From the NCBI GenBank assembly GCA_963847595.1, contig CAWKAJ010000002.1, forward strand, positions 1,597,914 through 1,661,913: a stretch of 64,000 nt of DNA, given 5' to 3'. Within the stretch, counting starts at the first letter, position 1. Each line of letters starts with the position of its first letter. A model generated the notes under the pieces. It saw only the letters and a program-made list of their open reading frames with translations. It ran no database searches and was not told the DNA's origin. Shown here piece after piece: positions 1 to 64,000 of the stretch. Origin of the DNA: an uncultured Chloroflexia bacterium (lineage in GTDB: Bacteria > Chloroflexota > Dehalococcoidia > SZUA-161). Position numbers and translations under genes: made by a program.

Positions 1-300
1 AGGAACAGCGATTAAATCCACGACGGCTAGTATAGCAGAGGGGCAGGGGTGAGAGAAGATGTTCAGAACTGCATGCGCTGGGGGTGATAACATCCCCAGA
101 GAGCAGAGGAGTACCAGCTACGTCAATCGGTTGCGGTTGCGCTACTTGAATCGTAATCCGTGGAAGGGTTGCGGGACTCCGACACCGCCTGACGATAGAC
201 GAAACGAACAGCCAACCGAACTACTCCCCCCTACTTGAATAAACCGTATTTTCCCCTTATATTTATTGCGGTCTTGGGCCACAATAAAGGAAGGAGGCAC

Positions 301-978
301 ATGAAAAAATACGCTGCTGAACTCATCGGGACGTTCGCATTGGTTCTGGTGGGGTGCGGGAGCGCGGTGATCGCAGGCCAGCATATAGGATTCCTCGGCA
401 TAGCACTGGCATTCGGCCTGGTCATGCTGGTCATGGTCTATGCTATCGGCAACATATCCGGGTGTCACATCAACCCGGCGGTAACCATCGGTATGCTTGT
501 CAGCGGCAGAATCAAAGGCAAAGACGCGCTCTTCTATATCATTGCTCAGTGCATCGGCGCTATCATTGCCGCTGGAGTGCTGCTGGCAATTGCTAAGGGC
601 CTGGCTGGCTATTCCCTGGCAGATAATGGACTGGGACAGAATGGCTACGGTGCCCATTCCCCGGATGGATACGCCATGTGGGCTTGCTTTGTGGCGGAGC
701 TTGTGCTCACCGCACTGTTCGTCTTCGTGGTGTTAGGCTCCACCCGAGAGGAAGCGCCCAAAGGGTTCGCAGGCATAGCTATCGGCTTTGCCCTTGGATT
801 TGCTCATCTAGTAGGGATTCCCATAACGGGCACCTCAGTCAATCCGGCCAGGAGTTTGGGCCCGGCAGTGTTTGTCCGAGGCGATGCGCTGCCCCAACTC
901 TGGCTGTTCTGGGTGGCCCCTATCGTAGGTGGCATCCTGGCGGCCATTATCTGGAAGTACGCATTCGCGCAAAAATAA
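301..978 (+). CDS. aqpZ: Aquaporin Z / MIP-family water channel. Start set at ATG 301 behind RBS aaggagg.
   Basis: Two NPA motifs (HINPAVT, SVNPARS), six hydrophobic helices, typical MIP length. Confidence 0.85.
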   Translation: MKKYAAELIGTFALVLVGCGSAVIAGQHIGFLGIALAFGLVMLVMVYAIGNISGCHINPAVTIGMLVSGRIKGKDALFYIIAQCIGAIIAAGVLLAIAKGLAGYSLADNGLGQNGYGAHSPDGYAMWACFVAELVLTALFVFVVLGSTREEAPKGFAGIAIGFALGFAHLVGIPITGTSVNPARSLGPAVFVRGDALPQLWLFWVAPIVGGILAAIIWKYAFAQK

Positions 979-1027
979 GAGATATTTTTTGCCAACCGCA
1001 TAGTATGAGGTTGTATATTTATCGCTT

Positions 1028-1150
1028 TTCAGCCCCTTGTATCCCCCAAGATTGGGGGAATTTGAAGACTGGGGGACATCCTTCGACAAGCTCAGGACAG
1101 GCCCCCAGACCCCCGGCAGAGGGGTGAACCCCCCTGCACTCCCCTGTCTG
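1028..1150. repeat. Dispersed hairpin-rich intergenic repeat, copy A
   Basis: Unit ttcagcccc..atcccccaagattggggg..ctgggggacatcc..cccccagacccccggcagagggg..cccctgcactcc is shared with 7 other loci in the window. Confidence 0.6.
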
Positions 1151-1223
1151 TACGGCCTCATATTATGCCCATACATTAGTTGCAGGATACTTCCCTTTAT
1201 ACCTTGAGTGAGGAGGGGAAAAG

Positions 1224-1703
1224 ATGGCCGGTAAATCTAAGCCGCGCAAGTCCTGGCAGGAGAAGCTGGCGGATAGCAAAGACCTGCCCAAGGTCGTAGA
1301 GATTAACAATAAGATGAGCAAGCGGTGGGGGACAGGCACAGTTGCTATCCCGGCCCCGAAGGAAGTGGCTGAAATAATGGGCAAAGTGCCCAAAGGCAAG
1401 CTTATCACGATAAATGAGATTCGCGAAATCCTGGCTAAGAGGCACTGCGCTTCTATCGGATGCCCCATAACAACCGGAATCTTCGCCTGGGTCGCAGCTA
1501 ATGCGGCGGAGGAAGCGGCAGCAGAGGGCAAGAAAGATACTATCCCTTACTGGCGGACATTGAAATCAAGCGGGATTATCAACGAGAAATACCCGGGTGG
1601 GGTGGAGGTCCAAAAGAGGCTTCTGGAGAAGGAGGGGCATAAGGTAGTCCAGAAAGGCAAGAACTACAAAGTGGTCGATTTCGAGAAGTGCTTAGTGAGG
1701 TAG
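1224..1703 (+). CDS. MGMT-family alkyltransferase-like protein. The DNA-binding HTH-like C-terminus is present but the catalytic Cys is absent (IPYWRTL in place of PCHRV).
   Basis: Residual MGMT C-terminal pattern: ITINEIREIL..IGCP..IPYWR..GGVEVQKRLLEKEG. Lys-rich N-terminus. Confidence 0.4.
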   Translation: MAGKSKPRKSWQEKLADSKDLPKVVEINNKMSKRWGTGTVAIPAPKEVAEIMGKVPKGKLITINEIREILAKRHCASIGCPITTGIFAWVAANAAEEAAAEGKKDTIPYWRTLKSSGIINEKYPGGVEVQKRLLEKEGHKVVQKGKNYKVVDFEKCLVR

Positions 1704-1714
1704 TATCCTCTCCT

Positions 1715-1961
1715 TTCAACCCCCTGAGTCCCCCAGTCTTGGGGGAGTTTTAAATCTGGGGGATACCCCCAGACCCCCAGCAGGAGGCATCCTGCACCTC
1801 TTTTTTAATCCCCTGTAACCCCTCCTTTATCGGAAAGATTTGGGGGATCTTAAGGATGGGGGACACCCCTATCCGCCTGAGGCGGACGGCGCCTCTCGAA
1901 ATCCCCCTTAATCCCCCTTTGCAAAAGGGGGAGAAGATGGAGGACGGCTCTTCGGCAGGGT
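1715..1961. repeat. Dispersed hairpin-rich intergenic repeat, copy B (composite, about 250 bp)
   Basis: ttcaaccccctgagtcccccagtcttggggg..ctgggggatacccccagacccccagcagg.. plus a second module ending gggtttagcccagcc that is also present in copy C. Confidence 0.6.
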
Positions 1962-3245
1962 TTAGCCCAGCCCCATGGTGGAGAAAAACTCGGAAAACCT
2001 GTTCTTCAGCACGTCGACAGTAGTATATCTCTTGTCAAAGAGGTCGAGCCCTAGAGCCAAGAACGGGACCCCAATGTCGCGGCATACCTGGCGCATGATG
2101 CCTATGCTGGCGGACCCATCCTTATGGCCCATATGCGCGGGCCAGACGACGCAGTCTATCTTGTAATCTTTCACTACCCGCACGATGTCATTCACCAGGG
2201 TATCTGCAGTGCCGCGCACTTGCCTGACCATGGGTAGATCGCACAAATTCCTCTTGGCCAGGCCTCTGAACATGCTTTCCTCGGTCGAGGTGTCAATCAG
2301 CGTGTAGGGTGCATAGCCAGTCATGTCCATTACGATGCATGCCTTCCACTCCGCCTTTAACCACTCTGTCAGCTCGGGTATCCACACAGCAGGGATGTCA
2401 AACCAGAACAACCTTATCCTCTCATCGGGCACGTTTCCCTTACCATCTCTAACTCGCTGCTCTGTTATATCAATAAGCCTCTGGAACCACTCAGTGCCTC
2501 CAGGGTCACCAACCATGAAGCCCTGAGATACATTCCATGCCTGCGCTCCTTTGGCGGCGCTGTGGGGACAGGGCACGGCACGTCTCAGCTCATTATATTC
2601 TGCCCATAACTCGTATTGCTTGTTGGACTCCTTAACAACCTCTCGAAGCCGGTCGATATCCAACCTGCGCCCGGTGTGCTTTTCTATGAATTTTACCATT
2701 AGCCGCAGTTCATCAGCATGGAAATCTATACTTAGGTCGTTCTGCGAATAGGGCGGGTCGGTGCAGAAGGTCGGTACTTTGCGCCAGTACTTGTCGCGAG
2801 CGATTGCCTGATGAAGCATGTCCACACCGTCACAGGGGGAGAGCAGACCGATAAATGCGGTGGGCAGCGGCAGGCGTCCTGCCTGCATATTGCTGATGCC
2901 CAACCTGATAAGCGTGCACATATCGGTGCCCAGCCCGATATTAACGGCTTCATCGACTTGCTCCAGAATATATGGTACCCAGGTCGGCATGAAAGGCAGC
3001 AGCGCAAGCGGGTACCAGGGGAGGTCCAAGGCAACGAACAGCTCCGGAGCGTTCCCGAAAGCGGTCGCGATGAAAGGCTTGCCCTCTTCGGCACATGCAA
3101 CTATGCGATGGTATCTTTCTAACATTGCTTTGACCAGGGTTGCGGTCAGTTGGGTTTCGGGCGACGCACTCTGCTCGAGTCCTTGTAGAGCAAGCTGCAG
3201 TGCGTCACAGTCCTGCTTGAAGCGCTCAAGGCCCCTTATGCCCAT
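1962..3245 (-). CDS. 2-hydroxyacyl-CoA dehydratase family protein (HgdA/HgdB/BcrB/double-cubane-cluster-like), paralog 1. Start set at the MGIRGLERFKQ methionine.
   Basis: Family-typical length (about 428 aa), conserved Cys residues. About 75-80% identical to the downstream paralog, with a near-identical 3' end at nucleotide level. Confidence 0.65.
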   Translation of the reverse strand: MGIRGLERFKQDCDALQLALQGLEQSASPETQLTATLVKAMLERYHRIVACAEEGKPFIATAFGNAPELFVALDLPWYPLALLPFMPTWVPYILEQVDEAVNIGLGTDMCTLIRLGISNMQAGRLPLPTAFIGLLSPCDGVDMLHQAIARDKYWRKVPTFCTDPPYSQNDLSIDFHADELRLMVKFIEKHTGRRLDIDRLREVVKESNKQYELWAEYNELRRAVPCPHSAAKGAQAWNVSQGFMVGDPGGTEWFQRLIDITEQRVRDGKGNVPDERIRLFWFDIPAVWIPELTEWLKAEWKACIVMDMTGYAPYTLIDTSTEESMFRGLAKRNLCDLPMVRQVRGTADTLVNDIVRVVKDYKIDCVVWPAHMGHKDGSASIGIMRQVCRDIGVPFLALGLDLFDKRYTTVDVLKNRFSEFFSTMGLG

Positions 3246-3348
3246 TGTCTCATCCTCTGTTTCGCAACATGACAGTTGCGGTGAGACAATGGTATGTAGA
3301 AATACAGTGCATGTCAAGAGAGTGATGGAGGGCGTTTACCAATCAATT

Positions 3349-3677
3349 TTCAGCCCCCTGTATCCCCCAATCTTGGGGGAGTTTTAAATCTGGGGGATAC
3401 CCCCAGACCCCCAGCAGGAGGCATCCTGCACCTCTTTTTTAACCCCCTGAGCCCCGCTCTTTCCTTTAGAAGGATTGGGGGGGGGGTAAGCTTGGGGCTC
3501 CCCATCCGCCAGGGGCGGACTGCACGTCTCGAAATCCCTCTTAATCCCCCTTTGCAAAAGGGGGGAAAAGAGGGGGGACGGCTGTCGGGCGGTGTTGGGG
3601 CTATCTATTCTATTAGTTCTCTCTTAATGCCTCTTTCATAAAGGGGGAGAAGACGGAGGGCGAGTCTTCGGCAGGGT
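3349..3677. repeat. Dispersed hairpin-rich intergenic repeat, copy C (composite, about 330 bp)
   Basis: Same modules as copy B, including a g-run (gattggggggggg) and the terminal gggtttagcccagcc module. Confidence 0.6.
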
Positions 3678-4961
3678 TTAGCCCAGCCCCATGGTGGAGA
3701 AGAACTCGGAGAACCTGTTCTTCAGGCGGTCTATCGAAGTGTACCTTTTGTCGAAGAGGTCAACCCCCAGAGCCAAAAAGGGCACGCCGATGTCGCGGCA
3801 TACCTGGCGCATGATGCCTATGCTGGCGGACCCATCCTTATGGCCCATATGCGCGGGCCAGACGACGCAGTCTATCTTGTAGTCTTTGACTAACTGAACG
3901 ATGTCATTGGCAAGGGTATCAGCGGTACCGTGAACCTGCCTGACCATGGGCAGCTCGCACAGATTCCTTTTGGCCAGGCCTCTGAACATGCTTTCCTCGC
4001 TCGAGGTGTCAATCAGCGTCTGGGATGCGTAACCCATCATGTCCATCACTATGCAGGCTCCCCACTCCTCTCTGAGCCACTTTGTCAGCTCGGATAACCA
4101 CAGAGCGGGAACGTCAAACCATAACAACCTTATCCTTTCGTTCGGCGCATACCCTTTGCCCTCTTTAACCTGCTGCTTTGTAATGTTGACAAGCTTCCTG
4201 AACCACGCGGTGCCTCTGGGGTCGCCAACCATGAAGTTTTGAGCGATATTCCAGGCCTGCGCTCCCTTGGTAGTGGCGGGAGGACAGGGCACGGCACGCC
4301 TCAGCTCATTATATTTTGCCCACAATTTGTACTGTTTGTTGGATTCCTTGACAACCTCTCTAAGCTGGTCGGTATCCAGCTTGCGCCCGGTCTGTTCTTC
4401 GAGGAAGGACACCATCAGACGCAGTTCGTGAGCGTGAAAATCTACGCTGTGCTCGTTTTCCCAATATGGGGGGTCGGTGCAGAAGACCGGCACGTTGCGC
4501 CAGTAGTCATCGTGAGCTATGGCCTGATGCAGCATAGTCGCACCGTCGCAGGGGGAGAGCAGGCCGACAAATGCGGTGGGCAGAGGCACGCGTGCAGCCT
4601 GAACGTTACTGATACCCAACCTGATGAGGGTGCAGGTATCGGTGCCCAGCCCGAACCTGACGGCTTCATCGATTTCTTCCAGAACAAACGGTGCACGGGT
4701 GGGCAGGTAAGTCACCAGCAGAAGCGGATACCAGGGGAGGTCCAGGGCAACCAGCAGCTCCGGGGCGTTCCCGTAGGAGGTGGCGATGAAAGGCCTGCCC
4801 TCTTCGGCAGCCTCAATGATGCGCTGGGCGGTCTCCAGCATTGCCTCAATCAGGGTTGTAGAAAGCTGGTTTTCGGGCGAACGATTCTGCCCGGACATCT
4901 GAAGAATGAGCTGCAGGGCATCGCGCTCCTGCTTGAAGTGCTCCAGGCCTCTGATAGCCAT
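3678..4961 (-). CDS. 2-hydroxyacyl-CoA dehydratase family protein, paralog 2
   Basis: Starts MAIRGLEHFKQ. Collinear with paralog 1 over its full length. Tandem duplicate. Confidence 0.65.
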   Translation of the reverse strand: MAIRGLEHFKQERDALQLILQMSGQNRSPENQLSTTLIEAMLETAQRIIEAAEEGRPFIATSYGNAPELLVALDLPWYPLLLVTYLPTRAPFVLEEIDEAVRFGLGTDTCTLIRLGISNVQAARVPLPTAFVGLLSPCDGATMLHQAIAHDDYWRNVPVFCTDPPYWENEHSVDFHAHELRLMVSFLEEQTGRKLDTDQLREVVKESNKQYKLWAKYNELRRAVPCPPATTKGAQAWNIAQNFMVGDPRGTAWFRKLVNITKQQVKEGKGYAPNERIRLLWFDVPALWLSELTKWLREEWGACIVMDMMGYASQTLIDTSSEESMFRGLAKRNLCELPMVRQVHGTADTLANDIVQLVKDYKIDCVVWPAHMGHKDGSASIGIMRQVCRDIGVPFLALGVDLFDKRYTSIDRLKNRFSEFFSTMGLG

Positions 4962-5136
4962 CGCTCTCTCCCCTATACTTCGTGAGATGCCTGCCAGGGT
5001 AAAATTATCCTAGAATGAAATACGGTGCAAGTCAACAGGTAGGAGAGCGAGGGATAAATATCGGTGGCTTTGTTTTTCGATTCACCGCAATAGGGCAGCA
5101 GTCGTTAGAAGGGATGGTTAAGGTATAGGTGTTGGC

Positions 5137-6948
5137 TCAGGGGAGATTGCCCACAGCCGTCGCCGTGTGGTCGGAGTCCATAGTTACTGTTATCGGATTC
5201 TCTCCGGTTGAGTTCCCCACATCAACCTGCCACTGGTCAAAGCTGCACCCTTCGCCTGTCTCTGCAGTGAGCGTAACATTACCGTTTTCAGGAGTGGAAA
5301 ATGCGGTGGTATCACCAGCAGGCACAGTCTGGTTACCGCAGGGCAGGCCTTCTACCAGAATGGGACAGCAGCCGTTAGAGGTCACGGTCAAAGTGTGTGT
5401 GGGATACCCCGCTGTGACATTGCCTGATGGCCAGTCTATGCTGGCGCAGTCCCACCACTCGTGATTTGACAGAGTCTTGTTCCCTTCGAAGACCAATTCA
5501 TCATTAATCCATATCTTTACTGTTGCCGTAGAGAGAAGACCGGTGTCGTGATCCGAATAATAGTAAACTTTGTATTGATAGATGCCGTTAAAAGGCGGAG
5601 CAGCCAGAACTATGTACTCCGGGCCGTAGCCATCTTGGTTATCCACATCTAATGAGGGGTCACCAGTACTATTACCGCCAGACCTATCCCAGTCAGGATT
5701 CGGGTTGGCAAAGTAGCAATCACCGAACGGATCATTCTCAGTATAGCACGGTGCGATGAGGTGGCTATCGAGGTCGGTATTGTTGGTGTCCCAGGTGAGC
5801 TCGGCTTTTATGGCGTATAACTGAATATTCGCATTGACCGTAACTGTATCGTTCCCTGTCTGGCCACTCGCATCGGTGGCAGTCACAGTTATGCTGTTCG
5901 AGCCTGGAATCAGCTCGACCTGGGTGCTGAAGCTATAGTCATAAGTGCTGTTACCCTGAAGGGTCAACGGCAGAGAACGTGTTTCGCCATTAAGGGTAAT
6001 AATCGCCCCAGTTTCACTATTGACCTCATTCGTGCTGGTCACATTACCTGACACTGTGAGCAGCCTGTTATCCGTTGCAGAACCGTCCTCAGGGCTGGTT
6101 ATCTGCACCTGCGGAGCACCACCACCTGGGGTTGGCGTTGGCGTAGGCGTCAGTGTTGGAATAGGAGTCGATGTAGGCGTGGGAATAGATGCTGGCTGGT
6201 AATAATATTGCGGTGGTACATTGGTAGGTGTCGGTGTAGGCGTAGGCGTTGGGGTAGGTGTGGGTATCGGTGTTGGTGTAACACTAGGTGAGGGGTTAGA
6301 GGGTGGGCAACCCACACATGCAGATGATTGCATGCCTGTGCCCACCAATACTGTCACGTTATTGGCTGTAAATCCTACATCACCTTCTTCTGAACTTAAG
6401 GTGGTGTTACCATCTATCCCTACCAGCACCGTGAATATCGTACCTCTAACAACCGCAGAAGCGGCCGGGGTCTCGACCTCGTATTTAGACTCGGAATCTA
6501 CGAGTTTTTGCACGCGGTTGACAGTGTTCCCAACCAGTTGCTTCAATCCGATAGTGGTGGAGCCGGTGCCTGAAAGGCTCATCTCATTGATGAGTATTTC
6601 GGTGTCAGCCTGCACCTCCATAGTGCTGCCTTCAAAGAAGAGGAGCAGGGCAGTACTGTTGCCACCCGTCTTGAGCTGGTCTCCCGCCTCGAGTTTCATA
6701 CCGGCAACGGCTTGTACCCAGGTTGTAGTACCCTGTTTTTGCACCAGCACCTCTCCGCTGAGAGATGAGATAGTGCTGGGAGGGGAACTGGTAGCAGGAG
6801 TAGGAGTAGGAGTGGGAGCAGGGCTAGGAGTAGCTGTCGGTGTCGGAGTGGCTGCTCCCTGTCCACCACAACTGACAAGCGGCACCAGCAGCATTAGTGC
6901 CAGCAGTAAGGCGATATATCTGAAAGCCATTTGGACCTTAGTAGTCAA
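5137..6948 (-). CDS. Secreted lipoprotein with a FecR-like domain, two Pro/Thr-rich linkers, Ig-like middle region and a C-terminal beta-rich domain
   Basis: Lipobox-like LVSCGG after the signal peptide. FecR-like block [37 protein letters not shown]. Linkers (PT)n. Many N-x-S/T sequons. Confidence 0.55.
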   Translation of the reverse strand: MTTKVQMAFRYIALLLALMLLVPLVSCGGQGAATPTPTATPSPAPTPTPTPATSSPPSTISSLSGEVLVQKQGTTTWVQAVAGMKLEAGDQLKTGGNSTALLLFFEGSTMEVQADTEILINEMSLSGTGSTTIGLKQLVGNTVNRVQKLVDSESKYEVETPAASAVVRGTIFTVLVGIDGNTTLSSEEGDVGFTANNVTVLVGTGMQSSACVGCPPSNPSPSVTPTPIPTPTPTPTPTPTPTNVPPQYYYQPASIPTPTSTPIPTLTPTPTPTPGGGAPQVQITSPEDGSATDNRLLTVSGNVTSTNEVNSETGAIITLNGETRSLPLTLQGNSTYDYSFSTQVELIPGSNSITVTATDASGQTGNDTVTVNANIQLYAIKAELTWDTNNTDLDSHLIAPCYTENDPFGDCYFANPNPDWDRSGGNSTGDPSLDVDNQDGYGPEYIVLAAPPFNGIYQYKVYYYSDHDTGLLSTATVKIWINDELVFEGNKTLSNHEWWDCASIDWPSGNVTAGYPTHTLTVTSNGCCPILVEGLPCGNQTVPAGDTTAFSTPENGNVTLTAETGEGCSFDQWQVDVGNSTGENPITVTMDSDHTATAVGNLP

Positions 6949-7165
6949 TAGAAATCTTTCTCAGGGCATTCGTGTCACATGCGACAAAATTCGCTGCCGC
7001 GTTGATGATAAACGGCAGGTCTAAATCTTAACGCGGATAGTGCTTTTAGTCAAGAAGAGATTGAGAAATAGGTGGGATAAGTTAGCTTTAGGGAAGAATA
7101 TGCACATGTGGTGGGGGCGATACCGGTGCAGGAGGGTTTAGTCCGAGGCTCAGGCCATCGAATTA

Positions 7166-7226
7166 GCAACATAGAAATCAAAGAGGTCGCTGCTGGGGTA
7201 TCACTGCCCCAGTGCCAGCGACCTCT
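7166..7226 (-). terminator. Rho-independent terminator downstream of archaellin 1
   Basis: On the minus strand, a gaggtcgctgg..ccagcgacctc stem with a nested inner hairpin is followed by tttgatttctatgtt. Confidence 0.45.
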
Positions 7227-7248
7227 CACGTCTTTGCCCGTTTTATCT

Positions 7249-7851
7249 CTAATCAAGGTTCATTACAGCATCAATCCTGGCGGGCAATGTCCGATTCAGG
7301 ATCACGGCTGCACCGGTCACAGGCTTCACCTCAACGGTGAATGTGCTGTAAATGCCGGGACTGGTAGTAAGGTGAGACAGGTCTACCGTAACCACAGCCT
7401 GATCATCCTGCTCCAGCAGGTTACTACCACCGGTGTTCGTGTTCCTGCCTATCCAATTGACAGTCCAGGGCATGTCGGCAACATGCTGGTTGTTGTCGGT
7501 GTAGCTTATTATGGTAACATGGGTGTCATTCCCACCATATGGATTTGGCGACAGGTCAATGGCCTGCCCCTGCAAAGCGTTGGTCAGCGTGAAAGACACC
7601 GCCGTCACGTTCCCGGTGGTGGTGTTACCATAGGCAAACATACTCCCTTTGACCTCCATGGTCGCCCTGGTTTCCGCTATCCCTGCATAGACCGCTTCTT
7701 GGCCCTTCTGGGACGAGAATATGCCTGCCGACAACACTGTGTAGGCGAACACCGATGCCACGACCACGAAGGCAATCAGAATGATCGCCGTCTCCAGGCC
7801 AGTGATGCCTCTCTCATCCCGGCGCAGGTTCTTGTTCAATCCTTTAAGCAT
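7249..7851 (-). CDS. Archaeal-type flagellin (archaellin, FlaB/ArlB-like) with class III (type IV pilin-like) signal peptide
   Basis: N-terminus KNLRRDERG|ITGLETAIILIAFVVVASVFAYTVL is the archaellin signature. Beta-rich C-terminal domain has N-x-T sequons. RBS aggagg upstream. Confidence 0.75.
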   Translation of the reverse strand: MLKGLNKNLRRDERGITGLETAIILIAFVVVASVFAYTVLSAGIFSSQKGQEAVYAGIAETRATMEVKGSMFAYGNTTTGNVTAVSFTLTNALQGQAIDLSPNPYGGNDTHVTIISYTDNNQHVADMPWTVNWIGRNTNTGGSNLLEQDDQAVVTVDLSHLTTSPGIYSTFTVEVKPVTGAAVILNRTLPARIDAVMNLD

Positions 7852-7924
7852 CTCGCTTACCTCCTTTTAGTTTTAGTTCCTTGTCTGTTTCCTTAATCTA
7901 TACCCGATTCCTGATGGCCTGACC

Positions 7925-8536
7925 TTAGTTCAGTATCGTCCAGGGAGCAAGGGAAGCAGGGGTCGTCCTCTCGATAACGAGCACGCTGCCAATGGGCGGC
8001 TTGATGTCTATATCGAATGTATCATAGGTGCCTATGCCCCCAACCGCTTCCAGGTCTATCGTCATCTGGAAGGTCTGGCCGGGACCGAGTATGCTGTTAC
8101 CAGCCGTCACATTGCCCAGTTGCGTCGCAGTCCAGACCAGGTCGTCAACGCGTTGAGTGCTGTCGGAAAAGGAAACAACCACCACGTTGGAGCTGTTTCC
8201 AGCAGCTAGCCCAGGGGTTGTCGTACTGTTGCCCGGCTCCGTCAGGTCGATGGGCTCGCCATTCAAAGCATTAGCTACGCAGATCACCAGGGATTGAATA
8301 GCCGTGCCGTTAGTCTCCGCAACCACATCGCCCCTCAGTTCCAGCGTGGACCTCGCAGTCTGCAGCCCGGTATAGACTGCCTCCTGGCCCTTCTGAGAAG
8401 CGAATATACCTGCTGACAACACAGTGTAGGCAAATACAGAGGCCACAACCACGAAGGCAATCAGGATGATCGCCGTCTCCAGGCCGGTAATGCCTCTCTC
8501 ATCCCTTCGCATTTTCTTTTCTGGTGTTTTCAACAT
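7925..8536 (-). CDS. Archaeal-type flagellin (archaellin), second tandem paralog. Start set at ATG 8536 behind RBS aaggagg.
   Basis: N-terminal 45 residues are nearly identical to archaellin 1 (MRRDERGITGLETAIILIAFVVVA). Variable domain diverges. Confidence 0.75.
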   Translation of the reverse strand: MLKTPEKKMRRDERGITGLETAIILIAFVVVASVFAYTVLSAGIFASQKGQEAVYTGLQTARSTLELRGDVVAETNGTAIQSLVICVANALNGEPIDLTEPGNSTTTPGLAAGNSSNVVVVSFSDSTQRVDDLVWTATQLGNVTAGNSILGPGQTFQMTIDLEAVGGIGTYDTFDIDIKPPIGSVLVIERTTPASLAPWTILN

Positions 8537-9147
8537 CCTTATCCTCCTTATCGGTTTGATGCACTTGTCAATCAAGCCTGCCGTTGTGTTGCAGGCTATC
8601 CTGAAGCCCTGAGTCAAGTTTTGACCATCCGCATCACCTCCTCCGACCTTGACCTTTTACTGCCGATATGTCCTTTCGCTGTGACTTCCCAATTGCATAG
8701 GGCTCTCAAACAAGTATCGGTAGCAATCCTATCAACTGATTAGCTTTTGCACAATCACCGCACAGTACCGTAATAAAAAGTTATATAGTAATGCCTTGAA
8801 GGTAGTACTACCTTACCGAGCAGTTCCCCAAAGAGGGCTAGGTACGCGTTCGAATCAGGTGAACCCGTGAGGGGAAAAAGAAGCCCCGGGGCTGGCTTTA
8901 ACGCCTTATTCCTCGGGGCACCGGTCAAGGCCAGAGGGTCTCGGAAACAAACGACTCTGAAGCGGCCTACTCTCCAGAGCGACATCGATATTTTGCTTCA
9001 GGTCCTGGCTAATAGCAATATTACAAGCGTACTTTTATGCGGCAAACTTCTGTAAGTTTGGTTAACGGCATTGCTCAGCGTTTCAGGACTGAGGGCTTGG
9101 GGGAGGGCGGTTGTGTGGATATTGAGTGACTAGTGCTATCCGGAATG

Positions 9148-10155
9148 CTAGCTGCTCACGCTGAAATAGACTGTTATTGAATCTGTTTCTCCGGAGAGAA
9201 CATCCTGGAATGCCAGATCAGCTTTGTATTGTCCCACGGGAGCGCCCGGCAGCAGGTCTATGTACAAGGCGCCCCAGAGATAGTTGGGGACTGTGTCCAG
9301 TTGCGTTCGGTGAAAGTCAACCGGACTCGTCCCGCTCATGTAAAGCTGCCCATCGGGGCCATATACTTTAACATCGGTTACTCTGTACCAGACTTCGTAT
9401 GTACCGTTAGAAGCGTTCCATGAAAGGTCTGACGCCTCAAAGTAAATCCAGGCCCTCTCCCCCGGGGCAAAAATGGCATCAGGCCTAATCGTATAGTCTC
9501 TGTCTCCGCGCACATCTGAGCATATTTTGACGTTACCTATTTGAAAAGCAGAGGGCGTTGAAGGAGTGCCTCCTGGAGTGGCGCCGGACCACTCCCCTGC
9601 GTTCACTGTCACTGTTGCCCCTTGGGCGGTGAACCAGACAGTACCCTCATCACAATGGATAATGGTGAAGCCATTAACGCCGACATAGGAGTTAAAAGCA
9701 GTCCCCCGCACCACAGCCGAGCCTGCCGGTGTGTCCACTTCATAGCTGGACCCTGAATTGACAAGTTTTTGCACGCGGTTGACAGTATTACCTACAAACT
9801 GCTTCAAATGGATGGAGGTTGAACCCGTGTGAGGGTCAAGAGCCAGCTCATTTAGAAGGATCTCAGAATCGGCCCCGACTTCTACTACGCTTCCTTCAAA
9901 GAAAACAATTTCAGCTGTACTGTTCCCACCGGTTTTGAGGCTGTCACCCTCAAAGACTTTCATGCCGGAAACGGCTTGAATCCAGGTGGTGGAGCCCTGC
10001 TTCTGTACCAGTACCTCTCCGACAGGGGATGATATGGTGCCAGCAGCCGTAGCAGTTGCTTTGTGATTTCCCAATAACACCAACACCAGTGCAACTATGA
10101 TGGCTACCGCCAGTAAAGAGCCCGTCGATATTAAGAGCTTTCGGTGCTTACGCAT
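9148..10155 (-). CDS. Membrane-anchored FecR-like domain protein, paralog of the N-terminal half of 5137..6948
   Basis: N-terminal TM helix, then [45 protein letters not shown], collinear with the 603-aa protein. Confidence 0.55.
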
Positions 10156-10197
10156 TAACTTACCCCCTCGCTCGATATGGTTTGCACAAGAAGACTA

Positions 10198-11214
10198 TCA
10201 ATCCGGTCTACGTCTCCTAAACCACCCAAGGATCAGGAAAACAAACAAAGCCACAAATAACATTCCGCCTATTATCTCGCCTACCATGGCCCAGGGAACC
10301 GCAGCGGCTCCGGGTGCTGGGGTCGGGGCAGGTGTCGGACTCGCTGTCGGCGTTGGTGCAGGCGTAGGCGTTGGTGCTGGCGTGGGCGTTGGGGTAGGCG
10401 TCGCCGTTGGCATGGGTAGCGGTAAATATCCACCACTACCTATCCCGCCTATAATGCCCCAGGTGACCGCGAGTTCCCCCCCTGCAGGGATCGGAGTCGG
10501 CGCAGGCGTTGCTGCCGGCGTAGGCGTTGGTGCCGGCGTGGGCGTTGGTGCTGGCGTGGGCGTTGGTGCCGGCGTGGGTATGGGCGCAAGGCCTAGCGTC
10601 TGTCCCTCCGAGGTCAACTGGACGACTACGATGGTTACAGTCAGGGTATAACTCTGGCCCTGGGGCACTATTTGTCCGGGTTCGGTGCCAACGCCTATGG
10701 ACAGGGCGCCAACCACCTCTTGACCAGCATCTATAGTCTGGTTCAGGTCTATTCCACTAAGTGTGGCAGTCAGCACCGATGTATCAGGGTTCTGAATATC
10801 TATGGACTGGACAATGCCGGGAGTATTCTCTTGATTGCTCAGTCCGAAGAAAACAGTCGGATAGTAGCCAGGATAGGCATTGCTAAGAGTAATGCTAATG
10901 GTGTCCGCGTTCTCGTCGATTGAGGCGGTCGTTGCTGCCACGTTACCGCTAAACCTTCCACAGGCGACACCTGGTGTCTGTGCCTGATAAGGGTCGTTAC
11001 CATTATCGCCGAGGTCAATTCCACTGGGATATTCAGCCGACGTTCCGATGTGGTTGTTATCATTTGATTCCACCCAGGAGAAGGTGCAGAGGCTATTACC
11101 GCCCGGATCAGGGCTGCCGTTGGCATAGGTGATGCCGATAGCTCCCAGTGCTATCAGTGACACTATCAGGACTAACAACGCCAGCCCTAACTTGTCTCTT
11201 TTTTCCGTTATCAT
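10198..11214 (-). CDS. Secreted TasA-like protein with SipW-cognate-type signal peptide, two (PT/PA)n linkers and a C-terminal TM anchor with RRRRPD tail
   Basis: N-terminus [24 protein letters not shown] resembles the TasA signal (LGLALVGGGTWAAF). Core motif [17 protein letters not shown] is shared with the next two genes. Confidence 0.5.
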
Positions 11215-11261
11215 TACTCTATCCTATCCGCCAGCAGCGGGCTCGTTAACCAGATTCCCCA

Positions 11262-12137
11262 TTATGGTACAGCCGTAACGGTATAAGTAATCGTTACCAC
11301 ATAATTTTGGATGCAATCCTGATGGAAAGTGATTGAACCAAATACCTCCTGGCCAGGAGTAACGGTGGCCTGGCTAGCAAAGATACCACCAAGAGTGATC
11401 TTCAAGTCATCAGAGTATGGCGTATAGGAACAGTTGACAGTTACCTTAAGATTGACGCTTCCAGTGTTCTTAATAGTGCAACCAACCGAACTGTAATATC
11501 CTTCATAGGGATTTGTCAGAGTGACAGTCAACTGCTGCGTCCCTGCGCCAGTCACAGTAGTCTGAGCGTCATTGCTGTGACTCCTTGTTCCACTCCAATT
11601 CGAGGATGTTAAGGTGCCGCCGGTCCAGTTCCAGGTGCCCGCTGATGACGGGTCAAGGCTATTATCATGAGTACCGTCGTCATTCGTCACTGCCTGCTGG
11701 CACTGTGCCTGAGGGGTAGTGAACGTTTGATCTTGACCGTACACCGTAAAGAATCCCACTCCTTTGGCTCGGAAGTGATATTTAGTACCGCTTTGTAAAT
11801 TGCTCAGGGCAGCCGTAAAGGCTTTTGGAACGGCTCCGTTCCAAGATGATGGATTCCCTGCCACAGTACCGAGATTATAAATGGGATAATGAGCAGCATC
11901 ACCATATTCAAAGGATACGGTAACACCGCTATTGCCAGGACCCAGGCTATTCAGACTCCCATTAAGAGTAGCTGAAGTAGCGGTTACACTGCTTGCAACA
12001 TTAGTGGTCACTCCTGGGGCTGCGGCAATAGACACAGTCGCTGAAATATGCAAGGGCTGTGACCACCTGGCGTAGCTCACGCCCAGTATTCCCATAGCCA
12101 ACAATAAGACCAGGCAAATCAAGCCCAGTTTCTTCAT
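11262..12137 (-). CDS. Secreted TasA-like protein with SipW-cognate-type signal peptide (paralog)
   Basis: MKKLGLICLVLLLAMGILGVSYARWSQ. Motif TNPYEGYYSSVGCTIKN. Thr/Gly/Ser-rich, beta-rich. Confidence 0.5.
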   Translation of the reverse strand: MKKLGLICLVLLLAMGILGVSYARWSQPLHISATVSIAAAPGVTTNVASSVTATSATLNGSLNSLGPGNSGVTVSFEYGDAAHYPIYNLGTVAGNPSSWNGAVPKAFTAALSNLQSGTKYHFRAKGVGFFTVYGQDQTFTTPQAQCQQAVTNDDGTHDNSLDPSSAGTWNWTGGTLTSSNWSGTRSHSNDAQTTVTGAGTQQLTVTLTNPYEGYYSSVGCTIKNTGSVNLKVTVNCSYTPYSDDLKITLGGIFASQATVTPGQEVFGSITFHQDCIQNYVVTITYTVTAVP

Positions 12138-12194
12138 CTGTTTTCCCTTGTTGCCTTAATTACCATTCGGTCTTTAATCTCCACGGCTAATCTG

Positions 12195-12285
12195 CTTTAA
12201 GGGGGTGGGGTTACCAAACCCCGCGCCCTTAAAAGAAACTAACCCTGGCGGGGGTGGGGTGAAAACCCCACCCCCTACAAAACCA
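12195..12285 (-). terminator. GC-rich tandem hairpins between TasA-like paralogs (terminator or attenuator)
   Basis: On the minus strand: gggggtggggttttcaccccaccccc and ggggtttggtaaccccacccc. Confidence 0.3.
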
Positions 12286-12293
12286 ATCTTAAT

Positions 12294-12914
12294 TTACTGG
12301 TTCTGGCTAGCAGTAACGGTGAATGTAACTGTATAGCTTCCACCCGTTTTCGGCGGGTCTGATGAGGCTCCACCGTTGGTGCCAACACCGATAGTGATTG
12401 TGCCGACAGCAGACGCGCCAACGGCAATAGGAACGGGTCCGGCGGCTAGAGAACCGGTGACCGCTACAGCGAGGTCTGTCGTGGCTCCGCCACCTGAATT
12501 AACCTGCGTCTGCGGCCCACTTGCAACAACCTTTATTGGGACACTGCCGGTATTCGCAACCTGGACGGCAACTGACCCAAAATAGCCGGGATAGGCATTG
12601 TTGATGGTGACAGTCAGAGTGTCACCAGTGACCGTGGTGGTCGTTATGGCGACCGTTGTGTTCCCTACATTTGTGCTTGCCCTCGTCCCGCTGTCCCAGA
12701 CACCACCGCTCCATGAGCCTGCACTACTTGGGTCAAGGATATTACCAGGAGTACCGTCGTCATTGGATACTGCCGACGCGAACTTCGCGCCGAATGTTCC
12801 GGTGTTGACGTTAGCCGTAACATTCAACGACTGGCTCCACGCGGCGTAGCCCACGCCCAGCGCGCCCAGCGCCAGGACTACCACCAGGACTATGAGACCA
12901 ACTTTTTTGTTCAT
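12294..12914 (-). CDS. Secreted TasA-like protein with SipW-cognate-type signal peptide (paralog, 206 aa)
   Basis: MNKKVGLIVLVVVLALGALGVGYAAWSQ. Motif NNAYPGYFGSVAVQVAN. Confidence 0.5.
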   Translation of the reverse strand: MNKKVGLIVLVVVLALGALGVGYAAWSQSLNVTANVNTGTFGAKFASAVSNDDGTPGNILDPSSAGSWSGGVWDSGTRASTNVGNTTVAITTTTVTGDTLTVTINNAYPGYFGSVAVQVANTGSVPIKVVASGPQTQVNSGGGATTDLAVAVTGSLAAGPVPIAVGASAVGTITIGVGTNGGASSDPPKTGGSYTVTFTVTASQNQ

Positions 12915-13793
12915 TTTGTTTCCTCTCCTGTTTTATCTTCGTTTTTTGTCTCTGGATATATTCCCGTTTTTGTTTCTAATTTTTGGTTTCACCCTCCGAT
13001 GCCGACTCATGGGGGCCCCCTTCCACCGATGCTGTGGAAGACCGACCAGGGCTCGCTAGCACCGTGCTCCAAGCCAGGTGTTTTTATCTCCAGAACTAAC
13101 TTCTCATCACCCATAGGAATCATCCCTTTCTCAACTCAGGAATATTTCACGTGGAGAAATCCCTTTTACAAAAGAAAGACCGACCTAAGAAGGTCGGTTT
13201 CACCATTCGCTCGCCGCTGCTTAGGTGACCAAATACAAGCAACGGTTCCCTGCCACCTGTTAATTGCGAGGACGATATGCAGTTTTGGGGTCGTTTGGGG
13301 ACGAATCGACCCGCCAAAATGCAAGCCCCCAGATCTAGTTGCTATCGATATTAAGCTGCTCACCTCCTGCCGCGTAGCGCCTGCTTCCCTGAGGTTCCTC
13401 TGCCGCTCAGCCAGTGATGCCTCTGGGATGGCCTTGTACTAGTGCACAGGCCAGAGATAATTCGGAGCTGAATTCAATCCTCCTTGGTGTAATGCTTCAG
13501 CCATTGCCCCAACAGGTCTCTGGCATTGGAGCAACACAAATACCATGCCCTTTAGTATAGAATATCCTTGGGGAATTAATTACTCGGATATCCCCCCCTT
13601 TTTTGGCAAAAAACACCCCATTTATTGTCATGCATAATCGTCATGCTCTCCGCAAGTAATTTTGCGCCTTCACTCAATGTATGCCCTGAAAAATATAGCA
13701 GGGAAACCTTCGAGGACTGGCGTGTCAAACCCGAACTTTACGACTAGCGGAGAAGAGGCAAGAGCAGTTTCGCACAGTTGACGGTATGGACAC

Positions 13794-13882
13794 CACGGAT
13801 CTCAGCAGACGGATGTCACATATCTGTAATAAGCATAATCGGAACGTGCTCGATGTCGCTAAATCTCCGAAACAAATACAAA
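13794..13882. repeat. About 90-bp direct repeat, copy 1 (copy 2 at 17225..17315)
   Basis: ccacggatctcagcag..acatatctgtaataagcataatcggaacgtgctcgatgtcgctaaatctccgaaacaaatacaaa matches 17225..17315 with few mismatches. Confidence 0.5.
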
Positions 13883-13934
13883 TGCATGTAGGTATTACTG
13901 CTGACCGTCACAGTTAGTGGAATAGGCCTGGACC

Positions 13935-14133
13935 AGATTATGCATGTCTGCCAAGGAGGCCGTCGGCGCCCTGTCAATACGCGTCGGTACCAAACCTGGA
14001 CAAATAGTGCCCCAGGGCAATAGTTATACTGCGAGTGTAACCATCGTAGTCATCCAGTGTACCCAAAGCGGACACACGCTAGTCGTCGGTGCCACCTCCC
14101 TGCCCGCCCCGGCTATTACCTGACAGCTCGAAC
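13935..14133 (+). pseudogene. Inverted C-terminal fragment of a TasA-like gene (paralog of 10198..11214)
   Basis: Translates to [34 protein letters not shown], versus [34 protein letters not shown] in the 338-aa protein. No N-terminal part. No ORF called in the tract. Confidence 0.5.
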
Positions 14134-14385
14134 GGTGCTATGGCCGGCACACTGACCAAGAGCGGCAGCTATAACCTCACTGTCCAAGTGAAGATAGCGC
14201 TGGCGGCAGGGCGATAGCGAACCTCTCAATTAAGACCAATTAGGCCGCATTCGCGGTTGATTCTATCTCGCAAAATGGTATAATAAACGAACAGAACTGT
14301 CGCCTGAAAAAATTCTCACGAAGCGTATTGATTTCGCCTTCTCTCTTGACGTATTTTGCCCCCTCATCTTAAACTGTTCTAGCCA

Positions 14386-15573
14386 TTGCAAGAGTTCGTG
14401 GTGGAGCTTATATATATGAGCAGCGCTATCACTTGCGGCTTGGTTGGTGCAATTTACGTCGTCATAAACGTTTTACTCCCCCATATCGCCATTGACACAC
14501 TCATCAAGGCTTATGTATTCCAGCCGTTGCTGTGGGGACTCCTTATCCTGGCCATCCGTTTACTGCCGGGCTACAGGCCACTGGCGAAAATCAAGGCTAG
14601 GGGCACGTTCATCCAGGTGGCCCTAGGGATTGCTTTCGTAGAGGTACTCCTTAATGTCATTAGCGGACTGTTTTCTAGCTTCGGCAAGAACCCGGCGTCC
14701 CTCACCACGTTGGGCATCACTGAGAACCTGTTTTTTGTGGGCTCAATGCTGGTCGCCATGGAGCTGAGCCGGGCATCGCTGGTCACGCGCCTGGGAAAGC
14801 GGCACAGCTTTCTAGCGTTGGCTTTTGTGACTCTGCTCTATACTTTTATTGCCATCCCATTAAGCCAGATTACCAGCTTCAAGCTGCAAATTGGATCAAC
14901 CAACTTGGTGATTTCCACCTGGTTGCCCCTACTGGCGGAGAGCTTGCTGGCGTCATTTCTCGCCTTCATAGCCGGAGCGCGCGCCTCGCTGGCTTACCGC
15001 AGCCTGTTGGCAGCTTTCTGGTGGTTCTGTCCTATCCTCCCTAACGCGACCTGGGCGCTCAAAGGACTTATCGGCGTCGTCGTGCCAATCGTGGGGATAG
15101 TAGTTGTAAGCAGGTTTTATTCGGCACAAGCCAATCGAGGCAAAGCTAGGCGGCGGGCAAGCAAAGCTTCCTTCCCTGCTGGTTGGATTACTGTCATGCT
15201 GGTAGCTGTGGTAATCGTCTGGTTCTCGGTGGGAGTTTTTCCGTTTCAGCCATGGGTCGTGGGCAGCGGCAGCATGACTCCCGTGCTGCGGACCGGCGAC
15301 GTTGTCATTGTCGATAAGGTGTCGGCGGATGCCATCAAGGTGGGTGATATTGTCGAGTACCGGGAAGCTGGACACAGTGACATAGTTCACCGAGTAATAA
15401 GCATTGAGCAGACAGGACAAGCGAAATCGTTCATAACCAAGGGTGACGCCAACACTCTGCCCGATGCAAACCCGGTCATGGCGGCAAATGTGATAGGGAA
15501 GGTTGTGTTCACTATACCTAAGGTTGGCTGGATTGCTCTTGGCATAAAGAAGCTATTGACAACGAGGACATGA
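14386..15573 (+). CDS. Signal peptidase I of the SipW/ER type (S26 family), fused to an N-terminal polytopic membrane domain of about 290 aa
   Basis: C-terminal GSGSMTPVLRTGDVVIVDKV..DIVHRV..TKGDAN has Ser and His catalytic motifs. The N-terminal region is very hydrophobic with multiple TM helices. Confidence 0.6.
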   Translation: MQEFVVELIYMSSAITCGLVGAIYVVINVLLPHIAIDTLIKAYVFQPLLWGLLILAIRLLPGYRPLAKIKARGTFIQVALGIAFVEVLLNVISGLFSSFGKNPASLTTLGITENLFFVGSMLVAMELSRASLVTRLGKRHSFLALAFVTLLYTFIAIPLSQITSFKLQIGSTNLVISTWLPLLAESLLASFLAFIAGARASLAYRSLLAAFWWFCPILPNATWALKGLIGVVVPIVGIVVVSRFYSAQANRGKARRRASKASFPAGWITVMLVAVVIVWFSVGVFPFQPWVVGSGSMTPVLRTGDVVIVDKVSADAIKVGDIVEYREAGHSDIVHRVISIEQTGQAKSFITKGDANTLPDANPVMAANVIGKVVFTIPKVGWIALGIKKLLTTRT

Positions 15574-17153
15574 GTGGTAGACTTAAACCTAAAACGATTG
15601 CTTCAGGTAATAAAGGAGGCCCAACTCCAGTGAGAAGGTACCTTCTTCTTGTGGTCAGCGCAGTCCTGCTATTTGTGTCACTAGCTGGCGTACTGGCTAC
15701 GAACGGCATACCCACCCAGATAAAGAAAGAGGCGGCGCTGGTCAATTATGAGCATGAAGGCACATTTGATTATCTGATACACTTAAAGCCCTCTGCGCTG
15801 TACGGTTCTGCGCCTACGTCATCATACCCGGCAGCGATTGTTGGCTCGCTTGATTTCACCTTCAGCTATAACCCGGTGGAGAGCGTACCAGAGTCGGCTT
15901 CAGTAGATGCCATCCTGGAAAATCCGGGCATCTGGCAAAAGAAGATTGTACTGGTGCCAGAAACGACTACCACGGGGAATTTCACTTGTAGTTTTTCCCT
16001 CGACATAGACCAGATTATAAAGCTATTTGACGATACTGAGAGTGAGCTCAACATTCCTTCTTCGGAGCGCTACTTATCTATCGAGGCTGATGTTACAAAT
16101 TCGAGTGGGGTCTTTACCCAAAGCCTGCCCATCACGCTAACCGATACAGTGATTGACGTGAGCAACGGCCTGAGCTACAGGCAGTTTTCGGGAACTGGCA
16201 GCTTCCAATATATTGTGAACCTGAAGCCAAACTCGACCTTCGATACCTCAACCCTCGAGCCGCCACAAGCCGCAGATAATGCATCCCCCACTCTTGGGCC
16301 GGGACAGACAGTGTTCTCCCAGCTTGTTGATGGCATGGATGCGTCCTTCCAATATGCGTTTAACGCCGATAAGCCCGTTGCGAATGTGACCACGGATACA
16401 CAGATAACAGCCAGCATAGACGTACCCAACTTCTGGTCGAGAACGTTCCCTGTGCTGAGCGTCAGTAAGGGCGGGAATTTCACCATCGATTTTCCTATCG
16501 ACCTGGCCGGTTATCTGAACTTGCTTGACGCCTTTAATGCTGAGACAGGCGTAGCATCTGCTTCCTCGGAGGTAGCTGTTGACGCTCAGGTCCATACCGT
16601 TGGGCAAAGCCAGTTCGGCCCGATAGATGAGACATACAGCCAAGAGATGAAGGGTACGATAACAGGAGGTGTCATCGAGTGGCAGACGGAATTGACCAAG
16701 ACCCAGACCGGTGCCACACAACAGGTCACGCTGGTTAGCAATGCCAGCAAATATTTGGGGCTTTCCGTCAATAGGGCAAAGACTCTGACCAGGGCTCTGA
16801 CAGCAATATTCCTTCTCTTCCTTGTGGTCTCCTTAATACTGTATTTTAGATCCAGACGTGCGCTGCGCCCCCCCATAAATATGGAAGCGTTGCAAATCCA
16901 GAAAAAGTACAGGCAGAGGATTGCTGAAGCGACAAGTCAAACGCCGTCAGAAAACGGGGCTCTGATAAATTTGGGCTCTATGGAAAGCCTGATCAGCGTA
17001 GCCGATGAGCTGGGCAAACCGATAATCCACCAGGCACCAGGCACTCCTGAAGGACGACACGCTTACTATATATTGGATGGAACAATACGATACCAGTACC
17101 TGCCCTCTAGCGGCATTCTGGAACAGAACAACGATATGGAAGAGACTGGGTAG
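15570..17153 (+). CDS. Bitopic membrane protein with a large extracytoplasmic domain containing an internal duplication, translationally coupled to the signal peptidase
   Basis: Shares an atga start/stop overlap with the upstream gene. TM helices sit near both ends. Internal repeat: EGTFDYLIHLKPSALY versus TGSFQYIVNLKPNSTF. Confidence 0.45.
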   Translation: MSGRLKPKTIASGNKGGPTPVRRYLLLVVSAVLLFVSLAGVLATNGIPTQIKKEAALVNYEHEGTFDYLIHLKPSALYGSAPTSSYPAAIVGSLDFTFSYNPVESVPESASVDAILENPGIWQKKIVLVPETTTTGNFTCSFSLDIDQIIKLFDDTESELNIPSSERYLSIEADVTNSSGVFTQSLPITLTDTVIDVSNGLSYRQFSGTGSFQYIVNLKPNSTFDTSTLEPPQAADNASPTLGPGQTVFSQLVDGMDASFQYAFNADKPVANVTTDTQITASIDVPNFWSRTFPVLSVSKGGNFTIDFPIDLAGYLNLLDAFNAETGVASASSEVAVDAQVHTVGQSQFGPIDETYSQEMKGTITGGVIEWQTELTKTQTGATQQVTLVSNASKYLGLSVNRAKTLTRALTAIFLLFLVVSLILYFRSRRALRPPINMEALQIQKKYRQRIAEATSQTPSENGALINLGSMESLISVADELGKPIIHQAPGTPEGRHAYYILDGTIRYQYLPSSGILEQNNDMEETG

Positions 17154-17224
17154 CCCGCCTGAGCTTGTCAACCAATGGCTGGATTGTGGTCCTGTCTCCC
17201 GTAAATGTACGTCTGTAGTATATG

Positions 17225-17315
17225 CCACGGATCTTAGCAGGCAAAGGTTACATATCTGTAATAAGCATGATCGGAACGTACTAGATATCGCTGAATTCCC
17301 GAAACAAATACGAAC
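17225..17315. repeat. About 90-bp direct repeat, copy 2
   Basis: Matches 13794..13882. It overlaps the 3' end of the vWA-like reading frame. Confidence 0.5.
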
Positions 17316-17970
17316 TCGTTGGGGTTGCCGTCGGAGGCGAAGATGACTAAATCAGGGTGGTCTGGACGATTATTGGGCCCTGCCAAGTAATTGTATGCTG
17401 CGAGCAGTCCTTGCTCCCAGTTAGTAGATTGAGTGCCTGGTAATCTCGTTGCATCAATCGTTGTCTTAATCAAAGCCGCATTATTGGTGAAATCCAAACC
17501 AGGATGGGCAATGGTGCCGAAGTCCACCAGCGCGAACTCGGTAGGCGTGCCGGGGAGAAGGGCATCAACAAAACCATTGAACGCCGTCCGCATCTGATTG
17601 AGCTCGGCGTCGGAGTAGGCACTCTGTTTGCTACCGTCACAGTAATAGTGTCGATGTCATGCCAATCGTTAACGTTGCCCCTATATTGTGATCTTATACC
17701 ATACTGACCATCGGGCACGGTGGTCGTATCCCAGGGCACAGCATGAGGGCTTTGGCCTTGTCCCCCAACTGTTGTCCACGAACCACTGCTATCAAGTCTG
17801 TACTGGAATCGTTGGGTATTGTGAAGCGAGCCTTCGCTAATCTGTATAGTCCCGCTTACGGTAGCTCCATTGGTTGGCTGAGTAATATTTGCCGTGGCTG
17901 GCCCTGCAAGTGATAGCGCGGCCGTGGTCAATGCGACAAATAACCCAGGGATGCTGAAATTTAATCCCAT
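17234..17970 (-). pseudogene. Probable frameshifted secreted Ig-like plus vWA-domain gene
   Basis: The signal peptide and Ig-like module (ITQPTNGATVSGTIQI) run in one frame. The vWA-like C-terminus (DLVIFASDGNPN) lies in another frame from about 17600. Stops sit upstream of the second frame. Confidence 0.35.
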
Positions 17971-18125
17971 TTAATGCTTTGTCTGGAGAGCCTCCTTAAC
18001 CAAGGGCTTGGGGGTATTAGCCTGGGCCTGTGGAACAAAACTCTCTCTGGAGGCGTCTGTAATTAGTAGAGGGACGATAAGCGACAAGATGAACTATCCC
18101 AAAAGTCAGGGAAAGGAGAGCAGAA

Positions 18126-18533
18126 ATGAAAAGGGTCTTTTGGGTGATCTTCGGGCTTATCCTTGTGGCAGGTTTCGCTGTGGGAGCAGGGGCAGCATGC
18201 ACTGGGGGCAGCAACAATCTCAATGTAGACGATTCGTACTCGGGTAAACAGGTCGAGCTTTCGGTCGGCCAGTCGTTAGTAGTGACCTTGGATTCCAATG
18301 CCAGTACAGGTTACAGTTGGTCTCTGTCCCAGAATAGCGACGACAGTGTGTTGAATAATGCAGGAAACGAATATGTCGCTCCGCAAACCACTCTGGTAGG
18401 GGCGGGCGGCAAAGAAGAATGGACTTTCAAGGCGCTTAAGAAAGGCAATAGCACCATTTCTATGGGATATAGCCGCCCGTGGGAAAGTACACCGCCGGCC
18501 AAGACGTTCGATTTGACTGTGGTTGTTAAATAG
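18126..18533 (+). CDS. Chagasin-family peptidase inhibitor (I42) lipoprotein
   Basis: Signal peptide plus Cys, TGYSWSL motif, beta-rich, about 110-aa mature domain. Confidence 0.5.
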   Translation: MKRVFWVIFGLILVAGFAVGAGAACTGGSNNLNVDDSYSGKQVELSVGQSLVVTLDSNASTGYSWSLSQNSDDSVLNNAGNEYVAPQTTLVGAGGKEEWTFKALKKGNSTISMGYSRPWESTPPAKTFDLTVVVK

Positions 18534-18567
18534 GCTGACGCCAAACGGGAAAACGCTTGGTTCACAT

Positions 18568-18602
18568 GAAAAAGAGGCCTCGCTCCGAGGCCTCTTTTTT
18601 TA
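18568..18602 (+). terminator. Rho-independent terminator
   Basis: aaaaagaggcctcg-ctc-cgaggcctc followed by ttttttt. Confidence 0.7.
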
Positions 18603-18737
18603 CTTCGTTCGCTTCAGGTATAATGGAGAGCATGAAAATAAAAATTATGCTGGGAAGGGCTTCTTTCATTGCTGTTAGCCGGCGCTTCCCTCACGCCCTT
18701 GGGTTGAGTTCCTCTATCAACATTTGAAGTAGAATTA

Positions 18738-19415
18738 TTGGAAGTTGTGAAAATGAATTGGGACGATGAATATGCAGGAAACAGGAAAATTTGGGGCGAT
18801 GTCCCAAGTGAGTTGGCTATAGTAATGGTTGATTATCTGCATAAAAGTAGACTTGGTGAGAGGCACTTAAAAATGTTGGACATTGGCTGCGGGTACGGTC
18901 GCGATGAAGTATACCTATCGAAACATCTAAACTGCGATATAAAAGCCATAGACAGCTCCCCCAAGGCTATTTTCATGGCCCAGAATACTGTCTCTGAACT
19001 TAATATGGGAAATGTTGATTTCGTAATCTGCAATTTCACTGAATTAGCAGAAGATAAATACGATGTTGTATTTATTTCAAACCTTTACCATTCACTTAAA
19101 GAACATGAAAGGAAGGGGTTGCGAAATAAGATTAAGAATCTATTGGAATTCAAGGGCTTGTTGTTTCTGAATTCCCTCTCTACAAACGATCCGGAGGAAT
19201 ACGGTAAAGGAGCCCCGGTTGAGAACGAGCCGCATTCATTTCAGGGGGGAAAATATCTTCACTTTTGCACCGGTGAAGAACTGCGTAGCGATTTTGATTT
19301 TTTAAGTATGAGTGAGCTTTATGAACATAAATATGATGAGCCTCGTTATCAGGGTAAAACCCATCACCATATTTCGTGGATTCTAATCGGGCAGAAACTG
19401 GGTAGAGGCAGGTGA
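18738..19415 (+). CDS. Class I SAM-dependent methyltransferase
   Basis: LDIGCGYGRD motif I. Lies in a low-GC segment. Confidence 0.55.
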   Translation: MEVVKMNWDDEYAGNRKIWGDVPSELAIVMVDYLHKSRLGERHLKMLDIGCGYGRDEVYLSKHLNCDIKAIDSSPKAIFMAQNTVSELNMGNVDFVICNFTELAEDKYDVVFISNLYHSLKEHERKGLRNKIKNLLEFKGLLFLNSLSTNDPEEYGKGAPVENEPHSFQGGKYLHFCTGEELRSDFDFLSMSELYEHKYDEPRYQGKTHHHISWILIGQKLGRGR

Positions 19416-19419
19416 GAAA

Positions 19420-19905
19420 ATGATCAGACTGAGCAATAAGCAAATTGCAGAGTATTTTCACCGCAGCTACACCGCAGTGGACGGGCTGTGGTTCATGAAG
19501 GTTGAGGGGAAGTACGGATTCGATGCAGCACTCGACATCGACAACGAGGTCTGGAAGGTTTTTCCCAAGATGCAGGCTCGCCTGCTCAAATCCCTGGGGC
19601 AGACGGGCGACGGCATAGACTCGCTCTTCGAGTGTCTTACCACCAAGCTCACCCTGGAATGTTTTGAGTTTAAAGCTGAGAAGAACGACAGCCGCAGTTT
19701 CAATATAACCATAAGTGAATGCCCCTGGCATAATCTCATGATTAAATCGGGCAGAGAAAAGCTTTCCGGCAAGGTGGGAACCCTGGTTTGCAATACGGAG
19801 TACTCCGTTTGGGCTTCTGAATTCGGCGAAGGCATAAGGTTCGAGTTAAGACGGCAAATCTGCCAGGGCTCCAAATCCTGCATACTTCAGTTTAAGTCCG
19901 CCTAA
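19420..19905 (+). CDS. Hypothetical protein (low-GC segment)
   Basis: ORF only. Tightly follows the methyltransferase. Confidence 0.3.
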   Translation: MIRLSNKQIAEYFHRSYTAVDGLWFMKVEGKYGFDAALDIDNEVWKVFPKMQARLLKSLGQTGDGIDSLFECLTTKLTLECFEFKAEKNDSRSFNITISECPWHNLMIKSGREKLSGKVGTLVCNTEYSVWASEFGEGIRFELRRQICQGSKSCILQFKSA

Positions 19906-20098
19906 AGCTTCCTCAAAACACCTCGGGGTAACCCAACATGGGTAAGCCCATCGGCCCATATCATCACGCAAGAGTCCTTAACTATTGCCCCCCAAAGACT
20001 ACCCGAAAAGGGATTGCTAAACGGCAGTGCACTCGCAGTATACTGAAACAAAGAGAGCGAACTGCGAAGAAGGCCCGAGGAAAAGTAAAGGGGGGACA

Positions 20099-21001
20099 AT
20101 GGCTACTCAGAAGTTGGGATGGAGCGGAATCATTCTGTCCGTAATAGGGATAGTGCTGGTGATTGTGGGCATACTGTGGGTAATGGTCATCTTCCCCGCG
20201 CTAGCGCAGATACCCAAGGATTATGAGCGCACCTATTACTCCGACGGCACATTCTCGGCACTGAATTCTGATACTCAGTCGATGGATAGCTTCCCCGTAG
20301 AGCAGGCACTGGCCCAGAAAGCCAATGGCACCAAGGATGGAGCCATGCTTATCCATGAGAAGAGCACAGTTGTCAATTCAGCTACCGGCGCTGACCTCTC
20401 AGCCTATTATGGTGATGAGAGCACTCTTGCAATAGACAGGAAGACTCTCAAGTTTATGCCTGCGGTTGATGAGAGGGGTCGGACAGGATATTGGGCGCCT
20501 CCAATGGGGCTGAGCCCGGCGAGTAGTTTCGCGATCTACATTGATAGCGTGAACGAGCCACTGACGGCTACATACGTGAAGTCCGAGGAACTTCAAGGTC
20601 TTAAGGTTCTTGTTTTTCAGGTGAGTGCGAGCGATGTATCGTTAGGCACAAATCCTCAAAATGGCTTAGCGATGTATTCGAGCACTACAGTTAGTCTCAC
20701 GATAGAACCAAAGACCGGGACTGTGGTTGACCAGACTGCCGCATCTACCACGAGCATGGATATGGGAGGCAATAAGGTGCCTGCCCTGGTGGCTAATGTA
20801 GGATGGACCGATGCAACAGTTTCGGATATGGTGAAAGTTGCTAAGGATGGCCTGGGCATGCTGTTCTGGTTCCAAGCCGTTCTTCCGTGGCTGTTGATCG
20901 GGATTGGCGCTGTTCTGCTTATTATCGGTGCGGGGCTAATGATTCGAAAGCAGAGTATCGGTGCGGGGCTAGTGATTCACAAGCAGAGAACGGCCTGGTG
21001 A
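20099..21001 (+). CDS. Membrane protein with N- and C-terminal TM helices and a central extracytoplasmic domain
   Basis: Start set at MATQKLG behind RBS aagggggg. Hydrophobic helices lie at both ends. Confidence 0.4.
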   Translation: MATQKLGWSGIILSVIGIVLVIVGILWVMVIFPALAQIPKDYERTYYSDGTFSALNSDTQSMDSFPVEQALAQKANGTKDGAMLIHEKSTVVNSATGADLSAYYGDESTLAIDRKTLKFMPAVDERGRTGYWAPPMGLSPASSFAIYIDSVNEPLTATYVKSEELQGLKVLVFQVSASDVSLGTNPQNGLAMYSSTTVSLTIEPKTGTVVDQTAASTTSMDMGGNKVPALVANVGWTDATVSDMVKVAKDGLGMLFWFQAVLPWLLIGIGAVLLIIGAGLMIRKQSIGAGLVIHKQRTAW

Positions 21002-21075
21002 ACTGCTGGTGGGGGCTGATTGGTGGGGAGAGGGGCACGGCACGCCGTGCCCCTCAGTGGTTTTATCTCGGAAGA

Positions 21076-22704
21076 TCAAAAGAGGTCCTTGATATCTTTC
21101 TCGGCCTTCCTCTTTAGCTCCGCGGCATCCCTGAAGCCGAACTCTCTGTAGGACTCGGCTGAGCCGTATTCCCGGGTCTTGACCACCACAGGCATGGGCA
21201 ACGCATGGCCAAAGATTAGCGCCTGCTGCCTGGCCTCCAGCTTGGCCAGCACCGTCTTAAGCTCGCTCTTCCCTGAGGCCCCCATGAGCACGCTGTCTAT
21301 ATCCTTCTCGTTGTCCAGAAGATAGACAACCTTGGTGCCGAGCTGGGACATCACCTCGTCGTCTATGCCGCTGGGACGCTGGTCTATAACCAGCAGGGTA
21401 ACGTTGTACTTCCTCATCTCGCGCGCGATTTTGCCAAAAATGGTCTGCTCTGCCACCTGGGGGTTGAGGAATTTATGGGCTTCCTCGATGGTAATCACCA
21501 GAGGATAGGGTTCGGCTTTCTCGTCTCCCCGGGCAGCTTCCTTACGTTCTCTATACTTATCGTAAATGCGGCGGGTGAGTATGTTGGCCACCAGCACATA
21601 AGCTGTCAAGTCATCATATCTGCCGAATTCGAGCACTACATTGATGCCGCGGTCGAGGTATTCCAGTATGCGCTGCACCGAGTTCTCGCGAGCGTGGGGC
21701 ACCAGGAAATGCAGCCTGCTCAATTTCGCCAGACCACGGCGCAAATTGCGGTAGCTGCTCTCGTGCACGCTCAGCTTGTCCAGCAGGTCTTTGGTATCGG
21801 CGGCCTCGTCCAGCTTCAAGAAGGTATCCAGCCAGCGTTTTTCGCCGAAGTGGCGCGAGAACTGGTACACTGCCTCTACCGCCGGTTGGGTCAGGTTCAG
21901 CGTCTCCCTGAGCAGTTCGATGTCCTCGGGCTCTATCTCGTCGGAGCCAATCTCAACTATGTAGTCGGCGCTGAGTCCACGGCGGCGAGCGCTGTCCTCG
22001 TCCAAGGTGAAAACGGCTACCTTCGAAGGGAATAGCTGCTTCAGCCCCTTCACAAATCTTTTCTCCTCGCTTTGGACCTGCCAGCCATACTCGTTGTGCA
22101 TGTCGAAGATTAGGTTGGCTGCTGCTTTCTTCTGCACCATGCCGATGAGTAACAGCCTGGTGAAGAAGGTCTTGCCTGTGCCGCTTTTGCCAAAGACGCC
22201 GTTGGAGCGTTTCACGAACTCGGGTATGTCGAGGCAGACCTTGGTCTCCATGTCCAGCGGCGTGCCCACATAGAAATGTTTTTCGTCTTCCTGCCCGAAA
22301 ACCCTCTCGATATCTGCTTCCGATGCCTCGCGCACCAAGGAGAAGTGGGCGGGCACCGTCTTCACCGGCTGCGGGCCTTCGAGTATGCTCATGGCGTCGC
22401 CGCTGAGGGTGAGCCTGAGCCCCACATGGATTACACCGTAAGTGCCAGTGCCGGCGATGACCTCGGCGATGAAGGGGTCGGAGACATCGGGCGGCGTGAT
22501 GGTGAGCTGCTGGTTGGTGGCGCCCAGAGTCACGTCGGAAATCATGCCGAAGAAGCGGCATTTCTGTCCCTCGATGACCACGTAGCGACCCACCGCCATC
22601 TCCTCGATGGGCGTGGCGCTATCCAGTTTGACATCAATACCTTCGGTCAGCGAGCCGCCGACCACTATACCCAGACGTTTTCCCTGAGGTGTTGCCTCGT
22701 TCAC
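21076..22704 (-). CDS. herA: HerA-family (DUF87, FtsK/HerA superfamily) ATPase/helicase
   Basis: N-terminal HAS-barrel-like region. Walker A GKSGTGKT. HerA-typical LIFDMHNEYG and Walker B VITIEEAHKF. Confidence 0.65.
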   Translation of the reverse strand: MNEATPQGKRLGIVVGGSLTEGIDVKLDSATPIEEMAVGRYVVIEGQKCRFFGMISDVTLGATNQQLTITPPDVSDPFIAEVIAGTGTYGVIHVGLRLTLSGDAMSILEGPQPVKTVPAHFSLVREASEADIERVFGQEDEKHFYVGTPLDMETKVCLDIPEFVKRSNGVFGKSGTGKTFFTRLLLIGMVQKKAAANLIFDMHNEYGWQVQSEEKRFVKGLKQLFPSKVAVFTLDEDSARRRGLSADYIVEIGSDEIEPEDIELLRETLNLTQPAVEAVYQFSRHFGEKRWLDTFLKLDEAADTKDLLDKLSVHESSYRNLRRGLAKLSRLHFLVPHARENSVQRILEYLDRGINVVLEFGRYDDLTAYVLVANILTRRIYDKYRERKEAARGDEKAEPYPLVITIEEAHKFLNPQVAEQTIFGKIAREMRKYNVTLLVIDQRPSGIDDEVMSQLGTKVVYLLDNEKDIDSVLMGASGKSELKTVLAKLEARQQALIFGHALPMPVVVKTREYGSAESYREFGFRDAAELKRKAEKDIKDLF

Positions 22705-23294
22705 GCTCTAATCCTCCTCAGGATGGCATTGAGCCGATTGAGGTCGCCGCTCAGCAGAACAGCGATTTCCTTGCCTGCTTTTACCAGGAAGGCGCGCCTG
22801 TCGTCCTGGGCGCAGCTCGCCTGCCGCAGGCAGGCGGAAACTATCTCGTCCACCGTCCCTGTTCGGGTATTGAGCAATATGGGCAGGAAATCAAGCGATT
22901 GAGTGAAGCCGCGTACCTCGTCCTTTTCGCAGAGATAGACGAAGCTGTGGACGCGGGGTGGGCGGGGCGGCAGGTAATGCAGGGGCACAGCGCGCTGTGC
23001 CCCTACGCTGTGTCCGATGACAAGAGTATCGAATGTGGTGCGTAGCAGCTTGGAAAGCTGCGGATTTTGACGATAAATACTCTCCTCGGTGGCTTCCTCC
23101 CTGCCCCGCGCTATGGGACGGCGGTTTGGCTCTATGCTCTCCGTGGCGGCGTTGCAGACCACGCCGTAAATCTCTACATCGCCGTCGCTGGTCTTAACCA
23201 GGCTGCCCAGGGGTGGGGGGGAGTGCAATTCATAGCATTCTGCCACGAACTGCCCTGTGCTGGCCTCGATGACCTCGCCTATCTTGTCTGGCAA
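22701..23294 (-). CDS. Hypothetical protein with HAS-barrel-like N-terminus (IGEVIEASTGQF..VKTSDGDVEIYGVV), overlapping the herA start
   Basis: ORF with a 4-nt overlap to herA. No other motifs recognised. Confidence 0.35.
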   Translation of the reverse strand: MPDKIGEVIEASTGQFVAECYELHSPPPLGSLVKTSDGDVEIYGVVCNAATESIEPNRRPIARGREEATEESIYRQNPQLSKLLRTTFDTLVIGHSVGAQRAVPLHYLPPRPPRVHSFVYLCEKDEVRGFTQSLDFLPILLNTRTGTVDEIVSACLRQASCAQDDRRAFLVKAGKEIAVLLSGDLNRLNAILRRIRA

Positions 23295-23866
23295 ATCAGT
23301 TCTCCTCGCGGTTTGAGTTCATTCATCTGCCTGTCCGGATTATTTTCGTCCACATTCCATTTTACAGGGTTGTCAAGGGTGTATTGGCGGATATCGTTCA
23401 AATCATGTTCGTTGCGGATGACGTGTTCATAGTAATTGCGCTGCCATCTAAAATCGAGATGTCCAGCGCGGCGACAGCGGGTTGTCACTGCGGCTTTATA
23501 GGTACGCATAATTATGGCCAGCTTATTTCGCTGTGGGGAGATGGTAGAAAATCGGTTGTTGGTAATACGGATTGTAGGGGCGTTCAATTGAACGCCCCTA
23601 CGGAGGGCAATGAAGACGATTCCGTGTAAATGATTTGGCATGATAATCCATTCATCCAATTGAACATTTGGAAAATGGTTGGGAATTTCTATCCAACATT
23701 GTTCTGCAATGGCACGGATTTTCTTCTTTTCGAACAGTAACGCCTTATTATGTGTGCAAATGGTCACAAAATACGCCCCTTCCTGGGAATAGTCGTAATC
23801 CTCTAAACGGAGGGAATGGCGCTGGCGCTGTTCTATGTCGGGTGCCAATTTTGACCTCAAATCCAC
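23279..23866 (-). mobile_element. REP-associated tyrosine transposase (RAYT / TnpA_REP, IS200-like Y1 HUH enzyme). Non-ATG start (GTG 23866 or TTG 23849).
   Basis: DYDYSQEGAYFVTICT N-terminus. HuH motif MPNHLHGIV. Catalytic Tyr motif WQRNYYEHVIRNE. Confidence 0.7.
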
Positions 23867-25065
23867 CTCGTCTTCTTGCTGCGGCTTTTGGCAGAGGTGG
23901 CGGTGGGCAGGCGCCTTTCGGACAGGGCCAGTTCGACCAAATATTGGAACTGTTCGCGGTCGGCGCCGGTTACCACTGCCTGCTCGTGCGCCTCGCTCAA
24001 AGCCACCGGATAGCCCTGGCCGCGGCGGCACTGGTCGAGGACTAGCGTGTGAACCAAATCAACCAGCCCCCGCTCCTCAACCCATCGTGGGAACTCGACT
24101 CGCCCTATCTCTTCATCGCCCTTCAAGTAGAAGAAGCGGACCTCATTTTCTCCGTAATGCTTCTGCACCACCGAGGAACGGCTGATGAATGTCGCCGACC
24201 TCTCGCCCGGCTCAAGGATTCGGGCGAAGATGGCGCTGTCCTGTACGCCATCAACCGCTTCACACACCTTTTTCGATGAGGGCACGCTGCGGGAACAGTT
24301 GCGGTCGCAGTCGGGCGGGTCGTAAGGACATACCGCTACCCTGAGTGCGTTCACCACATCGGTACTCCGGGGGAAGCTGATGTAGCTTGCCAGAGCCAGC
24401 CTGGTTTTCTGGCCAGTCTCCTTGATTTTGTTCACAGCCCGAAGGAATCCGTTCTCCAGCAGTTCTCTCTTTACGTAGTCCGGGTAAGCCTGCCCCGCTA
24501 GCCCCCACATGATGAGCGAGCCGTCGATCAAGGCTAGCGCCGGCAATTGGGGAGGAAGCCCCTCGCATAGCTCTGCCAGAGCTTCAATCTCGGCTACAGC
24601 GCGTTTTATGCCCAGCAGATCCCGCTCCAGAGCTTGTTCGCCGCTGCCCAACGGGTCGGCTATGGTCAAGTCTTGGCGGCTGGCGTAGAGGGCGGGCTGG
24701 CTGCGGAGTGCAGCATCAGGCTTCTGGCCGTAGCGCAACACCACGCTGCCGATGTTTATCAGGCAACACCTCGCTGCGCTATGTCGGTCGACATCTATAT
24801 GGGAGCCGTCTACAGCGATGACTGCGAAGTCGGATGGGCATTCTCCGGATTTGTGGCTGCCTGTGAGCTCATTAGTTAGCCCGGCCACTAACCAGGTGGT
24901 CTTGCTGCTCTCGATCCTCTTTTTGAGCGGGTCAAGCGCGGTAGATTTCAGGCGCAGTGTCTCCAGGGCGTGGACGAGGTGGGCTTCTTTGTCCTTCTGC
25001 TCTGCTTTGAGGTCTGCAGCCATGCCTTCGATCTGGGCTGCTACTTTGTTGAGGTCTAATGACAT
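23857..25065 (-). CDS. nurA: NurA-family 5'-3' nuclease
   Basis: AVDGSH and LIDGSL motifs. Length and position next to herA. Confidence 0.6.
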   Translation of the reverse strand: MSLDLNKVAAQIEGMAADLKAEQKDKEAHLVHALETLRLKSTALDPLKKRIESSKTTWLVAGLTNELTGSHKSGECPSDFAVIAVDGSHIDVDRHSAARCCLINIGSVVLRYGQKPDAALRSQPALYASRQDLTIADPLGSGEQALERDLLGIKRAVAEIEALAELCEGLPPQLPALALIDGSLIMWGLAGQAYPDYVKRELLENGFLRAVNKIKETGQKTRLALASYISFPRSTDVVNALRVAVCPYDPPDCDRNCSRSVPSSKKVCEAVDGVQDSAIFARILEPGERSATFISRSSVVQKHYGENEVRFFYLKGDEEIGRVEFPRWVEERGLVDLVHTLVLDQCRRGQGYPVALSEAHEQAVVTGADREQFQYLVELALSERRLPTATSAKSRSKKTRWI

Positions 25066-25126
25066 CTCTGCTACTCTTTAGTGGCGAGTATAGCACAAGG
25101 TGCTTTCTAATGACAATCGAATTTAT

Positions 25127-25333
25127 GAACCCCCTTTATCCCCCAGTCTTGGGGGATAAAGGGAATTGGGGGATACCCCCAAACCCCCAGCAAAGGGCTT
25201 TGCCCTCTGCGCTCCCTGGTAACTGGGACTTGGAAGAGGTTTTATAAAGGGCTTTTTGACCCCCTTTATCCCCCTCCTTCCTAAAAGGGGGCGGGGGAAT
25301 TTGAAATATGGGGGACACCCCCATCCGCCAGAC
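25127..25333. repeat. Dispersed hairpin-rich intergenic repeat, copy D
   Basis: tatcccccagtcttggggg..ttgggggatacccccaaacccccagcaaagggctttgccctctgcgctcc.. lies in the divergent nurA/ftsH region. Confidence 0.6.
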
Positions 25334-25409
25334 AACGAAGCCCATGACTATTTTCTCTTTTAAGTTCTTTTACATTTGTGATATAATTTATTGTCAAATA
25401 GGTGGGAAG

Positions 25410-27560
25410 ATGCCAAAGATTTCTCGAAGCTTAATTATCTGGCTCATCGTGCTGGCGGTGGTGATAGCCGTATTCTTCACCCTGATGACACCAGGCACCA
25501 AGACAGTTACACTTACGTCGTCGGAGATGATCACCGATTTGCAGCAGGGGATAAACCCCGCGGGCGGGAACTATACCGCTCCGGCTACTCTTACCATTAA
25601 AGACACGTCGCTGACAGCGGTGATAGAGGGCAAGACCTATACCACGACTGTTCCCTCGAACTTTGATGCTTTTCAGGTCTTTGCCTCTCAGATCGGAAAT
25701 GGCACTGTGACCGTCAACTACCAGGGCGCAAGCCGCTGGAGCAGTTGGGGCACGATTCTGATCAACTTCCTGCCACTGATTCTCTTCGGCGCACTCATCA
25801 TATTCATGCTGCGTCAGGCGCAGGGAGGCTCAAACCAGGCGCTCTCCTTCGGCAGGAGCCGGGCGCGCATGGTCAGCGGAGATAAACCTACCGTGACCTT
25901 CGGCGATGTAGCCGGTGTCGATGAGGCGAAGCAAGAGTTGCAGGAGATAGTGGAGTTCCTGAAATTCCCGGAGAAATTTATCGCTCTGGGCGCACGTATA
26001 CCGCGAGGCGTGTTGCTGGTTGGTCCTCCCGGAACGGGCAAGACTCTGCTGGCCCGCGCTGTCGCGGGGGAGGCAGGGGTTCCCTTCTTCTCCATCAGCG
26101 GCAGTGAGTTTGTGGAGATGTTCGTCGGCGTGGGCGCCTCCCGTGTACGTGACCTCTTCGATCAGGCCAAGCGCAATGCGCCTTGCATTATCTTCGTGGA
26201 TGAAATAGACGCTGTGGGCCGTCACCGGGGCTCCGGCTTGGGCGGCGGGCATGACGAAAGGGAGCAGACTCTGAACCAGATACTGGTGGAGATGGATGGG
26301 TTCGATTCCAGCACCAAGGTCATCGTCATCGCGGCTACCAACCGCCCTGATATCCTCGACCCGGCGCTGCTGCGCCCCGGCAGGTTCGACCGACGTGTGA
26401 TTCTGGATCAACCTGACATCGTTGGCCGCAAGGCAATCCTTCAGGTTCATGCCAAGGGTAAGCCCCTGGAGCCAACAGTTGACCTGGAGGTCATTGCCAA
26501 GCAGACGCCTGGTTTCAGCGGCGCCGACCTGGCCAACTTGGTAAACGAGGGTGCTATTCTGGCAGCCAGGCGCAACAAGAAGAAGATTGGCTTGAGCGAG
26601 TTGGAGGAAGCTATAGACCGCGTCCTGCTTGGGCCGGAGCGGAAGAGCCGTGTCATCAACATGAAAGAAAAGGAGATTATCGCCTACCATGAGGCAGGGC
26701 ATGCCCTGGTAGCCCGCAATCTGCCTAACGCTGACCCGGTGCACAAGGTATCCGTTGTAGCTCGAGGCATGGCTGGTGGCTATACCAAGCAGCTACCCAC
26801 CGAGGACCGCCGTCTTCACTCTGTAAGCCAGTTACGGGACATACTTACTACTCTCATGGGTGGACGGGCTGCTGAGGAGCTTATCTTCGGGAAGGCGGAA
26901 GTGACCACCGGGGCACACAGCGACCTGGAGCAGGTCACTGCAATTGCCCGCGGCATGGTAAAAGAGTACGGCATGAGCGAGGAGCCACGCTACGAAGAGA
27001 TGCCTATTAGCACTGTTATGGAGGAGATTCTGGCAGGCAACATCGAGGCTATCGAAGTGTATGGCGACGACCTTCTAGTTCGAACAAAAGACAAACGTAT
27101 ATTCCGCTCCCGAAAGGAGGCGGACTTCAGCCTGGTGGAATTCTTGCGAGAGCGGGGAGCCAATACAGGTTCTGACGGAGTTCAGGTCATTGTCAAGGAC
27201 TTGAGCAGCTTAGGTGGTCTGGGGCCGCGCACCTTCGGCCGCAGGGAGGAGTTGGTCTTTCTGGGCAGGATGGTTGATGAGCAGAAGGACTACGGCGACA
27301 AGGTAGCTGACTCAATCGACGCTGAGATGAAGTCACTTATAGACACCGCTTACGCTCAAGCAAAAGACATACTGACCAAGAATAAGGCCAAGCTGGTTCA
27401 GATCGCTGAGCGCTTGATTGCTGAAGAAACGCTCGAGGGTGACAAACTCGAGGCGCTGTTCAATGAGCCTGTGCCCTCTGCTACGCCGGATGCTGGTTCG
27501 GCTGACGGCGAGCCCGACGCTGCAAAGGGTGACTCGACAGGCCAAGCGGCTGTAAATTAG
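25410..27560 (+). CDS. ftsH: ATP-dependent zinc metalloprotease FtsH
   Basis: Two TM helices, AAA Walker [12 protein letters not shown] motif, HEAGH zinc site. Confidence 0.9.
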
Positions 27561-27619
27561 GATTAGAGGCGGCGGCATGCCATGCCTCCGCGGTCACTAT
27601 CTAGCCCCCAAGAGATATC

Positions 27620-28411
27620 ATGAGCACCATATTCTCATCACAGGAATTCACCAGAGAAGTCAAGGCAGCAGCGATAGCTAATGGTGCGGCATTGGTTGGA
27701 GTGGCAGCTATCGAATCCATTCCGCCTTGCAAGCCTCCGCTGCCGGTGACCAAGGTGATGCCAGAGGCACGCAGTGTTGTGGTTTTCGCAATACCTATGC
27801 TGCGCGGGTCTATCGAAAGCCCGAGTCTATTTTCTGCCATGATATCTACACATGCAACCTATAAGGAAGAGGAAATATTAGAGCTCAGGTTGGGCAGACT
27901 CTTAGAGGAGCGGGGATACCGGGCCGCCATGATAGTACCGGCATCACCCATCGAGATGAGTAGAGAGACTAAGGGACTGTTGGGGGATATCTCTCTCCGT
28001 CATGCTGCTGTAGGGGCTGGCCTGGGAACAATAGGCAAGAGCCGGCTGCTGCTCACGCGTAGATGGGGGCCGAGAGTGCGCTTAGGAGCTGTGGTTACTA
28101 ATGCCCCGCTGGAAGTGGACCGACCGATAGCAGAACGATTTTGTGATGATTGTGACCTGTGCGTGCAATCTTGCCCGGCACAGGCGCTCAATACACATAC
28201 CCTGAAAGATGCGGTTAAGTGTCTCAGTAAGCAGATGAAATGGGGGATGGTTGCGCACATCCAATTCATGCAGAAGCTGATGGAAGCTCCGCCGGAGCAG
28301 CAGAAGGAAATGCTAGGCAGCCCCGAATACTGGAATATCTATCAGGCGCAGAGTGTGGGCTTGCTGTACACCTGCTACGAATGCGTGAACTGCTGTCCGG
28401 TTGGTAGATGA
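27620..28411 (+). CDS. 4Fe-4S cluster-binding protein
   Basis: CDDCDLCVQSCP and C-terminal CYECVNCCP Cys clusters. Confidence 0.45.
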   Translation: MSTIFSSQEFTREVKAAAIANGAALVGVAAIESIPPCKPPLPVTKVMPEARSVVVFAIPMLRGSIESPSLFSAMISTHATYKEEEILELRLGRLLEERGYRAAMIVPASPIEMSRETKGLLGDISLRHAAVGAGLGTIGKSRLLLTRRWGPRVRLGAVVTNAPLEVDRPIAERFCDDCDLCVQSCPAQALNTHTLKDAVKCLSKQMKWGMVAHIQFMQKLMEAPPEQQKEMLGSPEYWNIYQAQSVGLLYTCYECVNCCPVGR

Positions 28412-28432
28412 AACAGAGTTGTTGAAGGCTGT

Positions 28433-29218
28433 CTACCCGTTCTCTTCGTGCTCCTCCCGTTCCCAGATCGGCCTGGTGAAGTGCTGCAGGTACTCTTTTC
28501 TTATCTCGTCTCCTATCTGCCTGAGCTGTTTTTCCGTCCCCTCGGCAAACTCCTTAAGCTCAGACATGTCTATTTTCACCTCGAGCAGCCTGGTCAGAAC
28601 CCCGAGCACAGCCTGAGAAGACCGGGGGTTCGCCAGCTTGGCAGCGTACTTCACGGTCTCGCCCAGCAGACAGATCCCCTCCAAATCCCTTTCCTTGGCT
28701 GCGCCCAGCAATAGGCCATTCAATCCGGCTACATAGAAGTCGCCGGCCAGCACTACGCCGTGCATTTTTAACTCATCGAGCAGCTCAGGTGACGTAGCTG
28801 CTCCCAGTACCCTCGGTTCATCGGGATGGTGCTCAGTGACGGCGGCGGCCAGGGTGTATATCCTGCTCACCCCGAAACTCTCCGCTATATCTAATATTTT
28901 GCCCACATATTCATAGGCTCCGAAAGGGGGCTGCGCCTCCGAGAGGAAGATCAGCAGGTCGTTCCCCTTGTTTCTCCTTTTCCAATAATAGAAGGCGCTG
29001 TGGGGGAACTCCGGCATCTCGATTAGATTGTCCTTGATGAAAACGCCCCCGAGGTCGAAGAAACCCTGAGGGTCAAGCTCCCCGAGCGGTTTCGCCTTCA
29101 GCTTGTCCTTAAGGTATGTTGCTGCGATCAATGCCACGTTGCCCACGCCGGGCCAGGCGGCAACCAGCGTAGGGTTGACTAGCTTGGGCGTGCGGCGTGC
29201 CTTAACCGTTTCTTTCAA
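28433..29218 (-). CDS. PAC2-family protein (proteasome assembly chaperone-like). TTG start after ggagg proposed.
   Basis: PAC2-like sequence pattern. Confidence 0.5.
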   Translation of the reverse strand: MKETVKARRTPKLVNPTLVAAWPGVGNVALIAATYLKDKLKAKPLGELDPQGFFDLGGVFIKDNLIEMPEFPHSAFYYWKRRNKGNDLLIFLSEAQPPFGAYEYVGKILDIAESFGVSRIYTLAAAVTEHHPDEPRVLGAATSPELLDELKMHGVVLAGDFYVAGLNGLLLGAAKERDLEGICLLGETVKYAAKLANPRSSQAVLGVLTRLLEVKIDMSELKEFAEGTEKQLRQIGDEIRKEYLQHFTRPIWEREEHEENG

Positions 29219-29271
29219 TTTTGTCCTCCCTATATCACTTAACGTGCAAACCCGATAGCTTGTGGAGCCTT

Positions 29272-29320
29272 CTTCAACCCCCTGAGTTCTTCTCCTTCCT
29301 GGGATTGGGGGATCCATTAT
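29272..29320. repeat. Dispersed repeat, partial copy E
   Basis: ttcaaccccctgag..gggattgggggatcc. First module only. Confidence 0.45.
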
Positions 29321-29407
29321 ATCCAGGCGCATCCCTGTATGTCTGAGACCCTTCGCTAAAGCTCAGGGTGACATTTATATTCTCCACCCTTGGGAGGTCG
29401 CCATGAA

Positions 29408-30745
29408 CTACTTGCCGATACAGAAGCGGCTGAAGATGGTATCGAGAAGCTCATCGGTGACCGTCTCCCCGGTTATCTCACCCAGCGCATTCAAGGCAGC
29501 GGTGAGGTCGATGGTGACGAAGTCGTCGGGAAGGTTCTCTTCCATAGCAGCCCTGGCTAGCCTCAGGTGCCTCTCTGCCCTTTGCAGGGCCTCCTTGTGG
29601 CGCGGGTTGGTCACCAGCAGAGCATCCGAGGTCACTATTTTGCCACCCAGTACGGAGTTCACCATGGCGTTCTCCAACTCCTCAAGCCCCTCGCCGGTCA
29701 GCGCCGAGGTCGAGACCTCCAGCCAGGTCAGTCCATCCAGCTCGGCCTGGCGCGGCAGGTCGCATTTGTTGGCCACTATCAGCACTGTCTTCTCGGTGAG
29801 AGAATCTATCAGCTCTTTATCCGAGTTGGTCAGAGGCTCGCTGGTATCTATTACCAGCAGCACGAAGTCGGCTTGCTCGATGGCCTTCCTGCTCCGCTCC
29901 ACCGCCAGTGCCTCCACCACGTTATTGCTTTTCATGATACCAGCCGTGTCAATAAGGATGAAGGGCACGCCCTTCAGATTCACCGTCTCCTCCAGTGTAT
30001 CGCGGGTAGTGCCGGGGATGGGGGTCACGATGGCGCGGCTCTGGCGCAGCAGGCGGTTGAGCAGGCTCGATTTGCCCACATTGGGACGTCCCACGATGGC
30101 AGTCCTCACTCCGTGTCTATAGACCATGCCGGCATCGGCGTTGGCGATGAGATTCTGCAGGGTCGCCTGCGCCTTCTCCAACGGCTCTTTAATATCCTGC
30201 TCCTCGACCTCATCGTCGGGGAAGTCGATCCTGGCGGTGAGGTAGGCCAGGATGTCCATCAGCCTGCGGCGCACCTCTCTTATCGGCTCGGAGAGCTTGC
30301 CAGCCAGCCCCTGCACCGCCAGACGTAGGCTGGCCTGCGTTTTGGACTGAATGACATCGAGAACGGACTCAGCTTGAGCCAGGTCTATCCTGCCGTTGAG
30401 GAAAGCCCTCAGGGTGAACTCGCCGGGATTGGCCAGCCTGGCGCCGCAGCGCAGGGCCAGCTCCAAAATGCGCTGCAAGGGTATAGGTCCGCCGTGGCAG
30501 TCTATCTCGACGATATCTTCTCTGGTGTAGGTGTGAGGCGCCTTCATATAGGCCACCAGCACCTCATCGACGACCTCTCCGTTATCCGGGTCAACGATGT
30601 GCCCATAGACGAGGCGGCGGTTCTGAAGTTTCCTGTCGAACAACCCCTGGACAATGGGCAGGGCTTTCTTCCCGCTCAGCCTCACGATGCCGATGCCGCC
30701 CTCGCCGAGGGGTGTGGATATAGCGGCTATAGTATCTTGATACAT
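29408..30745 (-). CDS. mnmE: tRNA modification GTPase MnmE
   Basis: G1 GRPNVGKSSLLN. C-terminal CIGK. N-terminal THF-binding domain. Confidence 0.85.
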   Translation of the reverse strand: MYQDTIAAISTPLGEGGIGIVRLSGKKALPIVQGLFDRKLQNRRLVYGHIVDPDNGEVVDEVLVAYMKAPHTYTREDIVEIDCHGGPIPLQRILELALRCGARLANPGEFTLRAFLNGRIDLAQAESVLDVIQSKTQASLRLAVQGLAGKLSEPIREVRRRLMDILAYLTARIDFPDDEVEEQDIKEPLEKAQATLQNLIANADAGMVYRHGVRTAIVGRPNVGKSSLLNRLLRQSRAIVTPIPGTTRDTLEETVNLKGVPFILIDTAGIMKSNNVVEALAVERSRKAIEQADFVLLVIDTSEPLTNSDKELIDSLTEKTVLIVANKCDLPRQAELDGLTWLEVSTSALTGEGLEELENAMVNSVLGGKIVTSDALLVTNPRHKEALQRAERHLRLARAAMEENLPDDFVTIDLTAALNALGEITGETVTDELLDTIFSRFCIGK

Positions 30746-30847
30746 GGCTAAGTTTATATGATATATCTTTCGCTTGGGGTGGGCAAGAAAATGAGGCAAT
30801 CAGTTCCTAATGCGATTGGGTTGGAGCAGGTGCTCCAATCGTGCCAA

Positions 30848-30868
30848 GGGCGACCCATCGGGTCGCCC
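30848..30868 (-). terminator. GC hairpin downstream of the flotillin gene
   Basis: gggcgaccc-atc-gggtcgccc. Weak T tract. Confidence 0.3.
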
Positions 30869-30943
30869 TTACAGTAGGCGGGCTCAAGGAGCGAAAACAT
30901 TAACCCAAAGGGGTATGTTTGCGTTTATCCTGGTATTTCGAGC

Positions 30944-33058
30944 CTAAGACTCTTTCTTCTCTCCCTCTGTTTTCGGGTTTGAAGGTGGTTGAGACGGTTT
31001 CTTCCCTCCAAGCAGGTAATTCATTACCGTTCCCGCAAGTCCCTCCATGGCGTTACCCCCGGTTACCATTACCTGGGGAACAAACGATAGTTTATTCTCG
31101 GAGAGCGGTATGATGGCGTTGACCAGAGCTGTGTTCTCGGGACCCAGGGCTTCCATCTGGGCCCGGTAAGCCTTGGCTCTGGCTAGGCCCACAGCCTCAA
31201 CCTCGGCGCCCTTTGCCCTACCGGTCTCAGACACATAATAGGCCTCGCCGTCTGCCTCCTTCTTCCTGGCCTCGGCCATATTTTTCTTGATGTCTACCTC
31301 AATTTCCGCACTGGCCAGCTCCCTCTGTTTATCAGCCCTGCCTATGGCCTTCTCGGTGAGTTGCTTTTGCTCCTGGGCCAGGGTCTTTTTCTTCCAGGTC
31401 TCTATCTCTTGATTTGCAATCTCCCTCTGGGTCAGCACTTCTACAAGCTGCGGCGGTAATATAACATCCTGTATATACACGCCTTTCGTTTCCACCTGGT
31501 ACTGCTTGAGCTGGCCTTCTATATGTTTGAAGGCCTCCTCCTGCACTTTCTGTCTGGTCTCTATGAATGTAACTGCTGGCATGGACTGCAACTTATCCCT
31601 GAAATGGTTCCCGACTGCGGCCTGCAATACCTCAGTGACTAGGTTTTGCATGGTGCCTACCATGCTGATAACTTTGGACGCCTGCTCTACAGCCACGTGG
31701 ATTTGCACCTGCAGGTCCAGCCTGAATATGAAACCCTCGCGGCTCTTGGCGTCGATGGGTGACAACTGAGCATCCAAATAGTGCGCGTGGGATACTTTCT
31801 CCGCCCAGTTCAGGGTCAATATGCTCGTGGGTACTATCTCAGCCTGGTAACAGTGGGGGTTCAAGGCGTACTTCCCGGTTCTCAGAGTCTCGGTCCAAAT
31901 ACCTCTGTGCCCCGGCTTGACCAGGGAGCCGAATTTGAACTGCTCGCCAGATGCCTCTTTGGTGGACAAGCCCACATACGCTTTGACTACTGCTACCTCA
32001 CCCTGCTCCACAACCAGCATGGGCACGATTTCCACTCTTACCAAAAAGGGGTTAAGCACGTAGGCTCCATAGAGAAGCGGGTCGTGTTGCAGTCCCATCT
32101 TCCCACCGTTGTCCAAAAAAGCCTGAAAATCCTGGTAATTATTATGAAGCTGGTTCTTGCTGCTGAGTATAAGGTCTATTATCTCTCCATCTGAAGCGCC
32201 AGCAGCTTCCTTATCTTCAATATCCTTAAATCCACCCAGTCTACTTGCTATATCACCAGGTGGAAGCGGGTCTCCTTCTAAAGCCGTTACTATTCCCACC
32301 ACATCCATTATTCCCTTCCTCGCCCTGAGAACCCTATCGGCTATCCTCTCCCCTTCGCGAGCAAGGGTTTTATCAGCCTGCACTTCTTTCTTCTTCGCTT
32401 TCTCTTGTTCCTCTGATATTTTGGGATAATCTATCTTTTCACCTTCTGTGTACTCTATTCTAGTCAATGCGAACTGGTTGGGGCTCAGGCCCCAGGCATC
32501 AACCGTGAGGACGCCTTTCTCCCTCTGGAAGTTAAGGATCCCTTTCTTCTTCTGCAACTCAATGTGTTCTGGACTTACGGGAACCCCATAAACCTTGCTT
32601 TTCGTTAACACCAGGAAGCCGACTGGATGGATGGGAACAAGTGTACCTGGCGACAGAGCTGGTCTCTGAACACCCTTCTGCCCACCATTCTTAATAAATC
32701 CCTTAAGGTCTCTGAAGTCACCGAACTCCTTCTTATACACAGCCGACTTTGCGCCTATGGGCAACAGTTGCCCTGCCTGGGCTATCACGACCCCAATCTC
32801 ACCCGCCGGTATTTGCACCCACGGCATCTTCATGACGCTGTAAACCAGTTTAAATTTGAATCTGAACCCAGGCATCAGCAAATCTGCCTGATACCCTGCT
32901 TCCCCATTGAAGGCAATAGGATCGCTCTCCTTCAACTTTCCGCCTACCAATTTTGTTACCAGTCCTACCTCAGTAGGTCCGATATAGTATGTAGACAGGA
33001 ACATTACTATTACGGCAGCAAACCCCAAGAGACCTATAATCACCCATAACGCTATCAT
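30944..33058 (-). CDS. Flotillin / SPFH (band 7) family protein
   Basis: N-terminal TM, SPFH domain, long EA-rich coiled coil, Lys/Glu-rich tail. Confidence 0.75.
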   Translation of the reverse strand: MIALWVIIGLLGFAAVIVMFLSTYYIGPTEVGLVTKLVGGKLKESDPIAFNGEAGYQADLLMPGFRFKFKLVYSVMKMPWVQIPAGEIGVVIAQAGQLLPIGAKSAVYKKEFGDFRDLKGFIKNGGQKGVQRPALSPGTLVPIHPVGFLVLTKSKVYGVPVSPEHIELQKKKGILNFQREKGVLTVDAWGLSPNQFALTRIEYTEGEKIDYPKISEEQEKAKKKEVQADKTLAREGERIADRVLRARKGIMDVVGIVTALEGDPLPPGDIASRLGGFKDIEDKEAAGASDGEIIDLILSSKNQLHNNYQDFQAFLDNGGKMGLQHDPLLYGAYVLNPFLVRVEIVPMLVVEQGEVAVVKAYVGLSTKEASGEQFKFGSLVKPGHRGIWTETLRTGKYALNPHCYQAEIVPTSILTLNWAEKVSHAHYLDAQLSPIDAKSREGFIFRLDLQVQIHVAVEQASKVISMVGTMQNLVTEVLQAAVGNHFRDKLQSMPAVTFIETRQKVQEEAFKHIEGQLKQYQVETKGVYIQDVILPPQLVEVLTQREIANQEIETWKKKTLAQEQKQLTEKAIGRADKQRELASAEIEVDIKKNMAEARKKEADGEAYYVSETGRAKGAEVEAVGLARAKAYRAQMEALGPENTALVNAIIPLSENKLSFVPQVMVTGGNAMEGLAGTVMNYLLGGKKPSQPPSNPKTEGEKKES

Positions 33059-33205
33059 GATTTACCCCCTGCAAATTATATTCTTCCACGAAGTCTATCG
33101 TCAAGCAAATTGCGGCCGCCTGTTAGGGGTTCGGGGTTAGAAATGCCTACCTTGACGGGAAAAGTCTGAAGATGATATCATAAGGCGATATCAGTAGATG
33201 ATAAC

Positions 33206-33520
33206 ATGAATGGCGAAATGTTTCAGGGCTTCTTTCTGGGCTTCGTGAAGATTCATATCCTCTATCATGCCTCTAAGGAGCCCATTTATGGCGCTGAGAT
33301 ATTAGAGGAACTGGGCAGGCATGGCTATCGGCTCAGCCCCGGCACTCTCTACCCCACGCTGCACCGTCTGGAGAGGGAGGGCTACCTCGCTATGGAGAAA
33401 AGGGTGGTCGAGGGCAAGGTGCGCAAATACTACACTGCCACGGAGCAGGGGCTGACTGTGCTGGGCGAGTCCAGAAAGAAAATAGCCGAGCTGGTGGATG
33501 AGGTGCTTCTGGATAAATAG
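33206..33520 (+). CDS. PadR-family transcriptional regulator
   Basis: ILYHASKEPIYGAEI..SPGTLYPTLHRLEREGYL. Confidence 0.8.
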   Translation: MNGEMFQGFFLGFVKIHILYHASKEPIYGAEILEELGRHGYRLSPGTLYPTLHRLEREGYLAMEKRVVEGKVRKYYTATEQGLTVLGESRKKIAELVDEVLLDK

Positions 33521-33523
33521 GCC

Positions 33524-34753
33524 ATGGAACAAAAAGGCGAAAAGAAGATCATAGGGGTCAGCCGCAATGTCTTCTTCCTGGGCTGGGTGAGCTTGTTCAC
33601 GGATATGTCCAGCGAGATGATTTTTAATGTGTTGCCCCTGTTCCTGCTGAACGTGCTCAAGGTGGGCACTCCTATTATTGGGCTCATCGAGGGCATCGCG
33701 GAGGGCACGGCGAGCCTGTTCAGGCTGGTCAGCGGCTGGCTCAGTGACCGCCTCGGGCGGAGGAAAAGCCTGACCGTCTTCGGCTACAGCCTTTCCACCC
33801 TGTCGAAGCCATTTCTCTATATCGCCAGCAGTTGGGCTGTGGTGCTGGTGGTGCGCTTCGCCGACCGCGTGGGGAAGGGGATTCGCGACGCTCCCCGCGA
33901 CGCTCTGGTGGCCGACTCCACCGCCGATAACGAGAGGGGTAGGAGCTTTGGCTTCCACCGCGCCATGGACACCGTGGGCGCCGTCCTCGGCATCGCTCTG
34001 GCTGCTCTGGTTGTTTACCTTGTGGAGCGAGAGGGGCTTCAGCTAACCTGGCATGCCTTCCGAGCACTGGTGCTATCAGGCATAGGCCCGGCTGTGCTCG
34101 CCGTTATCATACTTCTGGTCTTCGTCAGAGAGAAGAAAAAGGGCGCGCAGAGGAAGCCCGGCGAACCCGCAACAGCACAACCGGTACGCGAGGCCCCGGC
34201 GAAGACGACGCTCGATAGACGCTTCAAGCTGTTTCTGTTGATAATGGTGCTGTTCACGCTGGGGAACTCCAGCGATGCCTTTCTTATCCTGCGCGCCCAG
34301 AACCTGGGCTTCTCGGTCTTCTGGGTGCTCATCCTGTTCGTGGCCTTCAACCTGGTTTATGCCCTGGCTGCCACGCCTGCGGGGGTGATTTCGGACAAGC
34401 TGGGACGCAGGGGCGTGATCGTAGCAGGCTGGACGTTGTATGCATTGTCCTATCTGGGGCTGGGCCTGGCGTCGGCAAAGTGGGAGGTATGGCTGCTGTT
34501 CGCTATCTACGGGCTTTACTACGGAATATCCGAGGGGGTAACCCGGGCTTTTGTCAGCGACCTGGTGCCCGTGGAGAAGCGAGGCACCGCCTACGGGTGG
34601 TATCATGCCGCTGTGGGCGTCTCCCTGCTTCCCGCAAGCGTGATAGCAGGCCTGTTATGGCAGTACATCAGTCCCGCGGTGACGTTCTATTTCGGGGCGG
34701 GGATGGCAGGTGTGGCGATGCTGGGACTTTTGTTGTTCATCAGAGAAAAATAG
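33524..34753 (+). CDS. MFS transporter
   Basis: 12 TM pattern. GRRK loop motif (DRLGRRK). Confidence 0.75.
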   Translation: MEQKGEKKIIGVSRNVFFLGWVSLFTDMSSEMIFNVLPLFLLNVLKVGTPIIGLIEGIAEGTASLFRLVSGWLSDRLGRRKSLTVFGYSLSTLSKPFLYIASSWAVVLVVRFADRVGKGIRDAPRDALVADSTADNERGRSFGFHRAMDTVGAVLGIALAALVVYLVEREGLQLTWHAFRALVLSGIGPAVLAVIILLVFVREKKKGAQRKPGEPATAQPVREAPAKTTLDRRFKLFLLIMVLFTLGNSSDAFLILRAQNLGFSVFWVLILFVAFNLVYALAATPAGVISDKLGRRGVIVAGWTLYALSYLGLGLASAKWEVWLLFAIYGLYYGISEGVTRAFVSDLVPVEKRGTAYGWYHAAVGVSLLPASVIAGLLWQYISPAVTFYFGAGMAGVAMLGLLLFIREK

Positions 34754-34898
34754 GCGGTTCAAGAGGGTTGCGGTTAGCCTGGAAATAGGTTAGTATCTCC
34801 ACAAGTCTGCTGGAGGAAACAGCGAATTTCTCTTGTGTCATTGCGAGTCGGCCAGAGGCGGACGAAGCAATGACATACAATAATGGGAGGTAAGGAAT

Positions 34899-35519
34899 AT
34901 GGAAGATAGGGTAGGGATATTCATAGACGGGAGCAATCTTTATCACGCCTTGCGTTCCAATTTCGGACGCTATGATTTGAATTTTGCTGAGTTCACCAAG
35001 AAGCTCTGCGGGCCGAGGCGCATGTTCCGGACCTATTATTACAATGTGCTGCAAGACCCCACCCAACGGGCTGAGGGACATCGCGAGCAGCAGGAATTCC
35101 TAAACACGCTTCGCGAGACGCCTTATCTGGAGGTGAGGCTGGGAAGCACCAAGATGGCTCCGGGCGGTGTCCCTGTGGAGAAGGGGATAGACGTCATGCT
35201 GGTTACAGACCTGTTGCACTTTGCCTGGAATAACTTGTATGACATAGCGGTGCTGGTGAGCGGTGATGCGGACTTCGCGTACGCCCTGCAGGCAATTAAA
35301 AACATGGGCAAACACGTCGAGGTTGCCTACTTTGAGAGCAATGTTTCCAAAGACCTTCTGGCTGTGTCCGATGACAAGCACCTTTTGGACCGGAATTTCT
35401 TCAGTGATTTATGGGTGCGCAAGCCTCGACCCTACAAACGGAGGGGCAGGAGACTGGGCGGGATTTTGCCCAGAGTCGGCATCCCCAAAACGGAAAATAC
35501 CCCTCCACCGCAAGAGTGA
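34899..35519 (+). CDS. NYN-domain (LabA-like) protein
   Basis: IFIDGSNLYHA..VLVSGDADF. Confidence 0.65.
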   Translation: MEDRVGIFIDGSNLYHALRSNFGRYDLNFAEFTKKLCGPRRMFRTYYYNVLQDPTQRAEGHREQQEFLNTLRETPYLEVRLGSTKMAPGGVPVEKGIDVMLVTDLLHFAWNNLYDIAVLVSGDADFAYALQAIKNMGKHVEVAYFESNVSKDLLAVSDDKHLLDRNFFSDLWVRKPRPYKRRGRRLGGILPRVGIPKTENTPPPQE

Positions 35520-35609
35520 ATAAAAAGACTCTGGTTCGCTTATGTACAGTAGGGGCATCCTTCAGTGGAAGGATGCCCCTACGTGCAAAGGAATATAGTC
35601 AGGCCCTAA

Positions 35610-35882
35610 ATGTCGATCTTTCTGCAAATATTTTTGGGATTGCTGGCAGGGATTGCTTTGGGATTTGTTTATGAGCTGGGCTATAGAATAGTCGCCAGAA
35701 GTTTAAAAAGAAAACCAGTGTTCAGAATTAAGGGATTCCGTATACATCACAGTATTTACGGCATAATAATTGCGGCAGTCAGTCTCTGGATGAGAGAATA
35801 CTTTCTGTTATCTCTGGGTATCGGGATAATCATTCAGCATATTCTTGTCGAGAAAAGGTTTACCGTAATCGACAGGTCATGA
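35610..35882 (+). CDS. Small hydrophobic membrane protein
   Basis: Three predicted TM segments. ORF only. Confidence 0.3.
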   Translation: MSIFLQIFLGLLAGIALGFVYELGYRIVARSLKRKPVFRIKGFRIHHSIYGIIIAAVSLWMREYFLLSLGIGIIIQHILVEKRFTVIDRS

Positions 35883-36067
35883 GCAGAGCATCGTTTTTTC
35901 CTCAGACAGAATAGCAGTCTGGTTCGCCAGTTCCCCTTTCGGGCTCAGATAGAAGTTTTCTACGGCTTGCTCGAACCACCGCAACTAACTCTTCCAAATT
36001 GACAAAGAAGCTGCTTTCGGGGTATTATGCCATCAGATTTTTGAACTAGCGCAAGGAGGAGAAACAG

Positions 36068-36880
36068 GTGTCCGAGAAGACTGTGCTTATTGACAAGAAG
36101 GATATGATAGCCACCATTACCCTGAACCGCCCTGACTCTAACAATGCCTTCGATTTCCCTATGATGGAGGCGATTGACAATGCCATAAACGACGTGGCTG
36201 CGGATAAGGGCATCAGGGTTGTTATCATAACCGGTGCAGGTAAGGCTTTCTGCGCCGGAGGCGATATCAGCTACCTGGGCAGCCTGGTCGAGGGCAGGTC
36301 GGAGTTCGCCAGGACGGTCATCGGCGATGTGGTCAAAAGGGTGGGTCATATGCCCACGGTGGTGCTCAAGATTCGCAACATGACGAAGCCTGTTATCGCT
36401 GCGGTCAACGGCATCGCGGCGGGCGGCGGCATGGGCCTGGCTCTGGCCTGCGATATGAGAATTATCTCGGAGAAGGCACGCTTCAGCACCATATTTATCA
36501 AGAGGGGTGTGATACCCGATTGTGCTGCCAGCTACAACCTGCCCCGCCTCATCGGCATGGCCAAAGCCTGCGAGCTGGTGCTCACTGGCAAGATAATCAA
36601 CGCCCAGGAAGCGGAGCGCATAGGCCTGGTGAACAAGGTCGTTCCCCACGACGAGCTGATGAAAGCGACCAGGGAACTGGCGGCGGAGATAGCCAAGAAC
36701 CCCCCTCTGGCAGTGGGATTAGCCAAGGCAGCGCTCTACAGGGGCATGCTCGAACCCGACATGAGCGGCCACATGGACTTCGAGAACCTCACACAGAATG
36801 CGCTTATGGGGACCAAGGACTTCAAGGAAGGCATCGACTCCTTTATGGAGAAGCGCGAGCCCGTGTTCAAAGGAGAATAG
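36068..36880 (+). CDS. Enoyl-CoA hydratase/isomerase (crotonase) 1, GTG start
   Basis: Crotonase fold motifs ITGAGKAFCAGGD and AAVNG.AAGGG. Confidence 0.8.
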   Translation: MSEKTVLIDKKDMIATITLNRPDSNNAFDFPMMEAIDNAINDVAADKGIRVVIITGAGKAFCAGGDISYLGSLVEGRSEFARTVIGDVVKRVGHMPTVVLKIRNMTKPVIAAVNGIAAGGGMGLALACDMRIISEKARFSTIFIKRGVIPDCAASYNLPRLIGMAKACELVLTGKIINAQEAERIGLVNKVVPHDELMKATRELAAEIAKNPPLAVGLAKAALYRGMLEPDMSGHMDFENLTQNALMGTKDFKEGIDSFMEKREPVFKGE

Positions 36881-36889
36881 ATTGTAGTT

Positions 36890-36930
36890 TCACCCTCATC
36901 CTTCGACAAGCTCAGGACAGGCTCTAGCCT
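36890..36930. repeat. Dispersed repeat, partial copy F
   Basis: atccttcgacaagctcaggacagg matches copy A. Followed by hairpin cctctcccgtcgagggagagg. Confidence 0.45.
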
Positions 36931-36976
36931 CTCCCGTCGAGGGAGAGGGACTACAAATTGATGAAAGGGGCTTCAA

Positions 36977-37786
36977 TTGGCATACAAAACTGTGATTTAT
37001 GAAAAAGAGGGCGGGGTGGTGGTGATGACCCTTAACCGTCCCGAGGTCAAGAACGCCTTCGATGCCAGAATGCAGGCGGAGATGGACGCTGTGATCACCA
37101 GGGTGGCTAAGGACCGTAGCGCCAGGGTGCTCATCATCACCGGCGCGGGCAAGGCGTTCTGCACCGGCGCTGATGTGGCCTACTTAATGTCGCTGGGAGA
37201 GACGCATAAGCTCCATCAGACGACTATGGAAGAGATGATGCGCAACGATGGCAACATACTGACCACCGTGCTCAAGATAAGAAATCTGCCCAAGCCGGTT
37301 ATCGCTGCGGTGAACGGCACAGCGGCAGGCGGGGGCCTGGCTCTGGCTATGGCCTGTGATATCAGGATTGCTTCTGAGGGAGCCCGTTTCAACATGATTT
37401 TCACGAAGAGGGGCGTGATACCTGAGTCAGGTTCGACCATGACCCTGCCCCGTCTCATCGGAACCGCCCGCGCCCTGGAGTTGGTGTTCACCGCTGAGGC
37501 CATCGATGGCAGGGAAGCGGAGCGAATAGGCATGGTGAACAAGGCAGTCCCCGCTGACCAGTTGATGACTGCGGCGAAGGAGATGGCGGCGAAGATGTCG
37601 CAGAACTCCCCCATCGCGCTGGGATTCGCCAAGGCGGCTATTTACAAGGGCGTTAACGAGACCGACATCGCGGCGCAAATGGACTACGAGGCTTACGTTG
37701 AAAGCGTCCTGTTCAACACCGAGGACTTCCAGGAGGGCATCAAGTCGTTCATGGAGGGAAGACCGGCCAAGTTTAAAGGGAAGTAG
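36977..37786 (+). CDS. Enoyl-CoA hydratase/isomerase 2
   Basis: Crotonase motifs. Collinear with paralog 1. Confidence 0.8.
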   Translation: MAYKTVIYEKEGGVVVMTLNRPEVKNAFDARMQAEMDAVITRVAKDRSARVLIITGAGKAFCTGADVAYLMSLGETHKLHQTTMEEMMRNDGNILTTVLKIRNLPKPVIAAVNGTAAGGGLALAMACDIRIASEGARFNMIFTKRGVIPESGSTMTLPRLIGTARALELVFTAEAIDGREAERIGMVNKAVPADQLMTAAKEMAAKMSQNSPIALGFAKAAIYKGVNETDIAAQMDYEAYVESVLFNTEDFQEGIKSFMEGRPAKFKGK

Positions 37787-37798
37787 GAGGCAACCGAT

Positions 37799-38582
37799 GT
37801 CTGTCGATGGTCTGCTCTTCAAAGTAGAGGATGGAATCGCCATCATAACCTTTAACCGCCCGGAGAAGCTGAATGCGGTCACCGAGGCGATGAGGACGGA
37901 GGTGTACCGACTGGCTACCCAGCTTCGTACCGACGATTCGGTGAAGGTGCTGGTCTTCACAGGAGCGGGCGAGGCGTTCAGCACCGGAGCGGATGCCAGC
38001 GAGCTGACCGCTGACTACAGCGGGCCCATCGAGCCGTATATCCTCAAGAGGCCCCTGGGCTGGTGGACATTGCCGGTGCGCTATTTCCCCAAGCCGACCA
38101 TTGCTGCTATACCGGGCGTTATCGCCGGGGTGACCTTCTCGTTGGCTCTGGCCTGCGATATCAGGATAGCCTCGGAGAAAGCCCGCTTCAGCATGGTTTT
38201 CGTGAAGAGAGGGCTTTGTCCGGACGGCGGCGCAACCTATTACCTGCCTCGCATGGTGGGCGCCTCCAAGGCGCTGGAGCTTATGTGGATGGGCGAGACC
38301 TTCGATGCCAGGGAGGCGGAGCGTCTGGGTCTGGTGAGCAGGGTGGTGCCCCATAATGACCTGATGAAGGTCACCAGAGAGCTGGCGCTGAAGATAGCCA
38401 GGGGACCGTCGGTCGCCATCGAGCTTATCAAGAAGGGTGTGTACAAGGGCGTGGTGGGCGACCTGGAATCTCAGTTGGACTTCGAGACGCTGGCACAGCG
38501 CATCTGCTTCCAGACCGAGGACTTCAAGGAAGGGATGACGTCGTTTCTTGAGAAGAGGAAGCCTGAGTTCAGGGGAAGATAG
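37799..38582 (+). CDS. Enoyl-CoA hydratase/isomerase 3. Start set at ATG 37799 after ggagg.
   Basis: Crotonase motifs. Confidence 0.75.
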
Positions 38583-38691
38583 AAAATAGGGTATGTATTG
38601 GATTGTAGGGGCACAAAATTTTGTGCCCCTACGTTGTTCCGACAACCTGCGATTGCCTTATTCGGATGTAGGGGCAATTCATGAATTGCCC

Positions 38692-40071
38692 CTACTCATT
38701 ATCTTCGGGTAGTTTATCTTGCGATAGCCCCGCCCTTATCGCCTGGGACAGCGAACTCACGGCGATGGGTTTCATCTCGCGGGGCAGCTTCTGTCCGCCT
38801 GGGAGCGGGGGAATGAGGCAGGAGGTGAAGCCGAGCTTGGCAGCCTCGGCCAGCCGCTTCTCCAGTTGAGATACAGACCTGAGCTCTCCGCTGAGCCCTA
38901 TTTCGCCGATAGCCACCAGACTGGGATTAACCCCGGCGTTCTTGAAGCTCGAAGCAATAGCCAGGGCTATGCCTAGGTCGGCCGCCGGCTCATTCACCTT
39001 GAGCCCGCCTACCACGTTCGTGATAATGTCCTGAGTCCCTAAAGATAGCCTCGCTCTCTTGGTGAGGACGGCGGTTATCATGAGCAGGCGGTTGTAGTCC
39101 ACGCCGTTGGCGTTGCGGCGGGGCAAGCCGAATGCGGTGGGGCTGGTCAGCGCCTGAATCTCCACTAGCAGAGGCCGCGTACCTTCGATGGTGGGCACGA
39201 TAACAGAGCCCACCGCTCCCTCGGAGCGCTGCGAGAGGAAGACCAGGGAGGGATTGGCCACCTCGACCATTCCCCGGTCTCTCATCTCGAACACGCCTAA
39301 CTCGTCAGTGGAGCCGAAGCGGTTCTTGGCGCCGCGCAGCAGCCGGTACGAGCTGTAGCGTTCCCCTTCGAGGTAAAGGACGACATCCACGATATGTTCC
39401 AGGGTATTGGGGCCGGCGATGGAGCCGTCCTTGGTGACATGCCCCACTATGAAGATGGGGGTGTTGCTCGATTTAGCCCAGCGCATCAGCCTCTGCGTGC
39501 ACTCGCGTACCTGTCCGACGCTGCCTGCTGCTGAGGAAAGGTCGCTGGAGTGAACCGTTTGGATGGAATCTATAATCACCAGCCGCGGCGAGATTTCCTG
39601 GCCCCGCTCGATGATGCTCTGCAAATCGGTCTCGGGCAGGAGGAACAGCCCCTCGCCACGCAGCCCCAGTCTGTCCGCCCTCAGCTTTATCTGATGCGCC
39701 GACTCCTCGCCGGAGACATACAGCACCTTGCCCACGCTTTCGGCAATCATGCCGGCCACCTCGAGCAGCAGCGTTGACTTGCCTATGCCGGGGTCGCCGC
39801 CGATGAGCACCATGGAGCCGGGGACAATGCCGCCGCCCAGCACACGGTTAAACTCGGCCAGGGGCAGGGCCAGGCGGGGCACGGAGTTGGTGGGCAGCCG
39901 GGATAGCTCCTGGGCTTGAGTTCTTGAGCTCAGTTGGGTCGCTTTTGGTGCGGGGCTGACCAGGCTCTCGACATAGGTGTTCCATTCGTTGCACTCTGGA
40001 CAGCGCCCCAGCCACTTGGGGCTCTCATTGCCGCAGTTCTGACAGACGAAGACGCTCTTGGGTTTAGGCAT
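38692..40071 (-). CDS. radA: DNA repair protein RadA (Sms)
   Basis: N-terminal C4 zinc finger CQNCG..CPEC. RecA-like Walker A GDPGIGKST. KNRFG. Lon-like C-terminus. Confidence 0.9.
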   Translation of the reverse strand: MPKPKSVFVCQNCGNESPKWLGRCPECNEWNTYVESLVSPAPKATQLSSRTQAQELSRLPTNSVPRLALPLAEFNRVLGGGIVPGSMVLIGGDPGIGKSTLLLEVAGMIAESVGKVLYVSGEESAHQIKLRADRLGLRGEGLFLLPETDLQSIIERGQEISPRLVIIDSIQTVHSSDLSSAAGSVGQVRECTQRLMRWAKSSNTPIFIVGHVTKDGSIAGPNTLEHIVDVVLYLEGERYSSYRLLRGAKNRFGSTDELGVFEMRDRGMVEVANPSLVFLSQRSEGAVGSVIVPTIEGTRPLLVEIQALTSPTAFGLPRRNANGVDYNRLLMITAVLTKRARLSLGTQDIITNVVGGLKVNEPAADLGIALAIASSFKNAGVNPSLVAIGEIGLSGELRSVSQLEKRLAEAAKLGFTSCLIPPLPGGQKLPREMKPIAVSSLSQAIRAGLSQDKLPEDNE

Positions 40072-40230
40072 ATAACAACCTTTGTGCGATGGGTAGGTTG
40101 GAGCATCGGCTCCATGCTACCCGTATTATAATCTCATCTTCTGGGTGCAGAAAGGGGAGCCCGGCCAAGCGGTTACGAACTCGATGCCGGGCTCCCCTTC
40201 TTTGGATTCTTCTGAAGCAGTGACTGGCGT

Positions 40231-40725
40231 CTAGCCTCCCTCGGCCAGCTTCTTCATAATCTTATCGCGCACATCCTTCTGCACAAGCTCGATTCTGAGG
40301 CCATTGGTCTTAATGGCGTCGAAATGTGCGAAGGCCATGATGCCCACCATCTTGAGGTAGCAGATCATCTTAAGGCCCTGCGACTTGGCATTGGCCACTT
40401 CCTTGTCCAGGTCGTCTACCTCGAAGCCAAGATGGTGGAGGCCTTCACCGTATTTTGTGAGGAAGTCGGTATAGATGCACGGGCCCTTAACCACCTGCAC
40501 CATCTCCAGCCTGACCGGCCCCATCTGGCCGAAGGTGACCTTCATGGTGTAAGGCGAGGGCTTGCCCTTGTATATCACATCGGGCGGCAGGTCGTGCTGC
40601 TGCACCTCCTCGAATTTGATGCCGAATGCTTTGCTGTAAAAGGCTAGAGCCTTGTCCATGTCCTTGACCACGAATGCCAAGTGGTCTAGCTTCAATTTGG
40701 CGCTGCCTATCTTTAACGTCGCCAT
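40231..40725 (-). CDS. VOC (glyoxalase/bleomycin-resistance/dioxygenase) family protein
   Basis: VOC-like sequence pattern. Confidence 0.5.
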   Translation of the reverse strand: MATLKIGSAKLKLDHLAFVVKDMDKALAFYSKAFGIKFEEVQQHDLPPDVIYKGKPSPYTMKVTFGQMGPVRLEMVQVVKGPCIYTDFLTKYGEGLHHLGFEVDDLDKEVANAKSQGLKMICYLKMVGIMAFAHFDAIKTNGLRIELVQKDVRDKIMKKLAEGG

Positions 40726-40774
40726 CGCTGCATTTCCTCCTTATAAGTTGTAAAGGTTATTTTATTAATCTGCT

Positions 40775-40864
40775 TTCAACCCCCTGGCCCCCAATCTTGG
40801 GGGGATTTGAGAGTTGGGGACACCCCAAACCCCCGGCAAAGGGGCTTCGCCCCTCTGCACTCCT
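40775..40864. repeat. Dispersed hairpin-rich intergenic repeat, copy G
   Basis: ttcaaccccctggcccccaatcttgggggg..ttggggacaccccaaacccccggcaaaggggcttcgcccctctgcactcc. Confidence 0.6.
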
Positions 40865-40883
40865 CAATTGTTAAACATACTCC

Positions 40884-42857
40884 TTATATCTCGGCGGCGG
40901 CGAGCCAGCCCTCTTTTATGGCTTCCAGTATCGTCCTGGCCTCGACGCAGTCACCGATGCACTTGACCTCGACGCCCGTTTTCTCAATCGCTTCCTTGAG
41001 TTCGGTATTGGGTACGGACCCGGCAGCAAGTATGAAGGTATCAGCAGGGAAGTTCTTCATGGCATCGGCTGCGATCTCCGCCATGGAGGTTATGCCTCCA
41101 CGCACGTGGACACGCATGCCGGTCTCGGTTGCCTGCTGGTACTGGACGCCGGTGAGCATGCGGATGCCTTTGTTTCTCATCCTGTCGACGAGGAGTATCC
41201 TCATGTCGGGGTTCATCTTATTCGCCATGAACTGGCTTCTTCGGGCTATGGCCACCTGCTTGCCCTGGTCTGCCAGGAACTCGGCGGTCTCGCAGCCCAC
41301 CAGGTCGCCGCCGATGATGAACACCTTCTTACCCACCTTGGCCTTGCCCAGAAGCACATCCTCAGCGGTCACTACGTTCTTCAGCGTATCCAGGCCGGGT
41401 ATGTCCTCAGGGCTGGGGACCAAATTTTTAACGCCGGCGGCGAGGATAACCACATCGGGCTTGGCCTTCTTAATCTCTTCCGCAGTGATGGCCTTGCCCA
41501 GCACTACCTTGACCTTAAGCTTCCTCAACTGATTTATCATATAGGCTGTCAGGTCACGGATGTCCTTCTTGTAAGGAGGTATTGCGGCCAGGATCAATTG
41601 GCCGCCCAGCTTCCGTTCTTTTTCATAGAGCGTTACCTGGTGCCCTCTCAGCGTTGCCACGCGGGCTGCCTCCATGCCTGCAGGCCCGCCGCCCACGATG
41701 ATGACCTTCTTGGGCTTGGCTGCTTTCTTAATCTCGAACTCTTTCTCCCTGCCCACGGCGGGGTTGACCACGCAGGCAACGCCGTCAGCCCAAGCCAGGG
41801 TCTCGATGCAGTGGTTGCAGTGGATGCAGGGCCTGATATCCTTCTCTCTGCCCCTGGCGAGCTTGTTGGGAAGGTCGGGGTCACACTGCATCGCCCTGCC
41901 CATGGCGACGAAATCAATCTTGCCCTGCTTAATAGCCTGGTCGCCGATCTCAGGAGTGATATGCGCTGCGGCGATAATGGGAACCTTGACTACCTTCTTG
42001 ACCTGCTCAACCAGGCCAAGGTTGGGGGCAGGGCCGTCGGCTTCCGTGGGGCACATTGTGAAGTATTGCCAGGCGTAATCGTAGAATCCGCCCTGAGAGA
42101 GGTGGATGGCATCCGCTCCGGCAGCCACGAACATGGGCACCTGCACTAAAGTATCCTGCAGGGTGACGCCGTATTCGGCTACCTTGCCGCCTTTGACATA
42201 ATATACTTCATAGATGCTGGTGCGGCACCACAGCGGGAAATTCTTGCCCACTTCCTTTCTCACTGCCTTCAGGGTATCGCACATGAATCGCGCCCTGTTC
42301 TCCACGCTGCCGCCGTATTTGTTTTTGAGCGTGTTCCAGATGCGGGAGCGGAACTGGGTTTGCCCATTGATATTGGCGCCGTGGATTTCGATGGCATCAA
42401 ACCCCGCCTCTTTGGCTCTTCTCGCCCCCTCGACGAACTTCTGGATAATGTATTGGATTTTGTCTATCGATAGCTCTCGAGGCAGCTCCGCCCCCATGAC
42501 CGGCCTTTGCTCTCCCATGGCCCAGATGGAGCCGTGATAGATTTGCAGGCAGGCCTTGGCGCCATTTTTCTTGATGGTCTGGGCCAGCTTTGTTAATCCC
42601 GGCATATATTTGTCGTCGTCGATATTCAGCCCGAAGGGTAGCCCTGCTGCTCCGGCAGTGTCGACATTAGCGTTCTCGACGATGATCATCCCGACGCCGC
42701 CCTTGGCGCGCGCCTCATGGTAGGCCAGCAATCGGTCGGTGGCCTCGCCGCCTTCGCACACATTGGTCCCCATGGGAGGATAAACAATGCGGTTTTTGAG
42801 CTGCAGGGTGCCGATGCGGCCGGGGGAAAACAAGCTTTCATACTGGGACTTGGGCAT
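40884..42857 (-). CDS. 2,4-dienoyl-CoA reductase-like NADH:flavin oxidoreductase (OYE TIM barrel plus Fe-S plus FAD/NAD(P) domain)
   Basis: OYE N-terminus. CIHCNHC cluster. GGGPAG Rossmann motif. Confidence 0.7.
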   Translation of the reverse strand: MPKSQYESLFSPGRIGTLQLKNRIVYPPMGTNVCEGGEATDRLLAYHEARAKGGVGMIIVENANVDTAGAAGLPFGLNIDDDKYMPGLTKLAQTIKKNGAKACLQIYHGSIWAMGEQRPVMGAELPRELSIDKIQYIIQKFVEGARRAKEAGFDAIEIHGANINGQTQFRSRIWNTLKNKYGGSVENRARFMCDTLKAVRKEVGKNFPLWCRTSIYEVYYVKGGKVAEYGVTLQDTLVQVPMFVAAGADAIHLSQGGFYDYAWQYFTMCPTEADGPAPNLGLVEQVKKVVKVPIIAAAHITPEIGDQAIKQGKIDFVAMGRAMQCDPDLPNKLARGREKDIRPCIHCNHCIETLAWADGVACVVNPAVGREKEFEIKKAAKPKKVIIVGGGPAGMEAARVATLRGHQVTLYEKERKLGGQLILAAIPPYKKDIRDLTAYMINQLRKLKVKVVLGKAITAEEIKKAKPDVVILAAGVKNLVPSPEDIPGLDTLKNVVTAEDVLLGKAKVGKKVFIIGGDLVGCETAEFLADQGKQVAIARRSQFMANKMNPDMRILLVDRMRNKGIRMLTGVQYQQATETGMRVHVRGGITSMAEIAADAMKNFPADTFILAAGSVPNTELKEAIEKTGVEVKCIGDCVEARTILEAIKEGWLAAAEI

Positions 42858-43149
42858 CTACTCCTCCTTGATTTGAGAATATTTTTTAATAGATTAGATT
42901 TAGGATTGAAGCTGGTAGAGGCTAATAGGGGGTTGCAGCCTCTGCGAACGCAATAATCTCCCCGAGGTTGGGTGACGGGACTAAGATTATCGCCAGAAAA
43001 GAAACGGGGATGATAAGGGGGCTGTGATAGAGGTCATTTGGGAGCATGGCGGAAGCATAGTAGCCCATCTTGTTGCGGTTGTCAATAGTTGTCCAGGGGT
43101 GTACAGGGGCGTTTATCGTAGGGCGGGTTTCAAACCCGCCCTACCTGTG

Positions 43150-44544
43150 CTATCCCTCGTATTTCTTGAACACCAGGCAGGCGTTCTGGCCCCCGAAGCC
43201 GAAGCTGTTGGAGAGGGCTACATTAACATCCTTTACTCTGGCTACATTGGGCACGTAATCCAGGTCACAATCGGGGTCCGGGTATTCGTAGTTTATTGTG
43301 GGATGAATCACACCTGTGGTGATCGTTTTGATGCAGGCCACTGCTTCCACAGCCCCCGAACCGCCCAGAAGGTGCCCGATCATGGATTTGGTGGAGCTTA
43401 TGGGGATGTGATAGGCGTGCTCTCCGAAGAGCAATTTAATCGCCAGGGTCTCCACAGCATCGTTGAGCTGTGTTGAGGTTCCGTGGGCGTTGATGTGTTC
43501 AACCTCATTGGGCGAGAGGCCAGCGTCCTCAATTGCCCAGCGCATGGCGCGAATGGCTCCGGCACCATTTTCATGGGGAGCTACCACATGGTAGGCGTCC
43601 GATGATGCGCCGACGCCGGCAACCTCGGCATAGATGCGAGCATTCCTGTGCATGGCATGCTCCAAACTTTCCAGGATGAGAATGCCGGCTCCCTCTGCAG
43701 GAACGAAGCCATCCCGCTTGGCATCGAAGGGGCGGCTGGCCTTGGTCGGCTCATCGTTCCGAGTGGTCAAGGCTTTCATCACACAGAACCCGGCTATCCC
43801 TGTGGGGGTCAGGGCAGCCTCGCTGCCACCGGCGACCATGACCTCTGCTTTACCAAGTCTTATCACCTCTACGGCATCGCCGATAGCCTGGGTTGCAGCA
43901 GCGCAGGCGGTGGTTATGGTGGAGGAAAAACCTGTGAGCCCGAAGATAAGGCTGATCTGCCCTGCCGCCATGTTAGGCAGGATTATGGGCATGAAAAAGG
44001 GGGTTATCCTCATTCCGCCTTTCTCCAACAGGGTATGGTATCCTGCCTCAGCTTCAGGGAAGCCGCCGATTCCATTGCCGATAATCACGCCCAGCATGTC
44101 TGTGTTCTCGCGGCTGATATCGAGTCTGGCATCGTCTATAGCCATCCTCGCTGAGGCTACAGCGAATTGGCTGAACCGCGCCATCCTGCGCGCTTCTTTG
44201 AAGTCCATGTAGTTGCGGGGGTCAAAGTCCTTTACTTCGCCGGCTATCTGGCAGCTCAGACTGCTGACGTCGCAACTAGTAGTTTTAGCGATGCCTGACC
44301 TTCCTTCAATCAGTCCCTGCCAGTATTCGTCAACGGTGAGACCCAGGGGTGTAACTACCCCCATGCCGGTGACGACAACGCGGCGCCTCTCCTTCTTCCC
44401 CCGGCCTGTCCGCTGGGTGCGTGTTTTGGGGAGGCGGTGTGCCTTTGCCTTTTTGGCTATGCCTGTGAGCAGCTCATCGATTTGCTTATCGACGACTGCG
44501 GTGACTGCTTTTGATTGTTCAATCTCCGAACCCCCTGCCCCCAT
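43150..44544 (-). CDS. fabF: Beta-ketoacyl-ACP synthase II. The real start may lie downstream of the called one (50-aa basic N-terminal extension in the ORF).
   Basis: RRVVVTGMG. Active-site Cys region. Confidence 0.75.
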   Translation of the reverse strand: MGAGGSEIEQSKAVTAVVDKQIDELLTGIAKKAKAHRLPKTRTQRTGRGKKERRRVVVTGMGVVTPLGLTVDEYWQGLIEGRSGIAKTTSCDVSSLSCQIAGEVKDFDPRNYMDFKEARRMARFSQFAVASARMAIDDARLDISRENTDMLGVIIGNGIGGFPEAEAGYHTLLEKGGMRITPFFMPIILPNMAAGQISLIFGLTGFSSTITTACAAATQAIGDAVEVIRLGKAEVMVAGGSEAALTPTGIAGFCVMKALTTRNDEPTKASRPFDAKRDGFVPAEGAGILILESLEHAMHRNARIYAEVAGVGASSDAYHVVAPHENGAGAIRAMRWAIEDAGLSPNEVEHINAHGTSTQLNDAVETLAIKLLFGEHAYHIPISSTKSMIGHLLGGSGAVEAVACIKTITTGVIHPTINYEYPDPDCDLDYVPNVARVKDVNVALSNSFGFGGQNACLVFKKYEG

Positions 44545-44555
44545 TAAAACCCTCC

Positions 44556-45878
44556 TTAGCTTGCGTAGCGTTCGGGATGCAAGCCCTTCACATATTCTAT
44601 CACCTCGGCGACAAGGAATAGAGAGCCCGTGGCGCAGATGAGGTCTCCCCTGCCCGCTTTTCCTTGTGCCTCTGCCACTGCCCCGGCAACATCCTCCGCC
44701 GTCTCAGCCTGCACTCCCAATCGGGCAAACTCGCCAGCCAGTATCTCGGGCCTGGAGGCCCGGGGATGGCGCGAGCGAGTCACGATAACGGTATTTGCCA
44801 GCGGCGCTAATTCTTCGACTATCCCCGACGCATCCTTGTCGGCAGATGTACCCATTATAAGGATTAAATGGTCAAAGTGGAAATATTCTTTGAGCGCTTC
44901 TTTGAGCTTGCTCGCCGAATCGCGGTTATGGGCACCGTCCACGACGAGCAGCGGCCTGCGCCTCAGGATTTGCAGACGCCCGGGCCAGTTGGTCCTGGCT
45001 AATCCAGCCTCTATGCTTTTCCGGGGCACTCCCAGAACTTCCAGGGCTCCGACAGCAGCGGCGGCATTCTGCAACTGGTGCGCCCCGAGGAGGGGTATGG
45101 TTATCCGATAGGAGCCTCTAAGTCCCTGCACCTCCATTGATTGGCCGGAAAGGTTGGAGTCGAGTTTTCGCCACGTGATGTCGCTGCCCACTGAGACCAG
45201 CCTGGCTCCCTTCCTCTGGCAAGTCTCTCTAATCACCCCTGCAGCCTCATCGGCTTGAGCAGAGCTAACCACAGGGCGCCCCGGCTTGATAATGCCCGCC
45301 TTTTCGGCTGCGATCTGGGCGAGGGTGTCGCCCAATACCTCCGTATGGTCGAGGCTTATCGAAGTGATGATGCTAACCTCCGGGGTGACCACGTTAGTGG
45401 CATCCAGTCTGCCTCCCAGCCCTGTCTCCAGCACCTGGTAATCAACCTCCTTTTGCTGAAAATACATGAAGGCAGCGGCGGTGAGCAGCTCGAAGGTGGA
45501 AAGCTCGCCATAGGTCTTGTCATGGTCTATCGCTTCGACATGGGGCCGCATCCTGGCGACCACTGATTCCAGCTCTGATTTGAGTATAGGCTTACCGTCC
45601 ACCTGTATCCTTTCGCGAAGTGTAACCAGGTGGGGGGAAGTATAAAGCCCTGTCCTATAGCCGGCAGCCTGAAGCCCCGCCGCAATCATAGCTGACGTGC
45701 TGCCCTTGCCCTTGGAGCCGGCGATGTGCACAGCCTTCGTGCTGAGATGCGGGTTGCCCAGCCTCTGCAGCAGGGCGTCCATACGCCTCAGGTCGAACCT
45801 GCTGGCGTAGTTGTAGCCCGGCCACCTTTCGTAGTCGGTGCGGCTAAGCAAAAAATTGAGGGCAGCAGCGTAGTTCAT
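44556..45878 (-). CDS. folC: Folylpolyglutamate synthase / dihydrofolate synthase (Mur ligase family)
   Basis: HIAGSKGKGST P-loop. Mur ligase middle and C domains. Confidence 0.8.
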   Translation of the reverse strand: MNYAAALNFLLSRTDYERWPGYNYASRFDLRRMDALLQRLGNPHLSTKAVHIAGSKGKGSTSAMIAAGLQAAGYRTGLYTSPHLVTLRERIQVDGKPILKSELESVVARMRPHVEAIDHDKTYGELSTFELLTAAAFMYFQQKEVDYQVLETGLGGRLDATNVVTPEVSIITSISLDHTEVLGDTLAQIAAEKAGIIKPGRPVVSSAQADEAAGVIRETCQRKGARLVSVGSDITWRKLDSNLSGQSMEVQGLRGSYRITIPLLGAHQLQNAAAAVGALEVLGVPRKSIEAGLARTNWPGRLQILRRRPLLVVDGAHNRDSASKLKEALKEYFHFDHLILIMGTSADKDASGIVEELAPLANTVIVTRSRHPRASRPEILAGEFARLGVQAETAEDVAGAVAEAQGKAGRGDLICATGSLFLVAEVIEYVKGLHPERYAS

Positions 45879-45957
45879 CGTATAGAAAGGACGGTTTTTA
45901 ATGATTGGCTATTATATCATTGGGGCAAAGTCACTACAAGAGAACCCGCTTACTAAT

Positions 45958-46056
45958 GGGGGAGTGCAGAGGGGCTCTCCCCTCTGCCAGGGGGCTGTGG
46001 GTGTCCCCCAAAATTCTAAATTCCCCCATGATTGGGGGATACAGGGGGTTGAAAAG
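45958..46056. repeat. Dispersed hairpin-rich intergenic repeat, copy H (inverted orientation)
   Basis: ggagtgcagaggggctctcccctctgcc..gtgtcccccaaaattc..tcccccatgattgggggatacagggggttgaa is the reverse complement of the unit. Confidence 0.6.
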
Positions 46057-46143
46057 AGATTAGTGAACGCCTTCTAACAAGTGGCGGAGAGTGTCTCGTT
46101 GTATTATACTTAGGTGGTTTTAGCGACTCTGGAGGAGAGAAGG

Positions 46144-47061
46144 ATGAAAGGGAAAGACCTGTTGTCCATCAGCGACCTCACCCTGGATGAGGTATGGGGC
46201 ATTATCAATAGAGCCATCCGGCTGAAGAAGAGGAAGGCGATGAGCTCCATCCTTGCCGGAAAGACCCTCGCTTTGATATTCGAGAAGCCTTCTCTGCGCA
46301 CCAAGGTCAGCTTCGATGTCGCCATGTACCAGCTCGGAGGACACAGCGTATATCTTTCCCAGGCCGAGGTGGGGTTGGGGAGCAGGGAGCCCATCGCGGA
46401 CGTGGCCCGGACTCTCAGCCGCTATGTTGACATAATCGCAGCCCGGACCTTTGCCCATGCCACTGTGGAGTCGCTGGCAAAGTACGCCAGCGTGCCTGTA
46501 ATAAACGCGCTCTCAGATGGAGAGCACCCTTGCCAGGCGCTCGCCGACATCATGACCATCTACGAGAAGAAGGGTAAGCTGGAAGGCTTGACCGTTGCTT
46601 ACGTCGGCGACGGCAACAACGTAGCCAACAGCCTTTTCCTCGCTTGCTCGTCGGTGGGGGCGAACTTCAGGATTGCCTCGCCCAAGGGATACGAGCTTTC
46701 CAAAGAGATAATGCCCCTGGGGCTGCGCTCCTCAAGGAAAGTGGGCGCTGAGATCGCGCTGCTGAAAGACCCCAGGGAGGCGGTCAAGGGCGCCGACGTG
46801 GTCTACACCGATGTCTGGACCAGCATGGGACAGGAAGCGGAGGCGGAGAAGCGGCGCAAGGCCTTTGCAGGCTATCAGGTGGATGCCAGGCTGATGAAGC
46901 TTGCGGCAAAGGGCGCCATCTTCATGCACCCGCTGCCGGCGCATCACAACGAGGAGGTAGCCCCAGGCATCATAGACTCGAAGCAGTCTGTGGTCTTCGA
47001 CCAGGCAGAGAACCGCCTGCATGTCCAGAAGGCGATACTGGCGGAGATTTTGGGTAAGTAA
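46144..47061 (+). CDS. argF: Ornithine carbamoyltransferase
   Basis: S.RT. carbamoyl-phosphate motif. HPCQALAD. C-terminus SVVFDQAENRLHVQKAIL is OTC-typical. Confidence 0.75.
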   Translation: MKGKDLLSISDLTLDEVWGIINRAIRLKKRKAMSSILAGKTLALIFEKPSLRTKVSFDVAMYQLGGHSVYLSQAEVGLGSREPIADVARTLSRYVDIIAARTFAHATVESLAKYASVPVINALSDGEHPCQALADIMTIYEKKGKLEGLTVAYVGDGNNVANSLFLACSSVGANFRIASPKGYELSKEIMPLGLRSSRKVGAEIALLKDPREAVKGADVVYTDVWTSMGQEAEAEKRRKAFAGYQVDARLMKLAAKGAIFMHPLPAHHNEEVAPGIIDSKQSVVFDQAENRLHVQKAILAEILGK

Positions 47062-48380
47062 TGTCCAAGCCCATTGTCGCTATCGTGGGCAGGCCCAATG
47101 TGGGCAAGTCTACCCTGTTCAACCGGCTGGTCGGCGAACGCATCGCTATCGTGGAAGACCTGCCGGGTACGACGCGGGACAGGGTCTACGCCGATATGTC
47201 CTGGGGGGAACGCGAACTAACAATCATAGACACCGGCGGCTTCGAGCCCAGGCCCGACTCCGACCTGCGGCAAAAGGTCAAGCACCAGGCTGAGGTCGCT
47301 ATCGAGGAGGCGGACGCTATCATCTTTATGGTGGATGTCCTTGATGGCGTGACCATCCCCGACCAGGAGATAGCCGAGACGCTGAGGCGCTCACGGAAGC
47401 CGATTATCCTGGCTGTGAATAAAGCGGATAATGACCAGCGCCGCCAGCAGGCATTTCAGTTTCACGAGTTGGGCATCGGCGAGCCCATGGCTATCAGCGC
47501 CCATCATGGCATCGGCGTCTCCGACTTGATGGATGAGGTCTGCACCAGGTTGCCGCCCCCTGAGCCTGCTGCGCAGGAGCCTGAGATGCTGAAGATAGCC
47601 ATCGTGGGGCGACCCAACGTAGGCAAGTCCATGCTGCTCAACGCTATCCTGGGCCAGGAGAGGGCGATTGTGAGCGATATCCCCGGTACGACCCGTGACG
47701 CTACAGATACTGTATTCAAATACGATGGCGAGTCCATATTGTTCATAGATACCGCAGGGATCCGACGACGCGGCAAAATTGAGGTCGGCATCGAGCGATA
47801 CGGCGTCATGCGTTCTCTTAACGCAATCTCCAGGGCGGACGTTGTCCTCCTGGTCATCGAGGCTGCTGAGATCATGAATGAGCAGGATATGCACATCGCG
47901 GGCTATATCCATGAGGCGCTCAAAGGAATAGTGGTTGTGGTGAATAAGTGGGACTTGGCTCGCGAGTTGGAAGTGGATAAAGCTCAATGCGCTCGCGAGA
48001 TCAGGCAGAAGGTCAAATTCTTCCCCGATGTGCCCATGGCGTTCGCATCGGCACAGTTCGGGAAAGGCATCGGCGGGGTATTATCGGCAGCCAGGCAAGT
48101 CTATCAGGAGAGGCAGAAACGCCTTCCCACTCCGTTGCTCAATGATGAGATGAATAGAGCTATAGTTGCTCATCCTCCTCCATCGTTGTGGGGCAGACAG
48201 CTCAAGTTATCTTATGTAACCCAGCCCGATGTCGAACCACCGACCTTTGTTTTCTTCGTCAACGACCCCAGGCTGCTCCATTTTTCCTATCAGCGCTATC
48301 TGGAGAACAGCCTGCGCAAGGCCTTTGGCTTCAAGGGCACGCCGCTAAAGCTCATCTTTAAACGGAAGGGTAAGAAATGA
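47061..48380 (+). CDS. der: Ribosome biogenesis GTPase Der (EngA)
   Basis: Two tandem GTPase domains (GRPNVGKS twice). KH-like C-terminus. Confidence 0.9.
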   Translation: MSKPIVAIVGRPNVGKSTLFNRLVGERIAIVEDLPGTTRDRVYADMSWGERELTIIDTGGFEPRPDSDLRQKVKHQAEVAIEEADAIIFMVDVLDGVTIPDQEIAETLRRSRKPIILAVNKADNDQRRQQAFQFHELGIGEPMAISAHHGIGVSDLMDEVCTRLPPPEPAAQEPEMLKIAIVGRPNVGKSMLLNAILGQERAIVSDIPGTTRDATDTVFKYDGESILFIDTAGIRRRGKIEVGIERYGVMRSLNAISRADVVLLVIEAAEIMNEQDMHIAGYIHEALKGIVVVVNKWDLARELEVDKAQCAREIRQKVKFFPDVPMAFASAQFGKGIGGVLSAARQVYQERQKRLPTPLLNDEMNRAIVAHPPPSLWGRQLKLSYVTQPDVEPPTFVFFVNDPRLLHFSYQRYLENSLRKAFGFKGTPLKLIFKRKGKK

Positions 48381-49006
48381 TCGGGTTTGCTGCGGTGGTA
48401 ATCGGCAGTTATCTGATCGGTTCCATACCCTCGGGGTTAGTAGTGGGGAGGCTAAGAGGCGTCGATGTCAGGGAGTACGGCAGTGGCAATATCGGCACCA
48501 CCAATGTATTGCGCACGCTGGGCGCCAGATACGGGGCGGTAGTGCTCATCGCCGACGTGCTCAAGGGGGTAATAGCTGTCGTGCTTGCCAGGTATATTAT
48601 TGAGACTCCCACCGGTGAGATGGCTGCTGGCTTCGCCGCCGTCGCGGGGCATGACTGGTCGCTGTTCCTCAAGTTCAAGGGCGGACGCGGCGTTGCCACT
48701 TCGCTGGGGGCGCTTTTGCCGTTGGCTATGCCAGGCCCGTTGAGCGGTGTTATTGGCCTGGCTGTCTTTGCCCTGGTTACCTTGGCCTCTCGCTACGTGT
48801 CGCTGGCCTCCATAGTGGGTTCTGTTAGCGCAGTAGTGGCGATGGCTGTTTTCCTGGGCCTGGACCGTGTCCCCTGGCAATATTTGGTCTACATCGTGGT
48901 CGTGGTCGCCTTGATAATTTACCAGCATCGGGATAACATATCGAGGCTGCTGTCCGGCACGGAGAGCAAGCTGGGGCAGAAAGGGGAGAAAAGGCAGGCC
49001 ACATGA
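48377..49006 (+). CDS. plsY: Glycerol-3-phosphate acyltransferase PlsY
   Basis: GSGN.G.TN motif. Five TM. Overlaps the der stop. Confidence 0.85.
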   Translation: MIGFAAVVIGSYLIGSIPSGLVVGRLRGVDVREYGSGNIGTTNVLRTLGARYGAVVLIADVLKGVIAVVLARYIIETPTGEMAAGFAAVAGHDWSLFLKFKGGRGVATSLGALLPLAMPGPLSGVIGLAVFALVTLASRYVSLASIVGSVSAVVAMAVFLGLDRVPWQYLVYIVVVVALIIYQHRDNISRLLSGTESKLGQKGEKRQAT

Positions 49007-50052
49007 GGCAAAGAAAAAGCAGGGTCGCCGTTATCGGCACCACGAGTTGGGGCACCACCCTCGCCATAATGCTCAGTCGCAAGGGGCTGGCGGTCAGCCT
49101 GTGGGCGCGAACCGGACAGGAAGCGGAGAAGCTGAATCGCCAGAAGCAAAATGCCGTCCGTCTCCCAGGGTTTTCGTTCCCCGAGGGGCTGCTCACCACT
49201 GCTTCGCTCGACGAGGCGCTCGATAAAGCAGGCCTGGTCATTTTCGCTGTGCCCTCACAGGATATGCGGCGTAATGTCAGGTTGGTCAGGGAGCACCTCG
49301 ATCGCTCGATGCTTATTTTGAGCGTGGCCAAGGGACTTGAGGTTGAAAGTGTCAAGCGTATGTCCCAGGTGGCCTCCGAAGAACTCGCAGCCCGTTACCA
49401 TCCCAATATCTGTGTCCTTTCCGGACCCAATCTATCTAAAGAGATCGCCCGCGGCCTGCCGGCGGTCACAGTGGTGGCTGCCTACGACGCTACGGTGGCA
49501 GCGAAGGTGCAGAAGATAATGGCCACGCCTCTCTTTCGCGTTTACACAAATACTGATGTGGTCGGGGTAGAGCTGGGCGGAGCGCTGAAGAACATCATTG
49601 CCCTGGCAGCGGGCATGGTTGACGGACTGGAATACGGGAACAATACCAAGGCGGGTCTGATTACGCGCGGGCTTGCTGAGATTACACGTCTGGGCGTGGC
49701 TGCGGGAGCAAATCCGCTTACCTTCGCCGGTCTGGCCGGGCTGGGCGACCTGGTGGCTACCTGCTCCAGCCCCTTGAGCCGCAACCGCTTCGTGGGGCAG
49801 GAACTGGCGAAGGGGCGGGACTTGAAGGAGATACTCTCCTCTATGACGGGCATAGCCGAGGGGATTACCACCACTGTCGCCGCCCTCAAGCTGGCCGAGG
49901 AATTCGATGAGGAGATGCCCATCGCCGGGCAGGTATTCCGGGTGCTTTTCAAAGGGCTCGATGTCCGCCGCGCGGTGTCCGAACTCATGGTGCGCGAGCT
50001 GAAACATGAACTGGCTGGCATCCACAGTGCCCAGAACTCGGGGCTGATTTAG
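49003..50052 (+). CDS. gpsA: NAD(P)H-dependent glycerol-3-phosphate dehydrogenase
   Basis: N-terminal Rossmann motif. GLGDLV..C. KGxE motif. Confidence 0.9.
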   Translation: MRQRKSRVAVIGTTSWGTTLAIMLSRKGLAVSLWARTGQEAEKLNRQKQNAVRLPGFSFPEGLLTTASLDEALDKAGLVIFAVPSQDMRRNVRLVREHLDRSMLILSVAKGLEVESVKRMSQVASEELAARYHPNICVLSGPNLSKEIARGLPAVTVVAAYDATVAAKVQKIMATPLFRVYTNTDVVGVELGGALKNIIALAAGMVDGLEYGNNTKAGLITRGLAEITRLGVAAGANPLTFAGLAGLGDLVATCSSPLSRNRFVGQELAKGRDLKEILSSMTGIAEGITTTVAALKLAEEFDEEMPIAGQVFRVLFKGLDVRRAVSELMVRELKHELAGIHSAQNSGLI

Positions 50053-50190
50053 ACTATTCCCGCAATGTCATGCTATAATACTACGGGCAAAAAAGTCCTC
50101 TACATTGGGGAGGTGCCTCTGAAGAATCGTCTCAATAGTGGTCTGGAAGTCGCCAAAATGAACAACCAATTAAAGGAGGGCAAATAGAAA

Positions 50191-51123
50191 ATGACTCATC
50201 ACACAACTAGATTAAAGGGCAAAGTGGCCATCATCACCGGTGCCGGCCGGGGCATCGGCGCGGCTGAGGCCGTCTTGTTTGCCCAAGAGGGCGCCAAGGT
50301 AGTGGTGAACGACCTGGGCGGCGGCGGCGATGGTAGCGGCGGCGCATCCAAATCGCCGGCCGATGAGGTGGTGGCGGAAATCAAGAAGATGGGTGGGGAG
50401 GCGGTTGCCAACTACGACAGCGTGGCTACTACAGATGGTGGAGAGAGAATTATCAAGACCGCCATCGATGCCTTTGGCAGGCTGGATATCCTGGTGAACA
50501 ACGCCGGCATACTCAGGGATAAGATGGTCTACAATATGAGCCCGGAGGAATGGGACCTCGTGATTAAGGTCCACCTCTACGGTACTTTCAACTGCACTAA
50601 GCCCGCGTGCGTGATATTCAGACAGCAGAAAAGCGGCCGCATTATCAATACAGCCTCTGAGTCAGGCTTGGGGAACATGGGGCAGGCCAACTACAGCTCT
50701 GCCAAAGAGGGGATAGTGGGATTCACCCGGACTGTGGCTAGAGACATGGGCAGATACGGGGTGACCTGCAATGCTGTCAGGCCCCGCGCCAAGTCAAGAC
50801 TGACTATCTCCCCCGAGCTGGTGGCTGCTATCGAAAGGGCCAAGAGCTCAGGCACTGCGATGCCTCCAGGCGCGGATGTAATTCTAAAGCTGCCGGAGCC
50901 CAGTGAGATGATTGCCTTGGTGGCCTACCTGGCAACCGATGCCGCCGCCAACATAAATGGCTGCACCTTCCTCATCAGCGGAGACCAGATTTCGCTTTAC
51001 CAGGACCCTATACCTATCAGGACTGTCTACAAGAAGGGTTTCTGGACGCTGGATGACCTGATGGAGATTGTGCCCAACACGCTGGCAGCCGGCCTGATTA
51101 ATCCTGCTCCTCCGAAACAATAA
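50191..51123 (+). CDS. SDR-family oxidoreductase with C-terminal extension
   Basis: GKVAIITGAGRGIG. NNAG. YxxxK. Confidence 0.75.
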   Translation: MTHHTTRLKGKVAIITGAGRGIGAAEAVLFAQEGAKVVVNDLGGGGDGSGGASKSPADEVVAEIKKMGGEAVANYDSVATTDGGERIIKTAIDAFGRLDILVNNAGILRDKMVYNMSPEEWDLVIKVHLYGTFNCTKPACVIFRQQKSGRIINTASESGLGNMGQANYSSAKEGIVGFTRTVARDMGRYGVTCNAVRPRAKSRLTISPELVAAIERAKSSGTAMPPGADVILKLPEPSEMIALVAYLATDAAANINGCTFLISGDQISLYQDPIPIRTVYKKGFWTLDDLMEIVPNTLAAGLINPAPPKQ

Positions 51124-51146
51124 GACCGACGGTGAATAAGCGTGTA

Positions 51147-51180
51147 GGGGCGACCCGCCTCGGCGGGTCGCCCCTTTTGT
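51147..51180 (+). terminator. Rho-independent terminator
   Basis: ggggcgacccgcc-tc-ggcgggtcgcccc followed by ttttgt. Confidence 0.65.
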
Positions 51181-51344
51181 AATTGCCTGATTTATCAGGC
51201 ACGATCGCCCAATAAATTGGGCAACTACCTTTTCTGCTTGTGGTGGATGTTATCATCCACAGTGGTTTGGCCTTGGTACAAATCAGGGCAGACGCATGGG
51301 TCTGCCCCTACAGGAACGGCTGGAGAGGGTGCTCCAACCTACCC

Positions 51345-51860
51345 TTAATCCAACAAACCCTCGATAGCCTCAATGACCATTTTGCCTTTTTTGAGGTCGA
51401 TGGACTTGACCACGTCCTCTATGGCGGGTATCAGTATCTCGCCGCGCTTACCCTCGACTATGTACACATCGTTGCTGGCTGTGGACATGATGTCTGTGAC
51501 GCGGCCGAGCGTTTGGCCCTCTGTGGTCACGACCTTAAGACCGATGAGTTGGAAGGTGTAGTATTGTCCTTCGGGCAGGGCGTATAGTTCTGAGCTGGGG
51601 ATGGTGAGGTCTTGCCCTCTTAGCTTCTCCGCAGCTTCGATGCTGTCTATAGTGACCAGCTTGAGTATCAAGTGATGCTTGTGGTATCGGCAGCTTTCTA
51701 TCTCAAGCGGGCTGGTATTAAGGTAGACTACCTTCCGGGGGGCGAACCGCTCGGGAAAATCGGTCAATACTTCGACTTTTACCTCACCCCTTATGCTCCA
51801 GGGGGCGAGTATACGTCCCACGATAAGGGAATCAGGAGGAACTGGTTCCTTGCCCATCAC
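51345..51860 (-). CDS. rimM: Ribosome maturation factor RimM
   Basis: N-terminal beta barrel (VGRILAPWSIRGEVKV) and PRC barrel. Confidence 0.8.
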   Translation of the reverse strand: MMGKEPVPPDSLIVGRILAPWSIRGEVKVEVLTDFPERFAPRKVVYLNTSPLEIESCRYHKHHLILKLVTIDSIEAAEKLRGQDLTIPSSELYALPEGQYYTFQLIGLKVVTTEGQTLGRVTDIMSTASNDVYIVEGKRGEILIPAIEDVVKSIDLKKGKMVIEAIEGLLD

Positions 51861-51876
51861 CCTAGACCAAGATGCC

Positions 51877-52104
51877 CTAGATTATTTCCAGTGTGGCGCG
51901 AGTCCCTTTCCTGATCGCTGCTACGCGGAGCAGAGTCCGCATCGCCTTGGCAATTCTCCCCTCTTTGCCGATGACCTTTCCGGTATCCTCAGGCGCTACT
52001 TGAAGCTTGAGGATAACCCCGTTCTCTGAGGGGACCTCGGTTACTTTGACTTCCTCTGGTTTGTCTACGATTGCCTTTGCGATGTACTCGATGAGCTCTT
52101 TCAT
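51877..52104 (-). CDS. KH-domain RNA-binding protein (YlqC-like)
   Basis: GKVIGKEGR KH motif. Lies between rpsP and rimM. Confidence 0.7.
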   Translation of the reverse strand: MKELIEYIAKAIVDKPEEVKVTEVPSENGVILKLQVAPEDTGKVIGKEGRIAKAMRTLLRVAAIRKGTRATLEII

Positions 52105-52157
52105 TTTCCTTTCATCCTTTGGCTAATGCCTAGTTGCGTGATTCAATGTTTTCAAGA

Positions 52158-52610
52158 CTATGCTGCCGGCTTGGTCTCTGATGCTTTGGGTGCTTTGGCC
52201 TCAGGTGCTGCCGCTGGTTTGCTCTCCGGCGCTGCGGCTGTCTTGGCTTGTGCTGCCGCCGGCTTGGTCTCCGACTTTGCTGCCGCTTTGGCTTGCGCCG
52301 CTGCCTTCTTCTCCGATTTCTTCAGCGTCTTGCGGTCTGTCGTTTTTCGCACAGAAGCACTGACTAATTTATCGCTGAGCCCCGCCCTGCCCAGCAAGCT
52401 GGCAACAGTCTGAGTTGGCATAGCTCCGCGGCGCAGCCACTCGAGCGCCTTCTCCTGTTGAATGACGATGGTCGCGGGATCGGTTAGAGGGTCGTAGTGA
52501 CCGATAACCTCTATGAATGCACCATCGCGAGGCGACCGGGAATCGGCCACCACCACCCGATAGGCAGGTTTCTTTGTTGCCCCCACCCTCTGTAATCTGA
52601 TCTTAACCAT
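52158..52610 (-). CDS. rpsP: 30S ribosomal protein S16 with Ala/Lys-rich C-terminal extension
   Basis: [26 protein letters not shown]. Confidence 0.85.
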
Positions 52611-52678
52611 ATTCTGCTCTCCCTTGCCCCCTTATTTTCTACCAGAGAACGATTTAAATCAACCCCCTGTGTTCCAAT

Positions 52679-54127
52679 CTAGTTCAGATATTGCTCTCTT
52701 CTGAATCGGTAAAAATCGACAAGCCTCTTTAGAGCCCTGGCACCCCGCTCGAAGCTGGGGAAGCACGGTATGTCTTTCCCAGTTAACCTGTCCCTTATCT
52801 CTATGGCTAATGTCTCTCTGTGCGCCGTGGTCACAATGGTCAGGAAAGGCTTCTTAGTCCGGCCTTTGAATTCCAGGATGGTGTCCAGAAGCGGGTCCGG
52901 TTGCTCCAGGTCGTGGCTGAATGGGCTGATTATGGTAAATAGTTCGAGAACTACACTGTCTATATTGGGGTCTTGCTCCATGACATCCAGCATATTGGCT
53001 AAATTCGATATGGCATTCTCCGACATCAGGAACGAGCTGGATATATCGAAGGGGTTCCTGTAGCTTCCTCCGATGATATTGAAAAAGGTGGACAGCCTTT
53101 CATAGGAACTCTGGGAAAGCTGTGGAACCCTGAGTCCTTCCCTGGCGAAGGTATCGGCTATCGCCACCGATTGCCCCCCGCTCATGGCAATAAGCCCCAC
53201 CCTGTTTCCCCTGGCTGGTTTCAGGTAAAGCAACGCCTTGACGGTGTCAATCATCTCGTCGAGGTTCTCAATCCTGATGGCGCCGCACTGTCTGATGAGT
53301 GTTTGCCAGATGACGCTCGACTGGGCCAGTGCCCCAGTGTGAGAAGCGGTTGCCCGGGCACCTTCCTCGCTCTCTCCGCCTCTCCAAATTAGCACCGGCT
53401 TTTTCTCCGCCGCCTCTCGCAGGCAGCGGAAAAGCCTCCTGCCATCCTTTACAGCTTCGACATACATGCCTATTATCTCGGTTTCACGGTCTTTCTTAAG
53501 GTACTCCAGATAGTCCGTGCTGTCGAGTATCGCAGCATTTCCGTAGCTCACCGACTTGCTGAACTTGATTCCGTTACGTGTTCCTGCCAGGGTGAAAAGT
53601 GTGGCGTGAGTGCCGCTCTGGGCGATGAAGCCCACCGTTCCGCCCTCGCCGTAATCCTGCACAGGATTGTGGCGCAGGCCGATTTTGGGGTTGTAGACGC
53701 CGACACAGTTGGGCCCGATGACGAGCAGGCCAGCCTCGCGTGCCAGGTCGGTGATCGCCTGTTGGAGCCTTATCCCTTCCTCGGTGCCGGTCTCAGCAAA
53801 TCCCGAGGTGAAAAAACAAACGCCGCCCACGTTCTTTTGTATGCAGTCCTTGATGATGACAGGTGCTACTGCTCGAGGCACGGCGGCGATGACGTAATCT
53901 ACAGGTCCTGGTATATCCTTGAGGCTCGGGTAGTTCTTCACACCGAGTTGGGCTATCCCTGGAAGCTCATTTGGGTCTATCTGCACCGAGTAAACCTTTC
54001 CCTGGAAATGGCTCAGACTTCTCAGCCACATATAGCCTAGTGCCTGCTTGTCGCCGACCACTGCTACAGAGCGGGGGTTGAATACTCTATCCAGCTTTTG
54101 TGTTGTGCTCTCTCCCAATTTTCTCAT
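52679..54127 (-). CDS. ADP-forming acetyl-CoA synthetase (acyl-CoA synthetase NDP-forming) alpha subunit, paralog 1
   Basis: CoA-binding NPRSVAVVG. Succinyl-CoA synthetase-like ligase domain with His loop. Confidence 0.7.
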   Translation of the reverse strand: MRKLGESTTQKLDRVFNPRSVAVVGDKQALGYMWLRSLSHFQGKVYSVQIDPNELPGIAQLGVKNYPSLKDIPGPVDYVIAAVPRAVAPVIIKDCIQKNVGGVCFFTSGFAETGTEEGIRLQQAITDLAREAGLLVIGPNCVGVYNPKIGLRHNPVQDYGEGGTVGFIAQSGTHATLFTLAGTRNGIKFSKSVSYGNAAILDSTDYLEYLKKDRETEIIGMYVEAVKDGRRLFRCLREAAEKKPVLIWRGGESEEGARATASHTGALAQSSVIWQTLIRQCGAIRIENLDEMIDTVKALLYLKPARGNRVGLIAMSGGQSVAIADTFAREGLRVPQLSQSSYERLSTFFNIIGGSYRNPFDISSSFLMSENAISNLANMLDVMEQDPNIDSVVLELFTIISPFSHDLEQPDPLLDTILEFKGRTKKPFLTIVTTAHRETLAIEIRDRLTGKDIPCFPSFERGARALKRLVDFYRFRREQYLN

Positions 54128-54129
54128 GC

Positions 54130-54822
54130 TCAGGATTCGAGTATCACCCTCGCGTCCACAGCTAAAGCGCTGTCCTTATAGGCGAAGATGGGATTGAGGT
54201 CCATCTCCTTGATTTTGGGGTTTTTGTCCACGAAATCGGAAAGCTTCAGTAACAGGTCTTCGAGCGCAGTGATATTCGCCGGCTCCTGACCGCGGTAACC
54301 TTCGAGCAATGGATAGCCCTTTATCTCCCTGACCATCTGGCTGGCGTCTCTTCTGTTCAAGGGGACAATCCTGAAGGCGACATCCTTTAATACTTCGACG
54401 AATACCCCGCCCAAGCCGAACATGAGCACCGGGCCGAACTGAGCATCCTTAGACATGCCCATGATAACCTCGACCCCGGGCCTGGCCATTTTCTGCACCG
54501 AGATACCCTGGATGGCAGCCTTTTTGTTTGCTTTTTGGGCTGCCGCCATAATCTCCGTATAGGCCTTGCCCACCTGGGCTGCGTTTGCCAGATTCAGTTT
54601 CACGCCGCCGATATCGCTCTTATGGATGATATCGGGCGACACTATCTTCAGCACAACCGGGAAGCCCATCTTCTTGCTCAACGAGATGGCCTCGGCCTTC
54701 GTCTGCGCAAGTTTTGTCTGGACAACCGGTATGCCGGCTTCAGCCACGAGTTGTTTCGACTCCACCTCGGTCAGGACTGTTCTCCCGCTCTTCAGCACGC
54801 TATTGATTATTTTGCTAGTCAC
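54130..54822 (-). CDS. ADP-forming acyl-CoA synthetase beta subunit (ATP-grasp)
   Basis: ATP-grasp pattern. 230 aa. Sits immediately upstream of an alpha subunit. Confidence 0.7.
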   Translation of the reverse strand: MTSKIINSVLKSGRTVLTEVESKQLVAEAGIPVVQTKLAQTKAEAISLSKKMGFPVVLKIVSPDIIHKSDIGGVKLNLANAAQVGKAYTEIMAAAQKANKKAAIQGISVQKMARPGVEVIMGMSKDAQFGPVLMFGLGGVFVEVLKDVAFRIVPLNRRDASQMVREIKGYPLLEGYRGQEPANITALEDLLLKLSDFVDKNPKIKEMDLNPIFAYKDSALAVDARVILES

Positions 54823-55023
54823 TTGCAGCTCTCCTTGGTTGGATAGAATACATAATTGCTGTCAAATGTCGCTGCCATCTCTGGTGCTCCCTGTATAACC
54901 AGGAAGCTATTTTAGCAGGTAAACTTCCGAAAGTAAACCTACTGTTGGAGACCGCTTAGCAACACTTTTTGACCTCCCTAAATTCCCTGGACCCCTCGGG
55001 ACTCCCCAGTTCCTAAACGATCT

Positions 55024-56427
55024 CTATTGGATAGACCTTAGGAATTCACTGTACTGCGTGAGCTTGGCCAGGGCGTAGGCCGCTCTCCTCGGCTCAGGGT
55101 AGACCGGAACGTTGCTTCTAGACAGGAACCTGAACTCACCTTTAGGCCATCCCTGAGGCGTGGCCCCGCACATCACTGTTGGCTTGCCTCCCGCCGCTAT
55201 TTCGCTGAGCAGTATGTCGGCAACCTTCTTATCGTGGTCATCGTCATCGAAGGGTGGGCCGGTGAAAGCAGCCAGAATCATATCGATGTTCGGGTCCTTG
55301 GCGACGATTCTGATGGCATTCTTAATATAGTTGTCGGGAGCGAGAGCCGCTCTCAGACCCAGGTCGACCGGGTTGCTTACGCTTGTTCCCACGCTCTCTG
55401 CAATGCCGGCCAGTTCCCTCTGAGTTTTTGCTGAAAGCGGTGGTATCTCCAGCCCCAACTCGTTGCAGGCATCGGTGGAGGTGACTGCAAGCCCTCCGGG
55501 TGTTGTGATGATGCCCACTCTTCTGCCCTTTGGCCTGGATAGATGGTGAAGCGCCAACAGAGTATCCATCATTTGCTCGAAGCTGTCTACAGAGATTATG
55601 CCTGTTTGGCTGCAGAGGGCTTTCCAGATAGCCGTGGGTACTGCGAGAGTTCCGGTGTGAGAGGCCGATGCCCTCCTGCCAGCATCGGTGTTGCCACCCT
55701 TCAGCACGATGATGGGCTTGGCGGGCGAAATCTTGCGTGCCACCTGCAATAACCTCTTGCCATCCCTGATTCCTTCCAGGTAAGCAGCGATTATTTTCGT
55801 TTCGGGGTCCTGTCCCAGATACTCTAAGAAATCCACGCAAGTGAGGTCGCAGTCGCTTCCGCAGCTGACCCCCTTGCTGGGCTTGAGTCCCGCGTCATCA
55901 ATGGACATGAGCAGGTAGTAGAACAGGAAGCCGCTGTGAGATATCACACCCACAGGGCCGCTTTCTTTGGGGAGAATGGCTTGTGGAATAAGCTTAGCTG
56001 ACGGGTTATAGGTGCCCACGCAATTCGGCCCAATAACCCGTGTGCCTCTCTTCCTTGCGATTTTGACTATCTCCTCCTCAAGTTCTCTGCCCTCCGGCCC
56101 GCTTTCGCTGAATCCGCCGGTATAGAGTATCATCCCCTTTATTCCCTTAGCGGCGCATTCTTTGGTTATCTCGAGTACTGCATTGCGCGGGACGGTTACC
56201 AAGGCTAAGTCTATATCCCCCGGGATATCCTTTATACTGGGATACACCTTTACACCCAGCAGCTCACCTCCCTTGGGGTTCACAGGGTAGACCTTCGTGA
56301 AACCCGCGTCCAGGAGGTTGTGCAGGAACATATACGCTACATTGGTCGCAGTTTTGGAGATGCCTACTAACGCTACTGACCTGGGGTAAAATAGGGGTTC
56401 AAGCTGTCCTTTAATACTTTTGCTCAT
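55024..56427 (-). CDS. ADP-forming acyl-CoA synthetase alpha subunit, paralog 2
   Basis: NPRSVALVG. Confidence 0.7.
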   Translation of the reverse strand: MSKSIKGQLEPLFYPRSVALVGISKTATNVAYMFLHNLLDAGFTKVYPVNPKGGELLGVKVYPSIKDIPGDIDLALVTVPRNAVLEITKECAAKGIKGMILYTGGFSESGPEGRELEEEIVKIARKRGTRVIGPNCVGTYNPSAKLIPQAILPKESGPVGVISHSGFLFYYLLMSIDDAGLKPSKGVSCGSDCDLTCVDFLEYLGQDPETKIIAAYLEGIRDGKRLLQVARKISPAKPIIVLKGGNTDAGRRASASHTGTLAVPTAIWKALCSQTGIISVDSFEQMMDTLLALHHLSRPKGRRVGIITTPGGLAVTSTDACNELGLEIPPLSAKTQRELAGIAESVGTSVSNPVDLGLRAALAPDNYIKNAIRIVAKDPNIDMILAAFTGPPFDDDDHDKKVADILLSEIAAGGKPTVMCGATPQGWPKGEFRFLSRSNVPVYPEPRRAAYALAKLTQYSEFLRSIQ

Positions 56428-56430
56428 CTG

Positions 56431-56964
56431 CTATTTCTGTGACTGAGGTTCCTCTCTGCGGTGTATATAAACCTCGAACTTCGTGATTTTCCAGACGCCG
56501 TCGTCTTTGCGGAATTTATAATGGTGCATGCCCTCGGAGATGGCGCGTTCTTCAGAGACCTTCCCTGTCTCGGGATTTATGGGGTACCCGTAATGGGAAA
56601 AGTAGTCCTTGCCAGTCGCTGTATCGCCAGTAATATCTATCATGATGTTCATCAAGGTGCTGAACTTTCTCTTCTCGGTGCCGAATACAGTACGTTCGCC
56701 GTATTCTTTGAGCGCCTTCTTGCCCTTTATATCTATATTATATTGCGGGACTGTATAATGAATATCGTCGCTCCATATGCCAAGCCAGAGGTCCTTGTCG
56801 TCTAAATCTATAGCCCATACCATCGTCTTCATCAGGTTCTCGGTCTCGACAATGTCTGGAAGCTTCATCAGCTTGTCGACTTTAGCCTCCAGCTTCCTGA
56901 CGTCGGTTTCAACCCTTTTCGCCATATGGTTCAACAGCGCTCTTAAATCTCTCAGGTCTTCCAT
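56431..56964 (-). CDS. NTF2/SnoaL-like fold protein
   Basis: Weak pattern match only. Confidence 0.4.
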   Translation of the reverse strand: MEDLRDLRALLNHMAKRVETDVRKLEAKVDKLMKLPDIVETENLMKTMVWAIDLDDKDLWLGIWSDDIHYTVPQYNIDIKGKKALKEYGERTVFGTEKRKFSTLMNIMIDITGDTATGKDYFSHYGYPINPETGKVSEERAISEGMHHYKFRKDDGVWKITKFEVYIHRREEPQSQK

Positions 56965-57097
56965 TTTTGTCTCCTCTGAGGTGGAAGATTATAGAACTGC
57001 CATAATTGAGCTTATTGAGAGGGCAAAGAATTTTGTTAAGAGCGACAAAGGTGACAACTTTTAAATCTGGGCGTAACCTTCTTAATCCGAGGTGACT

Positions 57098-58609
57098 CTA
57101 GGCCCGAAAATCCTGTATCGGCGTTTTAGTATACTTGTGCACAATCTTCCTGAAATGGAATCCATATACAGCGAAAGCCATGGAAATGGGAAAGGAACGG
57201 GGGTTCTTCAGCAGGGTCGAAATAAAGAACCTCCAATAATACCATCTATCCCTTTCCAGGACACCCATAACCCACATGGATGTGATGAGCGCCCGGATAT
57301 GCCAGAACCGCAACTGGGGGAGCCCTTTTCTTTTCCGCGGCTTGTACTCTTTAAGAAATATCTTAACCCTTTTGTAATACTGCTTTGATGAATAGATAGA
57401 GGTCAGGACGTGCCTGTAGCCGTTGATGAGTTTCTCGCGGCCCATTTTGGGGACGAAGTTCAGGGAGCCATCGGTATTGTCGCCGGAGATGCCCTCTAAT
57501 AAACGGTTCTCCTTCTTTAGGCGCTGGTATAGCCTGGTGCCAGGTGGTGCATTCAGCAAACCGACCATTGCGGTAACGATGCCACTCTTCTGGATAAAGT
57601 TGGACTGGCTTTTGAAGATAGAGTCCGGGTCGCTATCAAATCCCAGGATGAAGCCTCCGTGCACCTGCATGCCGTAATTTTGAATCTTCTTAACTGAAGC
57701 AATGAGGTCACGGTTTATGTTCTGATTCTTGTTACATTCAACCAGACTCTCTTCATTGGGGCTTTCAATCCCAATGAATACGGTATCGAATCCGGCTTTA
57801 ACCATCAACTGCATTAACTCTTCGTCATCGGCCAGATTTATGGAGGCCTCTGTAAGGAATCCAAAGGGGAATTTTTTATCCTGCTGCCATTTAATCATGG
57901 CAGGCAGAATTTCTTCCTTCAGTTTCCTCTTATTGCCGATGAAGTTGTCATCCACAATGAACACGGTCTCTCGCCAACCACGGTTGTATAGGCCGTCGAG
58001 CTCTGCCAGGAGCTGCTCTTTAGTCTTGGTTCGGGGCCTGTTGCCGTTCAATACGATGATGTCGCAGAATTCACAATCGAAGGGACATCCCCGAGAGTAC
58101 TGGATACTCATTGTGGTGTATTTCTTCGTGTTTAATAGTGACCACATGGGTACAGGGGTTTTGCAGACGTCTGGTCGTTCTTTAGATGTGTAGATATGTT
58201 TGGTGCAGCCTTTACTCAGGTCTTCCAGGAAAAGCTGTAGGGTGCTCTCGGCCTCATTGAGCACCAGGTGGTCTACATCCGGGAACTCTTCATACTCGGA
58301 GGTGAAGAGCGGGCCACCGGCAACAGTTCTGGCCCCGAGCCTCTTACACCTTCTGATGACCTCTTGCGCTGAATCCCTTTGCACCACCATGGCGCTGATG
58401 AATACATAGTCAGCCCACCTGATGTCCTTGTCGGTCAGGGCGGCTGCATTCATATCCACCAGTTTCTTATCCCACTCCCGGGGAAGCATCGAAGCTATAG
58501 TCAATAAACCCAGGGGCGGGAAGGTCGCCTTTTTGGAGATGATTCTCAGGGCGTGTCTGAAACTCCAGAAGGTATCCGGGTACTGAGGATAAACCAGAAG
58601 TATTTTCAA
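57098..58609 (-). CDS. B12-binding domain radical SAM protein (with DUF4070-like C-terminus)
   Basis: N-terminal cobalamin-binding Rossmann domain. Radical SAM CxxxCxxC motif CPFDCEFC. Confidence 0.75.
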   Translation of the reverse strand: MKILLVYPQYPDTFWSFRHALRIISKKATFPPLGLLTIASMLPREWDKKLVDMNAAALTDKDIRWADYVFISAMVVQRDSAQEVIRRCKRLGARTVAGGPLFTSEYEEFPDVDHLVLNEAESTLQLFLEDLSKGCTKHIYTSKERPDVCKTPVPMWSLLNTKKYTTMSIQYSRGCPFDCEFCDIIVLNGNRPRTKTKEQLLAELDGLYNRGWRETVFIVDDNFIGNKRKLKEEILPAMIKWQQDKKFPFGFLTEASINLADDEELMQLMVKAGFDTVFIGIESPNEESLVECNKNQNINRDLIASVKKIQNYGMQVHGGFILGFDSDPDSIFKSQSNFIQKSGIVTAMVGLLNAPPGTRLYQRLKKENRLLEGISGDNTDGSLNFVPKMGREKLINGYRHVLTSIYSSKQYYKRVKIFLKEYKPRKRKGLPQLRFWHIRALITSMWVMGVLERDRWYYWRFFISTLLKNPRSFPISMAFAVYGFHFRKIVHKYTKTPIQDFRA

Positions 58610-58800
58610 TTTAAGCTGTACTCACTTTCCTTGATCAAGGATGAAATTATTCCATAGATTACTCCTATTCAGGCAGAAAATCAAATCTCGTGTACGCCCA
58701 TCAAGGCGCCCCAGTGAAGGACGTTGCAATTCACCCTGTCTTCGTGTATGATTTTAAAGGATTTTGAGCCATCTCAACTTGGTAGAGAATTATACTTGGC

Positions 58801-60261
58801 ATGAATCTTATCCAGCATCTGGATTACCTCTTCAATCCCCGTTCGGTGGCAGTCATCGGAGCATCCAACATCCCTGGCAAGTGGGGCTGTGATATCCTCA
58901 ACCTTCTTTTGACCAAGGGGCAGAGGAAGGTCTACCCCATAAACAGGAACAGGGCGGAGGTGCTCGGGGTGAAGGCTTATCCCAGCCTGGCGGATGTTCA
59001 GGGCCCTGTGGATTTTGCGGTGATAACCGTCTCCTCGGAAGCCCTGCCTGCTGCTATGGAGGACTGCGTCACCAAAGGTGTCAAGGCTGCCCTCATCATC
59101 TCCGGCGGTTTTGCCGAGACTGGCGAAGTTGGAGCCAAAGCCGAGCAGAAAGTAGTCGAAATCGCCCGCAGAGGCGGGATACGCTTCATAGGCCCGAACT
59201 GTGCCGGGCACTTCAATACCTTCGCCGAGCTTTATACTGCCCCCTATTTACCGCCAATGAGAAAGGGCCCTGTTTCTTTTGTTACTCAAAGCGGAAACCT
59301 GGGACTTGTCGTCCTCGCCATGGGATACGAGGGAGGGGTGGGGTTCAGCAAGTATGTCAGCAGTGGGAACGAGGCCGACCTGCATTTCGAGGACTATCTG
59401 GAGTATCTGGGGCAGGATGAGGAGACGAAGCTCATTCTGGGCTATGTCGAAGGACTCAGGGAGGGCAAGCGCTTCTTGAAACTGGCGAGGGAGATCACTA
59501 GGAAGAAGCCTGTGGTCATCATGAAGGTGGGGCGCACGGAATCTGGAGCCAGGGCTGCACAGTCACACACCGCAGCCCTTTCGGGCTCGGACGAGTTCTC
59601 CGATGCAGCTTTCAGGCAAGCCGGGGTGATAAGGGTGGAAGAGGTGGGCGAGTTGGTCGAAACAGCACTCGTTTTGTTAGGCCAGCCTTTGCCAAGGGGG
59701 AAGAAAGTGGCCGTCTTGACGGTGGGTGGCGGCCTGGGGGTCATCGCTGCAGATGCCTTGAGAAAGCATGGTCTCGAAGTCCCGCCGTTATCATCGGCGA
59801 CCATGAAGAAATTGAACTCGGTTCTCTCAGGACGGTGGTCCCGCGGCAATCCTGTAGACACCAGCGGAGACATCAGCTATCCCTGCCTCCAACCTCTTCT
59901 GGAGGACAAAAATGTGGATGCCGTATTGATCGCCGGCCCTGTCTGGGCGGCTGCCGGCCTCTCGGCGCTCATCAGCACGCCTCCCTGGGAGAGGAATGAC
60001 CTGGCCAGCTTCGAGCAATTGATTCAGTTCATAGAAGAGGAGTCGCTGAGGAATCTGAATACCACGATGGAACTGATGAAGAAGTATCAAAAGCCGGTGG
60101 TTCTCTCTATCTGGGTAGATAACGAAGTTAAAGGCGGGCAACTTTATGAGAAGTTGCTCAGTAGCAATCTGACTCCTTACCCTACTCCGGACAGGGCAGC
60201 CAAAGCCTTGGCTCATCTGGTAGAATATAGCGAGTACCTGGGCATTGCCAGGAAATGGTAA
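58801..60261 (+). CDS. ADP-forming acyl-CoA synthetase alpha subunit, paralog 3
   Basis: NPRSVAVIG. Confidence 0.7.
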   Translation: MNLIQHLDYLFNPRSVAVIGASNIPGKWGCDILNLLLTKGQRKVYPINRNRAEVLGVKAYPSLADVQGPVDFAVITVSSEALPAAMEDCVTKGVKAALIISGGFAETGEVGAKAEQKVVEIARRGGIRFIGPNCAGHFNTFAELYTAPYLPPMRKGPVSFVTQSGNLGLVVLAMGYEGGVGFSKYVSSGNEADLHFEDYLEYLGQDEETKLILGYVEGLREGKRFLKLAREITRKKPVVIMKVGRTESGARAAQSHTAALSGSDEFSDAAFRQAGVIRVEEVGELVETALVLLGQPLPRGKKVAVLTVGGGLGVIAADALRKHGLEVPPLSSATMKKLNSVLSGRWSRGNPVDTSGDISYPCLQPLLEDKNVDAVLIAGPVWAAAGLSALISTPPWERNDLASFEQLIQFIEEESLRNLNTTMELMKKYQKPVVLSIWVDNEVKGGQLYEKLLSSNLTPYPTPDRAAKALAHLVEYSEYLGIARKW

Positions 60262-60290
60262 AATCTCAGTAATCAGTCGAAAGGAGAGAC

Positions 60291-61127
60291 ATGACGGTTA
60301 AAGTTGTGACCGACAGCACCTGTGACATGCCTCCTCAGTTGATGCAGGATTTGGGAATCACCGCAGTGCCGATATATGTGGTGTTTGGTGACAAGTCTTA
60401 TCGCGATAAGTTAGATATCGGTGATGACGAATTCTACGAGAGGTTGGTTCATGGCCCTGTGCATCCTTCTACCTCGATACCCACTCCTAAGGATTTCGCC
60501 GACGCCTATAACAAACTAGCCCAGGAAACCGATGAGATTATCTCGATACATATTACCTCCCGGGAAAGCGGCACCTATAACGCAGCGCTGCTGGCCAGGG
60601 AGCTTGTCACGAAGAAGTGCCGCATCGAGGTTGTGGACTCCTTATCCATGTCGATGGCCCTGGGGCTTCTGGTTGCCGAGGCCGGGCGGCAGGCTAAGGC
60701 CGGGGCGAGCCTGGAGAAGGTAACGGAGTCGGTACGCCAGGCTATCCCCAAGGTTCACCTTATTTTTCTCCTGGATACCCTCAAATATGTGGTCAGGGGC
60801 GGGCGTCTCGGCAAGGCTTATGGGATCATAGGGTCGGCACTGAGGGTCAAGCCCCTGCTTACTCTAAAGGAGGGCGACCTTTCTATGGTGGGTGTGGCTC
60901 GTACCAAAGCCAAGGCGGTGGAGCGGCTGTTCGAATTTGCCAAAGGCTTCCCCAAAGTGAAGGAGTTAGCGGTGTCATACACCACCGCTCTCGATGAGGC
61001 CAAAGCGTTTGCCGACCGCCTGACGGCGGCTTTCCCTGGTGTACCTGTATCTTTGATGAGAGTCGGCTCCTCACTGGGCACCCATGCGGGCCCTGGCGGC
61101 ATGGGCATAGCGGTAAGGGAGGCGTAG
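60291..61127 (+). CDS. DegV-family fatty-acid-binding protein
   Basis: VVTDSTCD N-terminus. DegV fold pattern. Confidence 0.8.
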   Translation: MTVKVVTDSTCDMPPQLMQDLGITAVPIYVVFGDKSYRDKLDIGDDEFYERLVHGPVHPSTSIPTPKDFADAYNKLAQETDEIISIHITSRESGTYNAALLARELVTKKCRIEVVDSLSMSMALGLLVAEAGRQAKAGASLEKVTESVRQAIPKVHLIFLLDTLKYVVRGGRLGKAYGIIGSALRVKPLLTLKEGDLSMVGVARTKAKAVERLFEFAKGFPKVKELAVSYTTALDEAKAFADRLTAAFPGVPVSLMRVGSSLGTHAGPGGMGIAVREA

Positions 61128-61173
61128 AAGGTTTGCCTGTAACGTACGGCGGTTTTGAATCGGAGACAAGATA

Positions 61174-62367
61174 ATGGCTAAAGCTCTCGATGGCATCAGG
61201 GTGTTGGATTTCACCAGGATGTACGGCGGCCCTTTGGGTACCATGATGCTGGCTGAACTCGGCGCAGATGTGATTAAGGTTGAGGTACCGGGCGGGGGAG
61301 ACGCAATCAGAACCACTGCGCCTTTAACCGAGGGACAGGAGAGCTACCGTTTCGTGGCCCTGAATCGCGGCAAGCGAGACATCACCTTGAACCTCAACTC
61401 GGAGGAAGGGCAGAGGATATGCAGGGAGCTGGTAGGGAAGTGCGATGTTCTGGTGGAGAACTTTACGCCCGGGGTGATGGAGGGCTACGGCCTGGGCTAC
61501 GAGGAGCTCAAACGTCATAACCCGCGCCTTGTCTACGTTTCTATATCGGGGTTCGGATGTACCGGCCCTTACCGCAGCCGTGTGGCTTTCGATACCATTA
61601 TCCAGGCCATGGGCGGCCTCATCAGCATCAATGGGTTCCCGGATTCTCCTCCCACTAAAGTGGGGCCTGCCATCGCAGATTTTTTAGGAGGGATATTCGC
61701 TAATATTGCCATCCTCGCTGCTCTCCAGTACAGGTCGAGGACAAAGCAAGGCCAGTTTGTGGATATCTCCATGCAGGACTGTATCTGGTACATAACCGCT
61801 ATACAATTCCTGCCCTTATACGTATTGACGGGCCAGGAGCCGCCGAGGCTGGGCAACCGCCAGATCGAGGTCACGCCATTCAGCATCTATAAGGCGAAGG
61901 ATGGGTACATCGTCATCGGTGTCGTCACAGTCGCGCAATGGCAGCGCCTGCTGGAGGTTATTGGCAGAGAGGACCTCAAGAATGTCCCGGAGTATGCCAG
62001 CCAGGCTACTCGTATCGAACACGCCGAGCAAATAGAAGCTATAGTGGAGACTTGGACAAAGGAGAGAACGGTTGATGAGATGCTAAATGTGCTTGAGGCT
62101 GCTGATTTAGCCTGTTCCCCGGTTCCCACCTTCGGTCAGGTGGCGAACGACCCTCAGCTTGCCAGTCGCCACATGGTGGTCGAGGTTGAGCAGGTAATAA
62201 GCGGCAAACTCAAAGTGCCGGGTTCGGTGTTCAAGATGGCCAGAACGCCGGGCGACGCCACTAAGCCCGCCCCCTTCCTCGGCCAGCACAACGCCGAGGT
62301 GTACAGCGAGCTTCTGGGCTACGACCAGAAGACCATAGACCGTCTGCAGCACGAAGGGGTGATTTAA
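61174..62367 (+). CDS. Family III CoA-transferase (CaiB/BaiF)
   Basis: LDGIRVLDFT..GP N-terminus. Conserved Asp region. Confidence 0.8.
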   Translation: MAKALDGIRVLDFTRMYGGPLGTMMLAELGADVIKVEVPGGGDAIRTTAPLTEGQESYRFVALNRGKRDITLNLNSEEGQRICRELVGKCDVLVENFTPGVMEGYGLGYEELKRHNPRLVYVSISGFGCTGPYRSRVAFDTIIQAMGGLISINGFPDSPPTKVGPAIADFLGGIFANIAILAALQYRSRTKQGQFVDISMQDCIWYITAIQFLPLYVLTGQEPPRLGNRQIEVTPFSIYKAKDGYIVIGVVTVAQWQRLLEVIGREDLKNVPEYASQATRIEHAEQIEAIVETWTKERTVDEMLNVLEAADLACSPVPTFGQVANDPQLASRHMVVEVEQVISGKLKVPGSVFKMARTPGDATKPAPFLGQHNAEVYSELLGYDQKTIDRLQHEGVI

Positions 62368-62496
62368 CCCAGACATAAATTACCCAACTGGCCAGAAAGT
62401 CGAAGGCCTTCAACCGGTTCCTCATCGTCTCTTGCTTTTGTCAAATTACCCTGGGTGTTACAAATCTCTTACATTTTTCTGCTGAGATTACCCTTG

Positions 62497-62527
62497 CCTT
62501 GACAAACTCCTATGTGATGTTAGAATG
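62497..62527 (+). promoter_or_regulatory. Sigma70-like promoter (ttgaca, 16-17 nt spacer, tagaat) for the small ORF and rSAM gene
   Basis: Near-consensus -35 and -10 hexamers about 45 nt upstream of the ATG. Confidence 0.4.
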
Positions 62528-62572
62528 CGCTCAGAAGCTGCCGGCATCTTAGCCTGGAAGGAGGTGAGGGCT

Positions 62573-62671
62573 ATGAGTGAGGAATTGAGGGAGATGGAAG
62601 CCAGGCTGTTCCAGAGCTTGAAAGAGGCTCTGGAGAAGAACAAAGCCCTGGCCAGGAACTGCCTCGCCTGA
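62573..62671 (+). CDS. 32-aa small ORF, candidate precursor peptide (MSEELREMEARLFQSLKEALEKNKALARNCLA). Below the ORF-track length cut-off.
   Basis: Strong RBS ggaaggaggtg placed 7 nt before the ATG. Own promoter. Lies 50 nt upstream of a radical SAM/SPASM gene. Confidence 0.45.
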   Translation: MSEELREMEARLFQSLKEALEKNKALARNCLA

Positions 62672-62721
62672 AAGTCCTGAAAGGGTAAGTAAATTGCCGG
62701 TCCGGCAATAAGGCAGTTGCA

Positions 62722-63768
62722 ATGAAGGGCACGCCCTATGATTTCTTCGTCCAGTGGCACTTAACCGAGAGATGTAATCTGAGATGTCGGCATTGCTACC
62801 AGTCGGGACCTGTGCCCGAGATGGGCTACGAGGAAATCTGCAGGGCGGTTGATAACGTAAGAAGCGCAATACAAAGCTGGGTGACCGAATACGAGATGCA
62901 GATGTCACCCAGCTTTCATTTTACCGGAGGCGAGCCGTTTCTGCGCAAGGACCTCTTCGAAATACTGGGTTATGTCCGCGATTGCGGTTTCTCAGTGTCC
63001 CTGATGAGCAACGGCACGCTTATAGATGGCGATATGGCGCGGCGCATCAAAGAGGCAGGGGTCAACGATGTGCAGGTCAGCCTCGACGGACTCGAGGCTA
63101 CACACGATAGCCTGAGAGGCAGGGGAGCTTACAGGCGCACGCTGCAAGGCATCGGAAACCTGGTGGCTCAAGGGGTTGAGGCCAATATCAATTTAACTGT
63201 CTCGCGGATCAATATGGGCCAGGCCGCGAAACTGGTTCGGCTTGCTGAGGAGTTGGGAGTAAGCGCCATCGCCTTCTCGCGCCTGGTGCCCACCGGGCAG
63301 GGCAAGGGACTCAGCAGCGAGACACTGACTCCCCCGCAGGTGGCTAATTTCTACGGAGAGCTGCGAAAGTATAAAGATAACCCCAAAGTCGTGGTTACCT
63401 CGCGCGACCCTCTGGCCGCTATCGCCGCAATGGATGGGGAGAGCCCGCAGGCGGAAATGCCTATAGGCGGCTGCGCGGCCGGCATCTTCGGCGTAACTAT
63501 CACCGCCGATGGCACCATCATGCCGTGCCGGCGCATGAACCTGCCCATTGGAAATATCAAAGAGGTGTCATTCCGTGAGCTCTGGGCAGGTTCACCTGTG
63601 CTGTGGTCTCTGCGCAGGCGGGAGGACTACCACGGGGGGTGCGAGTCCTGTCGCTACTGGGCGGTGTGCCGGGGCTGTCGGGCCATAGCGCTGGCCTATG
63701 CCCGGGCCAACGACCGGGAGGACTGCCTCGGCCCGGACCCGCAGTGCCCATACCATTGCCCCTGGTAA
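62722..63768 (+). CDS. Radical SAM protein with C-terminal SPASM-type Cys cluster (peptide-modifying maturase family)
   Basis: CNLRCRHCY radical SAM motif. C-terminal CAAG..C..CRYWAVCRGC cluster. Confidence 0.75.
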   Translation: MKGTPYDFFVQWHLTERCNLRCRHCYQSGPVPEMGYEEICRAVDNVRSAIQSWVTEYEMQMSPSFHFTGGEPFLRKDLFEILGYVRDCGFSVSLMSNGTLIDGDMARRIKEAGVNDVQVSLDGLEATHDSLRGRGAYRRTLQGIGNLVAQGVEANINLTVSRINMGQAAKLVRLAEELGVSAIAFSRLVPTGQGKGLSSETLTPPQVANFYGELRKYKDNPKVVVTSRDPLAAIAAMDGESPQAEMPIGGCAAGIFGVTITADGTIMPCRRMNLPIGNIKEVSFRELWAGSPVLWSLRRREDYHGGCESCRYWAVCRGCRAIALAYARANDREDCLGPDPQCPYHCPW

Positions 63769-63937
63769 TGAACACTTTTCACTCGATTTGCAAATCTTGC
63801 CTTTTTCTGTTATAGTGCCCTTCGGTGGTTAATAGTATAGGTTGCCAATCTACTGAAGGGTCCTCTTTTATCAGCGACATCCTCAGGCCTTGGATGACCG
63901 AGCTTTAACCAACTAGCATAAGAGAGGAGGTCATCCA

Positions 63938-64000
63938 TGAGCTACGTGGAAAAGTCGCTGCAATGTTCAGATTGCGGCACCAGTTTCACCTTTAGCGCCG
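63938..64000 (+). CDS. 5' end of a zinc-ribbon (CxxC) protein gene, truncated by the window edge
   Basis: RBS agaggagg then ATG. MSYVEKSLQCSDCGTSF. Confidence 0.3.

Follow-up and report, generated by a model that had tools for sequence, protein, structure and literature searches.

The window, by which we mean the whole 64-kb stretch of DNA analyzed, contains a divergent gene cluster, in which a signal peptidase gene fused to a polytopic membrane domain and a DUF5305 gene lie on the plus strand, and a run of four genes lies upstream on the minus strand. The following genes and non-coding elements were identified:

9148..10155, minus strand: FecR-domain membrane protein, 335 aa (PF04773 FecR, 34.6 bits)
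10198..11214, minus strand: AbpX-like protein, 338 aa, candidate membrane-anchored base subunit
11262..12137, minus strand: AbpX-like subunit, 291 aa, candidate minor or tip subunit
12294..12914, minus strand: AbpX-like fibre subunit, 206 aa, candidate major subunit
13179..13198, minus strand: hairpin resembling a terminator, followed by a T-run; it shares sequence with the 3' strand of the aptamer on the next line and is a candidate expression platform
13183..13265, minus strand: c-di-GMP-II riboswitch aptamer, located ~270 nt ahead of the 206-aa subunit gene and on the same strand
13899..14110, plus strand: remains of an AbpX-like anchor gene, lying ahead of the peptidase gene
14257..14284, plus strand: sigma-70-like promoter match (TTGATT-16-TATAAT, with TG upstream) ahead of the fusion gene
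14416..15573, plus strand: fusion gene, 385 aa from ATG 14416, encoding a CPBP-like 8-TM domain followed by an ER/archaeal-type signal peptidase I
15570..17153, plus strand: DUF5305 (TafG-like) bitopic protein, 527-aa open reading frame

The longest open reading frame of the fusion gene runs from TTG 14386 (14386..15573, plus strand, 395 aa), which a preliminary description of the locus had taken as the gene. That frame exists, but the true start is likely ATG 14416, which is preceded by an SD-like GGTGGAG and gives a protein of 385 aa, the same length as the database copy. The AF2 model of this protein (pLDDT 93.6, pTM 0.86) contains ten TM helices; TM9 anchors the peptidase itself, and TM10 comes after the catalytic domain. 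The additional domain is polytopic, as first described, but spans ~240 aa and eight TM helices instead of the 290 aa initially assigned to it. The protein is divided as follows:

14416..15135, plus strand: N-terminal domain (aa 1-240), eight TM helices, CPBP/Rce1-like fold
14761-14763 and 14770-14772, plus strand: E116 and R119 in TM4 of the N-terminal domain, invariant in 94 of 94 relatives
15178..15570, plus strand: TM9 anchor, S26 catalytic domain and TM10 (aa 255-385), recognized by TIGR02228, SEC11A alignment, Foldseek and invariant columns
15271-15273 and 15388-15390, plus strand: catalytic residues S286 and H325, respectively, joined by D344 and D350

By its sequence, the C-terminal part of the fusion is an ER/archaeal-type (S26B) Ser-His signal peptidase I. 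The fusion protein scores 103.4 bits with TIGR02228 (sigpep_I_arch; cut-off 51.85) and 33.7 bits with PF10502 (cut-off 22.9). Its motifs GSGSMTP (S286), DIVHR (H325) and GDANTLPD (D344 and D350) pair in an alignment with SGSMEP, IVHR and GDNNAVDD of human SEC11A, and each of these four residues is kept in all or at least 98% of 94 relatives. The HR motif has a His rather than a Lys, and the best Foldseek matches of the fusion model in the PDB are SEC11A and SEC11C, through the peptidase domain only. Thus, both the initial assignment of an ER/SipW-type S26 peptidase and the expected alignment of its motifs with S26 catalytic residues hold. The score against the SipW equivalog NF046067 (SigPepSipWBacil) lies below the cut-off (73.8 bits vs 190), and the peptidase is classified on this basis as SipW-like and not as a SipW orthologue. 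With 385 aa and ten TM helices, the protein also departs from the usual S26B layout of ~150-200 aa and one or two TM helices.

More than 100 proteins of ~384 aa and 53-82% identity align over 93-98% of the fusion query, and among 150 N-domain family representatives, 121 have a near-complete signal peptidase domain, the remainder being mostly fragments; an N-domain without peptidase was almost never found among these representatives. Since the fusion is kept in hundreds of proteins, it is no gene-merge artefact, and the claim of a genuine fusion stands. The chance that an annotation or assembly error joined two genes, an outcome that the preliminary description had itself raised, is negligible given the same length and full-length alignment in hundreds of copies obtained independently from metagenomes and genomes, and an AF2 model that is confident across both domains. 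Some long members of the family carry CBM96, SdrD_B, LysM or DUF11 domains, or a histidine kinase (P0348); a triple fusion with DUF5305 was looked for in these long members and was not found.

As judged by profile similarity, the three divergent upstream genes are AbpX-like and belong to the TasA fibre superfamily. The profile built from 33 homologues of the 206-aa subunit matches AbpX (PDB 9sj2) with E 3.8e-19, and JGI labels these homologues as 'SipW-like signal peptide' proteins. The signal peptide of the 206-aa subunit ends in LGVGYA, with cleavage predicted before AWSQSLNVTANVNTG, so that the donor-strand motif begins immediately past the predicted cleavage site; the mature AbpX N-terminus QWSETLS lines up with AWSQSLN of the 206-aa family, right after GYA. 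The 291-aa subunit shares the signal peptide and the donor strand, carries an extra domain of ~100 aa ahead of the AbpX core, and is 39% identical to its 206-aa paralogue; it matches the AbpX profile with E 1.7e-24, its direct match to AbpX being weak. The 338-aa protein has the cognate signal peptide without the W-x-x-L donor strand, and it has two Pro/Thr-rich linkers, encoded by 18-nt tandem repeats, followed by a C-terminal TM helix and RRRRPD. All three subunits thus have one stereotyped signal peptide in common (LGxxGVGYA, followed by xW after the cut), which is found on all AbpX-like genes in 11 loci, and the donor strand W-x-x-L-x-x-x-G-x-V-x-T-G is conserved together with it. The C-termini of the base subunits vary by locus (a TM helix with a basic tail, a Trp-rich tail, or none), and no C-terminal sorting motif common to the AbpX-like substrates was found across the loci compared.

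Several non-coding elements accompany these genes. The aptamer matches RF01786 over its full length (model positions 1-84) with 57.4 bits against a gathering score of 53.5 (E 4e-10), and the same riboswitch family is present in 4 of 9 related loci. The promoter candidate agrees with the consensus in 10 of 12 positions and is a consensus match only. The remnant at 13899..14110 forms an inverted repeat that is 75-79% identical to 10565-10775 within the 338-aa gene. The FecR-domain gene ends the minus-strand run with a gap of 42 nt to its neighbour; it was not seen in the related loci examined, and its membership in the fibre system is uncertain.

The linkage of these genes is conserved. DUF5305 immediately follows the fusion gene in all 12 related loci with downstream sequence, and AbpX-like genes are adjacent to the fusion gene in 11 of 14 related loci; in one relative (L003) no AbpX-like gene was recognizable within 8 kb upstream. 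The order of AbpX-like genes, fusion peptidase and DUF5305 repeats in Dehalococcoidia loci, and the fusion peptidase is also flanked by AbpX-like genes in one Hadarchaeota and one Actinomycetota locus. The ten-TM peptidase and DUF5305 share a locus with AbpX-like subunits, which is how an AbpX-type locus is defined (bioRxiv 10.64898/2026.01.04.697558). These counts bear out the functional linkage of the fusion to the next gene and to the genes with the cognate signal peptide; the three such genes do lie upstream as described, with the correction that they are on the opposite strand.

The same data speak to the idea that the fusion is a general or broad signal peptidase, with the fibre genes as some of many substrates and the 8-TM domain unrelated to them. 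The 64-kb window of this 1.75-Mb genome holds no other signal peptidase gene, which is in its favour. However, we consider this idea improbable in view of the tight conservation, across lineages including archaea, of its arrangement with AbpX-like genes and DUF5305, the unusually stereotyped substrate signal peptide, the rule that TasA-superfamily loci have dedicated peptidases of the SipW/TafD type, and the near absence of N-domains without peptidase.

The DUF5305 gene more likely starts at GTG 15630, which lies 10 nt after AAGGAGG and gives a protein of 507 aa, the same as called in databases. Therefore, the ATGA overlap with the fusion gene that was first reported is probably not the true gene junction; in relatives, the distance between the fusion gene and DUF5305 is 2-325 nt when longest reading frames are used. 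The 527-aa frame matches PF17231 with 91.7 bits against 29 and has the following layout:

15627-15704, plus strand: TM helix
15717-16184, plus strand: beta-sandwich 1
16191-16739, plus strand: beta-sandwich 2
16767-16856, plus strand: TM helix
16872-17099, plus strand: cytoplasmic alpha/beta domain

This arrangement is that of DUF5305/TafG proteins (TM helix, beta-sandwich ectodomain, TM helix, cytoplasmic alpha/beta domain) with a duplicated ectodomain. The internal repeat noticed earlier is real: residues ~60-215 and ~206-390 are 21% identical over 185 aa (pairwise E 3e-11) and form two beta-sandwiches in the AlphaFold model (pLDDT 82.9). The two TM helices are likewise present, but not at both ends as had been stated, because ~100 aa of cytoplasmic domain come after the second (aa 400-429 in the AF2 model). 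A TapA-like role, which had been suggested for this protein, is not supported: it belongs to DUF5305/TafG, it contains no AbpX/TasA-like domain, and the literature regards DUF5305/TafG as an accessory subunit of the signal peptidase (PMC11821415; bioRxiv 10.64898/2026.01.04.697558). From its sequence layout, the 338-aa AbpX-like protein suits an anchoring role better than the DUF5305 protein does.

The predicted structure of the N-terminal domain shows the 8-TM Rce1 fold, and on this model the domain looks like an inactivated CAAX/CPBP protease. Sequence comparisons returned no family. Searches of the domain, its family consensus and 94 members against Pfam, NCBIfam and PHROGs assigned none; the consensus had no Pfam match at E≤10, and the chance matches among the 94 members were Rce1-like in one (Pfam, E 0.02) and DUF7546 in two. 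The HMM profile of the domain yielded only chance matches among all PDB sequences (E>0.2), with no CPBP chain, and Foldseek of the whole fusion model found no CPBP match in the PDB. We further compared the domain by hhalign with six real CPBP genes, taken from a query matching 4474 records; the alignment is colinear and not significant (Prob 1%, E 0.055). In this non-significant register, E116 and R119 pair with the second Glu and the Arg of CPBP motif 1, the family having E116-x-x-R119 vs EExxxR, that is, a single Glu and a spacing one residue shorter. The His position of motif 2 (FxxxH; aa 146) is variable among the 94 relatives, with F/Y142 kept, and the His position of motif 3 (HxxxN/D; aa 206) is Pro in 93 of 94, with N/D210 kept in 81 of 94; the G-x6-Y spacing is retained. 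Read by this alignment, both Rce1-type catalytic histidines are lost from the domain. Among the 94 relatives, FGxSPY (aa 89-94) and SPxLP(N/D) (aa 205-210) are near-invariant and Y194 is highly conserved, no His column exceeds 30%, and no Cys column is conserved.

The preliminary description had proposed profile searches of this domain against exosortase/archaeosortase, CPBP and rhomboid families, none of which gave a significant match; the fold is nonetheless CPBP/Rce1-like. Its speculation that the domain is an exosortase/archaeosortase-like platform attaching the fibre to the envelope, with the 527-aa protein in the role of TapA, draws on the location of a polytopic membrane domain next to secreted surface proteins, one of which ends in a TM helix and a basic tail. 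It is now very improbable. The exosortase, archaeosortase and rhomboid models had no match even at E≤10, there is no conserved Cys-Arg-His set (69 of the 94 relatives have Ser in place of C205), the fold matches CPBP, the substrates have no common C-terminal sorting motif, and the 527-aa protein is a DUF5305/TafG protein devoid of an AbpX/TasA-like domain. Rhomboid identity was also rejected, as the conserved Ser/His pair (the GxSG Ser and a His) is missing in addition to the HMM match.

The absolute invariance of E116 and R119 exceeds what a pure scaffold needs, so that residual or altered catalysis is conceivable. The CPBP-like domain could then still be an enzyme, a non-canonical intramembrane glutamic protease making a second cut coupled to signal-peptide removal, either degrading, as a signal-peptide peptidase built into the enzyme, the freed signal peptides of very abundant subunits or trimming the C-terminal anchor of the base subunit in the manner of myxosortase, a CPBP enzyme that acts as the sorting protease for MYXO-CTERM proteins (PMC11980579). 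The high conservation of N/D210 and Y194, a fold typical of an intramembrane protease family, the existence of CPBP sorting proteases and the tripartite look of the 338-aa C-terminus (linker, TM helix, RRRRPD) are in line with such an activity. However, both Rce1-type histidines are missing with no substitute His or Cys column, Staphylococcus aureus SpbR keeps the same E...R remnant and its mutation is without effect (PMC12260438), and the anchors of base subunits vary without a common motif while the N-domain is constant. We therefore hold a second cut to be unlikely.

On balance, we favour the interpretation of the locus as a bacterial, Dehalococcoidia-type AbpX-class biofilm-fibre system with a dedicated fused peptidase, in which the CPBP-like domain serves as a non-protease scaffold or gate. 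The fusion peptidase would cut AbpX-like precursors after GYA and release the N-terminal W-x-x-L strand, and the subunits would polymerise extracellularly by (calcium-assisted) donor-strand complementation, the mode of assembly of AbpX-type loci, with the 338-aa base subunit as the anchored starting point. The CPBP-like domain would pack against the TM anchor of the peptidase and recognise or position cognate signal peptides, confining the enzyme to them, as a fused counterpart of S. aureus SpbR-SpsB and SpdC-SagB. DUF5305 may be a further accessory subunit, and c-di-GMP would switch subunit expression via the riboswitch. It can be speculated, as a possibility that we put forward tentatively, that the fused domain is a signal-peptide receptor or gate that confines cleavage to fibre subunits and is coupled to donor-strand hand-over. 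In this view, the conserved Lys-Lys n-region and the h-region of AbpX-type signal peptides would be bound in a cavity of the fused domain that opens inward and contains the invariant Glu and Arg, and the catalytic domain would dock onto the conserved outer loops (FGxSPY and SPxLP); the CPBP-like domain fused to the histidine kinase (P0348) would sense the same peptides.

TasA-superfamily fibres (TasA, Tafi, bundling pili and AbpX) are emerging as a universal biofilm scaffold of prokaryotes, and Dehalococcoidia, which are of interest for bioremediation and whose surface biology is little known, gain a candidate matrix fibre under c-di-GMP control. The degenerate CPBP/Rce1 identity joins two literatures, on fibre-dedicated signal peptidases and on CPBP pseudo-proteases that regulate or act as scaffolds for single-pass membrane hydrolases (SpdC-SagB and SpbR-SpsB). 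If the receptor or gate reading is true, the fusion protein is a natural Rosetta-stone fusion, and the pairing of a CPBP pseudo-protease with signal peptidase I, so far seen only in SpbR-SpsB, would be an ancient and widespread specificity device in bacteria and archaea.

Compared with Rce1/CPBP glutamic proteases (Abi, PF02517; PDB 4cad), the N-domain has no Pfam match, carries ExxR in place of EExxxR, lacks both catalytic histidines and is fused to another protease. In S. aureus SpdC (LyrA)-SagB (PDB 6u0o), the partner is a glucosaminidase, the two proteins are unfused, and sequence identity is 12%. The degenerate CAAX-like protein SpbR forms a 1:1 complex with the signal peptidase I SpsB via the TM helix of SpsB, the physical pairing running through this helix and the ectodomain, and it controls the cleavage activity of SpsB as an inhibitor (PMC12260438). 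SpbR likewise keeps the Glu and Arg of motif 1 and has lost the His. However, SpbR and SpsB are separate polypeptides, and SpsB is a bacterial Ser-Lys (P-type) housekeeping peptidase, whereas the pair in the window is fused and its enzyme is of the Ser-His ER type. Since a permanently fused inhibitor makes little sense, the analogy concerns the physical pairing and not necessarily the sign of the effect.

The SipW-TasA-TapA system of Bacillus subtilis resembles the locus in that an ER-type Ser-His signal peptidase I is reserved for a biofilm fibre subunit bearing the cognate signal peptide, and in having a minor anchoring or nucleating subunit. SipW has ~190 aa and two TM helices vs 385 aa and ten TM helices here, and the locus has a CPBP-like domain and DUF5305 and no TapA homologue. 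The haloarchaeal Tafi system (TafA/TafE pilins; PMC11821415, PMC12337348) likewise combines TasA-superfamily donor-strand fibres with a dedicated signal peptidase I, TafD, which experiments show to be needed for TafA processing, and the DUF5305 partner TafG (PMC11821415). Unlike the fusion, TafD has four TM helices, an N-terminal peptidase domain and a C-terminal ectodomain, without the 8-TM N-terminal domain, and Tafi pilins differ from the window subunits in having mostly Tat signals.

The closest counterparts are the AbpX biomatrix loci, known from AbpX of Pyrodictium abyssi, whose subunits have the same mature N-terminus as the AbpX-like subunits of the window. A preprint of January 2026 (bioRxiv 10.64898/2026.01.04.697558) describes such loci in bacteria and archaea, including Chloroflexota, with AbpX subunits, a ten-TM signal peptidase I and DUF5305, so that the architecture is not undescribed as first thought, and the locus is one more instance of a type already known. 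CPBP, CAAX and Rce1 are nowhere mentioned in that preprint, which makes no assignment for the eight extra helices, and the identity of the extra domain thus appears not to have been noted previously. Both the preprint loci and the window locus have a dedicated TIGR02228 signal peptidase I with ten TM helices together with DUF5305; the window locus is distinguished by subunit genes that are inverted relative to the peptidase, by the c-di-GMP-II riboswitch ahead of them, and by a base subunit with a PT-rich linker and a TM anchor.

Both ORFs of the preliminary description were recovered as described there by ORF calling. The first of them, gene 1, ends at position 15573 and starts either at TTG 14386 or at ATG 14416; the ATG is preceded by a Shine-Dalgarno-like GGTGGAG, and the 385-aa product read from it, which supplies the residue numbers used here, is identical to the database copy. 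Its C-terminal third is assigned by sequence to the ER/archaeal-type S26 signal peptidases I, in agreement with the peptidase described earlier. The protein scored 103.4 bits with TIGR02228 (cut-off 51.85) in an HMM scan and also matched PF10502; human SEC11A and SEC11C were the only relatives of solved structure detected by phmmer and occupied the top ranks in Foldseek. The aligned motifs are VVGSGSM(S286)TPV with VVLSGSMEPA of SEC11A, DIVH(325)RV with PIVHRV, and TKGD(344)ANTLPD(350) with TKGDNNAVDD, and residues S286, H325, R326 and D350 show no variation across 94 aligned representatives (28-52% identity). The cut-off of the Bacillus SipW equivalog model was missed (73.8 vs 190 bits); the enzyme is SipW-like and not a SipW orthologue.

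The fusion of this peptidase to a polytopic N-terminal domain (N-domain) is, judging from homologous sequences, real and widespread. A word-indexed search yielded 663 relatives, the best 120 of which share 52-100% identity over 83-98% of the query and are mostly ~384 aa long. Exhaustive HMMER searching with the N-terminal 245 aa alone identified 582 cluster representatives (E<=1e-3); among the best 150 of these, 121 carry a near-complete peptidase domain and the other 29 are mostly fragments or frameshifted. The possibility that gene 1 is an artefactual merge of two genes, which the preliminary description had raised, was rejected on the basis of these searches. Genomic relatives come from Dehalococcoidia/Chloroflexota MAGs (43-54% identity), a single Hadarchaeota archaeon (37%) and a single Actinomycetota MAG, which makes a Dehalococcoidia-type bacterium the most likely source of the window.

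A few complete variants possess CBM96, SdrD_B, LysM or DUF11 domains added C-terminally to the peptidase. In the longer members, namely the Hadarchaeota protein of related locus L014 (4247-6352) and family proteins P0227, P0247, P0253 and P0279, extracellular domains (CBM96, SdrD_B/SpaA, three LysM, DUF11) follow the last TM helix of the peptidase, and none of them has a fused DUF5305. A metagenomic representative of 955 aa (P0348) combines an 8-TM CPBP-like domain with GAF-PAS-HisKA-HATPase-REC and has no signal peptidase; its 8-TM domain is 33% identical to the N-domain (E 3e-19), which suggests that this domain can function as a module for membrane sensing or ligand binding.

An AlphaFold2 model of the fusion protein was built from the 94-sequence alignment (mean pLDDT 93.6, pTM 0.86). 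It contains ten TM helices, eight of them in the N-domain (aa 2-240), followed by a cytoplasmic Arg/Lys-rich linker of lower confidence, the peptidase anchor (aa 255-272) and a C-terminal helix (aa 371-384); hydropathy and the positive-inside rule are consistent with this topology. The modeled N-domain fold is CPBP/Rce1-like, with the caveat that Foldseek did not recover this likeness. The other high matches of the fusion protein (SipA, LexA, lambda cI, SEC11A, LepB) are matches to the peptidase domain. No Pfam, NCBIfam or PHROGs model matched the N-domain, either in the 94 sequences scanned singly or in the family consensus (E<=10), the exosortase, archaeosortase, rhomboid and Rce1-like models included, and its profile found nothing among all PDB sequences. 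Weak Pfam matches to DUF7546 were seen in two of the 94 fusion proteins (best E 8.7e-4). Of the interpretation offered earlier, an S26 peptidase fused to a polytopic domain was retained, and the exosortase-like reading of that domain was rejected, as no exosortase or archaeosortase model matched at E<=10.

Canonical CPBPs are characterised by the motifs EExxxR, FxxxH and HxxxN/D (PMC12260438), all three of which are invariant across a comparison set of six annotated CPBP genes from plasmids. Among the 94 relatives, E116 and R119 of the N-domain, within G-M-E-L-S-R-A of TM4, are invariant, and W40, G84, F89, G90, P93, N104, P171, G187, Y194, P206, L208, P209 and P224 are nearly so. The two invariant residues leave room for some retained catalytic role, for example in the clearing of signal peptides. 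No alignment column of the domain contains His in more than 30% or Cys in more than 20% of sequences. The hhalign comparison of the N-domain family profile with the CPBP profile was not significant (Prob 1%, E 0.055); the alignment is colinear across 208 columns with coherent pairings. In this non-significant register, R119 falls on the Arg of motif 1 and E116 on its second Glu via a one-residue gap; F/Y142 (73/94) falls on the Phe of FxxxH, with the His position variable; G187-x6-Y194 pairs with a G-x6-Y invariant in CPBPs; and P206 (93/94) and N/D210 (81/94) pair with the His and the N/D of motif 3. The simplest reading is that the N-domain is a true, highly diverged CPBP with both catalytic histidines replaced, and therefore a pseudo-protease, like SpdC, LnsB and SpbR.

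Gene 2 (15570-17153, plus strand) encodes a DUF5305 protein (PF17231, 91.7 bits), the family of haloarchaeal TafG. Its linkage with the fusion gene is obligate: DUF5305 lies immediately 3' of the latter in all 12 related loci that have downstream sequence. The likely start is GTG 15630, located 10 nt 3' of AAGGAGG and yielding 507 aa as in the database copies, so the ATGA overlap of the two genes is probably not the real junction. The structural model (pLDDT 82.9) contains the following parts:

aa 20-45: TM helix 1
aa 50-205 and 208-390: beta-sandwiches 1 and 2, with one helix each
aa 400-429: TM helix 2
aa 435-510: conserved cytoplasmic alpha/beta domain

The two sandwiches are homologous to each other (185 residues, 21% identity, pairwise E 3e-11).

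The divergent genes for 206-, 291- and 338-aa proteins are paralogues. For the 206-aa protein, a profile built from 33 homologues matched the AbpX structure 9sj2 with E 3.8e-19 and TasA with E only about 0.1; several of these homologues carry the JGI label 'SipW-like signal peptide' protein. The N-terminus of mature AbpX, QWSETLSLSATISTG, aligns with AWSQSLNVTANVNTG of the 206-aa family, thus the 206-aa precursor is predicted to be cut as ...LGVGYA/AWSQ, with small residues at -3 and -1. The AbpX-like substrates have one common signal peptide, MKK-h-region-LGxxGVGYA, present on all AbpX-like genes of 11 loci.

Most loci include a larger subunit in which the signal peptide is present and the W-x-x-L donor strand missing. 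In the window this is the 338-aa protein, with two Pro/Thr linkers, a C-terminal TM helix and then RRRRPD; elsewhere it ends in a TM helix, a Trp-rich tail, or neither. A groove-only, cell-bound subunit is a requirement at the base of a donor-strand fibre, and nothing in DUF5305 comes as near to TapA or AbpB as this role; the TapA role tentatively suggested earlier for the 527-aa gene 2 product fits the 338-aa subunit better. Other candidate base subunits are encoded in related loci L005 (7149-7868) and L010 (6635-7300), and as ~361-aa proteins in L007, L009 and L012. These proteins have Trp-rich tails (e.g. WGWWGHWNCWNWCNCWGCKGWW, NNWWRWFWWRWW) or end in ...VVCWFE in place of a TM helix, which may represent an alternative attachment to the envelope. 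In the 338-aa protein, both (PTPA)n linkers are encoded by 18-nt tandem repeats (10292-10602), a kind of repeat prone to length variation.

In nine related loci, three to six AbpX-like ORFs, the fusion peptidase and DUF5305 follow each other on a single strand. Since the subunit genes of these relatives are co-directional with the peptidase, the subunit block appears to be inverted in the window. The segment at 13899-14110 (plus strand) forms an inverted repeat with 10565-10775 (~212 nt, 75-79% identity) and is what remains, as a pseudogene, of an AbpX-like anchor gene 5' of the peptidase. A 90-nt direct repeat (13793-13882 and 17225-17314, 84% identity) flanks the peptidase/DUF5305 pair and may have been left by the rearrangement through which the pair was parted from the subunit genes. 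Its downstream copy overlaps the end of a probable broken gene at 17234-17970 (minus strand), where ORFs of 119 and 166 aa that overlap each other and have vWA-like and Ig-like sequence features look like a single gene split by a frameshift. The last gene of the subunit operon, after a 42-nt gap, encodes a FecR-domain protein (9148-10155, minus strand) that is TM-anchored at its N-terminus and resembles the Leptospira surface proteins Lsa33 and LipL45; no counterpart was seen in the three related loci with a gene table.

The leader of the subunit operon contains a c-di-GMP-II riboswitch ~270 nt 5' of the 206-aa gene, and the same family occurs near four of nine related loci:

13183-13265, minus strand: full-length c-di-GMP-II riboswitch (RF01786, 57.4 bits vs gathering threshold 53.5)
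13179-13198, minus strand: terminator-like hairpin overlapping the 3' strand of the aptamer
L002, 3505-3587: c-di-GMP-II riboswitch
L004, 3218-3301: c-di-GMP-II riboswitch
L012, 2508-2591: c-di-GMP-II riboswitch
L007, 4076-4158, opposite strand: c-di-GMP-II riboswitch

The riboswitch fits a matrix fibre induced by c-di-GMP, a direction of switching that we infer.

The fusion enzyme combines an identified peptidase with intact catalytic residues and a CPBP-like fold without catalytic histidines. It would cleave after GYA and expose the donor strand, while the CPBP-like domain would pack against the peptidase anchor, recognise or position the cognate signal peptide and limit the enzyme to AbpX-like substrates. 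DUF5305 may serve as an additional subunit, and fibre growth would start from the anchored base subunit.

AbpX homologues were reported in Bacillota and Chloroflexota in a preprint (bioRxiv 10.64898/2026.01.04.697558), which also describes a dedicated SPase I with ten TM segments and, as its 'SPase I accessory' protein, a member of DUF5305. In the Tafi system, genetic evidence indicates that TafA processing requires the dedicated peptidase TafD, and TafG (DUF5305) was proposed as a helper of TafD (PMC11821415, PMC12337348). Because these studies describe the components of the locus, its type is already known and the architecture is not new. CPBP, CAAX and Rce1 are absent from the AbpX preprint, and full-text searches on CPBP/CAAX with signal peptidase, SipW or TasA yielded no statement on a CPBP identity of the extra helices; their assignment to CPBP thus appears unreported so far, and provides a useful structural assignment for the extra domain of AbpX-type peptidases. 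The most telling precedent is SpbR of S. aureus, a degenerate CAAX-like protein (motifs HELYMR, FIYLD and QIVAI) that forms a 1:1 complex with the signal peptidase SpsB via the TM helix of the latter and controls its activity (PMC12260438). The window protein resembles a covalent version of SpbR-SpsB in the ER/archaeal branch of S26 peptidases.
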